Shown here piece after piece: positions 1-64,000 of a stretch of 64,000 nucleotides of DNA. The stretch is taken from the IMG/VR virus record IMGVR_UViG_3300035698_031678, positions 65,296-129,295 of that record. One strand, 5' to 3'. Source of the DNA: a virus. The position numbers were made by a program, and so were the translations under genes. The notes under the pieces were generated by a model that saw only the letters and a list, made by a program, of their open reading frames with translations, was not told the origin of the DNA and made no database searches. The stretch's first letter is position 1. The number at the start of each line of letters is the position of its first letter.

Positions 1-104
1 TCTTCTCCAACGTCTGTAGCTCTACCATCAGATTCTTCCCTGTTTAGTATTTCTATTTTTTTAACTTCTATTGTTGGTTCGAAAAATTTTCTTATTATGC
101 TCAT
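1..104 (-). CDS. partial CDS running off the window start (MSIIRKFFEPTIEV...), likely a late gene
   Basis: ATG at 104 on the minus strand, open to position 1; TAAATA motif just upstream (108-113). Confidence 0.55.
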   Translation of the reverse strand, partial: MSIIRKFFEPTIEVKKIEILNREESDGRATDVGE

Positions 105-171
105 ACCTATTTATTCTGGTAGAAACCGCTTGTTAAAACAATGATTATTTAGTCAACAAAATTCACAGACA

Positions 172-921
172 ATGTACATAAACGAAAACATAAAATGGCA
201 AGGCACAACTTACAAAATAGTTATAAAAACCAACAGTGTAGACACTTTGGATCTTGATATAATCTTGAATAACGTCCTTCAAGAAAAGCATCATGACATC
301 AACATGGTTCAGGTCTTAACAATACTTTCTTTTATTGGTTATATTCCAGATTCAATGGTAAAACATTTTGGTTCTAAAATCAAACCATTCGTTCAATTAG
401 TATCAGACGAGAATGTTATTGAGACACATTATAAAATCATTCCTAAGGTTTTATCAAAAAATTACGCTTTTTTAAACAGTGTATACTGCCCTACAACAGA
501 CAAACATAGATCTGCCCCAGATCTACCAGAAGATTTACTGAAAAAGTTGTTACCATCAATATCTTTTAAAGATTGGTACTACCTTTCTAATAATGAAAAA
601 AGATTGTTCTTGTTATTTGATGGTGAACCAAAAAGCGATATTGTAAACCCAGTAAAAGTAAAGAAAGATAGTACCATAGACTACTTTAAAATACCATTGC
701 TATACCAGTGGATAACAATATCAACTAGAAAACTTAAACCGAAAGATTTAGTAGTCAGAGTTGAAGACATGTACTTTACGGTTGTAGCCTATGCTGATGC
801 TAGCCATTTTATTGACAATTCTGATAAGCGTTTTATCAATTATGGTAAAACAAACCCTATTTTTTATAAGGTAGAAGCTATAAGTGATGTAGAACCAGAA
901 CTCAATTGCTTTCCGAACTAA
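172..921 (+). CDS. hypothetical protein
   Basis: 249-aa ORF at the head of a same-strand gene run. Confidence 0.6.
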   Translation: MYINENIKWQGTTYKIVIKTNSVDTLDLDIILNNVLQEKHHDINMVQVLTILSFIGYIPDSMVKHFGSKIKPFVQLVSDENVIETHYKIIPKVLSKNYAFLNSVYCPTTDKHRSAPDLPEDLLKKLLPSISFKDWYYLSNNEKRLFLLFDGEPKSDIVNPVKVKKDSTIDYFKIPLLYQWITISTRKLKPKDLVVRVEDMYFTVVAYADASHFIDNSDKRFINYGKTNPIFYKVEAISDVEPELNCFPN

Positions 922-958
922 AACAGTTAAAAACCATTTTAAAAATAAAACTATAAAA

Positions 959-1303
959 ATGAATGAAATCAACGAAATAAAGCTAGACGTCACACAAGAT
1001 TTAATATCTTTTAGAATCCACTTTGGCTTATCAGAATGTCGTAATCTACTTAACCTACACCTTTACCAAAATAGTGAGATAGATTCAGAACCTAGAAAAC
1101 TAATTTTTTCTACTAATAATCAAAAACCAGCTGTAGCTCTTGTTGAATTGCTCAACTTTATAAGAATACCTTTACAAATGGTGGTAGTGTTGACAAATAT
1201 GAACTTTTTCAAGAAATATGATTTCGTTCTAAGTGCATCTGGAGGTTACTATCTTACCCAACAGTTTTATGACTTACATGGTAAAGACATTTTGAAAAAC
1301 TAA
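959..1303 (+). CDS. hypothetical protein
   Basis: 114-aa ORF in operon-like run. Confidence 0.55.
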   Translation: MNEINEIKLDVTQDLISFRIHFGLSECRNLLNLHLYQNSEIDSEPRKLIFSTNNQKPAVALVELLNFIRIPLQMVVVLTNMNFFKKYDFVLSASGGYYLTQQFYDLHGKDILKN

Positions 1304-1320
1304 AAATTAAATTAACCATT

Positions 1321-1902
1321 ATGAACAATTTATATAATTTCGACAAAGAAACTCTAGAGTTTAAAAAAAGAGGCTTTTGGCAATTCGACTACAAGATGTT
1401 GTTTTTAATCACTGTCTTAATAGCCAGCAATATTCATTTTTTGTTAAGATACTATAGTCAAGTTAACCTCAACAAGACTAACCTGGTAGTTATGGCAGAT
1501 CAGAAATTTGTTATAGATGATCAGTGTGAAGATTTTACAGAATTAAAATTGTTTGATTTTTTAGCACAATTAAGGATAGACCATCAAAACATTGTTTTTT
1601 CTCAAGCTTATCTAGAAACAGGTGGTTTCACTAGTGACATCTTTATAGAAAACAATAATCTATTTGGTATGAAAAGGGCTAGAGTAAGGAGTACCTTGTG
1701 CATAGGGGAAAACAGAGGTCATGCAGTCTATAATACCTGGAAAGAATCTGTTATTGATTACCTTATGTGGCAGAACGAATACGGAAAAGACAGAAACCCA
1801 GTTGAATATTACGCATTACTCTCAAGAGTTTATGCTGAAGACAAAAACTACGTTCTAAGGCTTAAAGAAATTGATAAAAATTTAATACACCATGACAATT
1901 AA
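1321..1902 (+). CDS. GH73 glucosaminidase-domain peptidoglycan hydrolase with N-terminal TM anchor
   Basis: QAYLETG catalytic Glu, NNNLFGMK and YAEDKNY motifs; hydrophobic MLFLITVLIASNIHFLL. Confidence 0.8.
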   Translation: MNNLYNFDKETLEFKKRGFWQFDYKMLFLITVLIASNIHFLLRYYSQVNLNKTNLVVMADQKFVIDDQCEDFTELKLFDFLAQLRIDHQNIVFSQAYLETGGFTSDIFIENNNLFGMKRARVRSTLCIGENRGHAVYNTWKESVIDYLMWQNEYGKDRNPVEYYALLSRVYAEDKNYVLRLKEIDKNLIHHDN

Positions 1903-2515
1903 CCAAAGGCTATTACCACCAATCTGGAAAGGAAAAATAAAAACAATAGAAGAATACTTTGAAATACAGGGTGTTGAAAAATACACGATAAAAAACGATG
2001 TTGTAACAATAGACCAGGATGCTAAATTGAAGGGTATTTACCTTAAGCTACCATTCAAGATCGACTTAGTAAAAGGCAACCTAGATGTTTCTTTTAACAG
2101 AATAGCTACACTAGAAGACTTTCCTCAAGTTTTTGGAGACTTAGACATTTCAGGCAACGTACTAGATACCATAGACTTTCCTCTAAAGGTCTCTGGGTCT
2201 ATAAACCTAAGTAACAACAAAAGACTTACATCACTAGAAGGTATTCCCGAAGAGATTAAAGGTAATCTAAATGCCTCCTTTTGTAACATAAACAGCCTGG
2301 TAATGACCAAAGATGTTAGTATAACTGGAGACGTTTCCCTAGCTAGCAATGGGATATCTTCTTTAAATCTACCAAACAAACTAATAGTTGGTGGAACTCT
2401 TAACGTATTTGATAACCAGATAAGAGACCACAAAACAAACGTAAAAGCCGAATTCATTGAGCTTTCTGGAAACCCTTGCAACAGTGCAGAGTGGGAAAGC
2501 GATTGTATGTGGTAA
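1892..2515 (+). CDS. leucine-rich repeat-like protein
   Basis: repeats GNLDVSFNRIATLEDFP, GDLDISGN, GSINLSNNKRLTSLEGIP. Confidence 0.7.
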   Translation: MTINQRLLPPIWKGKIKTIEEYFEIQGVEKYTIKNDVVTIDQDAKLKGIYLKLPFKIDLVKGNLDVSFNRIATLEDFPQVFGDLDISGNVLDTIDFPLKVSGSINLSNNKRLTSLEGIPEEIKGNLNASFCNINSLVMTKDVSITGDVSLASNGISSLNLPNKLIVGGTLNVFDNQIRDHKTNVKAEFIELSGNPCNSAEWESDCMW

Positions 2516-2546
2516 TCATTAAATAACTATTAAAATAACAAACGAT

Positions 2547-2804
2547 ATGGCTCAAGAGGTTAAAAATTACGTATTATTAGATAAAAACCAGATTTTGGTT
2601 CCAATGTATCATGATAAAGATGATGTAGAAGTTGGTAAAACGGTATATCTACAAGTCTCCACTTCTATAATGAAAGGTAAGGTAAAGAAGAGACTAAACA
2701 AAAGCGACCATTACGAAGTTACCACAATGTTTAATGGTAAAGAGAAACCTTTTTTCAAAAGAAAATCGGAAATTATGGCTATAGGACTAAAAACGTACGT
2801 TTAA
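2547..2804 (+). CDS. small hypothetical protein
   Basis: 85-aa ORF. Confidence 0.5.
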   Translation: MAQEVKNYVLLDKNQILVPMYHDKDDVEVGKTVYLQVSTSIMKGKVKKRLNKSDHYEVTTMFNGKEKPFFKRKSEIMAIGLKTYV

Positions 2805-2845
2805 TAGCATTCAAACAAATTTTTTAAGATTATAATTAAGCACTC

Positions 2846-3088
2846 ATGACTGAAACCGAATTTTTACAATTGTTACATTCTGTAGCTAAAGATAGAGACA
2901 TAGAATTTGCAATAGAAGAAATAACAATGGAATCTAATTTTAAAACAGAACTCCACCTAGATAGTTTAGATCAGTTAGATCTTGTCATGGGTATGGAAAA
3001 ACACTTTAACATTATGTTAGATTATGATGGTACTAATGCAATGGAAACTGTTGTAGAACTTTACGAATTAACAAAATCAAAAATATAA
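2846..3088 (+). CDS. acpP: acyl carrier protein
   Basis: 80 aa, acidic; LHLDSLDQLDLVMGMEKHFNI matches the ACP phosphopantetheine-attachment DSL motif; TVxE near the C-terminus. Confidence 0.85.
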   Translation: MTETEFLQLLHSVAKDRDIEFAIEEITMESNFKTELHLDSLDQLDLVMGMEKHFNIMLDYDGTNAMETVVELYELTKSKI

Positions 3089-3092
3089 AGCC

Positions 3093-3503
3093 ATGTCTAA
3101 GAAATTTAAGATTAGTAAAAACAAACTGTTTTTTAAAAATAAAAACGGTTCTTTAATGAGATTAGACAAGTATTCCCTGGACTTATACTACTTTGTCATA
3201 TCTAGAATGACTACCGAAGAATTTGTTAAAAAACATAAAGCCCTAAATGATGGGGTAAAGTATGCTATGAACGTTTCGCCAGTTCTTTTACACGTTCCAG
3301 ATCCTTTATCAGGCTACGTTGAAAATTCTCCAACGCAAAATCGTGTGCATGATAAAGGTAAAGTTCACCACACCATGACTATATTTACGCAAATCGATAG
3401 AGTTGCTGTTGTAAAGCTTACTACAGAAAAAAACATTCTAGAATTATCAAATGACGAAAAGATCATAAATTCTGTAGTAGAAACTGATAAAGAAAATTCT
3501 TAA
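3093..3503 (+). CDS. hypothetical protein
   Basis: 136-aa ORF. Confidence 0.5.
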   Translation: MSKKFKISKNKLFFKNKNGSLMRLDKYSLDLYYFVISRMTTEEFVKKHKALNDGVKYAMNVSPVLLHVPDPLSGYVENSPTQNRVHDKGKVHHTMTIFTQIDRVAVVKLTTEKNILELSNDEKIINSVVETDKENS

Positions 3504-3531
3504 TTCTTCTATAGAAATCAAATAAATCACT

Positions 3532-4275
3532 ATGGAGACTGACAATAAAAAGTTTATATTAACAGAAAAAGAATTAAGAGTTGGGGCTGTTAGCTTGCAC
3601 AGACATATGTTGACTGAATCAGAGCAATTTTGCTCTTTAAAGGTTTTAGGTGGAGGTTGGTTTAGTGCAGATAATGTAAACAAAATTTTATACTTTTTTG
3701 GTACTTCTCACGAATTTGGTCAATGTTCTATAGAGCAACTTAAAGAATACAGAGCAAAAAATGAACATATTTTTGGAAAAAAAGGTAAAGATTTTAGATG
3801 GATCTTTTCAAATGAAAATTCTTTAGAAGAAGCTATCTCTGATTATCTAAATTGTAAACACCTAACTAATATGGGTTTAGGCAGCTTTACTAAAAATTTC
3901 ATAGACCCAATTGATAAGCCTTACATCTATAGTAAGCCTTATGGCACGACCTTTGAAATTTCTTTAGTAAACAATTACGAAGACGTTCCTGAAAAATACT
4001 TAGATTTTTTGGTAGATGATATTACTGATGATGAAAGAATCTTGAAAAAGATAAGTTCTGTGATTATAATTGGCGCATTTGACCCTAAAGACATGGAACT
4101 TGAAGCGTTCAAGGTGCTACTAAGTTTAAAAGAACATTCTTTACCTTTAGATTATTTTAATGGTTCTCCTTACTTAATATTTTTGAAGAAAGCTAAGCTT
4201 GTAAAAGGTTCTAAAAGATTAAGTATTACTGAACTCGGTAAGGTGTACGTAGAAACGGTTTTACTATGCAACTAA
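3532..4275 (+). CDS. hypothetical protein; N-terminal Janus/Ocnus (PHP14)-like motif and possible C-terminal winged helix
   Basis: H...VLGGGWF...KILYFFGTSHEFG pattern; C-terminal LKKAKLV...ITELGK. Confidence 0.4.
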   Translation: METDNKKFILTEKELRVGAVSLHRHMLTESEQFCSLKVLGGGWFSADNVNKILYFFGTSHEFGQCSIEQLKEYRAKNEHIFGKKGKDFRWIFSNENSLEEAISDYLNCKHLTNMGLGSFTKNFIDPIDKPYIYSKPYGTTFEISLVNNYEDVPEKYLDFLVDDITDDERILKKISSVIIIGAFDPKDMELEAFKVLLSLKEHSLPLDYFNGSPYLIFLKKAKLVKGSKRLSITELGKVYVETVLLCN

Positions 4276-4436
4276 AGCTACCTTGTTGGATAGTGGGTCA
4301 CAAATCACCAAATTGGTTAGTAATAAGGAAAAGAATATTTAAAAATAATGGACAAGTAAAATACATTAGTTCTAGATATTGTACCAGATGCGAGGAGATA
4401 GTGAAAGATCGAAATTATAAAAAATCTACATTATGA
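4266..4436 (+). CDS. small Zn-binding DUF1660-like protein (56 aa, absent from the ORF track)
   Basis: MQLKLPCWIVGHK...YCTRCEE; fills the gap and overlaps both neighbours (ATGA coupling at 4433-4436). Confidence 0.6.
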   Translation: MQLKLPCWIVGHKSPNWLVIRKRIFKNNGQVKYISSRYCTRCEEIVKDRNYKKSTL

Positions 4437-4759
4437 GTGGTAAAGTGGTAAAATTGAAAGAAATTGTTGAAAAAGAACAAATAGAAAATAAGTGCATACT
4501 GTCTGAAGACGCTTTAATTCTTATTTTTTGTTCATTCTCTAAAAGTACTAAGCTACAGATTGACATGTTTGAATTATACTTTGATTTATTAGAAATCTTA
4601 GAATTTTATAGGGAAAAAGAACATAGTAGTTTATTGTTTGAAAAATCTAAGGCTATATTCTTAAAGTATGATCAAATAGCGGTTCAGGAATTCGAGTTAC
4701 TGACTAAGCACTACCATGAAAGTTACTTAGAAGTAATGGAAAAAATCAAAAATTTATAG
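4433..4759 (+). CDS. hypothetical protein
   Basis: 108-aa ORF, translationally coupled. Confidence 0.5.
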   Translation: MSGKVVKLKEIVEKEQIENKCILSEDALILIFCSFSKSTKLQIDMFELYFDLLEILEFYREKEHSSLLFEKSKAIFLKYDQIAVQEFELLTKHYHESYLEVMEKIKNL

Positions 4760-4761
4760 TT

Positions 4762-5034
4762 ATGGGGGAAATGTCCGAATATTACAGAAATCCAAAAGAT
4801 GGTATAGAAGAATGGAGCAACGAATTAGAAAAACTAGAGAAAGATAGAACCAGAGATACTTATTGGGTTACTAAATCTGGAAAGAAATCTAAAATAAAGG
4901 ATTTGTCAGATTTGCACCTTAGAAACATAGTAAACCACACCATAAATTCTAAAAAACTAAATAAAGAAAGTAAGTTGTCTTTGCTTAGAACAATTGATTT
5001 AGAAATGAAATTTAGAGAAGATAATGAAAAGTGA
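4762..5034 (+). CDS. hypothetical phage protein
   Basis: WVTKSG...IKDLSDLHLRNI motif seen in small phage proteins. Confidence 0.55.
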   Translation: MGEMSEYYRNPKDGIEEWSNELEKLEKDRTRDTYWVTKSGKKSKIKDLSDLHLRNIVNHTINSKKLNKESKLSLLRTIDLEMKFREDNEK

Positions 5035-5269
5035 TAGGTTAGATTGGAAAAGAGATTTTTTCACAATAGTAAAAAGAAATGATTACTACTATGTAATAAA
5101 TATGTTTGGTATAAAGATTAAACTTTCAGATACCTTTGGTACAGTTTGCCACCCTTTAGCCCTTTGCAGTATAGCAGATGCAGAATCACTCATTAAAGTT
5201 TTGGGTATTTTTAGAAGCAGAATAAGTTATAAAAAGCTAAAAAACATAAATTACCGTTATGAATATTGA
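5024..5269 (+). CDS. hypothetical protein
   Basis: 81-aa ORF overlapping neighbours. Confidence 0.45.
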   Translation: MKSDRLDWKRDFFTIVKRNDYYYVINMFGIKIKLSDTFGTVCHPLALCSIADAESLIKVLGIFRSRISYKKLKNINYRYEY

Positions 5270-5546
5270 CAACTATATTAAGAAAAATAATTTAGAAATT
5301 ATAAAGTGGGCTGATGGAATCTTAAGTGATTACAGAGACTACAGTAAAGAAAGAGATAATATTTCTTGGATGGTTGGCGATAAAAGAATATACATGGTAA
5401 ATTTAAGTACAGATGAATTGTTTTCTGTATTATATGAATCAAGCATTTTCCAAGGTTTTTTATTGTCTGACAAACTAGAATTAGTAAAGATATTTACTCT
5501 AGAGATCAATATGAGAACCAGGTTTGGTTTAATTGGTAAACCTTAA
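5259..5546 (+). CDS. hypothetical protein, weakly similar to 4762-5034
   Basis: W..G.....LS..L pattern and LE..MR ending resemble the 4762 ORF. Confidence 0.45.
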   Translation: MNIDNYIKKNNLEIIKWADGILSDYRDYSKERDNISWMVGDKRIYMVNLSTDELFSVLYESSIFQGFLLSDKLELVKIFTLEINMRTRFGLIGKP

Positions 5547-7189
5547 AAGGTACTTCCGAATAGTTTACTAGCATCTAGAGCAGTCATTGGATGACCACTA
5601 GTCTTTAGCATTTCTTGCAAATCTTCTGATTCAAGATACATTTCACCATTACCATTGTTAAATATACTTTCCACACCACTCTTTGGTCTAGGCATTGCGT
5701 CTTTAAGATTTAATGTAAAACTTATTCCTGTAGGAAAGTCGTCTGCACCTAGCTCTTCTGAAAGCCTAAATTCCCAACTTGTTGCTATGAGGTTTCCAAT
5801 CATTGCTATTGGGTTATAAGGATTACCTACTGTCATGTGATATTCTCCAACGTGTTCTCCAGACAATAAAGCTTTAAAACCCATTACTTGTCGTCTGTTT
5901 CTACCTGACAATAGTTCCATACCAGCACCACCTAGTTTTTTAAAACCATCCGTTATGCTAGATAGGTTACCGCTCAATAGTCCACTTATAATGCCACCAA
6001 ACATGTCTCCTATATTTCCTAAAGCTGACTTCATGTCACCCATTATACTGTCTGTATATTCAGCGCTTTTACCTTCATAAAATGCTTTTTGATCACCTAG
6101 AAAAGGATATCTAGGGCTATTAGGAAAGAATCTTATACTACCACCCCAAAAGTTACCATCTTGGTAAGCTAATGCTAAGAAGTTGCTTATTAAGTCTAAC
6201 ATAGCCATTTTAGGGTTTATTCCATCATAGCTTCTTAGTTGGTAGTCGAATGTAACAGAGTAATCTTTGACACCAGCCTCTATACCATTATCTCTTATGT
6301 GTGTTTTCTTTATTACGTTAACATCACCTCTAACACTGTTTTCCCAATTAAATTTCTTTGCAAATTCTATATTTCTAGCTTGCCTTTGTGAAGTGTCCCC
6401 TTTACCAGTGAGAGCCGAAACTCCTTTAAGCAAAGTATTTGTTCTTCTACCACCCTTTAGAGGAGAATCATCAAAACCCTGGTTGTTTCCTTGTATGTCT
6501 TGAAAATCTGCAGTTAGTTCTTTCCAAGCAACCTCACCTTTTACATTTAGTAATTTTTGTAAAGAATTTTCCGTTGGGCTTCCAAAGTAGGTAACTGCCT
6601 GGGCTAGTGGTCTAACTTTCTTTTCAGCATTGTCTAACCTAGGAAAACTTAGGTTATCATATGTTGGGTGTGGAAACCTTCTAACAGTTATTATTCTGTT
6701 TTCTGGCAACTTATTTAGGTGCTTTAGATATGCAAAATCGGAATAGTAATAAGGTTTACTTGGATAATCTGTATGGTTAAAATCTTTAACCAATTTCCCC
6801 ACACTTATTTCTTCTCCATCACTAAATATTCCATTTTCTTGGTCGTAAAAATCTGTAATAACATTAGTCGGGTCTCCTTTATGGTAGCTAAATAAGGCAT
6901 AAGGATTAAATATAGATTTTACACCTGTTTTGTTAGCACCCTGACCAACATTTAAAGTACTAGTCTTTATTTCTTTATAATTTTGCGATAAGTTGTTATT
7001 GGTAAAGTTCTCAGAATTTTCGTCTCCAAATACTCTGTTGTCTATAGCTGGTGGTAAACCTACAGAAGCGGAAACATCCCTTTCTTTATTAACTACATCA
7101 ATATCAGAGATAGTTGGACTCCTTTCAAAAACAGAATCAACCGCATCATTTATTTGCCCTATTATATTGTTACCTATACCGAAAGCCAT
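5543..7189 (-). CDS. putative virion structural protein (possibly baseplate/tube-initiator-like)
   Basis: 548 aa; tube-like C-terminal strands (FRLSEELGADDFPTGISFTLNLK); TAAATA upstream. Confidence 0.45.
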   Translation of the reverse strand: MAFGIGNNIIGQINDAVDSVFERSPTISDIDVVNKERDVSASVGLPPAIDNRVFGDENSENFTNNNLSQNYKEIKTSTLNVGQGANKTGVKSIFNPYALFSYHKGDPTNVITDFYDQENGIFSDGEEISVGKLVKDFNHTDYPSKPYYYSDFAYLKHLNKLPENRIITVRRFPHPTYDNLSFPRLDNAEKKVRPLAQAVTYFGSPTENSLQKLLNVKGEVAWKELTADFQDIQGNNQGFDDSPLKGGRRTNTLLKGVSALTGKGDTSQRQARNIEFAKKFNWENSVRGDVNVIKKTHIRDNGIEAGVKDYSVTFDYQLRSYDGINPKMAMLDLISNFLALAYQDGNFWGGSIRFFPNSPRYPFLGDQKAFYEGKSAEYTDSIMGDMKSALGNIGDMFGGIISGLLSGNLSSITDGFKKLGGAGMELLSGRNRRQVMGFKALLSGEHVGEYHMTVGNPYNPIAMIGNLIATSWEFRLSEELGADDFPTGISFTLNLKDAMPRPKSGVESIFNNGNGEMYLESEDLQEMLKTSGHPMTALDASKLFGSTF

Positions 7190-7254
7190 CTTTGATTTAG
7201 CTATTTATCTGATTTAGAGATAGTAAGAATTGTAATATATAACTAAACAGAGTA

Positions 7255-7812
7255 ATGAGTTCAATTAAGTTAGTTCCTTCTACACCCACCACTATATCTA
7301 CACCTAGAGTGGGTCAGATGTCTCTGTTCATAGACTCTTCTAATAGCAATTCTCTTAGTTTGCTGGACTCTGATAGAGCTGTTTTGGTTATAGGTAGCGG
7401 TGGAGTTAGTAACGCTGTTTCTGACTACAAGATATTTGACAACATTGCTGCTAGGGATGATTTACCATCAGCGCAAAGAAAAGATGGAACACTAGTATAC
7501 GTAAAAAATACTTCAGGAAGTTCTATAAATCCTAGCCCGAAATTTTATAATCTTAGAGGTGGTATAGAAAACACAAATTGGGTTGATTCTTTTGATATAA
7601 AACAAGCCACACTGACATACGGTAATGATGGTTATGCGGAATTACCTGTACCTCTAAATTTTAATAAAAGCATAGACGTTTACCACAGAGGTATTAGAGT
7701 TATTCTAGATTTACATTACAAGTTCGAAAGTAGTAGGAAACTTGTATGGCTAGATTACAATGGTGTTGCTATTGAACCAGGTGAAAATCTAATAATAAAA
7801 TACTACGAATAA
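7255..7812 (+). CDS. putative fiber/decoration protein
   Basis: DNIAARDDLPSAQRKDGTLVYV and DVYHRGIR...DLHY motifs typical of fiber domains. Confidence 0.5.
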   Translation: MSSIKLVPSTPTTISTPRVGQMSLFIDSSNSNSLSLLDSDRAVLVIGSGGVSNAVSDYKIFDNIAARDDLPSAQRKDGTLVYVKNTSGSSINPSPKFYNLRGGIENTNWVDSFDIKQATLTYGNDGYAELPVPLNFNKSIDVYHRGIRVILDLHYKFESSRKLVWLDYNGVAIEPGENLIIKYYE

Positions 7813-7815
7813 AAG

Positions 7816-8646
7816 ATGGCTTACTTAGAAATCAAACATGTAATTGGTCTTATAGAAGCTCTAGAAATTAGAGCATTATCTGAAGACATAGTAAGGCAAG
7901 ATTTAGAAGGTCTAAACGTAAGTGAATTTAGGCAAGGAATAGACGTATACAATAAGGAACAAGTTAATTCTTTAGTTGTTGGTTCTAATAAAGTCAGGAA
8001 ATTTAAGACCTTTTCTATATTTGAAAACTCTAGTGGTTGGCAATCCTTAGATAAGGCTTTTGTATCAGATGATGGTGATGAAAAGTGGGCTGTATACATG
8101 GCTACTAAGGACACTTCTGGTGTATCCGTTAGTTACGAATCTGCTGAATTTGTTAAAATCTCTGACGAAGATGCTATAGGTAATGCTCTATCTGCGACTA
8201 CTGTATTAGAAGCCTTAGAAAGAAATGGGGATGGTATCAACTCTATAGTGGGTATGAAACTAAGTGAGAGAAACAAATTAGCGTTTCTTAAAAACCTCAC
8301 TTCTGATGCAAATATGGGAAACATAGCGGTCAATACTAACGCTATTGTAACTTTAAATGAGACTTTAACAGGTATAGACGATATTTTTAACGCCATAAAT
8401 GAAACTGTAAATGGGTTTCAAAAAGTTGTAGACGATTTTGTTTCAGAACCTAATGAAAACACTACTAATATTGAATCTAATACAGGCAGAATCGAAAGCT
8501 TAGAAAGTGATTTTAGTGATATGCCATCAATCTCTTTAACATCTGATCTTGAAAATGATGGTGATGATGGTGAAAACCCTTTTATTAATAAAAATGATAT
8601 AGATATTGGTAATGCTGCTCTCGAATTTGAAAACGGTCTAGCCTAA
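7816..8646 (+). CDS. putative fiber protein with coiled-coil segment
   Basis: heptad region NTNAIVTL...NTGRIESLE; TSDLENDG motif; C-terminal FENGLA. Confidence 0.5.
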   Translation: MAYLEIKHVIGLIEALEIRALSEDIVRQDLEGLNVSEFRQGIDVYNKEQVNSLVVGSNKVRKFKTFSIFENSSGWQSLDKAFVSDDGDEKWAVYMATKDTSGVSVSYESAEFVKISDEDAIGNALSATTVLEALERNGDGINSIVGMKLSERNKLAFLKNLTSDANMGNIAVNTNAIVTLNETLTGIDDIFNAINETVNGFQKVVDDFVSEPNENTTNIESNTGRIESLESDFSDMPSISLTSDLENDGDDGENPFINKNDIDIGNAALEFENGLA

Positions 8647-8694
8647 TATCTCTAATAAATATACAGAACAAAAAAAAACTTAAAAAATTAAAAA

Positions 8695-9336
8695 ATGAGC
8701 TTACAAACTAAAGTTTCGGATTTAGTAACTAGAATTGCTACCGAATTTAAAACAGTGAAAACATTGATTTCTGGTAATAATTCAGGAACTTTGTCTTCTT
8801 TAACAACAACAAACAAATCTAGTTTATTGGCAGCAGTAAACGAAATAGTCAGCGACCTTGGTGGGAAAGAGGATAATCTTGGGTTTACTCCTGAAAACAG
8901 CTCTAATAAGGGTTCTGCAAACGGTTATGCTTCTCTAGATGGTGGAGGAAGAGTACCAGCAGCGCAATTACCTGGTTTTCTAGATGACGTACTAGATTTT
9001 GATGATCTTGCTTCATTTCCTAGTGGTGGTGACAGTGGTGTTTTATACGTTGCTACAGATACAAACATAGTTTACAGGTGGACAGGTAGTGCTTATGTTG
9101 CTACAAATGGTGCATTAGCTTTAGGAGAAACTTCTTCAACAGCTTATAGAGGTGATAGAGGTAAAACTGCTTACGATCACTCCCAAGCTACTGGTAATCC
9201 ACACTCTACTACTTATTCTCAATTAGGTAGTAAGCCTACTACTATTTCTGGTTTTAGCATTACTGATGCTTTTACTAAATCAGAAATTGGGGATGTTACT
9301 ACTAATTTTGTAACTGCATTCGAAGCAGCATTATAA
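8695..9336 (+). CDS. putative head/tail fiber protein
   Basis: KGSANGYASLDGGGRVPAAQLP, LALGETSSTAYRGDRGK and TGNPH motifs common in phage fibers. Confidence 0.65.
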   Translation: MSLQTKVSDLVTRIATEFKTVKTLISGNNSGTLSSLTTTNKSSLLAAVNEIVSDLGGKEDNLGFTPENSSNKGSANGYASLDGGGRVPAAQLPGFLDDVLDFDDLASFPSGGDSGVLYVATDTNIVYRWTGSAYVATNGALALGETSSTAYRGDRGKTAYDHSQATGNPHSTTYSQLGSKPTTISGFSITDAFTKSEIGDVTTNFVTAFEAAL

Positions 9337-9345
9337 TAGAACATT

Positions 9346-9951
9346 ATGAGTTTAATAAGCGGATTAGTTTCAGCAATACAAAGAATAGCTACCGAATTTG
9401 GTTCGGTAGCTAATCTTATAAACCAAAAAGTCGATAAGGTAAACAATAAAAGTTTGCTATTAAATTCTGAAATTACCAGATTAGATACTTTGGATATACC
9501 TTTTAAGGAGTATGCAAGCGAGTCCGCTATTTTTAACGATCAATCAAACCAAAAAGTAAGCCACAGCTGTTATAATAAAGATACCGAAAACCTTTACATT
9601 TATTTAGGCACTACAAATGGGGACGAAGATGACTACCATATAATCTATTCAGGTAGGTTAGTAAAAAGTATACCTGATTCAAGCTACACATTAGAAATAA
9701 AAGATAAAAATCGTTATTTAGAGTTTTCTAACCAATGTGTAGTAACAGTCCCTTTGGGTCTTCCAGCTAATTTAGATTTTCAAGGAGAAGCCATATCAAC
9801 TAAACCAGTAACTTTTGTTGCTGCTCAAAATGGCACTTTAAATTATCCATCACAATGTGAAAATATGATAGGAGGTCAATATGGGACATTTGGAATTAGA
9901 ACCAAAGAAGATAACGTGTCTACTTTATTAGGATTCTTAAAACTTAGTTAA
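9346..9951 (+). CDS. fiber adaptor protein
   Basis: N-terminal RIATEF shared with the previous gene; KVDKVNNKSL; C-terminal beta domain. Confidence 0.5.
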   Translation: MSLISGLVSAIQRIATEFGSVANLINQKVDKVNNKSLLLNSEITRLDTLDIPFKEYASESAIFNDQSNQKVSHSCYNKDTENLYIYLGTTNGDEDDYHIIYSGRLVKSIPDSSYTLEIKDKNRYLEFSNQCVVTVPLGLPANLDFQGEAISTKPVTFVAAQNGTLNYPSQCENMIGGQYGTFGIRTKEDNVSTLLGFLKLS

Positions 9952-9952
9952 T

Positions 9953-11356
9953 ATGGACATGCAAATAATAGCTTCTAGTAGGCTAAGAATATCTCCAGTA
10001 TCTAATTTTATCTTTAGGGTGCTTAGTAGTTCAAATAAAACCTACGAGATCCCTACAATACCAGGAGGAACATATAATTATGGAGTACTTACTTCGGATG
10101 GACAATCATTTACTGGTCAAACGGGTAACCTTAATATAAATTTTGATGAACCAATTACAGAATACATTATTCAAATCACAGGGGTTTTCCCTAGCTTATA
10201 TATAAATAACTCAAGTACTCACAGAGATAAAATACTAGAAGTAATTACTTTTGGAATATATGGTTTAAACTCTACAACTCAAATTGGAGCATTTTTTGGG
10301 GCAAACAACTTGATTATCACAGCTACTGATGGTAGCAATTTTGGCACAGTAAAAGACTTTAGCAGTACATGGTATAATTGTACTGGATTAACTTCTTTTC
10401 CTCTTATAGATACTTCAGGTGGAAATAACTTTAGTAACACTTGGAGAGGTTGTCAAGCTTTAACTTCATTCCCAGCTTTAGACTTTACAGGAACACAGTC
10501 CCTAAGTCTTACTTGGGTTAACTGTACTGGACTAACTTCGTTTTCTCTTATAAGTACAGCAGGAGTGCAGAACTTTCAATACGCATGGTATAATTGCAAT
10601 TCATTACCATCATTCCCACTTATAGACATGAGTAGTGCTACTACCCTAACTTTAACATGGTATAATTGTACTGAATTAATGTCATTTCCACAAGTAGATT
10701 TATCTAACTGTGTATCACTTAGTAACACTTGGAGAAACTGTACGAGATTAACTTCATTCCCACTATTAGATACATCTAGTTGTTCTTCGTTTAGCCTTAC
10801 TTGGAGCAATTGTAATAGCCTACCTTCATTTCCTCTTATAGATATTAGTAGTTGTATTAGTATGAATAGTACTTGGCAAGATTGCTCTGGACTAAAATCT
10901 TTCCCATTAATAGATTTTAAGAACGTTACTACTCTTAATAACACTTGGAGAGGGTGTTCTGAATTAAATACATTCCCACTTATAAATACTGCTAAAGTAA
11001 GAAATTTTCTCCATACTTGGAGAGGGTGTTCTAAATTAACTTCATTCCCTTCAATATCCTTAGCAGAAGCCACTGGCACTGGGCTTTCTGATACTTGGAG
11101 AGATTGTACATCTTTAAGTGATTTCCCTTCAGAGATTTTCGAAGGAATAGGTGTGAACAGATTTGATAGAACTTTTATGAATACTGATTTGAGCAAGAGT
11201 TCAATAGATAAGATATTATTAGCTATTGACTCTAACGAAAATAGTAATGGCATTTTCTTTCAAAGTGGAGGTTCTGCTCCTTCAATAACAGGAACAAAAG
11301 CTATAGATAGGCTAAGGGGTAGAGATTGGGATATAACAGTAACAGGAGGTTATTAA
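9953..11356 (+). CDS. BspA/DUF285-like repeat adhesin (receptor-binding candidate)
   Basis: about 11 tandem 24-aa repeats TWxxCxxLxSFPLID. Confidence 0.75.
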   Translation: MDMQIIASSRLRISPVSNFIFRVLSSSNKTYEIPTIPGGTYNYGVLTSDGQSFTGQTGNLNINFDEPITEYIIQITGVFPSLYINNSSTHRDKILEVITFGIYGLNSTTQIGAFFGANNLIITATDGSNFGTVKDFSSTWYNCTGLTSFPLIDTSGGNNFSNTWRGCQALTSFPALDFTGTQSLSLTWVNCTGLTSFSLISTAGVQNFQYAWYNCNSLPSFPLIDMSSATTLTLTWYNCTELMSFPQVDLSNCVSLSNTWRNCTRLTSFPLLDTSSCSSFSLTWSNCNSLPSFPLIDISSCISMNSTWQDCSGLKSFPLIDFKNVTTLNNTWRGCSELNTFPLINTAKVRNFLHTWRGCSKLTSFPSISLAEATGTGLSDTWRDCTSLSDFPSEIFEGIGVNRFDRTFMNTDLSKSSIDKILLAIDSNENSNGIFFQSGGSAPSITGTKAIDRLRGRDWDITVTGGY

Positions 11357-11373
11357 TTAATAAAAAACGAGAC

Positions 11374-12003
11374 ATGAAAATAAGACATGAAGGAACAGAT
11401 AAAGTAACTTACACTCAATGGGGTGAAAGACTAGCAGGCTTTATGAATAACCCAAACAGGATTACAAGTAATAACCAACCAGAAAATAAAGATAGCTACC
11501 CTAGAATTGATATTGATATATTCAGTGTAATAGATGGTTTTGAAGCAAAAGTAAGATACTATCAAACCTTCAATCCTAATGAAGAACTTACAAAAGTTCA
11601 AAGAGATCAACAACTTGAAATAATTTTAATAAAAGCAAACCATGAGAACGTTCTTATTAATTCTGGCATAGAGCTTACAAATGAAGCCAACCATCAAATA
11701 AATCAAGATAATCCAGGCGAAGATTCCATAGTTCCTATTAATCTTGTTGAACTGCTAACTATTGATCAAGTATCATTACCTATAGTGCCGTTTAAAACTA
11801 GATTAATATTTAGTTATCCTTATAAATCGAATTTAGAAAAAACCCACGCAATGTTAACAGCAGAAGGGGACAACCCAGAATTAAAAGACCTTAAAGGTCT
11901 AGAACTAGTAAGAGGTCTATTAAAAATAATGGTAATGGCAGATATATTGGAAAACAATGTATTTGGGCTAACTAAAGAAAAATGGGTTCAATCATTAATA
12001 TAA
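11374..12003 (+). CDS. hypothetical protein (start adjusted to MKIRHEG)
   Basis: ORF following the adhesin. Confidence 0.5.
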   Translation: MKIRHEGTDKVTYTQWGERLAGFMNNPNRITSNNQPENKDSYPRIDIDIFSVIDGFEAKVRYYQTFNPNEELTKVQRDQQLEIILIKANHENVLINSGIELTNEANHQINQDNPGEDSIVPINLVELLTIDQVSLPIVPFKTRLIFSYPYKSNLEKTHAMLTAEGDNPELKDLKGLELVRGLLKIMVMADILENNVFGLTKEKWVQSLI

Positions 12004-12007
12004 AGTT

Positions 12008-12502
12008 ATGAAATTAAAATCTACATCAAACTATTTTAAGCAATCTAAGGCTAACCTTTTGTTGTGCTATAAAGACATGTTATGGATCCTGGAAAACAGA
12101 GGATTTTCAGAGAAAGAAATTGGCTATTTTGAATCATCTTACAATTATTTTTGTCTATTTCCAGATGAATATGATGGTGCTACAGCTACTCAAGATCTTG
12201 TAGACGTTCCAGCTAAAGAATTAGGCTATGATGGTCTAGAATTTTCTTCTATGGTTCATGACTGGATATATGTTTCCCTAAGGGCTAGATACTCTGTAAT
12301 TCAAATGAGAGCTGCTGATGAAATAATGGAAATTATTATGAAAAAAATGAATAAGAGCAAATTTGAAATAACATGGAGATTATTTAGATTAGCCATCATT
12401 AGAAGACCATTTGCTATATGGAATACTTTAAAAACTTGGTTTAAAATTAAACCCCTAGCAGATTTGATTAATGAGATGTATATAATTTTTGTTAAAATTT
12501 AG
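12008..12502 (+). CDS. DUF1353-like protein
   Basis: YDGAT...MVHDWIY...ADE motif. Confidence 0.55.
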   Translation: MKLKSTSNYFKQSKANLLLCYKDMLWILENRGFSEKEIGYFESSYNYFCLFPDEYDGATATQDLVDVPAKELGYDGLEFSSMVHDWIYVSLRARYSVIQMRAADEIMEIIMKKMNKSKFEITWRLFRLAIIRRPFAIWNTLKTWFKIKPLADLINEMYIIFVKI

Positions 12503-12504
12503 AT

Positions 12505-13032
12505 ATGAAAACAATAAAAACAGTACTAGAAAATTTTTCAACAATAAGACCTTTTGTTGTGTTTTTGTTGTGTTTATTAGTAACAATAATATCTATAAGA
12601 AACTCTAATGACGAAACTGCAAAAACAACTAGGTCTGTAGTTTTTTGGCGTTTGATGCCTACTTCTATATTATTGTTAGGTTTTAATCAGCTCTCAAATC
12701 TTTTTCTAGAGATACCAATAATAAGCGTTTTAAGTTCAATATCTTTAACTTTGCTGATTCCAATATTATCTTATTTTATATACTCTATACAGAAAAATAG
12801 GAAACATTGGAACGAACTTAAAACTAGTTCGGAAGTTAGCAAAATAATTAATGACAACAATATAAAGCTTTCCGACTTTGTTTTTGAAGTTTTAAATTCA
12901 AAAATTAGTAAAGCTGAAATTATAATTGAAATGGAACTGTTAAAAAGAAAATGTATTGAGGCTAACATAGAAGAACAAAGTTGCGATATAGCTGAGCTTA
13001 TGATAAATATGCTAAATAAGAAAAATGCTTAA
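12505..13032 (+). CDS. membrane protein (holin/antiholin candidate)
   Basis: three hydrophobic segments; close to the endolysin. Confidence 0.45.
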   Translation: MKTIKTVLENFSTIRPFVVFLLCLLVTIISIRNSNDETAKTTRSVVFWRLMPTSILLLGFNQLSNLFLEIPIISVLSSISLTLLIPILSYFIYSIQKNRKHWNELKTSSEVSKIINDNNIKLSDFVFEVLNSKISKAEIIIEMELLKRKCIEANIEEQSCDIAELMINMLNKKNA

Positions 13033-13333
13033 TTTCTTACTGTCTTTTAATCAAGTTCCAATCGATACAGAAGGTTTTAAAGGACTGTTAACCTTAGAAG
13101 GAATAACCGCTGCTGGTTTATTAGTTTGTGTCTGTGTTTACATGGGCTGGCAATTGAGGATTGAAAGAAAAGAGAAAAAAATTGTAGAGTTAGCTAGACA
13201 AAAATCTGAAGAAGATAGGATTCAAGACATGAAAGATTATAACTTGAAATTTGAAGCAGTTGCTAAAGAACAGTTTAACTTTCTTAGCCAAATGAAAGAA
13301 CTTTTCTTAAATGTTAATAATACAATTAAATAA
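13025..13333 (+). CDS. single-TM coiled-coil protein, BhlA-like holin candidate
   Basis: GITAAGLLVCVCVYMGW followed by a charged coiled coil. Confidence 0.5.
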   Translation: MLNFLLSFNQVPIDTEGFKGLLTLEGITAAGLLVCVCVYMGWQLRIERKEKKIVELARQKSEEDRIQDMKDYNLKFEAVAKEQFNFLSQMKELFLNVNNTIK

Positions 13334-13821
13334 TGGAAATTTTAGAGATCAGTAAGTTAGAACAACACAAAGCTAACATAGATGAAACCATGAAAAGTAC
13401 ATCAATGGCTATTAACGAAGTTTTTAGTGATATGTTTTATGAGAGGTTTATAACAGGTCAAGATGTTAATTTTGACCTTCTACAATCTGTACTGTTTGAC
13501 AAGGTGGTTTCTATACCAGAAGTAAAAGGTGGGTATATTTACACAAAAAGAGTTGTTGTTAAAAATCCTAATAATAACATAAGGTATTACACTGATTGGA
13601 GTCCAGGAGCAACTGCTGTTAGACACTGCCATAGTGATGCTAATGAAAAAATAACATCAATAAACGGTAGGTATAAGTGGTTTATATTGTTAGAAAACGG
13701 TACTACTGATACAGGTTTTCTAAATCCTGGAGAGTTTTTAGAAATAAGTGCTGGAGTTTGGCATCAGATTACTGCAATTACAGGAGGAAACCTTCAAGCA
13801 GATTTCACTAAAGTAAGTTAG
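13333..13821 (+). CDS. cupin-domain protein
   Basis: HCHSDANE...LNPGEFLEISAGVWHQI cupin metal motif. Confidence 0.65.
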   Translation: MEILEISKLEQHKANIDETMKSTSMAINEVFSDMFYERFITGQDVNFDLLQSVLFDKVVSIPEVKGGYIYTKRVVVKNPNNNIRYYTDWSPGATAVRHCHSDANEKITSINGRYKWFILLENGTTDTGFLNPGEFLEISAGVWHQITAITGGNLQADFTKVS

Positions 13822-13864
13822 TAACTGAAACTAACTTTTGATATTCTTAAGGTAAATAGAAACA

Positions 13865-14218
13865 ATGAAAACAAAACTATTAAAAGTTTACGATGAAATT
13901 GCTGGAAGAATCTCTACTAAGAACTTAGAAGTTGATGAAATATTTGCAATTATAAAATTTCAGAAGGCTATAAAAGAAAAGATAGATGGTTCTAGAGAAG
14001 TTCAGATCTCACTTTTTAAACATTATGAGGTAAACCGAGACGAAGCTGGAAATCACGATTGGGCTGACCACGCTGACAAAGAAGAGATTACCAGTAAATT
14101 AAAAGACATAATGGAAATGGATCACGAGGTGTTTCTTGAAGGTGTTTCCAAAGAAAAACTAGTAGAGGCAAGCATAGGTATGAGTATAGCCCAAATAACT
14201 CTTTTGCTAGAAATTTAA
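13865..14218 (+). CDS. hypothetical protein (possible fiber chaperone-like)
   Basis: 117-aa ORF with TAAATA upstream. Confidence 0.45.
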   Translation: MKTKLLKVYDEIAGRISTKNLEVDEIFAIIKFQKAIKEKIDGSREVQISLFKHYEVNRDEAGNHDWADHADKEEITSKLKDIMEMDHEVFLEGVSKEKLVEASIGMSIAQITLLLEI

Positions 14219-14229
14219 AATTTAATATC

Positions 14230-14859
14230 ATGAAAATAAAAGAAACTTATTTAGCTAGTGGTGGTTTTATGCCAATGTTAGATGCTGGTCATGCTGGCAT
14301 GTCAATGGGAAGTTATGGAACACCTGGTAAACGTTCACCAGACTGGGATAAAGGTGTTTATTATGAAGGGATGGGTAACCGTTGGTTTGTCAATGACATA
14401 ATCAAAGAACTAGACCTTAGGAAAATACCTTATGCAACTGTTCATGATATTTATGATGATACTTCTCTTAGTAACAGAGTTAAAAATGCAAATGGCATCT
14501 TCAAGAAAAATCCTAAGGCTTATTTACTTAGCATCCACAGTAATGCTGGTGGTGGTACAGGATTCGAAGGATTTACCAGCGTTAATGAGACAATGAGTGA
14601 TGTTATTATTGAAAAATTCTTGCAAGCGCTCAAAGACGATTTTCCTGAAATGAAGCTGAGAAGTGACACAGTTGATGGAGACCTGGATAAAGAGGCTCAA
14701 TTTACAGTACTAACCGACACTCACTGTCCAGCAATGCTTTTAGAGTTTCTTTTTATGGACAACAAGAAAGACTACGATCTTCTATGGGATATGTCTTTTA
14801 GAAAGAGAATAGTTGATAGTACAGTTTGTGTTATAGAGAAGCTGTACAGAGGTAATTAG
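14230..14859 (+). CDS. N-acetylmuramoyl-L-alanine amidase (Amidase_3), endolysin
   Basis: LDAGH, E, SIHSNA and PAMLLEFLFMDN zinc-amidase motifs. Confidence 0.9.
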   Translation: MKIKETYLASGGFMPMLDAGHAGMSMGSYGTPGKRSPDWDKGVYYEGMGNRWFVNDIIKELDLRKIPYATVHDIYDDTSLSNRVKNANGIFKKNPKAYLLSIHSNAGGGTGFEGFTSVNETMSDVIIEKFLQALKDDFPEMKLRSDTVDGDLDKEAQFTVLTDTHCPAMLLEFLFMDNKKDYDLLWDMSFRKRIVDSTVCVIEKLYRGN

Positions 14860-14888
14860 AAAAAAAAAAAAAAAAGAAAAATTTACTA

Positions 14889-14928
14889 TTAAGTGCCATT
14901 ATTGAAAAAATTCGATAATGGCACTTAA
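14889..14928. terminator. long inverted repeat after the endolysin, preceded by a poly-A tract
   Basis: TTAAGTGCCATTATTGAA / TTCGATAATGGCACTTAA. Confidence 0.5.
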
Positions 14929-17900
14929 AATGGAAGAACAAACAAAAATGAAGAGACTTAAAGATTTTAAAGATCTTTTCAAATTCTGGGGTAATTTTTC
15001 TAATAAAACCAACAATAATAGAGTTACGGTGTACCTGGTTAGTGGATTAACTATGGGTTCAATTTCTACCGTAATAAGTAGAAAAATTAGATTACTCTTA
15101 GAAGAGCTTTCCGAAACAATTATCTTACATGATAAGGTTTGCTATACGGTAAGAGAACTTTACATTAAAGAAAATAGAACAATTATAATAACTAAAAGTA
15201 AAATTAACAAAATAAAATAATGGCAAATCTATCAAAACAAAAAGACCTATCTAAATCAGAATTAGGAGAGGTTCTAGACAATTACAGCACATTAATTAAA
15301 TTGCAAAACAACGAAGAAAACTACCTAGATGTATCTTTGAATAAATCATGTGTAGCTGGGAAAGTAAAACTTAGCAAAGTAACTACAAATGAAATGAGGT
15401 TTTACGATGGCAAAACTGTAAGTAGAAAAGGCGTGTTTTATGAATTTAAGATGGGTCGTTTTGGAATAATGGAATGGGTTATTATCAGAAAAATAGAAAT
15501 AATAAACCTATAATTATGGTGCTTAAAGAAATTGAAGAATTAGCAGATTTTTTTGACCATTTTGATGATGAAACTAAAAGGGCTAGAGATAATAAGGTAA
15601 CCATCTTAGAATCTGAAATTAGCAAAGTTTTATTAGAAAAAATACACCAGGTGATACTAGATGAATTCAGTATCGTCTTTTTCAAAAACAGGATTAGAAT
15701 GCTATTTCTGACAGGTACTGGGGCTTTTCACGAGAAGAGATTAGGGTACATAATGTTAAAACATAAACATGTTGGCACTAATGAAAGCGCTGAAGACAAA
15801 CTTATAAGGTTAGGCAAGAATAAACCTTATGAGAATTCCATGTACGCCATATCATTGAAATTCTTAGATACTAAGATTAAAAGACTAGAAAAAGTATTAT
15901 CTCTTACTAATTATGGGAAACAGACCGTTAGTACTGGAATTATTGAAGAGAATAAAAATCTTAAGACTAAACTGAAAGAATACAAATACAGATTAGGACT
16001 TAAAGAGCAAAAATCAAAATAACATGGTAACTAACTTAGAAGAGCTAAAACGATTTTTAGAAGGAAAGGGAATAAAACTTAAAGTACTTAGGACTGATGA
16101 ATTTCTTTCTATAGACGAAATAACATTCAAGTACTTTGATGGAAACAGATTTCTATCGATAAGAGGAATGGGATCTAACAAGCTGCAAGTTTTAAAAAAA
16201 GAAAGTACTGCTATAAACAAGGAAGAAGCTGAGACTAATAAAGAAAAAAAGATATTGCTGAAAGTAAAGTCTTTGTTAGAATCTGAAGTTCAAGATGGAG
16301 AACCAACTCTAAGACATTACAACGAACTTGTGGAATCAAGAAAATTAATGTCAAATCTGGTAGAAAAATGTGAATCAATAAGAGAGCTTTATCACCAAAA
16401 TTGCGTTACAGCAGTACCAGGTAGAGTTAGAATAGAGTATTTAGGTGTTTACATTTCAGTAGACACTGAAAGAAGAATATTCATAAAAAGTGATGGAAAC
16501 ATTAATCTTTCAGAAAGCCTAGAAGACATAACAACAATGGTAGAAAACATAAAAAATGCTTAGTGTAAAACAAGGTCAGGGGATATACCTTGGGTTTTTT
16601 AGCAAAGATTGTCATTCATTTTCTATTAAAAAAAGTTATCTTAATTACTACTTTGGTAAAGAAGAGAATGAATTGGATCTTAGCATTTACTGTTCGTGTT
16701 TACTTTCTTATGAAGGCAGTTTAATGAAAGCCTTACTAAATGCGGAAAGATGGCTATCGTATAGTGATGGATTATTTTGGGATTATGAAGAAGAAAATTA
16801 TTCTTTGGAAGACCCTATAGATTCATTTAAGTCTTTAGCGTTTGCTAATGACATAAACATTGATGGAATTGACGAAGATTCTGTAGCACACATAGTGTTA
16901 ATAAAAACTAATTGAAATTGTGACAGAATTTAGCATAAAAAGATCTTTAAAAGATCACTATTTATTTGAATATCCAATAAAACAATTGATAGAAACCTTT
17001 GTACTTTTATTCAAACAAGAAAAGCAAGAACTTGTAAGACAATTTGAAAACAGATTAGAACCTATTTATGGTGAACAAAATTTTAGTAGTACTGTCTTTA
17101 ATATAAGCGATATAATTGTTTTTAAATATTTCAATGATAGATTAACCTTTGCTGATAAAGCCTTTATCAGATGTGAAAAATTCAAAGAATATCCATTTTC
17201 AAATAAAATTAATGATTTAGAAGAGGGTCAACATCATGATAGAAGAAAACGTAATAAAGGGGTATAGATATTTGGTGCAACTAAGTATAAAACAAGACCA
17301 TTTTATGTTAAATATGTGGGATTACATAGAAAGTATAAAAACATTAGAAGAAGCGAATTCATTATGTGATGGACTGTTTGACAAAACGGTGCATAAATTA
17401 CAATTAGTTGACTTGGAGAAAGATGAAATTATTAAAACCTGGACTTAGCGCCTTAATTATTTATAAAATCACGAATTAAAACCAATCAGAATGAGTAAAA
17501 AAGCGGTTATATTAAAAGGACATATATGGACTGTAACTAAGCTAAAGTATCTCATAAAAAATGATGAGAGAGTATTAGAAAGGGCTATGATAAAAATAGA
17601 ATCTAGGCAAACAGATAGAGAATCTAAATACCATAGCACAAGTAACGCTAATGGAGTTGGTTTTTCAAAATTTGATGCAAAACCCATGGGTGACATTGTT
17701 AAAGCCATGAAAGAGGGTAGAACTAGTATGCCAGAGCAGTGGAATCATGCTAAGAACACAATGCCAAAATATGCTAGTCAGCTTTTTAAAATGATGATAG
17801 AGGATAACAACCTGACACAATTTCCTTTACCCATAGAGGACAACATAGTAAAGTCCTTAGATTATTGTTCTGCTTTATATGATTTAGTAGAACTCTATGG

Positions 17901-18036
17901 TGAAGGCATAGAATTTGCGTCATTGTTAAAACAGACTTCAGCAACTAAAAGAAATTTAGACAAAGCTGTAAACTTGCTAACATTACAAGGTAAGGTGTCA
18001 AGGATAGGCACAAAAATAGTAGCAACAACTAAGTAA
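14918..18036 (+). other. run of small hypothetical CDS (14918-15220, 15220-15513, ~15516-16022, 16024-16563, 16556-16915, 16920-17267, 17236-17448, 17491-18036)
   Basis: abutting or overlapping same-strand ORFs; the last has RQT..E....T...NGVGF..DA, a recurrent phage motif. Confidence 0.55.
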
Positions 18037-18073
18037 TGTGACATTCAGTCATAAGAAGTCATAAAATTAATAG

Positions 18074-18222
18074 TGACGTCATATTCTTTTGACAAAAAGT
18101 CATAAGTAATTGTATTTATGTTCTTCTTAAAAATTTCAATTTCAATATGACGTAAATACAAAACGGAACGATTTTTGAAAAGAAAATTTTGGAGATAATT
18201 CCGAAAATTTAAACAAACAATT
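18074..18222 (+). promoter_or_regulatory. conserved upstream element, copy 1 (putative early promoter/operator)
   Basis: closely matches the reverse complement of 43805-43953; GTCATA boxes. Confidence 0.75.
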
Positions 18223-18528
18223 ATGGCAACTAGAGAAATCACAAAAGTAACACTACAAAACTCGATAGGAGAAAGAGGAGTTACAATCTTTAATCAGTAC
18301 AACAATGACTCAAGTGACAACAGTTCAAAATTCTACAGAGATCCAGAAGAGGCTCTTTCTGCAGTAAGCAAAACACTAGAAGGTAGCATTTACTTTCCTT
18401 GTAATTGCAAAGGATATAACATTATAAGTTTTTTAGAAGATGGAGAAAAATTAGAAACTTTCATGGAAAAAGATAAACTAAAAGAATTCGTTGCCATTTT
18501 CCAGAAAAATAGTAAAGATATTCTATAA
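18223..18528 (+). CDS. hypothetical protein, possibly early
   Basis: starts directly after the conserved element. Confidence 0.55.
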   Translation: MATREITKVTLQNSIGERGVTIFNQYNNDSSDNSSKFYRDPEEALSAVSKTLEGSIYFPCNCKGYNIISFLEDGEKLETFMEKDKLKEFVAIFQKNSKDIL

Positions 18529-18583
18529 ACTTCCTACTAATAGTAGATTTCCAAGAAACAACAAAAACATTAAAACGAACGCA

Positions 18584-18754
18584 ATGAAAACATTTGAACT
18601 TACAATATTTAAAGGAAACGAAAGAAAACAAACAAAGACAGTTAAAGTAAGTAGTCAAGAGGATTTAAAAGCTCAAAAAAATGGGTTTTGGTTGGAGTCA
18701 CCTTATAATAAAGCGAATCCAAAAAACTGGATGGGAACAAAAAGAATAAGATAA
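18584..18754 (+). CDS. small hypothetical protein (MKTFELT...)
   Basis: ATG in A-rich context inside the track ORF 18491-18754. Confidence 0.45.
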   Translation: MKTFELTIFKGNERKQTKTVKVSSQEDLKAQKNGFWLESPYNKANPKNWMGTKRIR

Positions 18755-18786
18755 AAAGATTTTAACAACCCCTTTAAAACTAAAAT

Positions 18787-20823
18787 ATGGAAATAGTAAA
18801 AACTAAAAGTTCTCTCAAGTCAAAGAAAGAAGGTTTGAGAGATTACCAAGTCGAAGATAAAAAAAGCATATTAGAAGCGTTAAAAGCGCACCAATCAATA
18901 ATTTATTCTCTGCCTACTGGTGGTGGTAAAAGCGTTGTAGCTGCTGATCTGATAGATGATTACGTAAAAGAGGGTAAAAGAATATTCTTCACAGTACACA
19001 GAAGAAAGCTTCTTAAGCAAATGCAGTCTCATTTAGACAGTAAGAACATTGAGTCTGGTTTCTTATACGGTAAAGACACAAGTGTGTTAGACAAGCAAGT
19101 TGCTATGGGTTCTATAAACACTGCACAAAGATCTGACAGATTGTTTCTTATAGCTGACCAAAAATATGACGTACTTTTCATAGACGAAGCCCACAGAGCG
19201 ATTTCTACTGGTTATAACAAACTGATAGAAGAAATGGTACTAGCAAACCCTGAAATAAAAATAATAGGTCTTACTGCTACACCATACAGACTAGATAAAA
19301 AAGACCTTTCTAAAAACTTCCAACTGATAGTAGAGTCACAGGAAACAACAGAAACTCTTATACAGAAAGGTTACTTAGCAAACTATAGAATTTATTCAAC
19401 ACCTACCCACTTATTCAATAACGAAGTAGAGACTAATTCTAATGGAGATTTTAGAATGAGTCAGATGTCTCAATACATGAGAAAGAAAGAACTCATGGAT
19501 TACGCAATAGAGAGCTATAAAAGGTATGCTGACAATAAGCAAATGTTGGTGTACTGTGTTGATGTTGACCATGCTAGAGCAACTGTTAATTCTTACGTAG
19601 AAGCTGGGTATACTAGTATTGATATTATTACTGGTAAAACACCAGAAGGGAAAAGAAACCAACTATATGACAACTTTGAGTCAGGTGATCTAAGAATACT
19701 AGTTTCAGTAGAGACTATGACAGAAGGTGTAGACTTACCAATGTGTAGTGTAATTCAGTCTCTAAGACCTACCAAATCTCTTACACTTTACTTACAGATG
19801 ATTGGTAGAGGAATGAGACCTTACGGTGATGAAGAGCTAATAATACTAGACAATTCCATGAACTATTCTAGGTTAGGTACACCTATTACTAAGAGAGAAT
19901 GGAGTCTAAGCTCTGAAAAATCAGGTAAAACTGTTAAAGACAAGTCAAAAGTGCTGGTTAAAATAGGTGATGATGGGAAATATCACATAGCAGATGAAGC
20001 TGAAGATGTTGATTTTGGTCAAATAATAGAAATGGATTTTGGAGCGTTATCAGAGCAAAGCAGTGCAATGATAGAATTAGCCGAAAAGAGTAACAAAAAC
20101 GTAATTAGTAAGCACCAAGGAGAAATCGCAGACTTGGTTATTTGGATTATGAAAGGTTCTGACCAATACGAAAATTGGAAAATAGATAAGGAGTACCTTA
20201 AGCAACACCTAACATATTCTAGTGGTTACCATCTTAACAAAATAAAGTTTATTAGAGCTGACAAGAACAGTCAAAACTTGAGTAGCGCTGCATTATATTT
20301 TAATTTTAATGAGGGCTTAGCTAGGTTGGAAATAAACCTACAACAGCAATACCATCCAGAATATTCTGAAGAACTAAGAGTTACAGCAGATTATGGAAAA
20401 ATTGCAGGCTTCATCTACAAAGAAAGAAAGCATATTTCCAAAAAAGTAATAAGAATAGCAGAAAAGAAAACAGAAGTTACAGACTTACAAGCTATGAAGC
20501 AAAAGATGAGGGAAAATAAGGAAGCTATGAATGAGAAGAAAATTGCTGACGCCATAGAACAAGGCAAAAGCATAAAGCTAATGGAAAAATTCAATCCATC
20601 CTTTTATAACTCTGCTAAGTACAACTCTAATTGGTTTACAGAGGTTATTATAAGGTTCAACAACCAATCTACCTTACTAGTGAAAAACAGGGTTTCTATA
20701 TTCGGAATAGACACATCTTGGTACAATAGAGAAAGTGAAGAACAAAAGTTAATAATAGAGACTAACTACATGCCAAAAGAAAGATTAATGGAAATCATAA
20801 AATCAGGATATGAAATTATTTAG
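18787..20823 (+). CDS. SF2 DEAH-box helicase (RadD/UvsW-like)
   Basis: LPTGGGKS, IDEAH, GLTATP, TEGVDLP and QMIGRGMR motifs. Confidence 0.9.
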   Translation: MEIVKTKSSLKSKKEGLRDYQVEDKKSILEALKAHQSIIYSLPTGGGKSVVAADLIDDYVKEGKRIFFTVHRRKLLKQMQSHLDSKNIESGFLYGKDTSVLDKQVAMGSINTAQRSDRLFLIADQKYDVLFIDEAHRAISTGYNKLIEEMVLANPEIKIIGLTATPYRLDKKDLSKNFQLIVESQETTETLIQKGYLANYRIYSTPTHLFNNEVETNSNGDFRMSQMSQYMRKKELMDYAIESYKRYADNKQMLVYCVDVDHARATVNSYVEAGYTSIDIITGKTPEGKRNQLYDNFESGDLRILVSVETMTEGVDLPMCSVIQSLRPTKSLTLYLQMIGRGMRPYGDEELIILDNSMNYSRLGTPITKREWSLSSEKSGKTVKDKSKVLVKIGDDGKYHIADEAEDVDFGQIIEMDFGALSEQSSAMIELAEKSNKNVISKHQGEIADLVIWIMKGSDQYENWKIDKEYLKQHLTYSSGYHLNKIKFIRADKNSQNLSSAALYFNFNEGLARLEINLQQQYHPEYSEELRVTADYGKIAGFIYKERKHISKKVIRIAEKKTEVTDLQAMKQKMRENKEAMNEKKIADAIEQGKSIKLMEKFNPSFYNSAKYNSNWFTEVIIRFNNQSTLLVKNRVSIFGIDTSWYNRESEEQKLIIETNYMPKERLMEIIKSGYEII

Positions 20824-21052
20824 AATTTTTTTAAGAGATGGAACAACAAAACTTAAGAAGTTTTTAAACTCCACAGAACTAATGTTAGAATACAAAGGAG
20901 ACATAAACTACGGTTGGTATCAAACAGAGATAACCTTTAGTAAGGCAGTAGAAAACATAAAAATAAATAGACCAAATACTATTAATTATGCCGAACAAGT
21001 CGTTAAAAATAATAGCATTCTTGAACTCAGAAGGAAAGGGATGTATCAGTAG
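20810..21052 (+). CDS. hypothetical protein
   Basis: 80-aa coupled ORF. Confidence 0.45.
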   Translation: MKLFRIFLRDGTTKLKKFLNSTELMLEYKGDINYGWYQTEITFSKAVENIKINRPNTINYAEQVVKNNSILELRRKGMYQ

Positions 21053-21380
21053 CAAAAAATTCAGAAGTAGCGTTAATAATAGCCTTTACGTTTATGACAA
21101 ACAAAAAGATCCTTTGTTGGTAAAAGAATACAGCGCTAGCGATAACCTTGGCATATCAACACCAGAAATACATGTTATGGATTCTGGTAGAGACGTATTT
21201 TCAATGATTGGTAATGCTATCGACTTAACTTCACTAAATTCTTTTATAAGAAAAGATTCCGCTACTAAAAGACTGAAAGAAGTTTCCACTATAGCTGTAG
21301 AAGAACCAAAAGAGGAGGTTGAAGAGAAAACCACTAAAAAGGCTTACTCTGGGAGACGAAAGAGGAGTAACAAAAAATAG
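20988..21380 (+). CDS. hypothetical protein with basic C-terminal tail (start uncertain)
   Basis: 130-aa ORF ending GRRKRSNKK. Confidence 0.4.
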   Translation: MPNKSLKIIAFLNSEGKGCISSKKFRSSVNNSLYVYDKQKDPLLVKEYSASDNLGISTPEIHVMDSGRDVFSMIGNAIDLTSLNSFIRKDSATKRLKEVSTIAVEEPKEEVEEKTTKKAYSGRRKRSNKK

Positions 21381-21398
21381 AAACCAGAAACCATTCTT

Positions 21399-21437
21399 TT
21401 TTTAGCGCATTTTTTATTTGCAAAAATGCGCTAAAAA
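21399..21437. terminator. inverted repeat, bidirectional terminator-like
   Basis: TTTTTAGCGCATTTTT / AAAAATGCGCTAAAAA. Confidence 0.6.
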
Positions 21438-21445
21438 ATATCACA

Positions 21446-23350
21446 ATGGGAGATAATAGGTACAGACTGATAAATGAATACGTTTCCACTATAAAAGATG
21501 CTGAAATACAGTACAGATCTGGTACGCCAACTATAACCGACAAGAGTTTTGACGACCTGGTAGATAAACTAAGAGAGTTAGACCCTGGAAACCCAACCTT
21601 AGTAAAAATCATAGGAGAAGTTGTAAAAGGTAAAAAACATAAGTTATCAGTTAGAATGGGTAGCATGGACAAAATCAAGTCCTACGAATTCCTAGAAAAA
21701 TGGATAAAAACCAAAGACTTAGGAGAAACCGAAATGATAATAATGCCTAAGTTTGATGGTATTAGCGTTTTAGGTGATTGTGGGAAATTTTTTACTAGAG
21801 GTGATGATGGTATAGAAGGGGTAGAAATAACCTCCAGGTACATGGCTACTAAAAACAATTATCAATTTCAACCAAATGATATTTTCAGAGGAGAACTGAT
21901 AATAAAAAATTCTGAAACAAAAATTCTGAAAGAGTATGCCTCATTAAGATCAGCAGTAGTTGGTTTAATGAAAGGAGATAGTCCTATTCCAAGTTTGTTA
22001 AAATCTATAGAAATAGTTCCATTTGATCTATTTAGCAGTAACAACACCCTTAAGTCAGAAGACTTAGACTTTATGAAAAAATCTTCTACTAGCAATGTAA
22101 TGGAGTATGAATTGCTTAAAGGGCGTAACATAAAATCAGACCATTTAGAAGAGCTTTTTAATAGATGGAATACGGTTTCACCAATAGATGGAATAATAAT
22201 AGAGGTAAACAACAAGAAAACCAAAGAAGAATTAAGCTACAGAGAATCTAATGGTAACCCTTTAGGGGCGATAGCTTTTAAAAATGATTATGGTGAAAAG
22301 CAAAATTCTGTAGTAACAGCTATAATAAGACAAGTTACTAAAAACGGTAGAATGATACCCATAGCTATAATTGATCCAGTAACTCTTCATGGTGACGTGG
22401 TTACTAGAGCCAACTTAGACAATGACAGATACGCTAAGAAAATAGGTATTGGTGTGGGTTCTAAGGTAGTTGTTAAGAAGAGTGGTAGTATAGTACCAAG
22501 GATAAGCCATATAGAAGGTGTTGATGTAGAAGATATAAAATCTGGCAAAGAAATTAATTCTTTTTGCAAATATGTAACTCCAGAACAGTTTAATAATGGT
22601 AGTTGGGTTTATGACAAAGAAAATATATTCTTTAATCAAAAGGTAGCTACAGAAGGTATGTTAAAAAAACAGCTACTACACTCTTTTAAGATTCTTAAGA
22701 TAAAACATATTGGGGATGCTAAAGTGGAGGAACTATTTAAAATAGGCATCAATAGCTTGGATAAAGTTTTAGAAGCTGACATTAATAAAATTAGAACTAT
22801 TGATAGTTGGAAAAACAAAACCATAACCAGGTATTTTGATGAACTAGAAGAAAAATTATCAAAAGCTAATCTAGCTCAATTTATGCATTCTACTGGAATG
22901 TTCGAAGGTATAGGAGAACATGCATTGTCTAAGATAATTAACAAAAAGGTTGATGAGGAGATAATTGACGTGGTGGGGGTTGGTGAACATGCCAGCCAAA
23001 TTTATAAAGAAAACATTGGTAGGTTCAATGAAGTTTACCTTGAGCATATAGCAAGAATCAACAATTTTGTTAAAGGCGGTTCTTGAGAAGGCAAAGTTTA
23101 CTGTTTTACTAATTTTAGAGACGAAAAAATAGTAGCCTGGATAGAGGAAAACGGTGGGGAATACAAAAGTTCTATGAGTTCTAAAGTAACCCATCTTGTA
23201 ACACCAAATGATTCCATGAGTAAAAAAGTGGAATCAGCAAAAAACAAAGGTATAGAAATAGTAAATAGGTTTAGTCTAGAGTATTACAAAGATACAAAGA
23301 TAGAGACCAAAACGATTGATGTATCTAACAGCGCTAACATGTTATTTTAA
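21446..23350 (+). CDS. ligA: NAD-dependent DNA ligase; C-terminal BRCT domain lies beyond an in-frame TGA at 23084-23086
   Basis: Y..G.P.ITD..FD, KFDG adenylation motif, RGE, DGIII, AFK, HhH repeats; after the TGA the frame continues EGKVYCFTNFRD...GG...VTHLV...KVESAKNKGIEIV to TAA at 23350. Confidence 0.88.
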
Positions 23351-23359
23351 AACAAAAAG

Positions 23360-23737
23360 ATGGTATCATTTAGAGAGTACTTAGAAAGTAAAGTAAGGGA
23401 ATGCAATTCTAATGTTGGACAGGAAAGAGAAAGCTGGCTTTACAAAGATGTATTGGAAAAATATAACAAGGAGTTTCTTGTTTTGAAAAATCCAGAAGAA
23501 GGTGTATCTTTCTTAAGATCTGTATATGGAGTAGGAGACAAACTTATTTTAGATGGAATACACGAAGTAAACTTAGTTAGCCAAACTTCTGGTAGATTGT
23601 ATTCAGAGGTTAGAGGTAAGAGTGATACAGTTTGGTCTGTAATGACAGTAAGGCTTAGACCAAAATTCCTCAAAAATTATAGTATAAAAGAAACTGAAAA
23701 AAGTTTAATAGATTATTATATTGTTAATAAAAACTAA
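23360..23737 (+). CDS. hypothetical protein
   Basis: 125-aa ORF. Confidence 0.5.
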   Translation: MVSFREYLESKVRECNSNVGQERESWLYKDVLEKYNKEFLVLKNPEEGVSFLRSVYGVGDKLILDGIHEVNLVSQTSGRLYSEVRGKSDTVWSVMTVRLRPKFLKNYSIKETEKSLIDYYIVNKN

Positions 23738-23740
23738 AAA

Positions 23741-24091
23741 ATGAAAACAGAAATTCAATTATCAGATGAAGACAAAACTTTACTACTTAATGTTAGGTGG
23801 GGCAATAACATCTATATCAACAACAACATATCTTCTAAAGGGATAGCAGAACATGTAACCGTTGGAACTATAGCTAGAATAGAAGGCAGTATTAAGTTTG
23901 CACTCACTCAATTTGGAGAATATATTTTTAGTCTATTGGTGCTAAAAATGTGTGAAGAGATAAGAAAAGAATCATACTGCAGTATGATGTCTGCTAATAG
24001 CATGTTGGTAAAATACAATTATCGTTACAATGCTGCTTTGAGAGGAGTACTTAAAAAAGAATACCTAAAAACAGGGTCACTTGCTAAGTAG
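23741..24091 (+). CDS. hypothetical protein
   Basis: 116-aa ORF. Confidence 0.5.
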   Translation: MKTEIQLSDEDKTLLLNVRWGNNIYINNNISSKGIAEHVTVGTIARIEGSIKFALTQFGEYIFSLLVLKMCEEIRKESYCSMMSANSMLVKYNYRYNAALRGVLKKEYLKTGSLAK

Positions 24092-24575
24092 TGTCAAAAA
24101 GAAACATCTAATGGTAATTACTAAAAAACAAGAAAACAAGATAATAGACGACATTTTAAATCTTATACTTATAGAATTCAAAGGTAGAACTGATAAAGGT
24201 GGAACACATTACCTGGTACACATTTTACACGTTGCCTCTAAAGTACACAGGTTTGGTTGGGAGTACTATGCAGCTGCATTACTGCACGATCTAATTGAAG
24301 ATACTGATTGGACTATTAGCTTGTTAAGAAAAGAATACCCCAGAATACCTATTAGCATAATATCTGCAGTAGAACTTCTCACCAAATGTGATGGAGTTGA
24401 TTACGAAGAATACATAGATTCTATAACTTACAACAGAATTGCTAGAAAAGTTAAAGAGGCAGATCTAACTCACAATATGAACGTAATGAGGTTAAAGCAA
24501 CTAAAACCGAAAGATATTGTAAACCTGGAAAAATATAGGGTGGCGCTAGACAGAATAATAAAATTTAACCCATGA
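24081..24575 (+). CDS. RelA/SpoT-type HD hydrolase (small alarmone hydrolase/Mesh1-like)
   Basis: DKGG.HY..H, AALLHDLIEDTD and VKEADLTHN motifs. Confidence 0.8.
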   Translation: MLSSVKKKHLMVITKKQENKIIDDILNLILIEFKGRTDKGGTHYLVHILHVASKVHRFGWEYYAAALLHDLIEDTDWTISLLRKEYPRIPISIISAVELLTKCDGVDYEEYIDSITYNRIARKVKEADLTHNMNVMRLKQLKPKDIVNLEKYRVALDRIIKFNP

Positions 24576-24751
24576 TTTTAGGAGATAACGTATACCACAG
24601 ATTCAGAATTGATAATGACAATAAAGTTATGGCTGGCTACAGCGGTATTGTTAGAGTTATAGAAAGCGGTATAAACGGTAGAATTGGAGTAGAAATAAAT
24701 GGAGAAATTAGATTCTTCAGCAAAATAGATCTAGCAATAAAAAATAAATAA
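24572..24751 (+). CDS. small hypothetical protein (59 aa, absent from the ORF track)
   Basis: MILGDNVYHRF...KIDLAIKNK; ATGA overlap and fills the gap. Confidence 0.5.
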   Translation: MILGDNVYHRFRIDNDNKVMAGYSGIVRVIESGINGRIGVEINGEIRFFSKIDLAIKNK

Positions 24752-24752
24752 T

Positions 24753-25097
24753 ATGAGCAACTTTCCAGAAAACCATAAAGAAACAATACTTTGTGCTGCA
24801 ATATGGTATAAAGATTTAGTATTAGAAAGACCAGAAGTATTAGAACCCAAAAATTATAGACCAAACAATTGTGATAGAGGCATAGTTTTTTCTGGATGGA
24901 GACATGCAAATTGTTTATACCAAATGGTAGCAATTAAAGGAATTAAGGACTTTGAAGCTGGGGAAAGTGTTCAAGGATTTTTGACCAATAAAAATAGATT
25001 TGTTGATCGTAAAGAAGCTGCTAAAATAGCTATGGAACATGGGCAAATAACAAAACTTCACTATGGTAATAAGCTTTATAGCGAAGACCTTTACTAA
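24753..25097 (+). CDS. conserved phage hypothetical protein
   Basis: ILCAAIW, G.RH, QGFLTNKNRFVDRKEA and LYSEDLY motifs. Confidence 0.65.
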   Translation: MSNFPENHKETILCAAIWYKDLVLERPEVLEPKNYRPNNCDRGIVFSGWRHANCLYQMVAIKGIKDFEAGESVQGFLTNKNRFVDRKEAAKIAMEHGQITKLHYGNKLYSEDLY

Positions 25098-25108
25098 TAA
25101 TTAAAATT

Positions 25109-25387
25109 ATGGAAATTTTACAAGTAGCATTAGAAATACTAATAGAACTATTGTTAGTCTTAGTAATTCTAAGTTGTTTTTACGCTGTCATTATAGTAAG
25201 ATTCAAAAAGAATGAATTAGATAAAGACATGTGGGATAGCAAAAGGGAAAAATTTTGTAGTATGAATCGACTTGAGTACGTAGAAGAAATAAACAAAATT
25301 GAAAAAAAGAAAAAGTTGGCTTTCAAAATAATAGATGCAACATTTTTTACTATAACAATATTAGCAATAATAAGATTATCCATATAA
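25109..25387 (+). CDS. two-TM membrane protein
   Basis: hydrophobic N- and C-termini. Confidence 0.5.
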   Translation: MEILQVALEILIELLLVLVILSCFYAVIIVRFKKNELDKDMWDSKREKFCSMNRLEYVEEINKIEKKKKLAFKIIDATFFTITILAIIRLSI

Positions 25388-25396
25388 CAGAAAGAA

Positions 25397-25687
25397 ATGG
25401 CAAGACCAGTAGGTTACAAAGAAATGAAAAATTATGGTGGAATGCTCGACAAAGATAGCAACGTAGAACTTATCGTTAGGAACTTACCTTTAAGGTTGTT
25501 TTACTACAACAATTACCTAAGAGAAACGTTAGAAATAGCATGTTCTTCGTACTTTACAACAATAGAAGGAACAGAACTCTACATTTACAGTGTTAACGAA
25601 AACGTTTACGGAACAAGTAATACTTTTTTGGATAAAAAAAGGTTAAAGCCCTTTGACCAGACTAAGTATGTTAGGATTAAGGATTAG
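25397..25687 (+). CDS. hypothetical protein
   Basis: 96-aa ORF. Confidence 0.5.
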   Translation: MARPVGYKEMKNYGGMLDKDSNVELIVRNLPLRLFYYNNYLRETLEIACSSYFTTIEGTELYIYSVNENVYGTSNTFLDKKRLKPFDQTKYVRIKD

Positions 25688-26363
25688 TCTTTACAAATTC
25701 GATCAAGGTTTTTAGTCCAAAATAAGAATCAACTATGTCTTCTACAGGATGATTTACATTTTTAGTACCACTCTTGTAGAATTCAGCGTTTTTCCCTATA
25801 ACTTGAGCTAGTGGATATTTAGCATCTTTAATGTAAGCCTCTAACATTTGTTGTTTGTTCCAATTGCCGTTACCAGCCATTTTTTTGAGGTCTTGGGGTT
25901 GAAACCAGTACATGTGTTCTAAAGGAAATTCTTGAACTAGTAAATTTTTTAAACTAGTAGCTGAAGAAACTAACTTTATAGTACTGTTACTTTTGACACT
26001 TACAGGAAAATCTTCCCAACCTAATAAGGTAGTGCTAAAGTCTAAGTCATCTAAAAAAGTAGTAATTGCTTGTATAAACACATCAGCTATTCTCAAATCA
26101 GAATCGGTTTCTATCCTATTGTATTCGCTAGGATTACCCTTTGGTCTAGAAATTGGGCTTCTTCTGAAAATGTTAACATCTATTAAGTCATATATGCCTT
26201 TGAAACAATTGTGTTTAGAGACATCAAATTCTTCTAATTTAGAAATAGAGTAATGGTTAAGCAAAACCATGTGTTCTGTGCGCTTAGTGAGCACGTTGTA
26301 TTTTGCTACTGAAATGCAAGTAGTGCTTGAATCTATAAATACGTAATCTTCTATACCTTTCAT
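25677..26363 (-). CDS. RuvC-like Holliday junction resolvase
   Basis: FIDSS, GWED, LKKMAGNGNWNKQQM and EDIVDSY RNase H-fold acidic motifs. Confidence 0.75.
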   Translation of the reverse strand: MKGIEDYVFIDSSTTCISVAKYNVLTKRTEHMVLLNHYSISKLEEFDVSKHNCFKGIYDLIDVNIFRRSPISRPKGNPSEYNRIETDSDLRIADVFIQAITTFLDDLDFSTTLLGWEDFPVSVKSNSTIKLVSSATSLKNLLVQEFPLEHMYWFQPQDLKKMAGNGNWNKQQMLEAYIKDAKYPLAQVIGKNAEFYKSGTKNVNHPVEDIVDSYFGLKTLIEFVKTNP

Positions 26364-26557
26364 TACCTTGATTTTGCCCTGTTTGATTCCATTTTACTTC
26401 TCATTCTATCATTTTCTTGCTTCTGTTCATCAGCATTCTTTTTCCTTTGCTTAAGTTCTTCAATATAGTCATTTAAATAAATGCAAAATTCATTGAAGGG
26501 TAAGGACTCTATTACGGAAGGTGGAATGCTTTTGTCTAGTAAGAAGTTACTAGTCAT
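26363..26557 (-). CDS. baseplate hub assembly protein, T4 gp51-like
   Basis: IESLPFNEFCIYLNDYIEEL pattern directly after the gp26-like gene. Confidence 0.6.
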   Translation of the reverse strand: MTSNFLLDKSIPPSVIESLPFNEFCIYLNDYIEELKQRKKNADEQKQENDRMRSKMESNRAKSR

Positions 26558-27503
26558 CTGAAAGTAACTCGACAGCTCTATTTGAAAAAGAGAAAATAGA
26601 TTTGTAGTCTCGAAACCGAATAGGTACGGAAACCTCCTCGATTCCGAACTTTACCTTAATATTCGTTTTTATTCCTAAAGAGATACCATCTATAACTGCC
26701 ACTAATACTTCATGAGATTCTTGACCAAGGTTTCTATACCAGTCTAATTTCTCATCATAGTAATTTTCTGATTCTAACATTCTATAATCAGAAACAACGT
26801 ATTGAAGTACTTTTAAAAAGTACTCATCATAAGTTCCATCTTCTCCTTGCTGAGATTGTACTGTTTTAGCGGATATAAAATCTTTTATCCATCTTATAGT
26901 ACCAACAGTAGGTATGTAGAACTTTAGATCTATTATTTCATCACTAGAATCGCTTTGGACATGGTAGCAAAGACCATCCTCTGAATAGTGCTTAGCTATA
27001 CCTTTTCTGATTCTGTAGTAATCAAATATGGTGTGATTTATTTCAATTTCAACTTCTTTAGATGGGTCTTTAGGATTCTTTATTCTTTGAGTTAGTTTCC
27101 TTTTGGCATCATAATTAAGCATTGTTTTTTCTCTAAGTAAGAAAAGAAAGTGTAACTTATCGAAATTAGTAAGATGTTTACTATCTCTTTCTTCTTTACC
27201 AGCCCAGACTATTCTAATGTTTCTATACATTATTTCATCTATGTGTCTTTCTATACTTACATAAGATTTAACGTCCATAGTAGAATAGTGCTTTATTTCA
27301 CTAGCCTTAGGAGATTTTATTTTTACGTAAGTATTTTTGGGGTAATATTTCCCTTCACTAGGGGCTTCAGAAACAGATAATTCAGTCCAACCTTCAGAAG
27401 ATGCTGAATCTGGCAAGTGTGGTCTTTCTTGCTTTGGTTCTACAGTGGAAGCAACTTCTTGCTTGCTGAAGTTGTCTTTTAATTTGTCTTCGATATCACT
27501 CAT
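26550..27503 (-). CDS. baseplate hub assembly chaperone, T4 gp26-like
   Basis: PSEGKYYP, L..FDK.HFLFLLR and F..PT.G motifs. Confidence 0.65.
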   Translation of the reverse strand: MSDIEDKLKDNFSKQEVASTVEPKQERPHLPDSASSEGWTELSVSEAPSEGKYYPKNTYVKIKSPKASEIKHYSTMDVKSYVSIERHIDEIMYRNIRIVWAGKEERDSKHLTNFDKLHFLFLLREKTMLNYDAKRKLTQRIKNPKDPSKEVEIEINHTIFDYYRIRKGIAKHYSEDGLCYHVQSDSSDEIIDLKFYIPTVGTIRWIKDFISAKTVQSQQGEDGTYDEYFLKVLQYVVSDYRMLESENYYDEKLDWYRNLGQESHEVLVAVIDGISLGIKTNIKVKFGIEEVSVPIRFRDYKSIFSFSNRAVELLSDD

Positions 27504-27505
27504 AT

Positions 27506-28333
27506 TTAAAATCCTTTCTTATCTAAAATAAGTAATTTGAAATTGTTAGGTTCTATAGCCATGTACAATAGTTTCAAATATGCTCCAGCCGAATTATCAT
27601 GGGTAGGTTCATCGTCATGTGGCACTACGGCAAATCCTTCGGTAGTCATTTTGGCAAAGTATTCGGCAGTATCCGTACCGTTATACATTTTCAATGTGTC
27701 TCCAGAATTCTTTTTAGCTATGTATATCTCTATTTCTTGACCTTCTATGAGGTTAGTATTGTTTATTTTCAGCAAGGCTTCACCACTTCCAGTCAAAGTT
27801 TGACCATTGTTTGAAAGATCTAAAAATATTTTAGTACCAAGCAATTTTACGTTTAGTGGCGTAGATGCTGTAGCGCCAATATTGGTTTGGCTAATCGCTA
27901 CGTTACTGTGCTTATTGACAAGAACGTTATTGGCATGGTTGAGATTTATTACACCTTTAAAAGAAGCAAGTCCTGTAAAATCTGCTACTTCACTAATAGT
28001 CATTTTCTTGTAAGTAGAGGCATCATCACCGTTAACTATTATTTTGTTTGATATAATGTTACCAGCAGCATCAATAGACAATTTAGAAGATCCACCAGCT
28101 GGTCTAACGTCTAATATTTTCCCAGATGAAGCAACAGCTATAATAGCAGAACAAGCAATTTCACCATTACCTGGATCTATTACATCTACCAACTTTAACT
28201 TTCTGGTATCAGGATTCAAATTCTTCAATAAAGAATTAATAGCTTCCTGTATTATACCATAGTTTTCATTGAAAATTTCTGGGGCGTTTTGTATTGCATT
28301 GCTAGAGTCAATGCTTGTTAATGAAATTGCCAT
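27506..28333 (-). CDS. putative virion structural/fiber protein
   Basis: I.FNENY..I N-terminal motif, beta-rich; TAAATA upstream. Confidence 0.45.
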   Translation of the reverse strand: MAISLTSIDSSNAIQNAPEIFNENYGIIQEAINSLLKNLNPDTRKLKLVDVIDPGNGEIACSAIIAVASSGKILDVRPAGGSSKLSIDAAGNIISNKIIVNGDDASTYKKMTISEVADFTGLASFKGVINLNHANNVLVNKHSNVAISQTNIGATASTPLNVKLLGTKIFLDLSNNGQTLTGSGEALLKINNTNLIEGQEIEIYIAKKNSGDTLKMYNGTDTAEYFAKMTTEGFAVVPHDDEPTHDNSAGAYLKLLYMAIEPNNFKLLILDKKGF

Positions 28334-28405
28334 TTTACGATTTTTAAATGTGTTCTATATATTTATCTGATAATAAATAACTAACAAACAAGAAATTTTT
28401 TTAAA

Positions 28406-31400
28406 TTGGATATCAAGAAAATACTTAAGGAGATAGGGAGAACAGACAGCAATGCTGTTTCACTAATTAACGCATTATTACAAATGCAAAGTACTAGTTC
28501 TAAAAGCGTTAGTATAAATTGGGAGTCTGTAGATGGTTCTTTAAGCACGATACAAATTCCTAGTATTACAAAATTATTAGGAGAAATATCCTTGTTGAAA
28601 GACACCCTAAAAGAAATAACCAAGCCGAATCTTAAAAAGATAACCTTGGTAGGTAATGGTAACAATGTATCCACACTGATATTGCAAGAACCAATGCAAG
28701 AACCAGAATCATTTAGCTTTCCTAAAATCATAACAAAACATTCTTTAGAGCTTAACCTTGACAGTCAATTAAAGAATGAAGAACACTACGCTTTAGTAGA
28801 AAACGCTACTTTGTACAAAGGCTTTGAATTTAAGAAGTACATCATATCCAATTCAGACTACTTCAGAGAGAATTTATTACAAAAGAATTTTAGCGAATTA
28901 GAACTTTTAAGTCTGATACAGGATTCCAATTCTCCTTACACTGTAGAAAAAGGTAGAGTATTAACTGGTATTAGCGAATTTAAAGATAGTGGTAGTTTTA
29001 TAGTTACCTCAATTAGCGGTAGTAAAGTAAAACTAAGTACCACTTCTTACAGAAATTATGAAAATAGAGAACTGAACCTTCAAGAAGGTCAAAACCTAAT
29101 TCTTAATAGAGACACCTTATTCAAAATAGAAACTATAAACACCTTGGAAAATCAGGTGGTGTTGTCTAAAACTAGCGGTAATAGTATATTGACATCATCT
29201 TCTAACCTTAAGTTGCAAGGAGAAGTTACTACACCAAACATAAAGATTCCAATTGGCAAAGAAAGTAATTTTTTTGTATTCCTTAGAGCTATAGACTTAG
29301 AAAAAAACGTTGTTAGCATAGATTGGGGTAAAGGTCAGGGTGTTATTCCATCTTTACTATTAGATAGTGCTAACGTTCCTTTAGACCAAACTACTATTGT
29401 AGATTACATAAGCTCTATAAAAGCCATATCTGAAGACAGTATCTTGTCTAATGTAAACATAGAGATTCCTAACATACCAGTTATTTCTTTAGATAATTTT
29501 ACTGTTTCTACATTAAATCTGCACAAGAAACAAGACTCTAGGATAGTAGAATTACAAAATCTAAAGAGTAAAAGAATAGAAATAACAGAGAAGGTAAACG
29601 CTAATAACGAAAGTTTAGGTGAAATACAGTCTGAATTGTCTTTGTTAGATAGTTCCAAAGTAGAAGATCAAAAAGGTATAAACATACTAAAAGAAGAAGA
29701 ACTTAAGTATGTAAGAGAAAATGAAAAACTAAATTCCCAAGTAACTAGCATAAGTAACCAATTGTTACAAAACTTCGAAGGTACGGAAGAATTTAAAGCT
29801 AAGTTTGGTATAGTAGGTGTTGTAGAATATCCGCAATCAAAAAATGGTCAGCTAATAAGAGGACTAGAATTAGAATACAGGTATTTAACGGTAGAAGGCT
29901 TAGCGGTAGAGCTTAACAGTAAAGAGGTTATAAAGTCAGGTAAGAAAGCAAGATTAGCCCCAAGTAAGTGGATAAAATATCCTAAGACTTTCAGAAAAAA
30001 GAACTTGTTAGGAAATTTTGATGAAGAAGATTTAGAAAACATTGACGTAAACACACCTAACCAATTTATAGTTCCAATAACAAGAAACGAAATTGTAGAA
30101 GTTAGAGTTAGAAGTATTAGTGATGCTGGTTATCCTTTAAAAGAAATATCTAGCGACTGGTCAGAAAGCGTTAAGTTTAATTTCCCAGAAAGCCTTATAG
30201 AAAACAGTAATTCTATAGTTAAAGAGATAGAAAAAGAGAAAAACAATAAGGAATTTCAAGAAGAATTTGGTAGAAGGAAATTAAACGGTCACACTAATGA
30301 CACATTTAATGAGAAAGATAAAACCTTTGCACATAAACTTGAAAATTTAGCTACCACCTATAAAACGCCTGAAGAAGCCACACAAGATGCCCAAAGTGCT
30401 ATGGACGAGTTAAAACTCAGAATAAACACTTTAGAAAAAATGTTGAATTCTACTAAGGGTAAGATCTCAATGAGGATATTAGATTCTAACGATAGAGAAG
30501 TAGCCATAGTTAAGAACAATGAAGTAGTTAAAATAGATGGTGGTCTTTATTCAGAACTTGTAAAGGATTTGGAAACGAAGAAAGGTGGTCTAATTAACCA
30601 AGATTACAAGATAGAAATAACGAATACAGCTGATGGAGACATTGAAATACTAAGTTACGTACCTGGTAATAAGGAAAGTGGTCTTAGTGAGAATTACGAT
30701 GGCTACATATTCAATAGAGAAGAATATTCTCAATTTAGAAAACAGTACCTAGTACCAATAGCTATGGGTACAGAAGTTTTAGGTGACGAATTTACAAGTT
30801 CTTCTTCTTTTCAAAGTAAACAAGTTCAAGGACAAAACCTCTACGGTAGACACAGAGATATATCTCTTAACAAAGAATTGTATTCAGAACCACTTAATAA
30901 TATAAAAGGTGTTGATGTTACAGGAAATACACAAGAGACATTTGTTTGGAATGTAGGTTCTAACCCAACTTCAGCTAGTGGTAATTTAAGCGATTTTTGT
31001 GTTCACTTGGATCATCCTTTGATAGCTACGGTTGCAAGCAACATAAGCGATTATAACGTAGACCTTACTAAGAAAATAAATTATGATAATGCTTTGAGTC
31101 AGAAGGTTTACAGCCATTTTACTCATTCTGGATTAGCTAGTTTAAGAGAAAAAGAAGCTGGTAGTATCAAGCAATTGTCTTACAGAAACTTCGTGCAGAA
31201 AACATCTTTAGCAAATATTAATGATGTTATTGTTAAAAGTAGATTTGAAGACTTCGATCAATTTTTGATAGGAAGAGACACTTGTGGTCTTTATCTAAAT
31301 TTAAAACCGTCTAATAGAGAAAACAACCAAGTAAACAGTAGTTCTTACAATAAAGGAGAAATACTTGTTAAGGGAGAAAAGTTGATAATACCATTTTCAG

Positions 31401-31594
31401 CTTCTTCAAGACTGACAGACTACTTTGGTGATGGTTCTATAGGTTTGGGTAGAATTGGGGGAGACAATGATTTGTTAAACGTAAAATATACTAAAAGAAT
31501 AGGGTTAGATATACTAATCAAGAATAGGGCTGAAACAGAACTACATTCTTTTGATATAGAGTATTCAATTAAGTATCAAGACAACGACTTATAA
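28406..31594 (+). CDS. large putative virion structural protein
   Basis: 1062 aa with coiled coil and FN3-like VEVRVRSIS...SDWSESV. Confidence 0.5.
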   Translation: MDIKKILKEIGRTDSNAVSLINALLQMQSTSSKSVSINWESVDGSLSTIQIPSITKLLGEISLLKDTLKEITKPNLKKITLVGNGNNVSTLILQEPMQEPESFSFPKIITKHSLELNLDSQLKNEEHYALVENATLYKGFEFKKYIISNSDYFRENLLQKNFSELELLSLIQDSNSPYTVEKGRVLTGISEFKDSGSFIVTSISGSKVKLSTTSYRNYENRELNLQEGQNLILNRDTLFKIETINTLENQVVLSKTSGNSILTSSSNLKLQGEVTTPNIKIPIGKESNFFVFLRAIDLEKNVVSIDWGKGQGVIPSLLLDSANVPLDQTTIVDYISSIKAISEDSILSNVNIEIPNIPVISLDNFTVSTLNLHKKQDSRIVELQNLKSKRIEITEKVNANNESLGEIQSELSLLDSSKVEDQKGINILKEEELKYVRENEKLNSQVTSISNQLLQNFEGTEEFKAKFGIVGVVEYPQSKNGQLIRGLELEYRYLTVEGLAVELNSKEVIKSGKKARLAPSKWIKYPKTFRKKNLLGNFDEEDLENIDVNTPNQFIVPITRNEIVEVRVRSISDAGYPLKEISSDWSESVKFNFPESLIENSNSIVKEIEKEKNNKEFQEEFGRRKLNGHTNDTFNEKDKTFAHKLENLATTYKTPEEATQDAQSAMDELKLRINTLEKMLNSTKGKISMRILDSNDREVAIVKNNEVVKIDGGLYSELVKDLETKKGGLINQDYKIEITNTADGDIEILSYVPGNKESGLSENYDGYIFNREEYSQFRKQYLVPIAMGTEVLGDEFTSSSSFQSKQVQGQNLYGRHRDISLNKELYSEPLNNIKGVDVTGNTQETFVWNVGSNPTSASGNLSDFCVHLDHPLIATVASNISDYNVDLTKKINYDNALSQKVYSHFTHSGLASLREKEAGSIKQLSYRNFVQKTSLANINDVIVKSRFEDFDQFLIGRDTCGLYLNLKPSNRENNQVNSSSYNKGEILVKGEKLIIPFSASSRLTDYFGDGSIGLGRIGGDNDLLNVKYTKRIGLDILIKNRAETELHSFDIEYSIKYQDNDL

Positions 31595-31626
31595 TACTTA
31601 AATATTCTAGAAATTATCTAATAATA

Positions 31627-31657
31627 AAAGAGCGCACCTATTATAGGTGCGCTCTTT
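31627..31657. terminator. bidirectional rho-independent terminator
   Basis: perfect inverted repeat AAAGAGCGCACCTAT-T-ATAGGTGCGCTCTTT between convergent genes. Confidence 0.85.
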
Positions 31658-31680
31658 AAATAAAAGTTATCTCCTTTAAA

Positions 31681-32397
31681 TTACTTCTTAGGAGTTGTTC
31701 TGCCACCTGTGTTAGGCTTGTTACCAGCAACTTTTGATGCTTCCAATTTATCAGCAGCGATTTTGTCTGCAGCCTCCTTTTCTGCAGCTTCCTTATCAGC
31801 TATTAATTTGTCAGCAACTTCTTTGTCTGCAGCCTCCTTATCAGCTATTAATTTGTCAGCAACTTCTTTGTCTGCAGCAACAGCCTTATCTGCAGCAACT
31901 TTATAAGCAGCTTCATTATCTGCAGCAAATTTGTCCGCAACAATTTTGTCTGCAGCTTCCTTCTCAGCAGCTTCCTTATCAGCAGCCTCCTTATCAGCAG
32001 CAACTTTATCAGCACCATCTTGTGCAGAACCTTTTGATTCAGAAATAAATTTCATTGGTTCACCATAGCTAAGTCTTCTTAGCACTACAGTAGATCCATT
32101 AGTAAGTTTAAAGCAAGGTTTATCATCAGCACCTAAAGTTTGACTCAATAAAAACATAACCTTAATATCAGAAATACCATCGTCCTTAATGAACTGTTGG
32201 TTTATAAACTGCTTTCTATGAGCAGAACCAGTACTGTTCTTCAATGAATTGATATCAGATTTTTTGTACCAACTTTGTATTTCTTTTAGGTCACCATCAT
32301 TATTTAGCGGTTCTTTTAGCGATAAGCAATAATTACCTAGTGTAACACCATCTCTAGATGCACCTATTTTTACCTTAACTTTCTTTAATATTTTCAT
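31681..32397 (-). CDS. protein with Ala/Asp/Lys pentapeptide repeat tail
   Basis: tandem AADKE/VADKL-type units at about 31740-32015. Confidence 0.6.
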   Translation of the reverse strand: MKILKKVKVKIGASRDGVTLGNYCLSLKEPLNNDGDLKEIQSWYKKSDINSLKNSTGSAHRKQFINQQFIKDDGISDIKVMFLLSQTLGADDKPCFKLTNGSTVVLRRLSYGEPMKFISESKGSAQDGADKVAADKEAADKEAAEKEAADKIVADKFAADNEAAYKVAADKAVAADKEVADKLIADKEAADKEVADKLIADKEAAEKEAADKIAADKLEASKVAGNKPNTGGRTTPKK

Positions 32398-32797
32398 CTT
32401 TATCTAAATTAATTGTTTGTTTTAATATTGTAGCAATAAATTCCGCATTATTTATTGTTATGAATTGACTAAAGGCGGATACAACTTGGTCTGGGTCTTT
32501 AGAATTTTCTTTAAGATTTATTACCGCATTTAAATTTGGTAAAGACAACTTAACCTCTACGTTAATCAATAATTCTTCTTCTTTGAATCCATCCATAACG
32601 TTTTTTAAAGAAGCCTGGATAGCACTAATAAAACTGTCCTTATTCCCATCATCTTTAAAAACTAACGGTTCGGATTTAGGGGCATCACTTTCTACTTCTG
32701 TTACGTATTCTTGTGTTTCATCCACTTTCGTTTCAAAGCCTTCCTTTTTGAGTTCTTCATTCTCAAATTCGTTCATTCTTAGCAATTTATCAGCCAT
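32375..32797 (-). CDS. hypothetical acidic protein (possible head-internal protein)
   Basis: N-terminal LLRMNEFENE. Confidence 0.5.
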   Translation of the reverse strand: MADKLLRMNEFENEELKKEGFETKVDETQEYVTEVESDAPKSEPLVFKDDGNKDSFISAIQASLKNVMDGFKEEELLINVEVKLSLPNLNAVINLKENSKDPDQVVSAFSQFITINNAEFIATILKQTINLDKDENIKES

Positions 32798-32853
32798 CTT
32801 GTATAATTTAGTAATTAAAAGGTTAAAACATACACAGTTTCAATAAATATTAC

Positions 32854-33375
32854 ATGAAATTAATCTTTTTAAAAACTTTAGAAGACTCTACCTCTATAGT
32901 AATAGATGGTGAAAAATCGTTAGACTTGGTAGAATATGAAAAACCCAATTCCTATGATAGGTCTGGTGATACTAGATACATTATAGAAAACGATTTAGCA
33001 AGTAAACCAGCATCTATAGCACAATTTGTTTATCAAGATGAAGGTAAGCTAGACATTTTGTGTAGGTACAACGGTTACGACAATCCATTCAACATACATC
33101 CAGAAGATAGTTTTTTTGTACCTGACGTGCAAAATGCTGAGAGAGTATTTAGAAAGAAAATTAAAGACGTAAATTTAGCACAACAAATACTAAACACTAA
33201 AAATTCTGTGATAGATCCCAGGAGAAAAATGGTTCCAACCAATATAAACGAATCCAACAAACAGATTAGTAGGGAAGGGAATTTTGTAGTACTAGGGTCA
33301 TTTTCTAATAACAAAGAAAGCGATAAGAAAATAGAGTACAATGGCAATTTGTTAGAAGAATTTAAGCCATTTTAG
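32854..33375 (+). CDS. baseplate wedge protein, T4 gp53/LysM-like
   Basis: IAQFVY...DILCRYNGYDNPFNIHPEDSFFVP. Confidence 0.65.
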   Translation: MKLIFLKTLEDSTSIVIDGEKSLDLVEYEKPNSYDRSGDTRYIIENDLASKPASIAQFVYQDEGKLDILCRYNGYDNPFNIHPEDSFFVPDVQNAERVFRKKIKDVNLAQQILNTKNSVIDPRRKMVPTNINESNKQISREGNFVVLGSFSNNKESDKKIEYNGNLLEEFKPF

Positions 33376-34145
33376 AAAGCAAACAATATTCTACTTAATC
33401 CTACCGTTCCAGAAAAACCATGGTGAACTTCAGAATCTTGACCTAAAATAAACCCATAACCCAATTGAGCGGTTATTCCCCATCTAGAGGGTTTTCTTTC
33501 ATCATTTACATTAAAAACTCTTAAGTCCTCTATATCAGAGTAAGGTGACAATGAAGTAACGTCAGCATATGGAGTTCTAGAGCCAAAATTACGTTTAAAG
33601 AATCCACCTTTTTCTGGTTTTTGGTCTCCAATAGTGATGTTATAGCTGTCTTTGTATGAAAATCTTAGGTCTATATTAGAAGAGCTTGCTTTTATAGAGT
33701 ATTCTATCCAATCGTCTGAAAAATCAGTACTGTATATTGTTTCTTTAATTTCACCTTCTAATGTATCAATTACTGTAACTACTGTTCCTGTAGTGCTTTC
33801 TACTGCACCCCTGGTGTCTAGTATTATAGCAGAACCATTTCTCTTTATTTCTTTATTATTATCTTTTACCAACTTCTGTAACCTTAGCATTTGAGGATCA
33901 GTAAAGACAGCATTTACAAAGTCTTTAGGGTCTCTGGTCTCGTTTACTTTTATTCTACCTACTGTTTGACCTAAATCATTTACAGATTTTTCCATTTTGG
34001 AATTAGAACTTTCAATAAGTTTTTTTAGTTCTTTAATGTCTTTATTCTTGTCGCAGCTGTTTGTTAGAATAATTATGCAAATAATGCCTAACAGTATGGT
34101 GAGCAAGTTTACTTCTTTAATTTGATTTAGTAGGTAAGTTTTCAT
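33372..34145 (-). CDS. putative lipoprotein/spanin-like envelope protein
   Basis: hydrophobic stretch plus LTNSC lipobox, coiled coil, C-terminal amphipathic strands ending in Phe (WGITAQLGYG...GLSRILFAF). Confidence 0.5.
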   Translation of the reverse strand: MKTYLLNQIKEVNLLTILLGIICIIILTNSCDKNKDIKELKKLIESSNSKMEKSVNDLGQTVGRIKVNETRDPKDFVNAVFTDPQMLRLQKLVKDNNKEIKRNGSAIILDTRGAVESTTGTVVTVIDTLEGEIKETIYSTDFSDDWIEYSIKASSSNIDLRFSYKDSYNITIGDQKPEKGGFFKRNFGSRTPYADVTSLSPYSDIEDLRVFNVNDERKPSRWGITAQLGYGFILGQDSEVHHGFSGTVGLSRILFAF

Positions 34146-35517
34146 GTTCTCTAGTTATTAATTCGGATAATACGTTATTTGAAAAGTAATTATCAAAGTT
34201 CTCTTTTAAATACTCTAAATCCCATTGTACGTTATCTTTGCTCATTAGCTTCATGGAAAGATAAGATTCAGGCTCGTTAGACATAATTCCATACAACTGA
34301 CCCACTTCACTAGCAAATTGGTAGTTACTATTGAGATCTTCTGAGATTGCTTTAGAATTAAATTCATACTGCTCTAAACCTTGATTAAGAGAGCATAATG
34401 CTTGATTAAAGTAGCATAGTAGCAAAGGTAAATTTCTAACAACGGTTAAATCACTTAAATCTCTTTGCAATCTACTCAAAGATAAAGATGATCTCAATGT
34501 ATCTAACATTCCTATAGCTAGTTTTAAATTACCTTCAGCGTTTTCTAAACTTATGGGATTAATTTTTTGGGGCATAGTACTACTACCAAACTCATTATCA
34601 CCAGTTTTCCTAACCAGGTAATTTATAGAACAATAATACCACATGTCTTGAGTGAAATTTAATAGCTGGTACATTATTTTGGATAAATCATTGAAAGAAT
34701 CTAAAATGCCTTCGTACTTATTGCTTTGGAAATGGGGTTTTATTTGGAAGTCTTTAGTTGAGGTATTGTAAAAGTATTGTATTAATGTGTCCTTTGAAAC
34801 CTCATATCCATTGAAACCTAGTAGTTTTGCAGAGTAATTGTTACCGATAGTACCATTTCCAAATTGAATTTTAGTATTACCGAAGTTTTCAAAATATTCT
34901 TCTAGACCATTAGTGGTAAGATATCTACTCATAAGATCTTTTATCTTAATAGGGACAGCAACCTGACCATGGGTTCTACCCAACATGTATTCATCTTTGG
35001 ACATGCTTTCTACAGATTCGTGAACCTTTGACATGTTAGTGTTTATAATGTCATAAAGAGTATCTTTGAACATTTTAGTTTGAACCACTCCAACTATGTC
35101 TTGGCTAGTCAGATTGAAATGTACTAGGTCACAAATAGAATAGATTCTAGAGGAGTCTAATTTAATAGACAAGAAGTCAGATATTTTTTGTTTTAGTAGC
35201 GTTTTTACTGCTGCAATATCGTGTTTGGTTTCTCTTTCTATAATCTTTACAAGACTTAAATCGTAAGCATCAAGAATCTTGTACATTTCTTTTTGGTTAT
35301 CTTTGTCTTCTAATAGTAACTTAGTAATTCCAAGAGATTTTTTGATGTCAGGATTTAATAGATCTTGGTCAAAGGCTGTCTTATAGTTTTTTATTAGATT
35401 TACCCAATACAAAAACTCTAAGAAATAGCAATTTTTGTAGTACTCGTTCTCACTATAAGCACTATTTACAATTTCGGCATTTTTAGCGTATCTACCATTG
35501 TTATCAAATAAGTTCAT
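34117..35517 (-). CDS. purB: adenylosuccinate lyase
   Basis: TKHDIAAV, HFNLTSQD, GRTHGQ, GSSTMPQKINP..EN signature, SRLQRDLSD. Confidence 0.92.
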   Translation of the reverse strand: MNLFDNNGRYAKNAEIVNSAYSENEYYKNCYFLEFLYWVNLIKNYKTAFDQDLLNPDIKKSLGITKLLLEDKDNQKEMYKILDAYDLSLVKIIERETKHDIAAVKTLLKQKISDFLSIKLDSSRIYSICDLVHFNLTSQDIVGVVQTKMFKDTLYDIINTNMSKVHESVESMSKDEYMLGRTHGQVAVPIKIKDLMSRYLTTNGLEEYFENFGNTKIQFGNGTIGNNYSAKLLGFNGYEVSKDTLIQYFYNTSTKDFQIKPHFQSNKYEGILDSFNDLSKIMYQLLNFTQDMWYYCSINYLVRKTGDNEFGSSTMPQKINPISLENAEGNLKLAIGMLDTLRSSLSLSRLQRDLSDLTVVRNLPLLLCYFNQALCSLNQGLEQYEFNSKAISEDLNSNYQFASEVGQLYGIMSNEPESYLSMKLMSKDNVQWDLEYLKENFDNYFSNNVLSELITREHENLPTKSN

Positions 35518-35558
35518 TCTAAGGTTTCCTCAAGAATAATACACCTAACTATCAGTTT

Positions 35559-37436
35559 CTATAGTTCAGGGTTTTTATCCTTTGCTAGCATATTTTTATT
35601 AATTTCCCAATCTTCTTCTGTCATGATGGATAATTTGTTAACCATAAGAAACTTGGGTGAAAATATTGGTTCTCTATTAGCATCCTGGAGTCTTTCATAA
35701 ATACTGTAATTCTCCATTTTAGCCTTTTCAAGTTCATACTCTTTAGCTAGCGTAAAGTATCCTTCTGTGTTAAAAACTATCTTAATAGAATTGTAAAACC
35801 CATTGTCTAAAGAAAGACTTGGGTCTAAAAGAACTGTATTTATGAATACTGTATTTTTTATAATTCTGGAAAATTCACTAGTGATTCTTCTACACCTTTT
35901 ATGGTAAGATATTTCGTCATGTGGTATTCCATCATTCTTGAACAATATCAAAGAACCACCACCATTAGAACCATCAAATCTATTACTAGGTCTAGTACTG
36001 TTTCTTTGAAGTCTCTTCTCAAAGTATTCTACCACTTCCATTTTACTCAAGTCTACTCCATTGTAGGAAACACTGTCTATTTGGGTTGTATTACCACTTC
36101 TGGAAGGCAGTGCGATGTTTCTACCAAATTTATAGTCAGCCTCACCATTTATAGTAACCTGACCACTCTTGGAATCTATAGCAACTTTTTCTTTGTACTG
36201 ACCAACCAATTTAGCTACTGCTTCTTTAGATTTAGTACCTAGTTTACTACCTGTAGGCACTACCATTTTAAGCCTGAATTGACCTACCATAATATTCCAA
36301 GCAACTCTAGACTCTTCTAGGCTTCTTTTCAGATTATAGTCTCTTTTAAGTGAATCTAAGTAACTAGAGTTGTTGTACTTACTATTACCAGAAACATTTC
36401 TCCATTCTATTAAACCAAATGAATTTTCTGGATAGTATTTGTATTTTCCTCTCTCATCAAGAGTTTTGTACATTAATACTATAGAACCATCTTCGTGAAC
36501 ACCATCAACCTTAGCTATTCTATAAGCGTTTACTCTTTTCATACCAATAATCTTGACTGGTATGTCGGTAACTTCTCGCTTTGGCAAATTTACCGTTTCT
36601 CTAATTTTGCTTTTTCTATTTCTTGATCCTTGTGATTCATTTAAATCTTCCAATTCGTCTTCCAGATCATTAAATCCTTCTTCACCATCAACAGCGTCTT
36701 CTTCAAGACCTTGCAAGGTTTTAGCAAACGCAAGTCTATTTTCACTTATTTTTTCTAAACCACTAAGTTTTTCATTTTCTTTTATAAGTGTTTTAGCAAC
36801 GATTTGATTAGACTCGCTTAGGTCTCTCATATTGTTCTTACCGTTAGGTAATATTTCGTTCAATTTAGATTCGTTTAGTCTAATCTTTTTGATGATTTTG
36901 TTTCTCTTATCGTCAAAATCTTTTCTATTTTGAGTTTCATATATGTTTTCATATGCAACTCTACCAATCAGCATAAAACTGTAAAAAACCATCCAAGCTG
37001 TTTGTTCCTTGTCAAATTCAAGAAAAGATAAAGTGGAATTAAATTCTGACCTTATTGTTTCTTTCATTTTATCACTGAAAGTAAATTTCTTTTCATTAAA
37101 TTCTATGTCACAAAATTCGTGATCGGTATCGTATACTATACAATCATCAACTATACCTTCTATGATGTTTTTTAATTCAACGTTTTCGTCTAGATAAAGT
37201 TTTATCTCTTCTTCATCAAACCATTGTTGTTCTCTAAGTTGTTGATTAGCTTCTTCTTCGTAAAAGGCTTCGTAGTGATTTAACTCGTCTGTAGTTTGAG
37301 AAAATTTTTTGGTCTTTTTAGAAAGTATTTGTTTATCTATGCCTACTTTAAAAATACCTCTAACGGAATCAGGTACTATAGATGTGTTGACTCTTCTTCC
37401 ATGAAGTCTTCTTCTATAATTATATCGATTGGTCAT
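35559..37436 (-). CDS. portal protein, T4 gp20-like, with a large internal insertion
   Basis: I.EGIVDD.IVYD, SYLDSLKR.YNLKRSLEE, P.R.G..TQID, YFEKRL....RPSNRF, DEI.Y. Confidence 0.8.
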   Translation of the reverse strand: MTNRYNYRRRLHGRRVNTSIVPDSVRGIFKVGIDKQILSKKTKKFSQTTDELNHYEAFYEEEANQQLREQQWFDEEEIKLYLDENVELKNIIEGIVDDCIVYDTDHEFCDIEFNEKKFTFSDKMKETIRSEFNSTLSFLEFDKEQTAWMVFYSFMLIGRVAYENIYETQNRKDFDDKRNKIIKKIRLNESKLNEILPNGKNNMRDLSESNQIVAKTLIKENEKLSGLEKISENRLAFAKTLQGLEEDAVDGEEGFNDLEDELEDLNESQGSRNRKSKIRETVNLPKREVTDIPVKIIGMKRVNAYRIAKVDGVHEDGSIVLMYKTLDERGKYKYYPENSFGLIEWRNVSGNSKYNNSSYLDSLKRDYNLKRSLEESRVAWNIMVGQFRLKMVVPTGSKLGTKSKEAVAKLVGQYKEKVAIDSKSGQVTINGEADYKFGRNIALPSRSGNTTQIDSVSYNGVDLSKMEVVEYFEKRLQRNSTRPSNRFDGSNGGGSLILFKNDGIPHDEISYHKRCRRITSEFSRIIKNTVFINTVLLDPSLSLDNGFYNSIKIVFNTEGYFTLAKEYELEKAKMENYSIYERLQDANREPIFSPKFLMVNKLSIMTEEDWEINKNMLAKDKNPEL

Positions 37437-37463
37437 GGGTTTTACCTATTTATTATGATTTGT

Positions 37464-37847
37464 CTAAATATTGCCTGAAGGAACAAAGACTCTTTTGAAG
37501 TTAACAAGCACTATGTCAAATTGTTTATCGCTCAAACCTTTGGTGTTAGTGTTTACCTGGTTTAAAAATGACTTCAGAGTACCACTTAGTTCCGACTCCT
37601 CATCCATTGTGTTTAACAAACTTTTAGCATTCATTCTGGTATTTTTCAGATCTAGCTCTTTGTCTATCAAGTCAGAATTCCAGTTTTCTAAAAAAACGTC
37701 TTGGTAACTAGAATGACTTTTTGGTTTATAACACTTTTTAGAATTAGGCATGTTTATCATAGCATTTTTCTTAAATTTTAGAAAACATATTTTAATGCCA
37801 CCATCTGCTAAACAACCTTCGCAACTTGTTACTTTTTTAATCTTCAT
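37464..37847 (-). CDS. hypothetical protein with Cys cluster
   Basis: CEGC...C...C. Confidence 0.5.
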   Translation of the reverse strand: MKIKKVTSCEGCLADGGIKICFLKFKKNAMINMPNSKKCYKPKSHSSYQDVFLENWNSDLIDKELDLKNTRMNAKSLLNTMDEESELSGTLKSFLNQVNTNTKGLSDKQFDIVLVNFKRVFVPSGNI

Positions 37848-38337
37848 GGGTTAAGACTTCATAATTATATATAAAAGCTTTACCATCAGCTAATAGAAAC
37901 TCGAAATAATTTGCTCTAGGAAATTCTTTCTCTACCGTTTTTATTTGTTTTGTTAGTGATCTAAATTCTCTAATGTTTCTTTTCTCAAAATCTAGTAAAT
38001 CCATTTTAGGAAATTCTGTTAAGCCGAAAAAAATGGGGTCTTTGGTCTTATCAAAAACACCAGACATTTCAAATTGATGGCATTCAGGTAATACTTCTAC
38101 AGTAATACTGCTTTTAAAATCAACAAAATTTTCTATCCCAATACCTAAAGCTTCTAGCAAATCATAAGCAAATCTATCATGATTACCATGATATTTTTTA
38201 GGTGCAAAAATACTTTCTGGAGGATTTAAATGATTGAGGGTAACGTAAACCACCTCTTCTTTTCCTATAAGATTTACAGATTTTAAAAAACCATCTGAGG
38301 TGTTAAAATCTAGACCTAATTTTTCTAATTTTCTCAT
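37837..38337 (-). CDS. hypothetical protein
   Basis: 166-aa ORF. Confidence 0.5.
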   Translation of the reverse strand: MRKLEKLGLDFNTSDGFLKSVNLIGKEEVVYVTLNHLNPPESIFAPKKYHGNHDRFAYDLLEALGIGIENFVDFKSSITVEVLPECHQFEMSGVFDKTKDPIFFGLTEFPKMDLLDFEKRNIREFRSLTKQIKTVEKEFPRANYFEFLLADGKAFIYNYEVLTHED

Positions 38338-38339
38338 TG

Positions 38340-38699
38340 TTAATCTCTTTTAATATCGTTTAAATCCATTAATCTTTTCATCAAGTCAACGTTTGATTTT
38401 ACCATTTTAAACCTGTGACCACTAACAAAATATCCCCAACTTTCGTCAGCCAAACAAATAGTTATTGGATCATTCACTTTATCTTCCCATTTTACATCTA
38501 TGAAAAAAGTTCTACCAGCAAAATACTGATTTAATGTTCTAAGAACAATACCTAGTTTTATTGTTCTTTTAAGCCTATGCAAAAAATCACCATTGTGATA
38601 TTCTGTTATGCTTTTGTCTTTTCCACTAACCATAATAGCATTTTCTAGGAAAGCTTTTATGTACATGGTTGGTTCGGATTCTATTTTTGATTTTGTCAT
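38340..38699 (-). CDS. hypothetical protein
   Basis: 119-aa ORF. Confidence 0.5.
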   Translation of the reverse strand: MTKSKIESEPTMYIKAFLENAIMVSGKDKSITEYHNGDFLHRLKRTIKLGIVLRTLNQYFAGRTFFIDVKWEDKVNDPITICLADESWGYFVSGHRFKMVKSNVDLMKRLMDLNDIKRD

Positions 38700-38857
38700 A
38701 GACTATTAATAATAATTGAACAAAGTGGTTTCTAAACATACTAAACATATTTAAGATATAGGATTATTTAAAAAAAGAGTATATTTTTTGATAAAAAGAG
38801 AAACTGTTGGTATGTTAATACTAGAAAAATAAAAGGTATTAAAAAGACATATATTTT

Positions 38858-38955
38858 TGTAAAAATGTGTGTATAGAGAATAAAAAGAAAATTGTGGGAA
38901 AAATATTGTGTAAAAATGTGTGTATAGAGAATAAAAAGAAGATTGTGAGAAAATG
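38858..38955. repeat. direct repeat (period 51 bp) in a long intergenic region
   Basis: TGTAAAAATGTGTGTATAGAGAATAAAAAGAA at 38858-38889 and 38909-38940. Confidence 0.85.
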
Positions 38956-39147
38956 TAAGAAAAAATGTGGGTATGAATTGTAATGAGAAAATTCTGGTAG
39001 TTGGATTAGGGAATCTATTATGTTGCTATTATCTTTCCTTAATAGGGGTTTGTTCTTCGTCAGAAAGCCAGTTATTAAATTGAGAGAATGGTCTATCAAA
39101 ATTTAGGCATTTTAAAATTCCTTAATATATAAAGTTTAAACCGAAAG

Positions 39148-39795
39148 ATGAGGTTTCCGAGCATACAATTAGAAATAGAGCTGAAAGAAAGAAGTATAAC
39201 TACAATAAGGTATCACAACTTAGAGTGGTTCAAGCAAATATATGTAGACGAAAAGATCCAACCAAGAGATATGCAAAAACCAGAACCGTTTATAGTTGGT
39301 AGATGTTACTCTTTTTTCTATCCAAATCCTAAATATGCTGAAGAATTAGATTTCTATACTACTTTCCCTATAAGTATTTTTATGGGATACAAAAACGACT
39401 CTGTCGGTAACCCCATGATGTTGAATCTACATTTTATACCACCTAAAATAAGAGCTGCAGTACTTGACAAGATATTCGAAATAAACATGAATGACATTGA
39501 CAGGATAGAGTCTGTAATAGTAAAGAACAATGTTTCAGTAAGAAATATTAAAACAGGCTATTCAGACTTAATGAGATATTTGAATACTAGTGGATTTCAA
39601 TTTGCCATAAGAAGCTACATACCGACTTTGATAGCCACAGAACCTAAAATTATATCTCATGCAGACCTTTGGAGAGTTCTTACTTATGCTAACCAATTCA
39701 TGCAAAAGAAAGATGTTAGAGAGGTTTATAGGCTTTACAAGAATAAACTAGAAGGATATAAAACCTTTAAAAAAGAACCAACTTTAAAACTTTGA
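39148..39795 (+). CDS. DNA end protector protein, T4 gp2-like
   Basis: GRCYSFFYPNPKY...L.FY..FP, LNLHFIPP..R and AIRSY motifs. Confidence 0.75.
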   Translation: MRFPSIQLEIELKERSITTIRYHNLEWFKQIYVDEKIQPRDMQKPEPFIVGRCYSFFYPNPKYAEELDFYTTFPISIFMGYKNDSVGNPMMLNLHFIPPKIRAAVLDKIFEINMNDIDRIESVIVKNNVSVRNIKTGYSDLMRYLNTSGFQFAIRSYIPTLIATEPKIISHADLWRVLTYANQFMQKKDVREVYRLYKNKLEGYKTFKKEPTLKL

Positions 39796-39804
39796 TAAAT
39801 AAGT

Positions 39805-40419
39805 ATGTTACATTCTCCAAAATCTGATAGTTTCGTATTAATCTTACCAGACAATTTCATATATCCTTCTATCATAGAGAGATATAAGCCTATATTTGAT
39901 GCTAAAAATTTTATGTTCAGTAACATCCACGATTTTTTGAACGCAACAGTTACTGGAGTCAATTTTACTGGAATAAAAACCAAAGTTCAAGAACAAACAC
40001 TTGGTAAGGAATCTAGAAAGCAAAGATACAGAAGTGGTATAAATGCTAAAGAACAAACAAACAAAGAATTGGTAGTAAATTTTAAAATGACTACAGGTTT
40101 TTTGAATTACTTCATAATGTTAGATCAGTTGGTACAGTACAATGATAGCACAAATGAAGGTGGTAACCCTAGTCTTGTTGGTAATGACACTTTTCTAAAT
40201 TCTATAACTCTATTGATACTAGGTAATGATGGCAATATATGGTTTGAAAGAATATATGATGGTATAGTAATTAACAGTATAGATGACCTAAATCTTAGTA
40301 AAGAAGCTGTAAAATACAAGAGCTTAGATTTTACTGTTAGATTTGCTTACAATGATTACCAAATAAAGAACAATATCTCTGAAAAAGTTAATAAAATACA
40401 AAAAGAATATAGATACTAA
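39805..40419 (+). CDS. tail tube-fold protein (gp3/gp54-like)
   Basis: L.VNF....GFLNYF, ITLLIL and FTVRFAYN tube-fold pattern. Confidence 0.5.
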   Translation: MLHSPKSDSFVLILPDNFIYPSIIERYKPIFDAKNFMFSNIHDFLNATVTGVNFTGIKTKVQEQTLGKESRKQRYRSGINAKEQTNKELVVNFKMTTGFLNYFIMLDQLVQYNDSTNEGGNPSLVGNDTFLNSITLLILGNDGNIWFERIYDGIVINSIDDLNLSKEAVKYKSLDFTVRFAYNDYQIKNNISEKVNKIQKEYRY

Positions 40420-40793
40420 TGACTTTTAACTTAGACAATCCAGAAGACTACAATTATGATCCTAAGCAGATCTACACCTCTAACGAGATAGATGAATTTG
40501 CTGAAGAAATTAAAATGATCTTAAATACCCCCAAAGGAAGTGTTTTAGGAGCTGTTAATATGGATGGAGATCTGGAAGAATATATTTGGAAGAATAAAAT
40601 TAATACAAGCATTAGTAGAGATAAAATACTTTCAAATATTGGTGAGTTTTCTAGTAGCTCTGTTGAATTTAATTACTCTGTTACCATACAATTTGCGAAA
40701 GGAGTAAAAAGCGATGTTTGTATAATTAGTATACCTATAAGTCACAGAAAAATACCAGAATTCACTAAAACTCTTAGAATAAGCCTTACTTAG
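40419..40793 (+). CDS. baseplate wedge protein, T4 gp25-like
   Basis: IKMILNTPKGSVLG...G.LEEYIW. Confidence 0.75.
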   Translation: MTFNLDNPEDYNYDPKQIYTSNEIDEFAEEIKMILNTPKGSVLGAVNMDGDLEEYIWKNKINTSISRDKILSNIGEFSSSSVEFNYSVTIQFAKGVKSDVCIISIPISHRKIPEFTKTLRISLT

Positions 40794-41167
40794 AATATGT
40801 TAACTTCTATTCTAAGACTATTGTGAGTACTTCCTACAGTAAAACCTTTACTTCTTATATACTCTTTTATTTTAGTTATACTTCCCAAATCATTAGTATT
40901 TATAAAGTGTAATACGTTTCCAACTCTTTTTACTTCTATGTCGAAGTTGAATTTCTCAGCCACTTGATCTCTCAATTTTCTATGAGCCGAAGTCATAAGC
41001 TTGTATGGCATATTGTAAAATTCTACCACTTTCAAAGCCTTGTCGTATGTTTCCTTGTTGTTGGTAACAAACTTGCCATCTATGGAATCCCATTCAAGAC
41101 CAATATTCTTAATCTCTGCTTGCTCTGTGAATGGGTTTTCTCCACTAACTTTTATAGTGTAATCCAT
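40790..41167 (-). CDS. hypothetical protein
   Basis: 125-aa ORF in a coupled minus-strand operon. Confidence 0.5.
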   Translation of the reverse strand: MDYTIKVSGENPFTEQAEIKNIGLEWDSIDGKFVTNNKETYDKALKVVEFYNMPYKLMTSAHRKLRDQVAEKFNFDIEVKRVGNVLHFINTNDLGSITKIKEYIRSKGFTVGSTHNSLRIEVNIF

Positions 41168-41649
41168 TATAGTTTTACCCCTGAAAGATACTTTCTTAGA
41201 ACTCTAAGTTGTATTGTGTTGAGATCTGTTGGGATAACTGAAATAGTACATTTCAAATCAAAAGGTATCATAAACAGCTCCTTCTTTAGACTTTTACTTT
41301 GTTCTAAGGTTTCTACTGCTTCTGGAAATTCTGTTTGAACCTCTTTGAACCTTTTCTCAAACATTGGTAAGTCGTTGTAAACCAATTCTTGCTTATCGTT
41401 TTTTAAATAAGTTCCATCTTGATTCTTTGCTGCAAATTCAGAGTTGAGTTCTTTTAGTTTGGCATCATAATCCATCATGGATGGTTCTGACAATACCAAT
41501 TTGTTCATATCTTCTCTGAACCTATTTTGCGCTTTGATAATGGATTCTTCCATAACTAAAACACCTTCAGCAATTTTAGTGTTTTCTATATCAGCAAGAA
41601 CGTTAAGGTCTTCTAATATCTCGTTTAAATTCTTAAAAAATACTTTCAT
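41167..41649 (-). CDS. hypothetical protein
   Basis: 160-aa ORF. Confidence 0.5.
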   Translation of the reverse strand: MKVFFKNLNEILEDLNVLADIENTKIAEGVLVMEESIIKAQNRFREDMNKLVLSEPSMMDYDAKLKELNSEFAAKNQDGTYLKNDKQELVYNDLPMFEKRFKEVQTEFPEAVETLEQSKSLKKELFMIPFDLKCTISVIPTDLNTIQLRVLRKYLSGVKL

Positions 41650-41651
41650 AA

Positions 41652-42314
41652 TTATAGTCTTAATCTTTTTTTCGTCAATTCCATTAAACCTACAAACATT
41701 GTAAGTTCTTCTCTATGGATAATATTGTTTTGCAAGTTGTTTTGCATTTCTTCTGAAGTCATTGTTTTAGAATAATACATTTCTTCCTGGTGGTGTTTCC
41801 AACCATTTACTGTTACTCCCATTCTATGTAACAGTACCGCTTTTTCCATAGTAGTATTAAACTTATTTGCTATAGATTCTATGGGTCTTTCTTTTATGGC
41901 TTTTCTCTGAACTTTGATATTCAAATCTAATTTCCTAATATGGGCTTTCATATTGTCCACTACATCTTCATCATACTCCTTAAGTAGACTACTATTGTAA
42001 TCGTTTAAACTAAAAAATACGTTTTTCAGCTTGTCATTGTCAGTTTCATAAGTAGAAAACCATATCCTGGATTCTCTGGATTTTACCAGAGGTAGTGACA
42101 CTATGTGTTCTACTACTAAAGACCTAAGCATAAAAGGTGGTTCTATTTCTCCTTTGAATTTGACTACCAGGTCTATATTGTAAAGATCATTTATTTCTAA
42201 TCTTAGTATTTCTCCAGTTGCTCCAGATTGCTTAAATATAGAGGAACTAACATCGTAAGTGATGTTAGACCCTATAGCTCTTTTTATTTTTCTAATTCTT
42301 TCGTGAATCTTCAT
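41652..42314 (-). CDS. hypothetical protein
   Basis: 220-aa ORF. Confidence 0.5.
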   Translation of the reverse strand: MKIHERIRKIKRAIGSNITYDVSSSIFKQSGATGEILRLEINDLYNIDLVVKFKGEIEPPFMLRSLVVEHIVSLPLVKSRESRIWFSTYETDNDKLKNVFFSLNDYNSSLLKEYDEDVVDNMKAHIRKLDLNIKVQRKAIKERPIESIANKFNTTMEKAVLLHRMGVTVNGWKHHQEEMYYSKTMTSEEMQNNLQNNIIHREELTMFVGLMELTKKRLRL

Positions 42315-43250
42315 TTATACCAGTTCTGTTTCCATTATCTCTCCAAATCTATCAAAATGGTATTTTTTGATTGTTTCTTCGTAATGGGTTTGTGTTGTTA
42401 GTATTCCCAGTTCATTCTTCTCTTGCCAAACACCAACTCTAGTACCATTTTCGTATAGACCTTTTTCCAGGATTACTCCATTGTTGTGTGTTTTGGTGTA
42501 CTCTCCATTTAATTTTCCAGAGGTTCTAGAACACATTACCAAACAGTCGCTGCTTATTGTTTCTACTTTACCGTTTATGGTTTTGTCTTCTTGTCTTTTT
42601 GATTTCTCTATTTCGCTTTCTAGTAGTGCTTTGATTTTGGTTCTGGCTCTTCTGTTTCTGCTTGTAATTGTTACTCTACTGTTGATGTTATACTCTTTAG
42701 CGATTTCTTCTGGAGATATTCTTAGTATGATTGCTTTTCTTAGAATCTCGTATTCTTCTCCTTGGTATAGTTCCTTAAGTTTTTCTTCTATGAATTGAGA
42801 TTGCATCACTATATCGCTGTGAAAACATCCTTGTTCTGGTTCTAGCTCTTCTTGCTCGTGATTAGGAATTAGGTTTTCAAATACCTCTGCGCTAGTTTTA
42901 GAGTCTTCGAAGAACATTTCACCTTCTAGGATTTCGTGTCTGTTTTTCTTTTTTCTGTAGGATTGTATTGCTTGGTTTCTAGCGGTAACGAATATCCATG
43001 ATAGGAAGCTCTTTTCTGGGTCGAAGATGCTCTCTTCTTTTTTGTTCTTTGTACCTATCCAGATTTTCATTCCTATCTCACTTTTTATGGTGTGGAATAT
43101 CTCTTCGTCATTCTTTGTGATAGAACCTATTGCGCTTCTAACTATTGCGCTTAGCTCTTCAAATATTGGAGCGAAGTTCTTCTCGTTCTTGTCGTTGAAG
43201 AAAGTTTCTGCTAGTAATTGAATTTTGTTTTGTTCGTGTTTCTTTGCCAT
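42315..43250 (-). CDS. sigma-70/ECF-like sigma factor with C-terminal MORN-variant repeats
   Basis: region 2 FDPEKSFLSWIFVTARNQAIQSYRK; region 4 SPEEIAKEYNINSRVTITSRNRRAR; tail KLNGEYTKTHNNG..LEKGLYENG.RVGVW. Confidence 0.75.
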   Translation of the reverse strand: MAKKHEQNKIQLLAETFFNDKNEKNFAPIFEELSAIVRSAIGSITKNDEEIFHTIKSEIGMKIWIGTKNKKEESIFDPEKSFLSWIFVTARNQAIQSYRKKKNRHEILEGEMFFEDSKTSAEVFENLIPNHEQEELEPEQGCFHSDIVMQSQFIEEKLKELYQGEEYEILRKAIILRISPEEIAKEYNINSRVTITSRNRRARTKIKALLESEIEKSKRQEDKTINGKVETISSDCLVMCSRTSGKLNGEYTKTHNNGVILEKGLYENGTRVGVWQEKNELGILTTQTHYEETIKKYHFDRFGEIMETELV

Positions 43251-43297
43251 GCCGATTTTTGTTATCTGTTATTAATTGTTACTTTTTCAGTAGGTTT

Positions 43298-43804
43298 CTA
43301 GCAATAGTTTTTGCTTAGTATTATTTCTTTGTTTTTTGTTCCTTCTATGTAGGCTGTTGTTATGACCGACTTTTCTATTAGAGTCGTTACTAATGCCCCA
43401 ATTGTGAAACTGTTCATTTTTTTGGTTACTAGGTGCTTAGCTCTTATTGGCTTAACCCCTTTGTTAACCAGGTTTCTAATTCTTTTAACAAGTATTGTTT
43501 GTTTTGGTGATAACCCAGTAACGTTCTTTTTTACTGTTTTTTTCTTCTTTTCTTCTTTTTTTATCCCACCAAATATTAGTGAACACATCTTAGGGTTTTC
43601 TTGGTTTACTGCTTCTACTACCTTTTCTAATTTACCCTTTTCATCTAGTGTTTCTAGGTATTGCTCAAGGTCTTCTCTAACCTCTGATTCTAACAGTTCG
43701 TCAGTATCTTCTTTTTTGAATTCCTTCATGTCAATCCAACATCTGAACCACCAAAGTTCAAGAACGTTAAGATTACTTAAATCGTGATTTTTTTGATTTG
43801 CCAT
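43298..43804 (-). CDS. hypothetical protein, possibly early, possible C-terminal winged helix
   Basis: LSPKQ...IGALVTTLIEKSVI; directly downstream of the conserved element. Confidence 0.5.
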   Translation of the reverse strand: MANQKNHDLSNLNVLELWWFRCWIDMKEFKKEDTDELLESEVREDLEQYLETLDEKGKLEKVVEAVNQENPKMCSLIFGGIKKEEKKKKTVKKNVTGLSPKQTILVKRIRNLVNKGVKPIRAKHLVTKKMNSFTIGALVTTLIEKSVITTAYIEGTKNKEIILSKNYC

Positions 43805-43953
43805 TTTCTTGTTTGTTAATTATCGGAATTATTTCCACTTTTATTTTTTCAAAAATCGTTCCGTTTTGTATTTGCGTCATATTGAAATTGCATTTTTTAA
43901 GAACGACATATATTCAGTATATTATGACGTCAAGTCATGAGCATATGACGTCA
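43805..43953 (-). promoter_or_regulatory. conserved upstream element, copy 2
   Basis: reverse complement closely matches 18074-18222. Confidence 0.75.
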
Positions 43954-44056
43954 AGATTATGACATATTCTTTTTACGACTCGATGTCATGTTATGACATG
44001 TCACACATTTTTACATATTCTTCTTTTTAAAGAAAGTGGAATATATGACTCCAGAG

Positions 44057-44063
44057 CTAAATA
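44057..44063 (+). promoter_or_regulatory. putative late promoter (CTAAATA) upstream of the tail tube gene
   Basis: resembles the T4 late TATAAATA; same heptamer upstream of the capsid and protease genes. Confidence 0.5.
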
Positions 44064-44092
44064 CATACATTGTATAAAGTTTTTTTACAATT

Positions 44093-44665
44093 ATGGCAAA
44101 GCAAAACAAATATCATTTTTCTGGCAGTAAGACTAGCACTGGACTCGATCAACCGCTACATCTTACCAAATGGGTAACAACTTGGATTTTACCTGAAGCT
44201 TTAAGAAAAAAATACGGAAACATCCAAGTAATAGATGAACAAATGCTTAATTTAAGCGGACTTGATCTAGACAAGTTACCTAGTGCATTAGAGCAATTTT
44301 ACAAAGGTACTAAAAGGAAATTCATAGGAACTATAGTTGATACTTCTGTAGATCTTACAATGGACTTTGAGTGTAATGTTGATAAAACTACAGGAGAAAT
44401 TTATCCTTATGCCTTATTTCGTGATTGGAGTAAGATTTGTTATGATGCAGAAACTGGAACTCAACTTCCCAAAGAAGATTATGTTGGTCAGATAGTAATA
44501 GAAGTTCACAACCTAAAAGGTACTGTTCTCAGAAAAACTGAATTCCCAATAATTTTTCCCCAAGACAAACCCAATGAGTGGAGTCTTAATCGTGTCTCAG
44601 ATGAGATATACAAGTTATCTATGAAATTTCATGCTGAAAATGGGGAACAGAAATTTTCTAAGTAA
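44093..44665 (+). CDS. tail tube protein, T4 gp19-like
   Basis: FRDWSKICYDAETG.QLPKEDYVGQI.IEVHN..G...R, IFP. Confidence 0.75.
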   Translation: MAKQNKYHFSGSKTSTGLDQPLHLTKWVTTWILPEALRKKYGNIQVIDEQMLNLSGLDLDKLPSALEQFYKGTKRKFIGTIVDTSVDLTMDFECNVDKTTGEIYPYALFRDWSKICYDAETGTQLPKEDYVGQIVIEVHNLKGTVLRKTEFPIIFPQDKPNEWSLNRVSDEIYKLSMKFHAENGEQKFSK

Positions 44666-44711
44666 TTAATTTTATTTAACTTATTGTTTAACAGTCTATA
44701 AATGTAAAAAT

Positions 44712-45725
44712 ATGAATGATAGTCGTTATAAGCTATTCACCCCACGTGTAGCTTACAAACCCTTTGAATACCCCCAATTTTACGAAGAAGGTTGGTTACC
44801 TCAATCTTTAGCTTTTTGGTTACACACTAAGATTCCAATGGCAGAAGATGTAAAAGATTGGAATGAAAATTTAATTCCAGCTGAAAAAAACCTTGTTGGT
44901 AAAATATTGCTAGGTTTTGCACAGTCAGAATGCGAAATTGGTGACTATTGGACAACAATGGTAGCACCCTGGTTTCCAAAACACGAGATTAAACACATGG
45001 CTATGGCTTTTGGTTACTTTGAAACCATTCACGCTGCAGCATACTTTTATCTAAATGAAACTTTAGGTTTAGATAAAGACTTCGAATCTTTCATGGAAGA
45101 TGAAGCTACTGCTGCTAAAGTCAATAATTTGATAATGGTTAAAGCCGATAAAAAAGGTGACATTAGCAAATTTGACATGGCTCTTTCCTTAGCAACTTTT
45201 AGCGCTTTTGCTGAAGGTGTTTCTTTGTTTAGTTCTTTTGCAATATTGTTATCATTTTCAGACAGAAATCTTCTTTCTGGTATTTGCCAACAAATAACTT
45301 GGAGCGTTAGGGATGAAAGCTTACACTCTAACAAAGGTTGTGATCTTTTTAATTTAATGGTAGAAGAAATACCAGAATTGAGAGAAAACAAGGAATTAGA
45401 AGATAAGATTTACGCTGCTGCTAGAAACACAATGTTACTAGAAACAAATTTTATCGACAAAGCTTTTGGTGAAAGTTCTTTACCGAACTTAACTAAAGAG
45501 CAACTTATTAACTTTATGAAATACAGAGTTAATAATAGATTAATGAAGTTAAATCTTAAGTCTATTTATGACATAGACAAAGATTTGCTAAATGACATGG
45601 TTTGGTTTGATATGGCTATAGGAGGCGTACAGAAACCAGATTTTTTTGCGGTAAGACCTACAGCATATTCTGATTCAAAAGAGAATTGGGATGATATGGA
45701 TGGGTTTGATTTAGGAATGGACTAA
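44712..45725 (+). CDS. nrdB: ribonucleotide reductase class I beta subunit
   Basis: YKPFEYP, ETIHAAAY, EGVSLFSSF, RDESLH and DFFA motifs. Confidence 0.95.
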   Translation: MNDSRYKLFTPRVAYKPFEYPQFYEEGWLPQSLAFWLHTKIPMAEDVKDWNENLIPAEKNLVGKILLGFAQSECEIGDYWTTMVAPWFPKHEIKHMAMAFGYFETIHAAAYFYLNETLGLDKDFESFMEDEATAAKVNNLIMVKADKKGDISKFDMALSLATFSAFAEGVSLFSSFAILLSFSDRNLLSGICQQITWSVRDESLHSNKGCDLFNLMVEEIPELRENKELEDKIYAAARNTMLLETNFIDKAFGESSLPNLTKEQLINFMKYRVNNRLMKLNLKSIYDIDKDLLNDMVWFDMAIGGVQKPDFFAVRPTAYSDSKENWDDMDGFDLGMD

Positions 45726-45734
45726 TAAAATTTT

Positions 45735-47414
45735 ATGAAAGATTGGAAAATGGGTATCGATTGTCCTAATTGGGCAAACGACGATTATAAATTGATGATT
45801 CAAGATTATCTCTTAGAAGGCGAAACACCAGCTTTAGCGTATATCAGGGTAGCTGATTCTGCTGCTAATGAATTAGGTAAACCAGAAATGGCTAAAGATT
45901 TCTTGGAAGACATATGGAAAGGTTGGCTTTGCTTATCTAGTCCAGTCTTAGCTAATTCGGGTACAATAAGAGGTTTACCTATCAGTTGTTTTGGAATACA
46001 CTATCCTGATAGTACTAGTGGAATTGGCTTAAAATATCATGAGCTGATGATGATGAGTAAAGTTGGAGGTGGAGTTGGTCAAAAATTTACACCTATTAGA
46101 CCTGCTGGAACTCCTATTTCAGATATCGGTACTGCAGATGGGTCAATACCTTTTATGAAGATATCTGACACCATTGTTGAAAAAATGAAACAAGGTAAGG
46201 TCAGAAAAGCTGCTGGTTCTGCTAACCTTAACATAGAACACCCAGATTTTTTCAATGGATTCTTAGATGCTAGAAGAGGTAAAGGAGACATTTCTCTTCA
46301 ATTTCAAAAGATACATCAGTGTGCCGTAATAGATGATACTTTTATGGAAAAAGTTGCTGATACTAAATCTAATGAATTCAGAGACTTTGCTAGAGTTGTA
46401 AGAACAAGAATAGAGACTGGTGAGCCATTTATTTTATACGCAGATAATGCTAATAAAACTCTTCCAGCATGGTACAAAAATCGTGGTTTTAAAATAGACA
46501 TGACCAACATTTGTACAGAGATAATGCTTATGTGTGATGAAGACCACAGTTTTGTTTGCTGTTTAAGTAGTGTGAACTTATCAAAATACCACGAATGGAA
46601 AGACACTGGCTTTATTAAGAGAGCAATATACTTCTTAGATGGTGTCATGAGTGAGTTCATTAGAAAGGCTAAAAACTATAGAGGGTTAGAAGCTGCCACA
46701 AGGTTTGCTGAAAAAAGTAGGGCTTTAGGTCTTGGTGTTTTAGGATGGCACACTTTTCTAATACAAGAAAACTTACCTTTTACTCATTACTTAGCTAAAA
46801 GTTGGACTAATGAAATATTTGGTTATATTAAAGAACAAGCAGAAGAAGCTTCAGTTGAATTGGCTAAAATATTTGGTGAACCAGAATGGATGTATGGTTA
46901 TGGTAGAAGAAACAGCCATTTATTGGCTATAGCCCCTACTACTTCTAATGCCATTCTAAGTGGTGGTAAGTCTCCTAACCATGAACCTTACAAAGCGGTT
47001 TATTGGGCAGAGAGATCAGCTAAGGGATTGATCTACAGAAAGATTCCTATGTTTGAGAAATTGCTAGACGATTTAGGTGAAAACAAACCAGAAGTTTGGA
47101 GCAGCATCTTAAAATACAATGGTAGTGTTCAGCACTTGAAATTTTTAAATGCAGATCAGAAAAAACTCTACCTATCTTTTGTGGAAATAGATCAAAAAGA
47201 GCTTCTAATAGCAGCTGGTATAAGACAAACTTACATAGACCAAGGTATGAGTCTTAACCTTGCTTTTCCTTTAGATACTAAAGCTGTTGAGCTTATAAAG
47301 ATTCATTATCTAGCCTGGAAATTGGGTCTAAAAACTTTGTATTACTTACATAGTAACAGCGCTTTATCTGCAGATTTAATTGATATTGATAATTGCGGTA
47401 GCTGTGATGGATAG
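45735..47414 (+). CDS. nrdA: ribonucleotide reductase class I alpha subunit (short, no ATP cone)
   Basis: SSPVLAN, PISCF, TNICTEI, CCLSS, AIAPT, KTLYY and C-terminal CGSCDG. Confidence 0.95.
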   Translation: MKDWKMGIDCPNWANDDYKLMIQDYLLEGETPALAYIRVADSAANELGKPEMAKDFLEDIWKGWLCLSSPVLANSGTIRGLPISCFGIHYPDSTSGIGLKYHELMMMSKVGGGVGQKFTPIRPAGTPISDIGTADGSIPFMKISDTIVEKMKQGKVRKAAGSANLNIEHPDFFNGFLDARRGKGDISLQFQKIHQCAVIDDTFMEKVADTKSNEFRDFARVVRTRIETGEPFILYADNANKTLPAWYKNRGFKIDMTNICTEIMLMCDEDHSFVCCLSSVNLSKYHEWKDTGFIKRAIYFLDGVMSEFIRKAKNYRGLEAATRFAEKSRALGLGVLGWHTFLIQENLPFTHYLAKSWTNEIFGYIKEQAEEASVELAKIFGEPEWMYGYGRRNSHLLAIAPTTSNAILSGGKSPNHEPYKAVYWAERSAKGLIYRKIPMFEKLLDDLGENKPEVWSSILKYNGSVQHLKFLNADQKKLYLSFVEIDQKELLIAAGIRQTYIDQGMSLNLAFPLDTKAVELIKIHYLAWKLGLKTLYYLHSNSALSADLIDIDNCGSCDG

Positions 47415-47477
47415 AAACTGGCAAGGCTGTTAAGAATTTTTTATTTGCAGTTGCCAACTGTGTTTTGTTATTTAATT

Positions 47478-47512
47478 AAGGGTCAGGGTATTAAAGCTTT
47501 GACCCTTTTTTT
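47478..47512 (+). terminator. rho-independent terminator after nrdA
   Basis: AAGGGTCA...TGACCCTT stem followed by a T run. Confidence 0.7.
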
Positions 47513-47586
47513 ATATTCCAATAAAATCAGCTTTTGGCAAAAGATAATATTTTTTAATAACTTAATAACTTTATAATATAGTAATA

Positions 47587-47832
47587 ATGATAGGTAGCGA
47601 AATTCAAGAAGATAATACCAAAAGCAGCATAATTTACGTAAATAACGTATCAATTTTAAAGATGAAATTTACTGAAAAGTTTAAAGACATTTCTATGACT
47701 GTAGGTAAAAACGAGAAAGGTGTGGGAGTGTTGGTTTTAACCAGGGCTAACGAATACAATAAAGATCAAATAGGCAAACTCTTAAAGTTGGTTGGTAAAA
47801 TAAATGATGAAATAGACGACAAAGGTATTTAA
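47587..47832 (+). CDS. hypothetical protein
   Basis: 81-aa ORF between terminators. Confidence 0.5.
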   Translation: MIGSEIQEDNTKSSIIYVNNVSILKMKFTEKFKDISMTVGKNEKGVGVLVLTRANEYNKDQIGKLLKLVGKINDEIDDKGI

Positions 47833-47834
47833 TA

Positions 47835-47867
47835 AAAAAGCCTGATACTAATAGTATCAGGCTTTTT
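47835..47867. terminator. bidirectional terminator downstream of the major capsid gene
   Basis: AAAAAGCCTGATACTA-A-TAGTATCAGGCTTTTT. Confidence 0.85.
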
Positions 47868-47892
47868 AATGTAATTATTTTAAAATCTAAAA

Positions 47893-49551
47893 TTAGATAA
47901 TGCTCTGACCAGAACCTTCTGTAACTGTAAACGTTAAATAGTTAAATCCAGGATTAGTACCCACTGAAGCTACTTGCGCTCTAGACTTAAGTACAGAAAC
48001 TTCGCTCATAGTACCTTCGGCAATAGTAGAGATAGTTTCACCCATGATGTAATTTATCATCTTGATTCCAGGCTCTTGATCAGTTCCCTTACGAGAAACC
48101 GAGATTCTAGCATCAGTAAGACCCATCATTGGATCTTCAAAAACATCCATTTTACGTAAAGTTCCAACCTGGTAAAGGTTATCGTTTTCGCTCAAGTTGT
48201 TCTCAAAAGGAGCATCTTGGAATCCACGAGTGTCTTGTAAAGCAGAACTTAGTCTACCATTGGTAGCAACCTTGTTAGCTTTACCTCTACGGTTTCTGTG
48301 ACCTACAACAGCAGAAGCGTATGTAAGACGTGAAACAATTCTACGTTGCATTGATGGCAAATTGTCACCATTTGTAGTAGAAATTAAAGCACCTGAAGCT
48401 TTTGGTAAACTTCTTTGAACATCATCCTCATCAAGATAAGTAGTTGTTGCTCCTTGCTCTGTTGCAGAAATGTGCAAGTTCAAGTTATCACCTGTAATAG
48501 CGTGAAAGTTTGCGTGATGTCCCCAACCTGTGTTGAATACCTTTGTGATAATTTCATCATTGAAAGATTGCTCTAACTCATTTGAAATTGCATCAAAAGC
48601 TAACTGTGCACCATCAATTCCTTCTTCCATAGCTAAGTCTTGTAACATCTCAACTGTATAACCAATTTTAACTTGGTAAGTACGCATTGAGAAGTTTTCA
48701 CTCCACTTAGTAAGACCCATTGAACGGTAACGTCCTGATTCTCCAGTTTCTCTAGAATTTCCAGTGCTTGACATACTACCATCACTACGATTAGCAGTAA
48801 ACGCATCTGTATCATCAAGACCAGCTCCAGAATATCCTTTGATAAAGTTAGTGTAAGCACCAACATAGTCTACTGTACTTGGATTGAAACCAATAAAGTT
48901 TCCAGCATCAGTAAAAATAGCAGCATCATTTACAGGAGTGTTAAGCAATGAAGCCAAAGCACCATTTCCTGTTACTGTTCCTACTCTAAAAATAGCGTGA
49001 CCTTTTGCTCTATCCTTACCTACGTAAGTAATCTTTAAAAGTTCATCACCATCATTGGCATCTTTTACAGTATATTCAGTACCAGCTGTTAATGCAGCAT
49101 TAGTACCAGTTTGAACGATAGCTACCTTAAACACATTAGGCATGTTATCAGCATCTGTTGCAGATAATTTACCGCCAGCGTAAATTGGCTCTACTACATT
49201 TACTACCATGTTTGACTTGGTAGATTGGATAGTAGGAATAAGATCCAAACCAACTGTGTTAGCGAATGAATCGATAAACACACCAAAAAGGCTGTCAAAC
49301 TGACCTTCACTACCTTTAGTGCTGTCTCCAGCTGCAGAAGGGTTATTACCAAGACTAAATGCTCCACGACCAGGTGTGTTAGCGGTTGTAGCTGCATTTT
49401 CATACATTCTACGAACTTGTGCTGCTTCACATAGTCTTTGCATCTTAGACTTAGAGATTTTACTTATACCCTTAGCTGCTAAGTGCTTTGAAATCTTTTT
49501 GTTCCAAGATTCAAATATTTTTTGTTTTACTAATTTATTTTTGAGATTCAT
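47893..49551 (-). CDS. major capsid protein, T4 gp23-like
   Basis: YTVEMLQDL...GIDG, ISNELEQSFNDEI, RRGKAN, VGTL....VFEDP, KSR; follows the protease/scaffold gene. Confidence 0.88.
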   Translation of the reverse strand: MNLKNKLVKQKIFESWNKKISKHLAAKGISKISKSKMQRLCEAAQVRRMYENAATTANTPGRGAFSLGNNPSAAGDSTKGSEGQFDSLFGVFIDSFANTVGLDLIPTIQSTKSNMVVNVVEPIYAGGKLSATDADNMPNVFKVAIVQTGTNAALTAGTEYTVKDANDGDELLKITYVGKDRAKGHAIFRVGTVTGNGALASLLNTPVNDAAIFTDAGNFIGFNPSTVDYVGAYTNFIKGYSGAGLDDTDAFTANRSDGSMSSTGNSRETGESGRYRSMGLTKWSENFSMRTYQVKIGYTVEMLQDLAMEEGIDGAQLAFDAISNELEQSFNDEIITKVFNTGWGHHANFHAITGDNLNLHISATEQGATTTYLDEDDVQRSLPKASGALISTTNGDNLPSMQRRIVSRLTYASAVVGHRNRRGKANKVATNGRLSSALQDTRGFQDAPFENNLSENDNLYQVGTLRKMDVFEDPMMGLTDARISVSRKGTDQEPGIKMINYIMGETISTIAEGTMSEVSVLKSRAQVASVGTNPGFNYLTFTVTEGSGQSII

Positions 49552-49579
49552 GATTATATTATTATTGTTAAACTTTATC

Positions 49580-49586
49580 TATTTAG
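49580..49586 (-). promoter_or_regulatory. putative late promoter CTAAATA upstream of the capsid gene
   Basis: motif 29 bp upstream of the ATG. Confidence 0.5.
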
Positions 49587-49607
49587 ACTTTCTAAAACTT
49601 TCAATTT

Positions 49608-52600
49608 TTAAATTGAAAGAAGTGAATGTAGGTTAGGATTAACCATTTTCACCATTTCCATTAGGTCTTCTTTGGGCATTGATTCCATCATCTTATCACC
49701 TAAAACGATCTCTATCTCCTCTATCTCATCATCATCCGCACTCATGTAAGCCTCTAATTCTTCATCTGAAAGTTCACCTGTGTAGGGCTTATCGCTTACA
49801 AATTCTTTTTTCTCTGAATCTTCCACCTCTGAAATTCTAGCTTCAGGGCTTTCCATTTTAGATTTAGCTGCTTCAATAACATCTTGATTTTCCATCATGG
49901 TGTTATCCATTTCCATCATTTTATTAGCGTAAGTTTCCATAATATTCTTCATTTGCTTACTTTCTTCTTTCATTGATTCAGTCAACTCTACAAGCTTTCT
50001 TTTAATCAATTGATTTTCTTCAAACAAACCTCTTAGATTATGTTCGTTAGCATAGATAGATTTAGCAACATTTCTGTCTATGAATTTTTTCTTAGACTCA
50101 CTAAGTACAACTCTTGCAGAAACAATATTACCTTTTACATCATAATGGGTAGATTCCATCAAACCTTTCAATATACGGTTTTGTTTAATCTTGCTATCAG
50201 TAATTTTAGAAATTTTGCTTTTACACTCTTGCAATAAAACTTTTCCAAAAATATCTTTAGCTTTATCTAGTCCACCTTTAGCTCTCACTCTTTTAGCAAG
50301 CTTGTAAGCAGATTCCATTAAGCTAGTTTTATAAACTTTCTTACTTTCATTAATGCTTAGAATAGTCTTTGTGTCTGTTGCAAAAGCACCCTTCTTACGA
50401 AATTTTACCACTCTTTTAGATTCCGACATTACTACCAGGTTCTTTTGAGCCATAGCTACTTTAGAGTAATTTGACTTAGAAGCTTCGTTAAGCCCCATTG
50501 CAGTAGTGTTTATCATGCTTTTAGCATTTTCTAGGAATTCATCAACTAATTCTTCGCTAGAACGTATCTCAACATGCTCTGTTACAGTAGGCTCAAGTGT
50601 GCCATCCTGGTTTTCAGGTTTCATATCTTCGTTTAAACCTTTAGCACCACTTCTTAAATGAACTTTGAATTTGTCTTTGAATTCAGCATCCATTTTAGAT
50701 TGACTTGGCATTATAGCTTTAGATTCAGAAATATCTTGTAAAACTTCTTCACCTTTCTCTTCAGCTATGTCTTCCTCGTTAGTTTCATCTATCATGCAGC
50801 CTTTCTCTTCTGCCATCTTTTTAGCCTTTTTCTCATCGTAGTATAAGCCCATTTCCTCGCCTTTGTCGCTGTAAAGTGAATAAACTTTTCTATTCTCATT
50901 TAGACCCATTTCCTCTCTGTCAATGTTTGCATCCATGTCTTCTTTAAACATTTTAACAATATCATCTTGGCTTGGCATTACCGCCTTAGATTCGTCAAGA
51001 TCCGCACCACCTTGGTAAGATCCATACTCATCTAAAGAGACCATTGAATCAACATCTTCGGAATTAACTTCTATCATTATTCCAGAATTATCAAAAACGT
51101 GCTTCTCGTCAACAATACCTTTATATTGCGCATAAGCTTCAACATCACCTTTTTTAACCATGTAAGTTTGGTCTAGCTCTAGATCAATAGATTCATTCAA
51201 CTTTCCAGAAACTTCGTATCCGTCTTCTTGTGCAGCTGTATGTGCAGCATTTTCGCTAGGGTAACCATCATCTATTAAAACTCCTTTAGAACCATATATT
51301 GCCCAATTGTCTCCTGAACCTTCAATGGTAACTTTGCCACCAGCGTCTTCGTTAAGAATCCCTTTTTCCATTGCCACAATTTTGGCAATCATTTCTGGTA
51401 TAACATCAGAACCAAAGTCGTAATTTATTAGTAAGTGTTCTACACCACTATCTCCTATTTCTGCATAACCACCATTGGATTTTACATCCTTAAGAACTTT
51501 TTTAATATCTTCTTCTGTGTAAGCTTTTTTATAATAATCTCCTAAACCACTGGCATCTTCATTCATCTTACCATCTTCCATCTTCTTTCTTTGTGCTATC
51601 ATTTCTGGAGATTCAACGTCTTCGGAAACATCATGAATTTTAGCATACCTTTCGTATTCTTGACTGTATCCTTTTGCTAATAAAGTATCTTTAAGATCTT
51701 TTAAACTAAAATCTGAACCCAATTCTGTATTAAGCCATTTAAAGTTTTTGTTACCTTTTATAATATCTTTAAGCATTTTGTTCTGAACACCTTCGGAAAC
51801 ATCTTTTAGTTTATCTTCTACCATTTTAGTGTACTCGCTTAGTAGACCATATTCTTCTAAATCTTCCACTCCAAGATTAATATCACCAACTACTCCAGCA
51901 GATGTTATGGTCACTTTACCTGAATCATCTACGGTATAATTCACTTCTACGTCTCCATCAGGTGTGTCCTTGAGAATTGTTTTAGATTCATTTAGGTTTT
52001 TGTTACCTTCTAGTTTATCTTCTACCATTTTAGTGTACTCGCTTAGTAGACCATATTCTTCTAAATCTTCTACTCCAAGATTAATGTCACCAACTACTCC
52101 AGCAGATGTTATGGTCACTTTACCTGAATCATCTACGGTATAATTCACTTCTACGTCTCCATCAGGTGTGTCCTTGAGAATTGTTTTAGCTTCATTTAGG
52201 TTTTTCTTCTTTCTAAAAGTAGTGTTAGATTCATTGAGCATTGTAACTTCTAAATAATTGTAGTCAATATAATCAGCAATCCATTCTCTAACATCTTCCA
52301 TTTCATCACCTATTTCACCATCGTCATAATGATCATCACTAATAGGCGCACCTTCAAATACGATTGTACCCTTTTTAAACTCTAATGTAACATCACCAAA
52401 CTTTTGACCATCTTCATCTTCGTTAGTTATTTCTGATGTCACGTAGTCTCCTAATTTGTTGACAGCATCTTCAAACGCTGCATCTGAATCAATAATTTTA
52501 GACTCATTTAAATTTTTTCTTCTCATAACTGATTCGCTTAAATCACCTTTAATTTTATCAAAGTCGCTTTTTAAAAGCCATATTGCCATAGGGCTAGCAT

Positions 52601-55502
52601 CTTGTTGTGTAATAGCTTTTACACCATTAACTTCACCAATTGTTATTCCAGCCATAGTGTACTTGTCGTTGTCTATAGATTTGGTTTCTTTCCAATTAAG
52701 ACCAAATTCTCTGGCGTTTTCTATATTCCAAATTTCGTCTAAATCTCCAATTTCATAAATCATTATAAAATCTTTTGACCCAAGTTCTTTTTCTAGAAAT
52801 GATTTAAAATCGTTATAATCGCTATTATCAGCAAAAGCATCATTCCAATCTCCTGTTTTTAATCTGCTTTCGTTTAGATTTTTTCTGTTCATAACTGATT
52901 TGTTTTCTTTCAAACTAATATTTTCTTTTTTAGCATATTCTATTAAAGCTTTAGTTACTTTAGCAACATCATGACTTATATCTAGACCGTTGTTTTCGAA
53001 TTTATTAAGATTACCAAATTTTTCTATTTGGTATTTTACTCTAGAAACATTTTCCCCATTGTAATAATCATGAGCAATTTTTTCAGCAAAATTTTTATCA
53101 ATCTTAAATTGAGATAAGATATGACCCAATTTTTTCATCTTTTCATCAGACTCTAATTGTATATCTTCATTTAAGTTCCTTTTTCTAAGTTTACTCACTT
53201 TTTTTGCTTCGTGCATTTTTACTAGAGTTTTATTACCACTCATCTTTACAGCCTTAATAACATCTTCTACTTGTTTAGGCGTCATTTTTTCTAGGAAGTT
53301 TCCAGCAGTGTTTGATCCACCACCTGTAGCCATCATATCATCCCACTTTAAATTGGACATTTTTTCGATTTGCTCAACTAAGATATTAGCTTCACTATTA
53401 CCTAAACCAATTTCATCTAGAACGTCTTGGTTTTCTAGGTTGTTTATAATGTTAGAAAATTCTTTTGACTCGTTCATTCTGATTTTGTTTTTAGATATAG
53501 ACTTTCTTTTGTTTTCATCAAGATCTCTAAGTTTTCTCGATTTTATTCCAATGGCTTCTGCATCCGATTTTTTCATAATTATTTCTGAATGATAATCTGC
53601 AACTTCTATTGCGCTTCTATTATCAACCTTTACCATCTTGTAACTAATGTCGTACTCATCCCCATTCCAAGTTAAGTATTCTGTGTTATTATTAACAGGA
53701 ATACCATTTTTTGCCATTTCTTCAAAATCTAAACCAGATTCTGGGTCGCTTCCCAAAGAATATATTACAACAAATTCATTTCCTCCTAGAGTATTTTTAA
53801 TCATTTTTATGAACTCTGGAGCTTCTTGTATGGTGTGAAAAGTTTCTAATTTACCTGATTGTCCGTAAATCTTTAAGTTCCCTGATTGTATTTCCTCGTT
53901 CATTCTAATTTTGTTTTTAATATTTTTTGACTCGTTCAGTAAGCCCTTAGTATAACCATGTTCAAAGGCTGTTTCACCAAATTTTTTAAAATAAGGTAAT
54001 TCTTGGGTAAGAGTTTTCTCAAATGACATTCCTAAATCAAGGTTTTTCATCGTTTTTTTAATAGATGAAATAACACTTTCTGGTGTTAAATTGTCAAAGG
54101 TGTCAAAGGTGTCTTGGCTAATGCTATTTTTAACTAATGCTAGGTTGTTTTTATTAGCAGATTCATTTAATGCAGCTATCTTTGATTCGTTTAATTCGTA
54201 GTCAAAACCAAATTTTTTCTTAAGCTGTTCTATTGCATGAGATCTACCTTCTATGTGATCTTTATGACCTGGGCTTGTTTCTAAATCAGAATTATATTCT
54301 TCTATAGTGTCAATAAGCTCTCTACCTTCTTTGTCAGCTAATACTTGTTTGAAAGTAGAATCTTCTGACATGTTGGTTTTTTTACTTTCTGAAAGTCCCA
54401 TAATTGCTTCAATTTCGTTTTCGTTTAATTTTACTTTATTACTAACCTCTAAACTATAGTTACTTCTGTTAGGCACGTGGTTATCTATGTCGAAGTATTT
54501 CGATTGATTGTACACTTTCAAAATTTCTAAGTCTGGAAACTTCTCTAAAACTTTACGTTTTAGCAAATCATCAGGTATCATGTCTAATGTCTTAAGGGCA
54601 TGCTTTCTAGTAAGTATGGATGTTTTTACTGTTACTGATTTATCAGATATGGATACCTCTACTTCTATGGGTTTTCTTAGGTAACCACTAATAACATCTT
54701 CGAATACTTCGCCTAAATCTTTTGCGCTATTAACTAGTTTGTTAAATTTTGTTATTGCTAATTTGTTGTTGTTATAAGCTTCTTTTGCTGATGGTGTTAT
54801 TAAAGTAGAAACGCTTTCATTAAGATTGAATTTTACCAATTTTTTGTTGTGATCCATTCTTTTCTTAACGTTCTTAAGTTCGCTTTCATTAACCTCAACT
54901 ATTGCTGTGTTTCCTCTTTCCTCTATAGGGTTTAATTTAGCAAAAGTAAATCCTGGTGTAGAAACTATGTCTATTGTAAAAATTGTGTCTATAGTAGCTT
55001 TTTCCGTATCTTCATCAAAATATCCTATAGCTCTAGTGCTAACGCTTAGAGTACCACCATTATTGATTATGGCTAATGCGTCTATTCCACCACCTATAAC
55101 TGTTGGTATTATTTTTATTCTTACGTAAACACGATTCTCATCTTCTTTGTACCACAACTTGGTGATTATGTGAGAAACCTCTTTCATAGAGATTTCGTAA
55201 TTATCATCATGGTTTAATGCACCAAATAACCTTCTTTCTTCAATCCAAGGTTGCAAATACTCTACTTGTTCTAGGTATTCTTCTTTGCTATACCATCTGC
55301 CATTCTCATTAGTACCATCTTCTGCTGACTCACCAAATACGGCTAGTGGTGCTTCCAGTGTGATAGACTGATCATTTACAGGAGAAAGATCTAGTCCAGC
55401 ATTTTCATAGAGCTTTACATTTTGTAATTTTTCTGTCTTAATCCTTTTTAAAGGAGAAGAAGATTGCTCAAATAACCAAACTAATTTTTTATTTTCAGGC
55501 AT
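49608..55502 (-). CDS. prohead protease (gp21-like) fused to a multi-module region and a C-terminal scaffold-like region
   Basis: N-terminal NENGRWY, GALNH (His), VSH.I, SVSTRAIG (Ser), DIVSTPGF; directly upstream of the capsid gene. Confidence 0.85.
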   Translation of the reverse strand: MPENKKLVWLFEQSSSPLKRIKTEKLQNVKLYENAGLDLSPVNDQSITLEAPLAVFGESAEDGTNENGRWYSKEEYLEQVEYLQPWIEERRLFGALNHDDNYEISMKEVSHIITKLWYKEDENRVYVRIKIIPTVIGGGIDALAIINNGGTLSVSTRAIGYFDEDTEKATIDTIFTIDIVSTPGFTFAKLNPIEERGNTAIVEVNESELKNVKKRMDHNKKLVKFNLNESVSTLITPSAKEAYNNNKLAITKFNKLVNSAKDLGEVFEDVISGYLRKPIEVEVSISDKSVTVKTSILTRKHALKTLDMIPDDLLKRKVLEKFPDLEILKVYNQSKYFDIDNHVPNRSNYSLEVSNKVKLNENEIEAIMGLSESKKTNMSEDSTFKQVLADKEGRELIDTIEEYNSDLETSPGHKDHIEGRSHAIEQLKKKFGFDYELNESKIAALNESANKNNLALVKNSISQDTFDTFDNLTPESVISSIKKTMKNLDLGMSFEKTLTQELPYFKKFGETAFEHGYTKGLLNESKNIKNKIRMNEEIQSGNLKIYGQSGKLETFHTIQEAPEFIKMIKNTLGGNEFVVIYSLGSDPESGLDFEEMAKNGIPVNNNTEYLTWNGDEYDISYKMVKVDNRSAIEVADYHSEIIMKKSDAEAIGIKSRKLRDLDENKRKSISKNKIRMNESKEFSNIINNLENQDVLDEIGLGNSEANILVEQIEKMSNLKWDDMMATGGGSNTAGNFLEKMTPKQVEDVIKAVKMSGNKTLVKMHEAKKVSKLRKRNLNEDIQLESDEKMKKLGHILSQFKIDKNFAEKIAHDYYNGENVSRVKYQIEKFGNLNKFENNGLDISHDVAKVTKALIEYAKKENISLKENKSVMNRKNLNESRLKTGDWNDAFADNSDYNDFKSFLEKELGSKDFIMIYEIGDLDEIWNIENAREFGLNWKETKSIDNDKYTMAGITIGEVNGVKAITQQDASPMAIWLLKSDFDKIKGDLSESVMRRKNLNESKIIDSDAAFEDAVNKLGDYVTSEITNEDEDGQKFGDVTLEFKKGTIVFEGAPISDDHYDDGEIGDEMEDVREWIADYIDYNYLEVTMLNESNTTFRKKKNLNEAKTILKDTPDGDVEVNYTVDDSGKVTITSAGVVGDINLGVEDLEEYGLLSEYTKMVEDKLEGNKNLNESKTILKDTPDGDVEVNYTVDDSGKVTITSAGVVGDINLGVEDLEEYGLLSEYTKMVEDKLKDVSEGVQNKMLKDIIKGNKNFKWLNTELGSDFSLKDLKDTLLAKGYSQEYERYAKIHDVSEDVESPEMIAQRKKMEDGKMNEDASGLGDYYKKAYTEEDIKKVLKDVKSNGGYAEIGDSGVEHLLINYDFGSDVIPEMIAKIVAMEKGILNEDAGGKVTIEGSGDNWAIYGSKGVLIDDGYPSENAAHTAAQEDGYEVSGKLNESIDLELDQTYMVKKGDVEAYAQYKGIVDEKHVFDNSGIMIEVNSEDVDSMVSLDEYGSYQGGADLDESKAVMPSQDDIVKMFKEDMDANIDREEMGLNENRKVYSLYSDKGEEMGLYYDEKKAKKMAEEKGCMIDETNEEDIAEEKGEEVLQDISESKAIMPSQSKMDAEFKDKFKVHLRSGAKGLNEDMKPENQDGTLEPTVTEHVEIRSSEELVDEFLENAKSMINTTAMGLNEASKSNYSKVAMAQKNLVVMSESKRVVKFRKKGAFATDTKTILSINESKKVYKTSLMESAYKLAKRVRAKGGLDKAKDIFGKVLLQECKSKISKITDSKIKQNRILKGLMESTHYDVKGNIVSARVVLSESKKKFIDRNVAKSIYANEHNLRGLFEENQLIKRKLVELTESMKEESKQMKNIMETYANKMMEMDNTMMENQDVIEAAKSKMESPEARISEVEDSEKKEFVSDKPYTGELSDEELEAYMSADDDEIEEIEIVLGDKMMESMPKEDLMEMVKMVNPNLHSLLSI
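51807..52204 (-). repeat. near-perfect 204-bp (68-aa) tandem duplication inside the protease polyprotein
   Basis: NLNE[A/S]KTILKDTPDGDVEVNY...EYTKMVEDKL occurs twice. Confidence 0.95.
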
Positions 55503-55560
55503 TAGTGAATAATTGACTTATTTATTAGAATAATTTAACGGTACAAAGATGTGTTTACTC

Positions 55561-55567
55561 TATTTAG
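55561..55567 (-). promoter_or_regulatory. putative late promoter CTAAATA upstream of the protease gene
   Basis: same heptamer as at the capsid and tube genes. Confidence 0.45.
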
Positions 55568-55633
55568 TTATATGACCTTACAGCTAGAAACGTAGTAATA
55601 GCATAGACTTTAATTTACAATAATACTTAAATT

Positions 55634-56557
55634 ATGAATGAAATAAAGATTGGTAGGTTGAAAGGCTTAAGAAATACTAACGAAGATTATTGCAAAGAAG
55701 GGGTAATAATAGCTAACAACGAGTTTGTTTACAATGCGCTAGACCTTAAGCCATCTGATGTAAATAAGGATTTTATCATTAACACTTTATCTAAAATCTG
55801 TAGATACACTGGTCATTTTGGTCAGCAAAATAGCAGTACCGCTGGCGCTATATATTCTGTCGCTCAACATTCTGTAAAAATGGCTGAAGCCTGCTTGTTG
55901 GTAACTGGTGACCCTAAAAAAGCTATGGAATGCCTTTGGCATGATGCTGCAGAAGCTTATTTTGGTGATATCATATCACCCATAAAGCTAAAATTTAAAG
56001 ACCAAATTAAACCTCTTGAGATAAAATTAGAAATTGTTATTTTCAAAGTTCTTGGCATAGATTTTCCTTTGGGAGATCATGTTAAACACATTGATCTAAA
56101 CATTACAGAGTATGAAATGGACACCATGATTTTTAATGACATGAACGTAGCTGATCCAGGTTACTACTGGAGTCCACACATATCTTTTATTAGATTTATA
56201 AACATGGACAATAAACTCAATTCATTATTAAGGCATTCTGAAAAAGATTTGGTTGTAGGAAGAATGACTCACGCATCTTTAGAAACCATATCAAAAAAAC
56301 CATTAGATAATTTAATTAAAGAAGACGCTTCTAGATCAAATGAGTGTTACATGTTAACATCATTAAAACTTACAATGTGTTTAGAAGAATTAGGGTATTC
56401 ACACTCACAGTCTGGTAATTCTTCTGGAGTTTTAAGGAATTGGCTTCACATAGACAGAAAAGAAAAAACCTACACTAACGTACATAAATTCAAAGTTGAT
56501 GAAGATAAACCTTCACTAGGTTCTGTAGAAGAACTTACTGATTGGGATCTTGGTTAG
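55634..56557 (+). CDS. HD-domain 5'-deoxynucleotidase (YfbR/YfdR-like) with C-terminal extension
   Basis: LSKICRYTGH, YSVAQHSV and LWHDAAEAYFGDIISPIK motifs. Confidence 0.8.
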   Translation: MNEIKIGRLKGLRNTNEDYCKEGVIIANNEFVYNALDLKPSDVNKDFIINTLSKICRYTGHFGQQNSSTAGAIYSVAQHSVKMAEACLLVTGDPKKAMECLWHDAAEAYFGDIISPIKLKFKDQIKPLEIKLEIVIFKVLGIDFPLGDHVKHIDLNITEYEMDTMIFNDMNVADPGYYWSPHISFIRFINMDNKLNSLLRHSEKDLVVGRMTHASLETISKKPLDNLIKEDASRSNECYMLTSLKLTMCLEELGYSHSQSGNSSGVLRNWLHIDRKEKTYTNVHKFKVDEDKPSLGSVEELTDWDLG

Positions 56558-56753
56558 GTAATTCGTTTTTAAATTTTTCTAGACTTTCTTCAACAACTCT
56601 ATTAGTTTCTTCTGCCAATTTTTCGGAAAGTTCTGAGGCTAATTCACTAATAGAGTCGTTTACCGTTATATTATCCGTAGCATTAAAACCAAAAACTACT
56701 TTGTATATTTCGGTAAGATTTTCTTTATGTTTTACTTTATCAAAATATTCCAT
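56535..56753 (-). CDS. small hypothetical protein coupled to the gp5-like gene
   Basis: 72 aa, stop/start overlap. Confidence 0.5.
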   Translation of the reverse strand: MEYFDKVKHKENLTEIYKVVFGFNATDNITVNDSISELASELSEKLAEETNRVVEESLEKFKNELPNQDPNQ

Positions 56754-57568
56754 TAGTCTATTGTGTTTACTTTACTTTTCGTCTTTGGCACTTTACTAGA
56801 AAAAACTTTGTTGCTTATAGGGTTAGCTTTTGCTGACAGTTCTGATAAAGCAAACCCTGGTGACAATGGCGCTAATATTGCTACCTTTGAAGTTATTTCT
56901 TTTTGAATTTTTGAAGATGTTTCTATATCTTTATTTATCTTTTCTATGGCTTTCCATAATTCTTTAAGTTGTTCTTCATTTTTATCACCTAACACTGAAG
57001 GCTCAGAACTACCATCTAAACTACCTAGAGATATCTTGTCAGAAACTACACTTACAGAGTTTTCGTTCATTACAACTTTTCTCTGACCTTCATTAAAATT
57101 TAATGTAATTTTTTGCTCTTCTTTAGATATGTTAATTGTTTCTTTACCTAAGTTTATTACAATTCCTTTTTTTCTACTGTAGCTAATATTTACTTCTTCC
57201 TCTTTATCATAAAGAACGCTCTTATATCCTTCATAATCTTCTTTTAGTAGTTCTATTAAATCATCACTAACACTTTCCCAACTTCTGTATCTGCCATGAT
57301 TAATGTCTTTACTAAACCATACTAAGACTTTTTCCCCTAATTTAGGAGTATGAAATGTGTCGTGGTGTGGAAATTCTGGGTATATCCAAGGTAATTTTTC
57401 TGGGTCTAAAGAGAATGTTCCATCAATGTTACCAAAAACGCCTTTTATGTTTACCTTTATTCTTCCTTCCTTGTTAGGATCATCTATGTTTATTATCTCA
57501 GCTTCGTGATCTCTGTTTACTATTTCTGTCATAGATTGACCACTTCTTGATTCCAGAACTTTGCTCAT
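56753..57568 (-). CDS. baseplate spike protein, gp5/VgrG OB-fold
   Basis: DDPNKEGRIKV...LPWIYP...PKLGEKVLVWF, beta-helix-like strands, EPSVLGD. Confidence 0.8.
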   Translation of the reverse strand: MSKVLESRSGQSMTEIVNRDHEAEIINIDDPNKEGRIKVNIKGVFGNIDGTFSLDPEKLPWIYPEFPHHDTFHTPKLGEKVLVWFSKDINHGRYRSWESVSDDLIELLKEDYEGYKSVLYDKEEEVNISYSRKKGIVINLGKETINISKEEQKITLNFNEGQRKVVMNENSVSVVSDKISLGSLDGSSEPSVLGDKNEEQLKELWKAIEKINKDIETSSKIQKEITSKVAILAPLSPGFALSELSAKANPISNKVFSSKVPKTKSKVNTID

Positions 57569-57591
57569 AAAATATATATCAAAACACTAGA

Positions 57592-59454
57592 ATGAACTCT
57601 ACAAAGAACTACATTAGATTAGGAGAATATTTTTTACTAGAGTTTACTGGGAAAGAAAAGGAATTAAATACTTCTAACAATCAAATTATTTCTTATGCTG
57701 GTAAAGATGGTAGTATTTATATACTTAACGAACCCGATTCTTTAGACAATACCAGGAACACAGAACACAATCTTGTTTTTGACATGCCTGTCACAGACGT
57801 TATATCAGACATAAATGAAGGTAGATCATTTTCTAGGCTAAACCCTGATGAATTTGTAAAAACGACAAATACCTTAAGCGGATTACTGTCTTACGACCAA
57901 ATAAAACTACACATTAGGACTGGATACAACTTTCAGGATTCAGAAGGATTTAGACTAAGCTTATTTTTGGAATCAGCTTTAGGGCACAGAGTTAATCTTC
58001 TTTCTCAATCTTTTCTTAAAGGTAATATTAATGAATACGGTTACAACGAATTCCCACTAAGCATTTCGGAACAAACTTATGATAAATTTATAGAATTTAA
58101 CACTATAAGTATATCTAAATTACTCTTAGAAACTTCTTCAGAAAGAACTATAGTTAATAGCATATCTAGCTACAATAGTAATCCTTTTTTATTTATGGAA
58201 TTTAGGGTTATAGAGAGCGTAGTTGATCTTGGAGGATACAGAGGGATAGATTACTCCAACACAATAGAAAACTTTATACCAGCTGGAGACCCTTTTGAAA
58301 ATTTAACTGCAGACATATTAGAAAAAGAAAGCTATTTCCAATACAAAGCTAGTTTCGAAGGTTCAAGCGTAGAGGATTTCATATTTTCTTTAAATTCTAA
58401 TCCTTCTAACAATTATGCTCTTGAACATGAGATAAATGTCTTTGAGCAAAGAGGAACTATATTTGAACACGTAGAAAGAGTTATACAATTACAGTACACG
58501 AATTTTGACAGGGTTTATAAATACAGACCAGTACTTTCCAATTTTGTTGATGGTTCTATGCAAGTTGAATACACTCTTAGATTGGTCAATAGAAACGATG
58601 GATTAAGCGTGGTTAAAACAGCTTCCATAAACAGCACTAATACACAATTATATCTAGAAACTCCTTTTAGAATAAGTGTAGAAGGGGTAACCCAATTTAG
58701 TGTTTACAACAAAGTTTTTAAGAACGAAATAAATGTCGGTAGTTCTGTAAAGCAATTTGATAACCAGGTTTTGATACCAATGTATTTGGATAAAAAGACC
58801 ATAGTTATGAAAAGTGAACCTTTTGCTTTAGATGTTTCTCCATTTACAAATATTTACGAGATAAATCTTCTAGAAGAGATAAATGGTCAAGAAATACCAT
58901 ACTTTCCTGAAAACCTTGTTAGTCATGAAATGGTTTTTGTAATCAATGGAGTAGAAGAAATTTCTATAGTAGAAAATAAAGATCAAGAAAACAATGGTTT
59001 ACTGTATTTTAAGATTACTGAAGATAAAGCTAAGGTAATAACTTCTAAGAACAAAGGTATAGTTTACATAAATTCAGTAAAAAATGGTGTTAGGACTAAT
59101 CTTACTAGTGGAGAGTGGGCTAAAGAAGGTTATGAAGTTAAAATACCAGTAATATTAGATCTAGTTAAGCAAATAAAGACTATGGAAGAGGTTATATTGC
59201 CTATAGAACCTATAACCGCTTCATTTACTCAAGAAAGCGCTGACGTAATATTACCTACAAACGCAACTATAGAAACAAACATTCAAGAAATTCAGAATAA
59301 TCAAATAACCGCTACTGTAATAGAAAATAAAATTATTAAAGAGAATAATGAAAAAATAATTAAGGTAGTTAACGATGGCAACAACTTATTCCTTGAAAGA
59401 ATTAAAAAACAACTGTTAAGAAACAATATGAAATTTATAGAAGACGTTAGTTAA
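57592..59454 (+). CDS. putative virion structural protein
   Basis: 620-aa beta-rich ORF among structural genes. Confidence 0.45.
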   Translation: MNSTKNYIRLGEYFLLEFTGKEKELNTSNNQIISYAGKDGSIYILNEPDSLDNTRNTEHNLVFDMPVTDVISDINEGRSFSRLNPDEFVKTTNTLSGLLSYDQIKLHIRTGYNFQDSEGFRLSLFLESALGHRVNLLSQSFLKGNINEYGYNEFPLSISEQTYDKFIEFNTISISKLLLETSSERTIVNSISSYNSNPFLFMEFRVIESVVDLGGYRGIDYSNTIENFIPAGDPFENLTADILEKESYFQYKASFEGSSVEDFIFSLNSNPSNNYALEHEINVFEQRGTIFEHVERVIQLQYTNFDRVYKYRPVLSNFVDGSMQVEYTLRLVNRNDGLSVVKTASINSTNTQLYLETPFRISVEGVTQFSVYNKVFKNEINVGSSVKQFDNQVLIPMYLDKKTIVMKSEPFALDVSPFTNIYEINLLEEINGQEIPYFPENLVSHEMVFVINGVEEISIVENKDQENNGLLYFKITEDKAKVITSKNKGIVYINSVKNGVRTNLTSGEWAKEGYEVKIPVILDLVKQIKTMEEVILPIEPITASFTQESADVILPTNATIETNIQEIQNNQITATVIENKIIKENNEKIIKVVNDGNNLFLERIKKQLLRNNMKFIEDVS

Positions 59455-59678
59455 CGTTCTATATCTTCAACGTTTTTTGACCTGTAGTTTAAACTAAGCT
59501 TGATTTTTGTAACTTCATCTATCCAAGACTGTATTATATTCTCTAATTTAATTATAAAACCACTCATTCTAGAATTATTTAATATTCTAGGTGATAAAGA
59601 ATTAGACAATATTCTGCCTCTGTAATTATCTTTTTTCCCACTAAATCTTACTATATGTCTTTCGTATTTTGTACTCAT
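59451..59678 (-). CDS. small hypothetical protein
   Basis: 75-aa ORF filling the gap. Confidence 0.5.
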   Translation of the reverse strand: MSTKYERHIVRFSGKKDNYRGRILSNSLSPRILNNSRMSGFIIKLENIIQSWIDEVTKIKLSLNYRSKNVEDIER

Positions 59679-59692
59679 TTAATATATATTTT

Positions 59693-60835
59693 ATGGCGTT
59701 AGATAAACATAAAGAAGCTTTTAAGTCAATTTCGACTAGCACATTCGATAAAGAAAATGGTTTTAGTTCTAAGTTCTTTATGGAGGATCCTAGTTATTTA
59801 CACTATTCTCTGTTTATTGACATGTCTTCGCCTTTACTAAATCCAGTAAACGCCAAAGGGGAAAGCGCAGAAAGATATTTTAAAAGAAGAGGAGATAAAG
59901 ATAGAGTTAACGCTGTTATAGATTTCAGAGATAGGCTAATAAATTTACTAGAAAAAACGCCCTACCTTATGCGTTCTATAAACGGTCTTGAGAACATTCT
60001 TGATTACAATGCAGAACAATTTCATTTAGAAAGAGAACTAGAAATAGAAACCTACGAAACTACTGATCAGAGGATTAATTCACTTGCTAAATTATACACA
60101 TTTATAGTGTATGATTGGAAGTATAACAGGAAAATGCTACCAGATAATCTAGAGTGGATAAACATACAAATAATAATCAACGATTGTAGAAATCTTGTAA
60201 AATTTGTTGATTCTGGTGAACAAGGTGAATTAGTTTCCATAGATTCCTTTATACCTACCACAGTTTTAGATTTTTATCACAGCGCATTTGATTTTACCAA
60301 GTCTTTTAAAGGGTTAAATGGTATAAACAATTCAGAACCAACTGTTTTAGATAATTCTTTTAGAATAAAAACTGGTAAATTTACCATGAAATCTAGTAAC
60401 ATTAAAATAAATTCCGAAGAACTATCTAAAAGCATAGTTGATTATTCCAATCCAGCCCCATTAGCTGGTAAGAAAACCCTTATTCAAAAAGGTGTGGATG
60501 CCGCTATAGAACTTGGTAAGAAAGAGGCAATAAGATTAAGACAAGAGCCAGGAAGATTAAGAGATGATGCTACCACTGCTGCTACTGATAGAATAAAGGC
60601 AAAAGCGTTTGAACTGGCTAATTATAACGTTCATTACAGGGGTCAAGCTCCAGAGCCATTCAGGTTAATTACAGGTCAGCAGTCTTCTGGGCAGATTTCA
60701 CCAGATTTTAGAGGTAATGAAATGAAAGAGATACTAGATAAAGACAAAGTGAAAAGTCTTTCTGAAGATTATACGAAAAATCAGAGACAAGAAATCATAA
60801 ATAGTATAATTAACAAACAAAACCTGGAATTCTAG
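59693..60835 (+). CDS. putative tube/baseplate-associated structural protein (gp54-like)
   Basis: EDPSYL, LEIETYET.D.RI..L..LY, YDW......LPDNL. Confidence 0.45.
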   Translation: MALDKHKEAFKSISTSTFDKENGFSSKFFMEDPSYLHYSLFIDMSSPLLNPVNAKGESAERYFKRRGDKDRVNAVIDFRDRLINLLEKTPYLMRSINGLENILDYNAEQFHLERELEIETYETTDQRINSLAKLYTFIVYDWKYNRKMLPDNLEWINIQIIINDCRNLVKFVDSGEQGELVSIDSFIPTTVLDFYHSAFDFTKSFKGLNGINNSEPTVLDNSFRIKTGKFTMKSSNIKINSEELSKSIVDYSNPAPLAGKKTLIQKGVDAAIELGKKEAIRLRQEPGRLRDDATTAATDRIKAKAFELANYNVHYRGQAPEPFRLITGQQSSGQISPDFRGNEMKEILDKDKVKSLSEDYTKNQRQEIINSIINKQNLEF

Positions 60836-60866
60836 TTAGCATTTATAATGTCTAAACTAATTTCTA

Positions 60867-61085
60867 ATGATTTCAGGTGAACACATAATTTTTAGCAGAG
60901 AAGATCTAAAAAAAGGTCTTGAAAATACTAAAATAGAGGATATTAAGTTATCTTATTTTAATGTAGACAATATACACATCATTATGTCCAAATCTTTAAT
61001 ACTGTTTGTAGACCAGAAAGATAAAATGAAAACTGTTATACTAAGATCCAGAAGTACAACGGTAGGATTAGTAGTAAAAATTTAA
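60867..61085 (+). CDS. hypothetical protein
   Basis: 72-aa ORF. Confidence 0.45.
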   Translation: MISGEHIIFSREDLKKGLENTKIEDIKLSYFNVDNIHIIMSKSLILFVDQKDKMKTVILRSRSTTVGLVVKI

Positions 61086-61096
61086 TAACATAAAAG

Positions 61097-61372
61097 ATGG
61101 GCAAAATGATTTGCGGTTGCGGTTACGAAGAACATAATCCTGAAATTGTTGGTGGAAAAGGTCATTACTTAGGTGAAGGTAATTGTTGTAGATACTTACT
61201 AAGCGAAGAGGAAGAACCAACAATACTACATACTATAAAAGGTAAGAAACAATGGCGCTTACCATCAGGCATAGTTACTGATTACACATTAAGAGAACAA
61301 AGACTATATTCCCAGCACTCAAATGGGAAATGGTCAAGACCTAAATCAAAATCATCAATAAATTCTCTATAA
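61097..61372 (+). CDS. small Cys/His-rich hypothetical protein
   Basis: CGCG...H...H...CC. Confidence 0.5.
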   Translation: MGKMICGCGYEEHNPEIVGGKGHYLGEGNCCRYLLSEEEEPTILHTIKGKKQWRLPSGIVTDYTLREQRLYSQHSNGKWSRPKSKSSINSL

Positions 61373-61385
61373 AGAGACTAGAAAT

Positions 61386-62684
61386 ATGGAAGAAATAATT
61401 TTAACTCAAGAAATGATAACAGCTTATGATGCTGTTAAATCAAGACAACACACTGTAATATTTGGGGCAGCTGGTACTGGTAAAACAACTTTTATAGACT
61501 ACTTAGTAGGAAGCGGTCTAAAACTTATGAAAGTAGCTCCTACAGGAATAGCTGCTAATGCTATTGGTGGTTCAACGCTACATTCAGCGTTTAGGTTAGC
61601 TCCCAGGATTATGCAGCCTAGCGACATCAGACCATTAGACTATTATGGTATGCAATTGTTATCTAACATAGATGCTATAATGATAGATGAGGTGAGTATG
61701 GTAAGATCTGATGTTTTGGACAACATAGACCTTGTTCTTAAAAAATCTATGAGGAATGAAATACCCTTTGGTGGTGTACCCATAATATTTATGGGGGACA
61801 TGGGTCAATTACCACCAGTAGTAACAAATAGTGAAAGAGACTATTTCAATTTCAAGTACAAGAGCGAATTCTTTTTTGACTCTATTGCTTTCAAACAAAT
61901 AGAAGACGAAGCCAACTTTGTAAATTTCACAGAAATATTCAGGCAAAAAGACCAGAACTTCAAGAATATTTTAAATAAGATAAGATTTGGTGAAATAACC
62001 CAAAAAGAAATCGAAGAGCTTAACAACTCTACTTATCTTTCAGAAGAAAAAGACCATGTTACTTTATGCACTAGAAATGATGATGTAAGAAGAGTTAATG
62101 AGTTCAAGCTAGAAATTAATGAAAACGTTGCAGAATTATATACAGGAGAAATAACTGGTGATTTCAAAGAGAAGAATTGTATAGCAAATGTTAGATTAGT
62201 TCTAAAGGAGAAATCTAGAGTTATGATACTGATCAACAATGGTGATAACTATCATAATGGTTCTTTGGGTCTCTATTTAGGTATGGAGCGAGATGAAGAA
62301 GGAGAAAAAGTGATGAGAGTAAGACTAGATAGTGATAATGAAGAGGTGCTTATAAAAAGACACAAATTTGAAGAGGTTAGGCAATCTTATGATAGAGATA
62401 GCGATAAAGTCAAAACAGAAACAAAAGGTAGTATGAAACAGTATCCCATAGCCTTAGGTTATGCATTTACTTCTCATAAAAGCCAGGGAATGACTTTTGA
62501 TAGAATGTCATTTGATATTGGTAGAGGCGCTTTTGCTAGTGGTCAGACATACGTTTCATTATCTAGAGTGCGATCTATAGAAGGTCTAAGGCTAGTAACC
62601 AAACTAAAGCCTAAAGACATAATATTTGACATTAGGATAAAAACTTGGTTAAAAAGCCATAATCTAATATTTTCTTTTGAGTAA
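61386..62684 (+). CDS. SF1B Pif1/RecD-like helicase
   Basis: GAAGTGKT, APTGIAA, IDEVSM, GDMGQLPPV, FRQKD, HKSQGMT and YVSLSR motifs. Confidence 0.92.
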   Translation: MEEIILTQEMITAYDAVKSRQHTVIFGAAGTGKTTFIDYLVGSGLKLMKVAPTGIAANAIGGSTLHSAFRLAPRIMQPSDIRPLDYYGMQLLSNIDAIMIDEVSMVRSDVLDNIDLVLKKSMRNEIPFGGVPIIFMGDMGQLPPVVTNSERDYFNFKYKSEFFFDSIAFKQIEDEANFVNFTEIFRQKDQNFKNILNKIRFGEITQKEIEELNNSTYLSEEKDHVTLCTRNDDVRRVNEFKLEINENVAELYTGEITGDFKEKNCIANVRLVLKEKSRVMILINNGDNYHNGSLGLYLGMERDEEGEKVMRVRLDSDNEEVLIKRHKFEEVRQSYDRDSDKVKTETKGSMKQYPIALGYAFTSHKSQGMTFDRMSFDIGRGAFASGQTYVSLSRVRSIEGLRLVTKLKPKDIIFDIRIKTWLKSHNLIFSFE

Positions 62685-62704
62685 ATAAATAATCCAAAGT
62701 AAAG

Positions 62705-63643
62705 ATGAATGTCAAAGTAGTAACACAGAAATTGATCTCCTTAGGTTTTAAAGATGTTAAAAGTTTTGAAAAAGATGGTGGAATAATGTTTACTGGTAGA
62801 AATCCTAAAAGCCTTTCTATCAATGATAATTTTATAGAACTCAACACTAGAGAAGGTAAAATTGATGGAAAAGACGTTGTAATTAATATGTCCGAATCTA
62901 AAGTTCAACTTACAAGAATACAACTATACGAACTATCTCCTCACCCAGAGTTGATTAAAGAAGGTATGAGGGTAACCATAGACCACAAGTCGTTTGGTGA
63001 AATATCTGTCATAGTTACTAAGTTGAAGAGATATGATTCTTCTAATGCTTTAGATGGAATATATTGGAAATCTACTAAAAAAGGTATAATGGGGTTTGCT
63101 TCTTTTGACTCTATTAAAAGGTATTACAATCCAAGTAGCTCTGGTCAAGGTAAAGACCCGAAAAGTTGGGATAACCATGCCGATAGAGCAAGGTTGGGAT
63201 ATGTAAACGAGTCTAAAACTTTTGAAAAATTCACACACATTAGTAATATAGATAAGGTTAATAAGAACACAGCGTTTATAACTGACAAAGATGGTGTTAG
63301 ACTTCACAAAACTCCCATAACTATGGAAGATGCTAGGTTTGTGATTGACGAAGCTAGAACTGGAAATACTGGCATGCTAAAAGAGGTGCTAAATGAATCT
63401 AAAGTTCAACATAAAGCTGGCAGCACTGTTATAGATGTTGAAAAAAATAGCGATAATAACTTTACAGTAACAGTAAATGATGATGAGGATCAAAAATTCA
63501 CATTTGGTAGTTTTATTGAAATGAACAAGTTTTTTATTAGCGCCAGTGATCCTGAAAACAACAATATTAACAGTCAAGTTAGGAGAGAGCTTTGGAACGC
63601 TTATAATACAGGACTAGACTTCAAGATTAACGAATTAAGATAA
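62705..63643 (+). CDS. putative head-internal polyprotein
   Basis: MSESK, VNESK and LNESK motifs separate four segments; TAAATA upstream. Confidence 0.55.
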   Translation: MNVKVVTQKLISLGFKDVKSFEKDGGIMFTGRNPKSLSINDNFIELNTREGKIDGKDVVINMSESKVQLTRIQLYELSPHPELIKEGMRVTIDHKSFGEISVIVTKLKRYDSSNALDGIYWKSTKKGIMGFASFDSIKRYYNPSSSGQGKDPKSWDNHADRARLGYVNESKTFEKFTHISNIDKVNKNTAFITDKDGVRLHKTPITMEDARFVIDEARTGNTGMLKEVLNESKVQHKAGSTVIDVEKNSDNNFTVTVNDDEDQKFTFGSFIEMNKFFISASDPENNNINSQVRRELWNAYNTGLDFKINELR

Positions 63644-63648
63644 TAATT

Positions 63649-63795
63649 ATGTCAAAGTTAGAAAATTTATCAGAAGGAAAAAGTAGAGACCCATTAGGAA
63701 TGGTTGCATGCCCAAAATGTTCTGGTGATGGTTGCAGTTCTTGCGCCCATACAGGAAAAATCACTAAAACTAAACTTAAGAGGTTAAATAGTTAA
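63649..63795 (+). CDS. small DnaJ-type Zn-finger peptide (48 aa, absent from the ORF track)
   Basis: MSKLENLSEGK...CPKCSGDGCSSCAHTGK. Confidence 0.55.
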   Translation: MSKLENLSEGKSRDPLGMVACPKCSGDGCSSCAHTGKITKTKLKRLNS

Positions 63796-63797
63796 AA

Positions 63798-64000
63798 ATG
63801 CTAAAACTTTTAGAATCAAAAAATGTTGTAATAAAGAGAAGGCATACAGATGTTCACCCTTCCGTTAAAATAAAGCCTGATGCTGTGTTAAGAAACAAAA
63901 TAGTTTCTTATTTTAGTGAAAAGCAATACAATAGAGATTCTACCTCAAATTTTTTAACATTCCTAAAATCTATTGATGATGATAAAGACCTTAAAGGAAA
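63798..64000 (+). CDS. partial CDS running off the window end
   Basis: MLKLLESKNVVIKRRH... open to the window end. Confidence 0.55.
   Translation, partial: MLKLLESKNVVIKRRHTDVHPSVKIKPDAVLRNKIVSYFSEKQYNRDSTSNFLTFLKSIDDDKDLKG

Follow-up and report, generated by a model that had tools for sequence, protein, structure and literature searches.

In phage lambda (C/Nu3), phage P2 (gpO), and the herpesviruses (UL26/UL26.5), the maturation protease is the N-terminal part of a fusion whose C-terminal part is scaffold, with its end in contact with the shell, and self-cleavage frees the protease. These chains are a few hundred residues in length, receive one or a few cuts, and carry no array of cassettes. 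In phage T4, proteins are loaded into the prohead core and then freed by the protease, the core proteins are cut at many sites, and the capsid protein has an N-terminal propeptide (PMC9026906). The T4 gp21 protease is described in the T4 passages of that article as cleaving after L/I-X-E (PMC9026906). In phiKZ-type heads, which have an inner body, the portal protein is also processed, and many proteins are packaged and ejected (PMC10052503, PMC9026906). The SPN3US protease prefers Ser at P1′ (PMC10052503).

The window analyzed here is a stretch of 64,000 nucleotides (positions 65,296 to 129,295 of the IMG/VR virus record IMGVR_UViG_3300035698_031678). One ORF in it, judging from its sequence, probably encodes a self-processing protease-core-scaffold polyprotein of the prohead, in a T4-related lineage infecting Bacteroidota. 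The frame is uninterrupted, with no internal stop codon over 1964 residues. The parts of the ORF are as follows (a bar marks the predicted cut).

49608..55502, minus strand: whole ORF of the polyprotein, 1964 aa, with protease, cassette array, and scaffold-like tail
54885..55502, minus strand: gp21/S77-type prohead protease domain, residues 1-206
54816..54884, minus strand: short basic linker from VEVNE|S (E206) to FNLNE|S (E229), residues 207-229
50484..54815, minus strand: variable cassette array, residues 230-1673, with about 15 larger modules of 52-142 aa
51803..52205, minus strand: tandem duplication within the array (period 204 bp, 2.0 copies, 97% matches)
50097..50483, minus strand: region of net positive charge with MSE|S, INE|S, LME|S, and LSE|S at short intervals, residues 1674-1802
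49611..50096, minus strand: C-terminal domain, residues 1803-1964, common to 6 other long protease fusions

The source record, from a lineage of Flavobacterium phages, is a complete genome of 129,295 bp with terminal repeats. The initial annotation spoke of a jumbo phage, which is wrong because the genome is 129 kb. A scan for promoters and terminators gave no excess over shuffled sequences (28 promoters found, 31.4 expected).

The N-terminal domain had been annotated as a gp21-type protease with the motifs GALNH and SVSTRAIG, and three kinds of search agree on this. Pfam Peptidase_S77 (PF03420) matches residues 63-167 with 29.3 bits (cut-off 27) and also exceeds its cut-off in the whole-genome profile scan (32.8 bits). 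The PHROGs family phrog_207, "head maturation protease", matches residues 64-254 (1.9e-25), and the sole PDB sequence match of the protease is T4 gp21 (5jbl, E 0.0077). His98 in GALNH (residues 94-98) and Ser155 in SVSTRAIG (residues 153-160) align with the LN-A-PP and V-A-SRG positions of the 5jbl chain, which I take to be the catalytic pair of T4 gp21, mutated in the crystal construct. Both residues are invariant in all 8 aligned homologues. With the family threshold passed and the His and Ser aligned, the domain belongs to peptidase S77 of the T4 gp21 type. The same 8 homologues all keep L10-x-E12 and L31-x-E33, which may serve as sites of N-terminal processing. NLNE at the residue-229 junction is in the consensus of the 8 homologues, and the sites at E206 and E229 are candidates for freeing the protease from the chain.

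The polyprotein contains 21 [LMVI]NE motifs (16 with Leu, three with Met, one with Val, and one with Ile) and 13 [LMVI][ST]E variants including LSES (three times), MSES, and ISES, as had been annotated (about 20 motifs plus L/M-S-E-S variants). The enrichment over shuffled sequences, a check suggested with that annotation, was borne out: in 5000 shuffles the motif occurred 3.9 +/- 1.9 times (maximum 12), and the four-letter form [LMVI]NE[SADN], observed 20 times, occurred 1.08 +/- 1.04 times (maximum 7). L, M, V, or I precedes 21 of the 27 NE dipeptides of the chain. P1′ is Ser at 12 of the 21 sites and P2′ is Lys at 7, giving the consensus L-N-E|S-K, which fits the L/I-X-E rule of T4 gp21 at the sequence level. 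In the seven residues ahead of P3, at least two Lys or Arg occur at 11 of the 21 sites and at least three at 7, with about 0.96 expected. The basic linkers of the initial annotation are thus partly borne out. The chain is studded with the probable cutting motif of its own protease, and it is therefore probably self-cleaving inside the young capsid.

Is the motif common in the other proteins of this phage? The density of [LMIV]NE[SADNG] is 10.2 per 1000 aa in the polyprotein versus 0.81 in the rest of the genome (143 further crude ORFs with 39,478 aa in total). Of the 32 matches outside the polyprotein, 23 concentrate in five proteins, one of which is the portal. This comparison, also suggested earlier, favors the annotation, and a restriction of the motif to a few head-associated proteins is supported. 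Three further ORFs of the window are relevant as candidate substrates.

47893..49551, minus strand: gp23-like major capsid protein of 552 aa; same strand as the polyprotein gene, 56 bases downstream of it
35559..37436, minus strand: gp20-like portal, a candidate substrate, with four sites between residues 187 and 267
62705..63643, plus strand: 312-aa ORF, a candidate further substrate, split by NMSE|SK, YVNE|SK, and VLNE|SK

The candidate propeptide site of the capsid protein is RRMYE51|NA. Its equivalents are RKLFE|SA in the metagenomic locus L007, RKIYE|SV in Flavobacterium phage MaF61, and KKFLE|AA in the metagenomic locus L008. Since P2 is Tyr or Phe and not Asn in the first three, the strict L-N-E may not be the sole form of substrate. 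The portal sites are RLNE|S, DLSE|S, KISE|N, and DLNE|S. In addition, the motif clusters in a 1357-aa protein of the same genome, whose NUDIX domain (PF00293, 3.4e-16, residues 893-999) lies between DLSE|A (877-879) and HLNE|A (1035-1037); the motif can bound a real domain.

About 17 modules follow the protease, set off from one another by motifs of the L-N-E|S type; in the cassette array these read [LMI]-[NS]-E|[SADN] and come with short linkers, many of them basic. The pieces between motifs are 8-206 aa in length, the larger ones 48-142 aa, in agreement with the unrelated modules of about 50-130 aa seen earlier. Residues 230-1673 include 16 pieces with a length of 45 aa or more, of which 3 have a positive net charge, 1 is neutral, and 12 are negative, down to -21. 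The tandem duplication spans modules 1105-1172 and 1173-1237, each of which begins right after NLNE; the duplicated module exists as a single copy in P0004, the homologous protein of L007, with about 50% identity. Modules 537-678 and 879-990 are weakly alike over one 32-aa stretch (E 0.001), and paralogy is not claimed from this single weak stretch.

A Pfam search with 16 separate modules found nothing below E 0.006 and nothing near the cut-off. Shorter proteins related to residues 230-1730 were not found in a word-based search, which may miss distant relatives, and an ESM Atlas search with residues 537-678 gave no usable match. The initial annotation had proposed that one gene packages an array of small proteins and releases them by proteolysis. 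The fusion of a gp21-type protease to a motif-punctuated chain agrees with this proposal, but no module matches a known Pfam family. On a charge-hydropathy plot of the 19 non-protease pieces, 5 are on the folded side of the line and 14 on the disordered side, many of them near the line, and the true protease domain itself is barely on the folded side. Single-sequence AlphaFold2 models have a mean pLDDT of 38.0 for residues 207-1104 and 38.9 for residues 1105-1964; 3 and 14 residues, respectively, have a pLDDT of 70-90, and no residue reaches 90. Models of such low confidence are uninformative, indicating neither folding nor disorder of the modules.

The C-terminus had been described as helical, acidic, and scaffold-like. 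Residues 1872-1940 are indeed acidic (net charge -17), but the pieces of 1674-1871 sum to +20, and the long helix at 1802-1881 comes from a low-confidence AlphaFold2 model. The last 70 residues or so are conserved (sKPyl..Ls..Qi....iE..Lg....hydrophobic tail), and the C-terminal domain is present in all 7 aligned long proteins (the polyprotein and 6 others). I propose that it is a putative scaffold or shell-binding end. No separate scaffold gene lies between the polyprotein and capsid genes here, in L007, in L008, or in Chryseobacterium phage MA9V-2. Residues 1674-1964 matched no scaffold family in Pfam or PHROGs (the PHROGs query being the C-terminal 291 aa), and at the level of sequence a likeness to a T4 gp22-type scaffold was not apparent. 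A PDB sequence search with the C-terminus gave chance-level myosin matches only, and a comparison of the C-terminal domain with gp152 of Sphingomonas phage PAU showed no similarity. No relatives of region 1674-1802 were found, and no stand-alone shorter relatives of residues 1780-1964 in a word-based search, which may miss distant ones.

The same architecture and motif occur in two cultured phages. ORF140 of MaF61 (1404 aa, "putative prohead scaffold") is 54% identical to the polyprotein over the first 228 aa, and MA9V2_209 of MA9V-2 has 1207 aa and the label "prohead core protein serine protease". MaF61 grows on Flavobacterium sp. B330 and MA9V-2 on Chryseobacterium indologenes MA9. Both proteins are shorter than the polyprotein, and most of their middle modules are unrelated to its modules. 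Metagenomic relatives are 1004-1765 aa in length, P0004 having 1667 aa and the L008 protein 1395 aa. A comparison of orthologues had been suggested for related jumbo phages; made here with MaF61 and metagenomic proteins, it gave the expected picture. The relatives examined keep the protease end and the C-terminal element of about 70 aa, while most middle modules differ; segment-wise BLAST found relatives for 5 of the 17 modules. The capsid gene directly follows the polyprotein gene here and in L007, L008, and MA9V-2, the exception being MaF61, where five genes, over about 7.6 kb, separate the two.

The protease domain matches 1557 representative proteins at E <= 0.001. Since 139 of the best 150 of these homologues have at least 500 aa, protease fusion is normal for the clade, and uniqueness of the architecture was rejected. 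The motif count was above all 300 shuffles in 52 of 141 long homologues. The word "giant" in the initial annotation suits the length of 1964 aa, the longest among the matches listed, but this is the extreme of a clade where long protease fusions are the rule. Across the three complete genomes, the length of the polyprotein does not track the size of the genome (1964 aa in 129 kb, 1404 aa in 168 kb, and 1207 aa in 219 kb). Megablast of the polyprotein gene against phage records gave no match. A scan for related loci returned no relatives with the single protease domain and four loci with alignment A1. The MaF61 and MA9V-2 papers are silent on the protein, with neither "protease" nor "scaffold" occurring in them, and a search of a library of articles found no paper describing a protease-fused cassette polyprotein and none with virion proteomics of this lineage.

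Do the homology break-points coincide with the motif? A strict motif is at most 5 aa away for 27% of 88 HSP ends; 2000 random trials gave 11.8%, with a maximum of 22.7%. Within 10 aa the value is 34%, inside the random range (maximum 35%), and HSP ends have a median distance of 29.5 aa from a motif versus 26.7 at random. Break-points thus appear to give modest support for cassette exchange at the motif.

On these grounds, the following mechanism is proposed. Acting as the scaffold end, the conserved C-terminal domain would draw the entire chain into the prohead core as this assembles. Every module would therefore enter in the same copy number as the protease, and none would need a targeting peptide of its own. 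After closure of the shell, the protease would cut behind the Glu of the motifs. Within its own chain it would have 21 strict and about 33 relaxed sites to cut; further substrates would be the propeptide of the capsid protein, the insert in the portal, and a small number of other core proteins. Much of the scaffold would exit the head, as would the short basic linkers. As to the modules of 50-140 aa, I lean to a mixture, in which some are expelled while others stay and are delivered with the DNA. Cassettes of the middle would be duplicated, gained, and lost in the course of evolution, in many cases at the motif.

A bolder version, which I regard as rather doubtful, makes the middle a plug-in rack: any small domain placed between two L-N-E|S linkers would be loaded into every capsid in a fixed number, freed by the protease, and injected with the DNA as an anti-defence or host-takeover factor. 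If this is true, the fast turnover of cassettes is the record of an arms race, and a dsDNA phage uses a polyprotein strategy with an addressing mode unlike the T4 targeting peptide.

Alternatively, the cleavage may be the same while the middle is expendable core or scaffold mass, which fills and shapes the prohead, is cut up, and leaves completely before or during DNA packaging with nothing delivered. I consider this possible, though on balance unlikely. The T4 core proteins gp22, gp67, and gp68 are described as being cleaved into several pieces and for the most part eliminated (PMC9026906), and long SPN3US propeptides as being cut several times and then cleared (PMC10052503). Mostly acidic or neutral modules suit expulsion by the incoming DNA, and the rapid turnover of modules fits a weak constraint. 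That 14 of 19 pieces plot as disordered, though often close to the line, and that no module matches a known family point the same way. However, several modules are about 40-55% identical across distant relatives with differing surroundings, which argues for a selected structure. Many pieces have 90-142 aa without an internal site, larger than typical expelled peptides, and the NUDIX domain of the 1357-aa sister protein, a real enzyme, is bordered by this motif too. That polyprotein length fails to track genome size (n=3) also speaks against mere core mass.

It is very unlikely that L-N-E is a repeated linker or binding element and not a cleavage site, so that the ORF product would stay in one piece as a giant protein of the head interior or inner body, carrying its protease along. 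A preference for Asn at P2 is not described for T4 (L/I-X-E) or SPN3US (A/S/G-X-E) in the passages on processing of the two articles (PMC9026906, PMC10052503). But the motif shows the S77 pattern of hydrophobic P3, Glu at P1, and Ser at P1′; a relaxed form is found at the capsid propeptide position in 4 of 4 relatives compared; and the motif is limited to a few proteins of the genome and is kept in relatives with different modules. An artefactual ORF, such as an assembly chimera or several genes read through, is barely conceivable, as no supporting point was found and both the uninterrupted frame and the long orthologues from independent sources (MaF61, MA9V-2, L007, and L008) stand against it.

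If the self-processing polyprotein is cut as predicted, the loading of the capsid is solved by gene fusion and not by targeting peptides. One promoter and one chain would give a fixed stoichiometry of the protease, the scaffold, and changeable small proteins. It would also provide a testable rule for recognizing head-packaged proteins in uncultured phages, namely modules framed by the motif of the phage's own protease, and a natural design for putting foreign proteins into capsids.

The polyprotein shares with the T4 prohead core (gp21, gp22, gp67/gp68, IPI-III, and Alt) a protease of the S77 family and, by prediction, cleavage after Glu in hydrophobic-X-E, as outlined for T4 in PMC9026906. 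In T4, the protease, scaffold, and cargo are encoded by separate genes, while here one chain holds the protease, the modules, and the scaffold-like end. The modules are inside one chain, and therefore the addressing would be by covalent linkage, unlike the N-terminal targeting peptide of about 10 aa in T4. No module has such a peptide of its own; all are internal to one ORF, and a motif precedes each. T4 internal proteins are small and basic, whereas the modules are mostly acidic or neutral (12 of 16 net negative). P2 is almost always Asn in the polyprotein sites, unlike in the T4 rule L/I-X-E, and sequence similarity to T4 core proteins was not found outside the protease.

The phages phiKZ, 201phi2-1, and SPN3US also have a diverged gp21 homologue (gp175, gp268, and gp245, respectively), and many cuts after Glu in a short motif are described for them (PMC10052503, PMC9026906). 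Their motif is A/S/G-X-E, and their substrates are products of separate genes with N-terminal propeptides. The C-terminal propeptide of the protease is 64 aa in SPN3US versus about 1750 aa in the polyprotein. In PAU, the same genomic position has separate genes labeled in the record as protease, "scaffolding", and "internal capsid protein", and one gene at the position equivalent to the polyprotein starts with a peptide ending LNE|A. The polyprotein differs from the lambda, P2, and herpesvirus fusions in what separates its two ends: variable modules totalling about 1450 residues, together with at least 21 motif sites. The fusion of a cassette chain to the protease itself is the distinctive feature.

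A giant, uninterrupted ORF at window 49608-55502 on the minus strand encodes 1964 amino acids and probably specifies a self-cutting polyprotein of protease, core proteins and scaffold, a reading that is well supported by sequence logic. Its N-terminal part matches phrog_207 'head maturation protease' (residues 64-254, 1.9e-25) and, just over threshold, Pfam Peptidase_S77 (residues 63-167, 29.3 bits vs a cut-off of 27). T4 gp21 (5jbl, E 0.0077) was the sole solved structure reached by sequence search. His98 in GALNH and Ser155 in SVSTRAIG are both invariant in all eight aligned homologues and align with the 5jbl positions that I take to be the two catalytic ones. L10-x-E12 and L31-x-E33 are likewise invariant in the eight, and they resemble the LIE motif that PMC9026906 describes near the N-terminus of gp21.

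The source record is complete (129,295 bp with direct terminal repeats), and the window, with a GC content of 29-37%, is its second half. Thus, the phage is large but not jumbo, and the 'jumbo phage' label of the initial annotation was rejected. The other flank of the polyprotein ORF, opposite the capsid gene, carries genes for a nucleotidase with an HD domain and for a baseplate protein.

Genes adjoining the polyprotein ORF
56 bases downstream, minus strand: gp23-like major capsid protein, 552 aa (PF07068, 1.5e-15)
window 55634-56557, plus strand: HD-domain protein, divergent from the polyprotein gene (phrog_318, deoxyribonucleoside 5'-monophosphate phosphatase, 3.3e-31; PF13023, 4.3e-05)

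A 559-aa ORF lies just past the capsid gene (window 45735-47414, plus strand). The head-gene neighbourhood of Flavobacterium phage MaF61 includes a 'putative ribonucleoside reductase alpha' gene. Nucleotide-metabolism genes are interspersed among the head genes in MaF61 and apparently also in this phage.

The polyprotein contains 21 [LMVI]-N-E motifs, vs 3.9 ± 1.9 expected (5000 shuffles, maximum 12). When a small or acidic P1' residue was required, 20 motifs remained vs 1.08 ± 1.04 in shuffles (maximum 7). The 21 sites give the consensus L(16/21)-N-E↓S(12/21)-K(7/21), where the arrow marks the candidate cut, and 21 of the 27 NE dipeptides are preceded by L, M, V or I. There are also 13 [LMVI]-[ST]-E variants, and relaxing the pattern yields 33 sites, hence 34 pieces of 8-206 aa. 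Across the rest of the genome (143 crude ORFs, 39,478 aa), the four-letter motif has a density of 0.81 per 1000 aa (32 occurrences) vs 10.2 in the polyprotein. Five proteins account for 23 of the 32, and the other 9 are scattered across about 36,250 aa. The motif is enriched over both shuffled sequence and the rest of the genome. The initial annotation's placing of many motifs in basic linkers is partly true: 11 of the 21 sites have at least two K/R within the seven preceding residues (expected 0.96).

The five other proteins of the genome that hold 23 of the 32 strict motifs outside the polyprotein
L005:1035-3092, own genome outside the window, plus strand: 685-aa protein, 9 strict sites (13.1 per 1000 aa)
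L006:1317-5390, own genome 56316-60389, outside the window, minus strand: 1357-aa protein, 8 strict sites, 15 relaxed
own genome: 248-aa protein, 2 strict sites
window 35559-37436, minus strand: gp20-like portal (PF07230, 1.1e-41), 2 strict sites
window 62705-63643, plus strand: 312-aa ORF, 2 strict sites

According to PMC9026906, gp21 cleaves after L/I-X-E, core proteins are cut many times, and retained proteins lose short propeptides. The related SPN3US protease is described in PMC10052503 as cleaving after A/S/G-X-E with P1' Ser preferred, taking off its own 64-aa C-terminal propeptide and processing the portal as well. The polyprotein motif shares the P3-hydrophobic, P1-Glu, P1'-Ser form of these sites. 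The capsid protein has a conserved candidate site at the expected propeptide position: RRMYE↓NA in this phage, RKLFE↓SA and KKFLE↓AA at the related loci L007 and L008, and RKIYE↓SV in MaF61. In the 1357-aa protein, a NUDIX domain (PF00293, 3.4e-16, residues 893-999) is flanked by DLSE↓A (877-879) and HLNE↓A (1035-1037). Since the form is matched, the capsid site is conserved and the NUDIX domain is framed, the motif is best read as a candidate cleavage site.

The 1357-aa protein, in whose N-terminal region two modules are nearly identical (80.6% over 72 aa), is a candidate head-packaged enzyme polyprotein. Motif density in the genome peaks in the 685-aa protein, which also has an acidic GEEGEEGEE run close to its N-terminus; Pfam and PHROG searches gave no family, and it could be an additional core or scaffold protein. 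The portal has four motif sites in a charged stretch (residues 187-267) and, by analogy with the SPN3US portal (PMC10052503), may undergo internal processing or shed a long N-terminal part. The 312-aa ORF, without a family match, would be split at NMSE↓SK, YVNE↓SK and VLNE↓SK into four pieces and is a candidate further substrate.

Is the fusion common? The closest named relative, MaF61 ORF140 ('putative prohead scaffold', 1404 aa), shares 54% identity confined to the first 228 aa, and its gene lies about 7.6 kb from the capsid gene. In Chryseobacterium phage MA9V-2, the gene directly upstream of the capsid gene encodes a 'prohead core protein serine protease' of 1207 aa with INES/FNES/ANES/LNEA motifs, and metagenomic relatives have 1667, 1446 and 1540 aa. 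At L007 the capsid gene immediately after the 1667-aa gene is 64% identical to that of this phage; at L008 a 1395-aa gene precedes one 47% identical. An exhaustive homology search started from residues 1-230 returned 1557 matches at E ≤ 0.001. The best 150 comprise 15 with at least 1000 aa, 124 with 500-999, 2 with 350-499 and 9 with fewer than 350 (median 649 aa, maximum 1765 aa). For the 141 of these 150 that reach 350 aa, motifs in the extension have a median density of 5.5 per 1000 aa; the density is 5 per 1000 aa or higher in 79, the motif is missing from 17, and in 52 its count exceeds all 300 shuffles. Judging from these sequences, fusion to the protease is the norm in a large clade with mostly uncultured members. 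Many 600-800-aa fusions of the wider clade (among the stored proteins P0010-P0038) have a common LGY(S/D)xDDID..L-type tail, unlike that of this phage's subgroup, which may be a second kind of shell-binding end.

Seventeen modules were compared by iterated profile search with a set of 153 proteins and with all other proteins of the genome; five have relatives there and the remaining 12 have none.

Modules with relatives (P-numbers, stored long protease homologues; P0004, the 1667-aa protein of L007)
230-361: P0004
679-779: P0014
1105-1172: own tandem twin, P0004
1438-1536: P0004 (two copies), P0005, P0007, P0008
1803-1964: P0002, P0004, P0005, P0006, P0007, P0008

The final ~70 aa are alignable in all seven proteins that share the last module. 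The ends are kept and the middle changes, as the initial annotation anticipated. A 204-bp tandem duplication (97% matches) copied one module from NLNE to NLNE. Since one module family occurs in the MaF61 and P0004 polyproteins and in the separate 1357-aa protein (E about 1e-4 to 1e-7), there are hints that cassettes may travel between carrier proteins. Of 88 ends of 22 cross-protein HSPs, 27% are no more than 5 aa away from a strict motif vs 11.8% at random (2000 trials, maximum 22.7%), but the median distance is no shorter (29.5 aa vs 26.7) and the 10-aa measure is inside the random range. The support for module junctions at the motif is real but modest.

What are the modules? Both AlphaFold models of the polyprotein were of low confidence, 14 of 19 pieces fell on the disordered side of the charge-hydropathy test, an ESM Atlas search with residues 537-678 gave no result, and a Pfam search of 16 separate modules found a known family for none. 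A serious, though less likely, rival reading is that the modules are scaffold filler. The initial annotation suggested that they could be injected effectors, which is possible but unsupported and rather unlikely; T4 internal proteins are basic, whereas most modules here are acidic or neutral. The C-terminal domain may be scaffold-like, judging only by where it lies, its conservation and a helix predicted at low confidence; it matched no known scaffold in Pfam, PHROGs or a PDB sequence search and showed no similarity to PAU gp152.

Sphingomonas phage PAU has separate protease, 'scaffolding' and 'internal capsid protein' genes at the equivalent place. Its 246-aa protease has a tail rich in LMES/LNED/LLES/LNER/LYES.

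L003:7861-8283 (PAU), plus strand: gp154, annotated 'internal capsid protein', starting MKTISKLYEAKLNE↓AS

The short N-terminal peptide of gp154, which ends in the same motif (KLNE↓AS), is likened to the T4 capsid-targeting sequence. Since PAU has separate genes and the relatives have fusions, the gene of this phage resembles a single-chain version of protease, core proteins and scaffold. A literature search found no published description of a protease-fused cassette architecture. Distinctive here is the fusion of the motif-jointed chain both to the protease itself and to the conserved C-terminal end.
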